IMG/VR virus record: IMGVR_UViG_2802429244_000007
Source: a virus
Lineage: Duplodnaviria; Heunggongvirae; Uroviricota; Caudoviricetes
Length of the DNA stretch: 4,536 bases
Strand: one strand, 5' to 3'
The notes beneath the pieces are model-generated. The model was not told where the DNA came from. It saw only the letters and a list, made by a program, of their open reading frames with translations, and made no database searches. How positions within the stretch are numbered: the stretch's first letter is position 1; each line of letters begins with the position of its first letter. Of this stretch, positions 1 to 4,536 are shown one piece after another. A program made the translations under genes and the position numbers.

Positions 1-24
1 AATAACAGCACATAATTTACGCAT
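1..24 (-). CDS. Start of a downstream ORF with a signal-peptide-like N-terminus (MRKLCAVI...), possibly a Lom/Ail-family outer-membrane protein; only 8 codons fall in the window
   Basis: ATG at minus 24-22, preceded by GAGAGG (plus 30-35, read on the minus strand) with a 5-nt spacer. The frame is open to the window edge and reads M-R-K-L-C-A-V-I. In lambda, lom follows J after a ~60-nt gap and its product begins MRKL... as I recall. Eight codons are not enough for a firm call. Confidence 0.3.
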
Positions 25-45
25 AATTACCTCTCGCTTTTCTGC

Positions 46-72
46 AATAAAAAAGGCGCCATTTCTGGCGCC
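46..72 (-). terminator. Probable rho-independent terminator downstream of J
   Basis: Minus-strand RNA would read GGCGCCA-GAAA-UGGCGCC followed by UUUUUUAUU. The stem is plus 55-61 paired with 66-72 (7 bp, six of them G:C), loop 62-65, and the T-tract corresponds to plus 46-54. It begins 20 nt after the J stop codon. Confidence 0.55.
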
Positions 73-91
73 CGTATCTGGGTTATAAAAT

Positions 92-3000
92 TCAACTGAT
101 ACTGATACCAGCTGTAGATTTCTTCATCACAACAACAAGAAGGTCGCTGATACTGGTCGTTGGCGTCCAGTTATTAGCACCATATGAAGAAACATTGAAA
201 GTCAGGGTGACATGGCCGTGTCCGGCAGGCATATCAATGACGGATGAAAATACCCTGCTGACATCCGTCGCGGGTTGCTGAAAGATTTCCTGTCCGTTCT
301 TCAACACCTGCAGCTTACAGGTTGAATACCAGTATGACTGTTGGTTGTTGCTGTTGAAGTTTTCATGCTTACCACCGCGAAACAGAACGGGTGGGATTAC
401 TATCTGACGGTCAAAAGCCTGGTCATCGTACACAGTGACCGTTATTGTACCGCTGGCATAACTGCCATTTCTCGGAAAGGCTTTTCCCACCGTTTTGACA
501 ATATCACCTTCAATCTGGTTGGCAGACAGTTTTCCCAGAATCCGACAGTTCTGGTTAATCGTGACATTGTTGAGCGTCCCGGAGTTCGCATTCACGTTAC
601 CGCTGATATCGGCATTTTTCGCCGTCAGCCGCCCGTCCGGTGTCAGGGAAAATACCGGAGGATTACCGCCGCTGGTAATGGTTGGCGCCGTCAGATACTT
701 CAGGAACACTTCGTTCATGAATATCTGGTTGCCCTGCGCCACAAACATCGGCGTTTCATTCCCGTTTGCCGGGTCAATAAACGCGATACGGTTAGCGGCA
801 ACCAGGAACTGGCTCAGTTTACCTTCCTCCGTATCCTCCATGCTGAGGCCAAGCCCCGCGACATAATGCCTGCCGTCTTCGGTCTGCTCAATTTTGACGC
901 CCCACATGGCATTCCATTTATCGTTGGCATCTTTCCACTCTTTCGAAAACTCCTCCAGTTTGCTGGCGTTATCCTCCGTCAGCTCGACTTTTTCCAGCAG
1001 CTCCTTGCCGAGATGGGATTCGGTTATCTGGCCTTTGAAAAAATCCAGATAGCCGGAAGCATCATCGCTCGCCTGACCGACAGCCTCCACGAATGCCGAT
1101 TTGCCAACAGTATTCACACTGCGGATATAAAAATAATAATCATGGCCCGGCTTAATATTGATACTGGCAGCTATCCAGTACAGCGCCGTGCCAAGATAGC
1201 GGGCTGTGGTTTCAACCTGCCTGATATCCGCAATCCGCTTTTCCGAGAACCAGAATTCAAACTGTACCGTCGGGTCATAAACGGCAAGATGCGGCGTTGC
1301 GGTTATCTGAAAATAGCCCGGCGTCAGATCAATCCTCGACGGTGCTGCCGGTGCGGCAATCCGGAACGATACCGATGCCGGATCGCCCTGCTGCCCCCAC
1401 GCATTTACCGCCCGGACTGTCAGCCTGTAGTTCCCCAACGCCAGTTGCGTGAATCGGTATGTGGTTTCCGTCGTCCTGGCCGTGCTGACCAGCCGCTCAC
1501 TGCCGTCATCCGCTGCCACGGTCAGGCGAAGCATAAAGCTCCCCCCCTTCACCACCTTCGGCGTATCCCAGCGCGCCAGCACCTGATATTCCCCGCTGTC
1601 TGCGGTGACTTCTGCGGTCAGGTGCTGCACTGCTGGCGGCGTGACACCATTCACCGTGCCGCTCTGGTCGCCGTCAAAGTGCGCCCCGTTATCCACGATG
1701 GCCTCTTTCTCCGGCACATGCTGCACAGCGGTGATGGCATACGTGCCGCCATCGTTCTCACGGATACTCACACAACGGAACAGGCGCTGGCGCAGCGTCG
1801 GCAGCTTCAGCCCCCACACGCTGTATTCGGCTATCCCGTCAGGCACCCGGCTCACTTTCACCTTCACGCCGTCGGTGACGGACTGGACCTCCACGCTGAC
1901 CGGATTACCCTGACCGTCAACCAGGCTTATCAGCGTGGTGCCGGAGGATGGCAGCGTGATTTCACGGTCGAGCGTCAGTGTCCGGGTCTGGCTGTTCACC
2001 GCCAGCACGCGCCCGCCGATGCTGATCCCCGCATAGTCATCATCACAGATTTCAATGACATCACCCGGTACATGGCGAAGCCCTTCGGCCCCCACGCTGA
2101 AGTCCACGGTCTGCGTTTCCAGCAGCTCCGTTTTAATCAGCCACAGCCCGGCGCGGTGTGCCTGCCCCCGACTGGTACAGCCAAAGGCATCCATCTTCGT
2201 GACGTTACGACCGTAACGGGCAATGGCCTGCGTGTCCTCCACAAGCTCTGTCGCCGTCTCCCAGCCGTTATCCGGGTCAATCCAGTTCACCTCAACGGCA
2301 TTATGGCGGTCCTTCAGGGCGCTGAAGCTGTAGCGGAACGGCGCGCCATCATCCGGCATCACCACATTACTGCGGTTATAGGTCCACACCTTATCCGACG
2401 GTCGGTCCTGCACGAACGTCAGCGTCTGCCCGTTCCATACCGGCATACAGCGCATCGACGAGCAGAAATCACTGAGAACATCCCACGCCTTACGCTGTGT
2501 GGTCAGGTAGGCATTACAGGTGATGCGCGGCTCCGTGCCACCAAAACCGTCCGGCACCGACTGGTCGCAATACTGGCCGATGACATACAGCGCCCATTTG
2601 TCCACATCCGCCACACCAAGACGTTTCCCCATGCCGTAGCGCGGATGGGTCAGCATATCCCACAGACACCATGCCATGTTGTTGCTGTATGCCGGTTTAA
2701 ACGTCCCGTCCCAGATACCGCTGTATTGCCGCGTCTGCGGGTTATAGTTCGACGGCACCTGCAGAATGCGCCCGCGAAGATGATAATTACGGCTCACCTG
2801 CTGACTGCCGAACTGTTCCGAGTCCACCTGCACGCCGACCAGTGCCGTGTTCGGGTAGCACTGTTTCACATCGATGATTTCGGTGTATGACGACCAGAGC
2901 GTTTTGTTCTGCAGCTGGTCTGTGGTGCTGTCCGGCGTCATCCTGCGCATCCGGATACTGAACGGGCGCGGCGGCAGGTTATCCACCACCACCGAGGCCA

Positions 3001-3490
3001 GATACTGTGAAGTGGTTTTACCCTTAATGGTGATGTCTTTTTCCGTCACCCAGCCACCGTTACGTTGTATCTGAACCAGCAGGCGGACTTCCGATGGATT
3101 CCTGTCCCCCTTTGAGGTGGTTTCCACCAGTGCCTGCACGCCGAAAGTAAAACGCAGACGGTCAATGTTTGCCGACGTGATGGTCCGGGTGATCGGCGTG
3201 TCATATTTCACTTCCGTACCCAGCACCGTCTCGGAGCCGGAGGATTCAAATCCCTCCGGCGGTGTCTGCTCCTGCTCACCTGCCCGGAACACCACCGTGA
3301 CGCCGGAGATATTGGTATTCCCCTCACTGTCCAGCACCGGCGTACTGTTCAGCAGCACGCTTTTTAATCCATCCCCCGGACCTTCAATCGGCCCTTCGCT
3401 GATGGCATCGATCACACTCAGCAACTGCGTGGATTTCAGGTTGTCCTTCGCTTCGCGCGGGGTATGCCCCTTACTGCTGCCTTTACCCAT
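92..3490 (-). CDS. J: Host specificity protein J / central tail fibre (tail tip, receptor-binding), lambda gpJ-like
   Basis: 1132-aa ORF, the same length as lambda gpJ. ATG at 3488-3490 (minus), preceded by GGAG at 3499-3502 with an 8-nt spacer; TGA stop at 92-94. The N-terminus [38 protein letters not shown]... and most of the protein match my recollection of lambda J. Residues ~615-805 show two fibronectin-III-like repeats. The last ~150 aa appear divergent (see findings). Confidence 0.95.
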
Positions 3491-3498
3491 TCGTCATG

Positions 3499-3502
3499 CT
3501 CC
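3499..3502 (-). promoter_or_regulatory. Shine-Dalgarno (GGAG) for J
   Basis: Plus-strand CTCC at 3499-3502 reads GGAG on the minus strand, 8 nt upstream of the J ATG at 3490. Confidence 0.5.
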
Positions 3503-3512
3503 ATAAACGACA

Positions 3513-3532
3513 AAACCGCCCGGAGGCGGTTT
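3513..3532 (-). promoter_or_regulatory. GC-rich stem-loop in the I-J intergenic spacer (8-bp stem, 4-nt loop)
   Basis: Plus strand 3513-3520 (aaaccgcc) is the reverse complement of 3525-3532 (ggcggttt), with loop cgga. It lies in the 60-nt spacer between the I stop (3551) and J start (3490). On the minus-strand RNA it is followed by UUUUGUCGUUUAU, a weak and interrupted U-tract, so it could be a partial attenuator or an mRNA stability/processing element. Confidence 0.3.
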
Positions 3533-3550
3533 CACATAAAATATTTTGCA

Positions 3551-4198
3551 TCATCGACCAATCACCACAACCTGACCACCATCCCCTTCGTCTGCCGTGC
3601 TGATCTCCTGAGATACCACGCGTGACCCCACGCGCATTTCACCGTACAGAACGGGCAGAACATTCCCCTGGGCAACCATGTTATCCAGTGAGGAGAAATA
3701 CGTGTTCTGTTTGCCGTTATCCGTTGTCTGTGTGCGGGGAGTTCTGGCTTTCGGTGCCAGCATCTGCGCCACACCGCCCAGGATCATACTGGCCCCTGCC
3801 GCATACATACCCGATACAGCCGCGGCACCCAGCCAGCCCACAGGGTTCCACCATGCCACCGCAATCAGCGCAGCCCCCAGCACTGCCTGAAAAACACCGC
3901 CACTTTTGGCACCCGCCAGACGCGGTACGATGTGGATCACGGCACCATTTGCCAGCGGCTCATTAAGACGGGCAGATAATTCGTTTTCGCCTGCATCACG
4001 CCCGGCAATGCGCACCTGATACCAGCCCTCATTCAGTTTCTGACGAAACGCCGGGAGCTGCGTGGCCAGCGCCCGGATAGCTTCGGCTCCCGTTTTCACA
4101 CGAAGGTCGATGCGGTGGCCAAATCGTTGCAAATCCCCGTAAAGGCAGATGCGTGCCATGCCCGGTGACGCCAGAGGGAGTGTGTGCGTCGCTGCCAT
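3551..4198 (-). CDS. I: Phage tail assembly protein I (lambda gpI-like)
   Basis: 215-aa ORF with ATG at 4196-4198 (minus) and TGA stop at 3551-3553. N-terminus (MAATHTLPLASPGMARICLYGDLQRFG...) and C-terminus (...KARTPRTQTTDNGKQNTYFSSLDNMVAQGNVLPVLYGEMRVGSRVVSQEISTADEGDGGQVVVIGR) match lambda gpI as I recall it. The Gly/Ala-rich hydrophobic middle segment seems shorter and divergent. A possible SD (GAGAGG, minus strand, at 4210-4215) sits 11 nt upstream of the ATG. It lies between K and J as in lambda. Confidence 0.9.
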   Translation of the reverse strand: MAATHTLPLASPGMARICLYGDLQRFGHRIDLRVKTGAEAIRALATQLPAFRQKLNEGWYQVRIAGRDAGENELSARLNEPLANGAVIHIVPRLAGAKSGGVFQAVLGAALIAVAWWNPVGWLGAAAVSGMYAAGASMILGGVAQMLAPKARTPRTQTTDNGKQNTYFSSLDNMVAQGNVLPVLYGEMRVGSRVVSQEISTADEGDGGQVVVIGR

Positions 4199-4536
4199 TT
4201 GTCGGTATACCTCTCTCGTTTGCTCAGTTGTTCAGGAATATGGTGCAGCAGCTCGCCGTCGCCGCAGTAAATGGCGGCATGATTCGGCACCGATGAACCA
4301 AAGCAGCACAGCAGCACATCGCCCGGCTGCGCCTCTGTCAGTGCGGCACGGTAAAAACCAGTCGCCTCCATATTGTCAAGATAGAGATTCTGGCCGTTAC
4401 GCCACCAGTCATCCCCGCGATGAAAATCCGGCATCTCAATTCCCGCCAGATGGTAAGCGTCCCGGAACAGCGTGTAACAGTCCGTCACCCCGTGCTCAAA
4501 GCGCCGCCCGGTGAGATGCGGCACACAGCGGAACTT
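4096..4536 (-). CDS. K: Phage tail assembly protein K (NlpC/P60-type Cys/His peptidase fold), partial: N-terminus lies beyond the window edge
   Basis: Open frame on the minus strand runs from the window edge (4536, codon-aligned, reading KFRCVPHLTGRR...) to a TGA stop at 4096-4098. The ORF-track 'M' at 4524 is actually a GTG codon inside the frame, so the true start is upstream of the window. The translation has a Cys (DCYTLF) and downstream His residues (NHAAIYCGDGELLHH) consistent with an NlpC/P60-like catalytic set. Its 3' end overlaps the start of the next gene by ~103 nt, as K does with I in lambda. Assignment rests on recalled similarity to lambda gpK and on synteny. Confidence 0.85.
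   Translation of the reverse strand, partial: KFRCVPHLTGRRFEHGVTDCYTLFRDAYHLAGIEMPDFHRGDDWWRNGQNLYLDNMEATGFYRAALTEAQPGDVLLCCFGSSVPNHAAIYCGDGELLHHIPEQLSKRERYTDKWQRRTHSLWRHRAWHASAFTGICNDLATASTFV

Follow-up and report, generated by a model that had tools for sequence, protein, structure and literature searches.

The first 91 nt of the window, by which we mean the whole 4,536-nt stretch of DNA that was analysed, very probably form the intergenic junction between J and lom in a lambdoid Escherichia prophage or phage, in which a Rho-independent terminator follows J and is itself followed by the start of lom. This is an ordinary, already annotated J-terminator-lom junction of lambda-like E. coli prophages, and as such it is already known: the arrangement is the one that textbooks give for J and lom of lambda, RefSeq and GenBank carry annotations of it, and it occurs in about four fifths of the complete E. 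coli genomes, often in multiple copies. For annotation, the junction places the window at the distal end of a lambdoid tail module; past position 1, lom and the side-tail-fibre genes are to be expected. The point of biological interest is the transcription of lom in lysogens despite a strong terminator 21 nt upstream of its start and with no visible promoter.

Layout of the window and gene J

The minus strand of the window carries the distal part of a lambda-type tail module (Table 1); the Q gene and the late promoter of the element lie outside the window. Gene J contains the Pfam domains FNIII-A_GpJ, Phage-tail_3, Ig_J, Ig_J_second, Phage_Tail_Tip and Ig_GpJ_C (all E < 1e-34), and the solved structure of lambda J (8iyk_J) matches its product over the full length. 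The J proteins of the E. coli relatives are 95-98% identical to that of the window but not identical, and the window was therefore taken to come from a slightly different mosaic. In J, the C-terminal part that binds the receptor (residues 713-1132, window 92..1354) matched the "A8 gpJ 713" chains 9wca and 9wcb with E 6e-256, and wild-type lambda J 713-1132 (8xcj) more poorly, with E 1.2e-205. Since this part is closer to A8 gpJ than to lambda J, the receptor specificity of the window's J may differ from that of lambda. An 849-aa ORF with a TTG start runs antisense through J (341..2890, plus strand); its product is rich in Arg and His and of low complexity, and it is most likely a by-product of the codon composition of J, not a gene.

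Table 1 Features of the window, in the order in which they are read on the coding strand
Feature	Position	Strand	Basis or remark
Partial NlpC/P60 peptidase, K homologue	4536..4096	-	
Tail assembly protein I homologue	4198..3551 (ORF as listed)	-	Start annotated in relatives lies further downstream
Gene J, tail-tip attachment/host-specificity protein, 1132 aa	3490..92	-	ORF list and Pfam; TGA stop at 94..92
TATAAC hexamer, weak -10-like	87..82	-	Absent from the promoter scan; 9 nt upstream of the hairpin
Predicted terminator stem-loop, GGGCGCCA-GAAA-UGGCGCCU	73..54	-	Terminator scan, folding and covariation
U tract	54..46	-	T6 at 54..49, then ATT at 48..46; also the mosaic joint to stf in lom-less phages
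Shine-Dalgarno sequence of predicted lom, GAGAGG	35..30	-	GAGGT core complementary to the 3' end of 16S rRNA
Predicted lom, first eight codons (MRKLCAVI)	24..1; ATG at 24..22	-	Identity from relatives with identical DNA

The predicted terminator hairpin after J

The hairpin lies in the sole intergenic gap of the coding strand, 3' of the stop codon of J. Its stem was observed to consist of seven strict Watson-Crick pairs (72..66 with 61..55) and a closing G.U pair, which makes six G-C pairs, one A-U pair and one G.U pair in all, around the loop GAAA at 65..62. The initial annotation had described a GC-rich hairpin with a U6 tract about 20 nt after J, and about 20 nt further on a strong Shine-Dalgarno sequence and an ATG opening the reading frame MRKLCAVI. 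All of these elements are present on the minus strand, with an exact U6 and a distance of 18-19 nt from the stop codon to the hairpin, and the two distances that it gave were right to within 1-4 nt.

The hairpin folds with -15.7 kcal/mol (z = -4.1), and none of 200 shuffled sequences folded as well. When both strands of the window were scanned under strict criteria (7 or more perfect pairs, 5 or more G-C pairs and 6 or more T among the following 8 bases), the hairpin was the single match, and none of 300 dinucleotide-preserving shuffles contained one. A looser scan, which found 6 patterns where 3.7 were expected, still ranked it first. In GenBank, the phage 21 record (OL657228.1) annotates a nearly identical sequence as a terminator. 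A permissive Rfam search of window positions 1-400 found no known RNA family; two chance-level matches lay far below the gathering scores, one to Atu_C8 (19.5 vs 50 bits) and one to a human lncRNA fragment. Anatomy, position and covariation (see below) thus support the prediction that the hairpin is an intrinsic (Rho-independent) terminator, as had been proposed for it. A bidirectional terminator was considered and rejected, since on the plus strand the hairpin is followed by CGTATCTGGG, which is not a T tract.

Conservation and covariation of the hairpin

Conservation of the junction was observed in 161 J-lom junctions collected by searches of phages, E. coli and IMG/VR, which reduced to 28 distinct sequences. 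In these 28 variants, 94.2% of the cells of the 8-pair helix were standard pairs, compared with 38-60% when the 3' partners were slid by 1-3 columns. Compensatory double substitutions were found at three stem pairs, namely G-C to A-U (10 variants), C-G to U-A (6) and A-U to U-A (5), and G.U intermediates were present as well. Neither the covariation score nor the number of doubly changed cells was reached by any of 500 shuffles. Judged by this pattern, the hairpin is under structural selection, with the structure rather than the sequence being kept.

All variants share one layout: stop codon of J, hairpin, U tract, A(G/A)AGGT and ATG. The U tract is nearly invariant, A(G/A)AGGT is kept in all 28 variants, lambda included, and, with the exception of 3 of 158 loci, J stop and ATG lie 61-70 nt apart. 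The layout is kept with other hairpin sequences in three or more lom subfamilies and in lambda; in the loci of the MRHLY type of lom, for example, the hairpin GGGCACC-UCAGGA/CGAAGU-GGUGCC has the same architecture with a different stem and loop.

Some smaller features of the junctions were also recorded. In locus L142 (IMGVR_UViG_2861069343_000003), the segment equivalent to window 73..54 retains the palindromic arms GGCGCC and has the loop AUUUCU instead of AGAAAU. It folds equally well (-14.8 kcal/mol); with its loop reverse-complemented, this hairpin appears to have been inverted in place. The block TTATAACCC between the J stop and the hairpin (window 74..91) is kept across different J ends and two lom types, reads TTATTAACCC in the MRHLY-type loci and is absent from lambda. 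The 6 nt that abut the hairpin are GATACG, TATACG, TATAAG or TATAAT among the relatives.

Identity of the ORF behind the hairpin

The ribosome-binding site is separated from the ATG by the 5-nt spacer TAATT, and the gene runs past position 1 of the window, so its identity was observed in relatives. The window's last 700 nt on the coding strand match E. coli chromosomes at 98.4-98.6% over the full length, with "gpJ" and "Ail/Lom family outer membrane beta-barrel protein" as the annotated features; all of the closest chromosomal matches have the gene annotated as an intact Ail/Lom gene. E. coli NZ_OX030728.1, in which a prophage encodes the Ail/Lom protein RefSeq WP_001551182.1, does not differ from the window in the last ~100 nt and agrees with it at 98.6% over 700 nt; the start codon and the first eight residues are the same, and the ORF there encodes 199 aa.

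This 199-aa ORF (L001), from DNA identical to the window across the junction, matched Pfam Ail_Lom (PF06316) with residues 1-199 of 199 at E 1.9e-120 and a score of 400 bits, the cut-off being 23. Among solved structures, it matched the chains of Lom (9wso_C, E 1.7e-48), OmpX (1qj8/1orm, about 5e-20) and Ail (3qra, about 7e-18), with homology to the OmpX/Ail/Lom barrels spanning the whole mature protein. Its C-terminus (...VGYKF) ends in the Phe typical of outer-membrane barrels. OmpX of E. coli and Ail of Yersinia are eight-stranded barrels homologous to this protein; however, the protein scored below the NCBIfam equivalog cut-offs for OmpX (105.8 vs 176 bits) and for PRK15240.1, "resistance to complement killing" (118.8 vs 258 bits), and should therefore be a Lom-type paralogue, not OmpX or a PRK15240.1 protein.

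MRKLCAVI comprises the n-region and the beginning of the h-region of a signal peptide. In a manual reading, the N-terminus of the relative, MRKLCAVILSAVVWLVAAGTPASA|AEHQ, divides into MRK (n), LCAVILSAVVWLVAAG (h) and TPASA|AEHQ (c, with an A-x-A site). The mature OmpX and Ail chains align from about residue 25-29 of the 199-aa protein, which places the cleavage after residue 24. The N-terminus thus has the anatomy of a Sec signal peptide of about 24 residues, in agreement with the signal-peptide-like character first noticed in the eight visible residues.

For an unbiased sample, IMG/VR was scanned for exact copies of the 54 nt that run from the U tract through codon 8, so that relatives were chosen by their DNA and not by their protein. 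This gave 120 loci, and the end of the ORF was visible in 113. An intact 199-aa ORF was found in 107 of the 113, while the remaining six had ORFs of 21, 47, 64, 133, 152 or 359 aa. With such a proportion, the chance that lom is intact in this element is about 95%. Altogether, the relatives support the assignment of the ORF at 24..22 as lom, predicted to encode an outer-membrane protein of the Ail/Lom family. The family membership that the initial annotation had suggested was borne out end to end in the relative with identical DNA.

Comparison with phage lambda and function of Lom

Phage lambda (NC_001416.1; J 15505-18903, lom 18965-19585) has the same order as the window and its relatives: K, I, J, hairpin and U tract, GAGAGG, ATG of lom, second terminator and stf. 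The J stop and the ATG are 61 nt apart in lambda and 67 nt in the window, which we regard as the same spacing. The 3' end of lambda lom, the second terminator and the start of stf are nearly identical to those of the window's relatives. However, the lambda hairpin after J, CGUCCG-GGAA-CGGGCG followed by U4AUUAU, is unrelated in sequence and folds with -9.7 kcal/mol, and lambda Lom (206 aa) is only 44% identical to the 199-aa protein. The comparison with the lambda J-lom arrangement drawn in the initial annotation thus holds because the layout is the same, though the hairpin is different.

Two papers (PMC1151598; PMC7067206) cite an outer-membrane location of lambda Lom and its adhesion to buccal cells. 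In lambda, lom is dispensable for plaque formation (PMC10695390), and its regulation has been described as little understood (PMC2147009). A recent proposal gives Lom a role in anti-adsorption or superinfection: in a study of 2025, its overexpression strongly protected against lambda-vir, and it was suggested to limit non-productive adsorption late in infection (PMC12366544). A solved lambda Lom is present as two chains in PDB entry 9wso, and this structure may bear on what Lom binds. A literature search for the paper behind the Lom chain of 9wso found none, and J is not among the chains of 9wso as far as the structure matches of J show.

lom as an optional cassette

Both presence and absence of lom were observed at this site. 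The matches in the phage collection (94-98% identity) break off in the query at window position 46, where the U tract ends. Phage 21 (OL657228.1) and Lambda_4C10 (LR595861.1) have a J 3' end that is 95-98% identical to that of the window and the same hairpin and U tract, but they lack lom: the sequence ...GGCGCCTTTTTTATT, with the U tract as TTTTTTATT, passes directly into TGTGGAGTGAATATG, where stf, the side-tail-fibre gene, begins with its ribosome-binding site. This lom-less junction was covered to at least 80% in 1,226 of the 5,426 complete E. coli genomes, Nissle 1917 included, and the best matches listed were single-piece matches at 100%. The lom-containing junction (window 1-120) was found in 4,456 of the same 5,426 genomes, with 2 sites per genome as the median and 13 as the maximum.

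On the 3' side of lom, a conserved 3' UTR and a second terminator precede GTGGRGTGRATATG of stf in about 140 of 158 loci and in lambda. The second terminator, GCCCGYC-GGUUCA-GGCGGGC with U6 (-15.5 kcal/mol), lies about 30 nt past the lom stop and beyond the window. As delimited here, the cassette is made up of the ribosome-binding site, lom and the second terminator, inserted between the J terminator and the start of stf with both joints at U tracts. Three lom types, and also the absence of lom, were found with the J C-terminal type of the window; conversely, nine or more J C-terminal clusters accompany the lom type of the window. A coupling of the Lom type to the J receptor-binding type, which one would predict if exclusion by Lom were limited to kin phages, was therefore rejected, as the types reassort freely.

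In two loci (L137 and L021), the sequence 5' of the hairpin is unrelated to J, and in L137 the break falls within the 5' arm of the hairpin (…TTACACC-AGAAAT-GGTGCC). With breaks at or inside the hairpin, the terminator itself can be regarded as a joint for recombination or insertion. One more locus (cluster J4) has an upstream ORF whose end we take to resemble that of a transposase.

Promoters, moron status and expression of lom

A TATAAC hexamer on the minus strand had been noticed at about 80-85 as a possible -10 element of doubtful role. It is present upstream of the hairpin, although its exact position is the one given in Table 1, and the doubt was justified: the best -35 at a spacing of 16-18 nt matches 3 of 6 positions, and the conserved final T is missing. 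A consensus promoter scan of the minus strand over the whole window found no promoter-like site. Manual checks of TATAAC, of the hexamer GATACG that abuts the hairpin and of TTGCAG/TTGACT past the U tract found no credible -35/-10 pair.

The initial annotation had further suggested that the locus is a lysogenic-conversion (moron) locus if the element is a prophage. The moron definition of Juhala et al. (2000), as quoted in PMC7067206 and PMC6469090, names a position between genes that are adjacent in related phages, a sigma-70 promoter of its own upstream that makes expression independent of the phage programme, a factor-independent terminator of its own downstream, and expression from the repressed prophage. 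The position was found as described, since J and stf adjoin, with the same terminator, in phage 21, Lambda_4C10, Nissle 1917 and others, and the second terminator beyond the window provides the downstream element. An upstream sigma-70 promoter was not seen in the sequence of the window, where a non-consensus promoter could still be present. The moron label for lom is thus only partly supported by these sequences. Since no sigma-70 promoter was found and the U tract is separated from the ATG by only 21 nt, the lysogenic-conversion part has no basis in the sequence here.

It has been reported that lambda lom is transcribed in lysogens (PMC1151598; PMC7067206), whereas one array study did not detect it and remarked on the scant knowledge of the lom promoter (PMC2147009). 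Two other papers, both citing Liu et al. 2013, state that lambda lom rises strongly late in infection (PMC12366544; PMC9836094).

For the element studied here, termination efficiency, Q read-through and lysogenic expression are matters that we infer by analogy with lambda. The lambda Q antiterminator carries the late transcript through terminators. In lytic growth, the Q-modified RNA polymerase from the late promoter would read through the J hairpin and would also pass the second terminator after lom, so that lom and the side-tail-fibre genes would be expressed. The stf genes downstream are structural genes of the late phase, so late transcription has to pass both terminators. Unmodified polymerase would stop at the hairpin; in a lysogen the region 3' of J should therefore be insulated, with lom expressed only at a low level. 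The product, Lom, would be made as a precursor of 199 aa with a Sec signal peptide of about 24 residues and would form an eight-stranded beta-barrel of the Ail/Lom/OmpX family in the outer membrane, and the U tract would act as the recombination joint at which variants of J, lom and stf reassort.

A more far-reaching idea, which we consider quite unlikely, is that the J terminator is a conserved recombination joint that shuffles the J receptor-binding ends, lom alleles and stf and at the same time the site that sets lysogenic lom transcription, via calibrated leakage or a weak abutting promoter. If true, transcripts from a weak promoter abutting the hairpin would start inside it and so could not form the stem, which would explain lysogenic lom expression despite the lack of room for a promoter between terminator and ribosome-binding site. 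It would also tie in with the report that overexpressed Lom blocks lambda infection (PMC12366544).

Alternative explanations

The main task of the hairpin could be to protect the 3' end of the J message or to act as a barrier to its processing, or the hairpin could simply mark a boundary between modules that recombination has kept. We consider this unlikely as its main role, and it is compatible with the terminator reading. The hairpin is present with or without lom, so its role is independent of lom; the late genes stf and tfa downstream need transcription through it; and the mosaic joints fall exactly at or within it, both in L137 and L021 and in the phage matches. However, an uninterrupted U6 directly after an 8-bp G+C-rich stem is a specific signature of intrinsic termination, and a plain stabiliser needs no U tract, yet the tract is nearly invariant. 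That hairpin, ribosome-binding site and ATG stand together by chance is refuted and retains next to no probability. All that can be said for it is that loose terminator patterns arise randomly, as the small excess in the looser scan illustrates; the unique match under strict criteria, set against the empty shuffles, decides against it, and so does the arrangement itself, which is conserved and shows covariation across hundreds of loci and thousands of genomes.

Two other explanations concern lom itself. If TATAAC or the -10-like hexamer abutting the hairpin were the lysogenic lom promoter, transcripts would partly read through the hairpin or start inside it. Such a promoter would account for the transcription reported for lambda lysogens (PMC1151598; PMC7067206); the U tract and the ribosome-binding site stand too close together to leave space for a promoter. 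The non-lambda junctions keep TTATAAC/TTATTAAC, and the abutting 6 nt are TATAAT, TATAAG or TATACG in the variants L153, L024 and L014. We nevertheless regard it as very unlikely. The abutting hexamer of the window, GATACG, matches the consensus at 3 of 6 positions, the -35 of either candidate matches at most 3 of 6, the conserved final T is missing from TATAAC, and the minus-strand scan was empty. Moreover, lambda has neither motif, and a transcript started at TATAAC would reach the terminator within about 30 nt. It is slightly less probable still that the ORF at 24..22 is a disrupted or truncated lom, either a pseudogene or interrupted by an insertion sequence, that yields no functional outer-membrane protein. 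Six of the 113 loci with the identical start do have ORFs of another length, but the other 107 are intact, as are the Ail/Lom annotations of the closest chromosomal matches. The preferred reading is therefore that of a J terminator followed by the start of an intact lom.

Distribution of the lom type

Among species-representative genomes, close relatives (76-96% identical) were found in E. coli, E. albertii, E. ruysiae and Shigella flexneri, and by these matches lom of this type is an Escherichia/Shigella prophage gene. Matches to Lom at 44%, the level of lambda Lom, were also obtained in assemblies of unrelated organisms, among them Neobacillus, Kitasatospora, Pseudomonas, Shewanella and Bradyrhizobium. 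Several of them lie on low-coverage contigs of about 48.4-48.5 kb, and these matches in unrelated organisms look like contamination with phage lambda control DNA, not native genes.

Follow-up and report, generated by a model that had tools for sequence, protein, structure and literature searches.

Does a J protein that follows lambda through most of its length, and departs from it only at the C-terminal end, also recognise a different receptor? The question is raised by gene J in a 4536-bp stretch of tailed-phage DNA (the window), which is the entire contig PTSP01000101.1 of draft assembly GCA_002965905.1 and ends within gene K at one side and 8 codons into lom at the other. A first-pass annotation of the window had described a lambda-like J body up to about residue 978 and a divergent end from about residue 979, and had read this as a possible mosaic switch of receptor. 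We have followed up this reading by alignment with lambda and related phages, by domain and structure matches, and by comparison with published receptor assignments.

A lambda-type J gene with a divergent C-terminal end

Gene J lies in a tail-tip block consisting of K (NLPC_P60), I (Lambda_tail_I), J and the start of lom, all on the minus strand (Table 1), and lom is annotated 3' of J in matching phages and Escherichia coli genomes as well. The J protein contains six J-specific Pfam families in the correct order (FNIII-A_GpJ, Phage-tail_3, Ig_J, Ig_J_second, Phage_Tail_Tip and Ig_GpJ_C) with E values of 1e-35 to 1e-42, all far beyond the cut-offs; the Ig_GpJ_C match covers residues 1010–1132 (E 1.5e-37). 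The domain series is complete, running from hub domains through two FNIII/Ig domains, a helical shaft and a beta-prism fibre to the Ig-like receptor domain at the C-terminus. By both this series and its gene position, the window J is a lambda-type tip attachment protein. Lambda gpJ (NC_001416; PDB 8xcj with LamB) has the same length, the same domain order, a homologous Ig-like C-terminal domain and the same K-I-J-lom synteny. Across the whole protein, amino acid identity is 98.2% to J of phage 1W, 93.3% to that of phage 21 and 89.7% to that of lambda, with lambda J aligned end to end.

Table 1. Positions of genes, segments and diagnostic codons in the 4536-bp window
Feature	Position	Strand	Basis and remarks
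lom, first 8 codons (MRKLCAVI)	1..24	minus	lambda J-lom junction alignment; gene runs off the contig end
Intrinsic terminator after J (GGGCGCC-AGAAAT-GGCGCC + T-run)	46..73	minus	terminator scan; right end of the phage 21-type cassette
Gene J, tail tip attachment / central tail fibre protein	92..3490	minus	1132 aa, intact; ORF list, Pfam and homology
Segment flagged as divergent, J codons 979–1132 and TGA stop	92..556	minus	last central straight fibre layers and Ig-like receptor-binding domain, phage 21 allele
Codon E1043 (phage 21 E1071)	362..364	minus	window matches GenBank phage 21
Codon I1032 (phage 21 V1060)	395..397	minus	sole amino acid difference from phage 21 in the last 176 residues
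Codons I997 and V998 (phage 21 I1025 and V1026)	497..502	minus	wild-type residues in the window; alignment numbering
Left junction zone, J codons 957–978	557..622	minus	codon mismatch lists; phage 21 identity turns near-perfect and lambda identity begins collapsing
Gene I, tail assembly / tip protein	3551..4198	minus	215 aa; Pfam Lambda_tail_I (E 1.8e-24), lambda I alignment
Gene K, NlpC/P60 tail tip assembly protein	4096..4536	minus	Pfam NLPC_P60 (E 6.5e-13); 5' end cut by the contig end

Alignment of J with lambda J (NC_001416) using MAFFT gave an amino acid identity of 96.2% (923/959) over residues 1–959, as against 50.9% (88/173) over residues 960–1132 and 46.1% (71/154) over residues 979–1132. 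Nucleotide identity to lambda in bins of 100 nt is 89–99% up to about window position 637, falls to 76% at 537–636 and stays at 54–67% thereafter, with dense mismatches starting abruptly at about codons 974–979. The GC content is 46.7% in 92–556 compared with 57.6% in the remaining J. This contrast between body and end is far beyond chance; instead of uniformly high identity along J, there is a sharp fall at the C-terminus. Both the lambda-like body and the divergent end of the first-pass annotation are thus borne out, its boundary being good to about 5–20 codons.

The divergence extends to loops with a probable role in receptor choice by lambda J. Maddamsetti et al. (2018, PMC6646904) described four indel hotspots in J as probable specificity loops, and the residues critical for lambda receptor evolution include 1012 and 1107 (Maddamsetti et al. 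2018, PMC6646904). These indel and critical-residue hotspots stand in here for a list of LamB-contacting residues of lambda J, which the main texts of Ge & Wang 2024 and of the Ur-lambda paper do not give, naming only loops L1–L4. Relative to lambda, the window J has lost 4 aa at the S1012 loop and 1 aa near 1107 and has gained 5 aa at the 1048–1049 loop, and therefore carries indels at three of the four hotspots. S1012 of lambda falls within the deletion, D1107 is replaced by N, and neither the residues nor the lengths of the lambda loops (hotspots 1012, 1048–1049, 1077 and 1107) are conserved.

The C-terminal module and its boundaries

This end is nearly identical to that of phage 21 J (OL657228, UMO75436), with which it shares 153 of 154 residues (99.4%) at 979–1132, 172 of 173 at 960–1132 and 175 of the last 176. 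Nine differences are found in the last 232 J residues, eight of them before residue 957. At the nucleotide level the last 154 codons differ from phage 21 at 11 positions, ten synonymous and one giving a conservative replacement (I1032 versus V), and the last 168 codons at 13 positions, 12 of them synonymous. Since ten of the 11 changes are synonymous, the two sequences appear to represent one allele under purifying selection. Isoleucine at the 1032 position is also found in phage 1W and in A8 gpJ, and the site lies within the strand DRQIV(V/I)PP, which is conserved with lambda. A megablast search with window positions 1–620 gave 97.6% identity to phage 21 and 98.8% to phages 4A7, 1W, 3W and Lambda_4C10. 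Judged by these alignments, the divergent end can be identified as the specificity allele of phage 21, already known and not novel.

The surroundings of this allele differ among the phages that carry it. Phage 21 has the same terminator after the gene as the window, but its J is 1160 aa long and includes another helical-shaft segment, which exceeds that of the window by 28 aa (only 46–56% identity over window residues ~820–920), and J is followed by stf instead of lom. The window shaft is lambda-type and lacks the 28-aa insert of phage 21. Phages 1W, 3W, 4A7 and Lambda_4C10 (e.g. OM475428, NC_049946) have the same chimera as the window, a lambda-type shaft with a phage 21-type module in a protein of 1132 aa, and their J is 98.2% identical to that of the window overall, with one difference (L985M) in the last 232 residues; they too have stf after J, not lom, and their genes I and K differ from those of the window in patches. 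The arrangement of this allele followed by lom is found in E. coli Z247 and APEC O1. Phage 434 (OL657226), a lambdoid phage using OmpC, has a homologous J with the same module organisation, but at 42.9% identity its module belongs to a separate allele class.

The 3' limit of the shared sequence can be placed closely. Identity to phages 21 and 1W continues through the T-run of the terminator and ends at about window position 48 in the alignment, beyond which the sequence resembles the ribosome-binding region of lambda lom. The equivalent site in OL657228 is annotated as a terminator. Together with the left junction, this delimits a phage 21-type cassette of ~570 bases (~window 48–620) in different surroundings. 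In the window the strong terminator of the cassette is followed directly by the ribosome-binding site and start of lom, while in phages 21 and 1W stf follows the same terminator.

J of the window is thus a mosaic of a conserved body and an end near-identical to that of phage 21, within an unbroken lambda-type domain architecture. Residues 960–1132 of J have been described as an independently recombining module in a classic case of lambdoid mosaicism (Maddamsetti et al. 2018, PMC6646904). In the exchange that we propose, a phage 21 module comprising the last beta-prism fibre layers, the C-terminal Ig-like receptor-binding domain and its own terminator would have been joined to a lambda/1W-type J body via homologous recombination, with the left crossover in conserved fibre-coding sequence (~codons 957–979) and the right one just past the terminator (~window 48). 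Residues at the receptor end of J change rapidly and form hotspots under laboratory evolution (Maddamsetti 2018, PMC6646904), so that the end could in principle have diverged in place by rapid diversifying point mutation with no exchange of a module. This is extremely improbable, as nucleotide identity, synonymous sites included, falls to 54–67% within a few codons, GC content is 11 points lower in the segment, and the segment is 97.6–98.8% identical to phages with other flanks, on the shaft side in phage 21 and downstream in phages 21 and 1W. The sharp drop in lambda identity, the shift in GC and flanks unlike those of phage 21 together argue for recombination rather than local divergence. 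The part of the earlier reading that stands is therefore the conserved body with an exchanged C-terminal module, which is now recognised as the phage 21 allele (153/154).

Two smaller mosaic patches lie upstream. The central hydrophobic part of gene I (~residues 68–140; window 3737–4036, minus strand) matches lambda, phage 21 and 1W at only 63–75% of nucleotides and has 8 aa fewer than in these three, while the N- and C-terminal thirds of the protein are nearly identical. We regard it as a second mosaic patch; this region of gene I is possibly membrane-spanning (Ge & Wang 2024). In gene K, window positions 4337–4436 (minus strand) are 75–81% identical to lambda, phage 21 and 1W between flanks at 91–100%, which makes a third small mosaic patch.

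Receptor assignment

The other part of the earlier reading, a switch from LamB to OmpC, FhuA or another protein, finds no support, since the module is the phage 21 allele and wild-type phage 21 uses LamB only (Borin 2023; Gerbino 2024). The phage 21 ancestor was scored 'L' in these studies: it does not lyse a lamB deletion strain, and it plates on cells with LamB as the sole one of three porins (Borin 2023; Gerbino 2024). A single substitution, I1025T, at a trimer-interface site that immediately precedes the receptor domain, adds OmpC to its range (Gerbino 2024), and additional J mutations add the use of OmpF (Meyer laboratory: Borin 2023, Gerbino 2024). Access to OmpC in phage 21 is governed by trimer stability and not by the contact loops alone (Gerbino 2024). 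Receptor typing was done with a laboratory stock of phage 21 that has K at 1071 (G18903A; Borin 2023), and the domain assayed in that phage therefore differs from the window domain at two residues (K1071 versus E1043, and V versus I1032). Because the module is near-identical to that of wild-type phage 21 and I997 is of the wild-type state, we consider LamB the most likely receptor of the window J, which would be engaged through loops unlike those of lambda. The receptor would then probably be shared with lambda gpJ, although the C-terminal module is not of the lambda (PaPa) class. This assignment is not certain, as the window shaft is lambda-type and fibre stability sways receptor breadth in phage 21.

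The fold of the segment is settled by its identities of 82% and 46% to solved chains. Along its entire length it aligns with two solved proteins, A8 gpJ (PDB 9wca) at E 1e-130, the best PDB match with 436 bits, and the lambda J chain in complex with LamB (8xcj) at E 1e-80. A model of the monomer cannot decide the receptor. A8 is a chimera of lambda J in which the C-terminal part derives from a natural E. coli phage, and many Stx1a-converting phages carry the A8 module with 100% identity. The protein is named 'A8 gpJ 713' in PDB entries 9wca and 9wcb, the latter of which also includes OmpC chains. A literature search found no paper describing 9wca or 9wcb. A8 gpJ belongs to the same receptor-domain clade as the window J, and its C-terminal 30 residues are identical to those of the window, but it has 28 substitutions, mostly in other loop regions than L2, and it binds OmpC and works without LamB. 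Specificity within this clade is thus labile, given that A8 was solved with OmpC at 82% identity.

A8 gives substance to the proposal that the window module binds OmpC, alone or with LamB, and has a specificity unlike that of lambda. It is the best PDB match (81.8% over 979–1132), its long L2 loop (20 residues) is identical to that of the window, and it depends on OmpC for the delivery of DNA into lamB deletion cells, with 9wcb solved in the presence of OmpC; moreover, phage 21 gains OmpC by one substitution, and a phage 21 module placed on a different shaft might have an altered trimer stability. We nevertheless find OmpC binding unlikely. The window differs from A8 at 28 of 154 residues and from phage 21 at 1 of 154, and its departures from A8 are concentrated at the L1, L3 and L4 hotspots (window residues 1002–1009, 1071–1079 and 1091–1103), or, taken in full, at residues 1002–1009, 1019–1031, 1059–1064, 1071–1079 and 1091–1103. 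Wild-type phage 21 shows no use of OmpC, I997 is wild type in the window, and I1032 lies in a conserved strand and is found in phage 1W as well. With 126 of 154 module residues identical to A8 (81.8%), whereas natural phages of the A8 class are 100% identical to A8, the window falls into a class distinct from the OmpC-binding A8 class. A narrower proposal, that a phage 21-type domain with I1032 and E1043 on a lambda-type shaft natively uses OmpC besides or instead of LamB, seems quite improbable; if it were true, this J would represent a naturally occurring variant with dual or switched receptor use that differs from a LamB specialist by only one or two residues.

Whether the specificity of this J is still in use is a separate matter. 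The window stands alone as a 4536-bp contig in a draft assembly, and such tail regions are present in E. coli genomes at a median of 3 copies and a maximum of 15, many of them in cryptic prophages, so J might belong to a defective prophage remnant in which receptor specificity has no current function. That is unlikely in view of K (partial), I and J, all of which are open and of full length without frameshift, and of the large excess of synonymous over non-synonymous changes relative to phage 21. The best explanation of the locus, in which we have good confidence, is a phage 21 module on a lambda/1W-type body, made by recombination and recognising LamB.

LamB use and the opening of the tail tip are inferred for the window J from its relatives. 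By analogy with lambda, the J trimer would present three receptor-binding domains, and the four bottom loops of each Ig-like domain would enter the extracellular mouth of a trimeric porin. Binding would then cause the domains to spread, the beta-prism to twist and the helical shaft to flip, with the tail tip opening as a result, following the mechanism described for lambda by Ge & Wang 2024.

In sum, the window J is an ordinary module swap of a known kind, for which the mosaic reading is right and the receptor switch is unsupported. The allele, the mosaic exchange, the receptor of the type phage and the evolvability to OmpC and OmpF have all been published, and the locus shows nothing of a new kind. 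A diverged receptor domain does not in itself predict a different receptor: LamB serves both lambda and phage 21, whose modules are 46% identical, while phage 21 and A8 use different receptors with modules that are 82% identical. This mismatch between divergence and receptor is relevant to the prediction of host range from J and to the design of J chimeras for DNA delivery.

Allele classes, occurrence and source of the window

The modules of sequenced phages sort into discrete classes by identity to the window: at least 99% in phage 21, 1W, the Lambda_ev phages and PhiR47_2; 89% in some Stx phages; 82% in Stx1a phages and Chlobot; 65% in VT1-Sakai; and 45% and 43% in lambda and 434, respectively. 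The OmpC siphophage phi330 was considered as a comparator and set aside, as it belongs to a different allele class that is 35–40% identical to lambda and 434. For the phages 1W/3W, 4A7/Lambda_ev and PhiR from ECOR strains, no outer-membrane receptor is reported in Berryhill 2023 or in the Chi-hotspot, SNIPE and svsR papers.

In 5,426 complete E. coli genomes, the 465-base segment was found at 95% nucleotide identity or higher in 1,083 records, compared with 98 of 5,426 for the last 465 bases of lambda's own J, laboratory strains among them. The receptor end of lambda is therefore a rare allele, and being 'different from lambda' is the default state.

No near-exact source of the window was found among the complete E. 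coli genomes, the best match being 95.7% identical across the whole window, and the exact J protein is recorded only on its own 4.5-kb contig. The break of the contig was probably caused by the presence of several similar lambdoid prophages in one genome.

Two further features of the window were noted. On the plus strand, opposite J, positions 341–2890 form an open frame of 849 aa that begins with TTG; we interpret it as an antisense frame that happens to be free of stops in a GC-rich gene, rather than as a gene itself. The interval between I and J contains a GC-rich hairpin, AAACCGCC-TCCG-GGCGGTTT, at 3500–3535 on the minus strand. It is not reported by the simple terminator scan of the window, and the annotation of phage 21 places a terminator within the same I-J interval.
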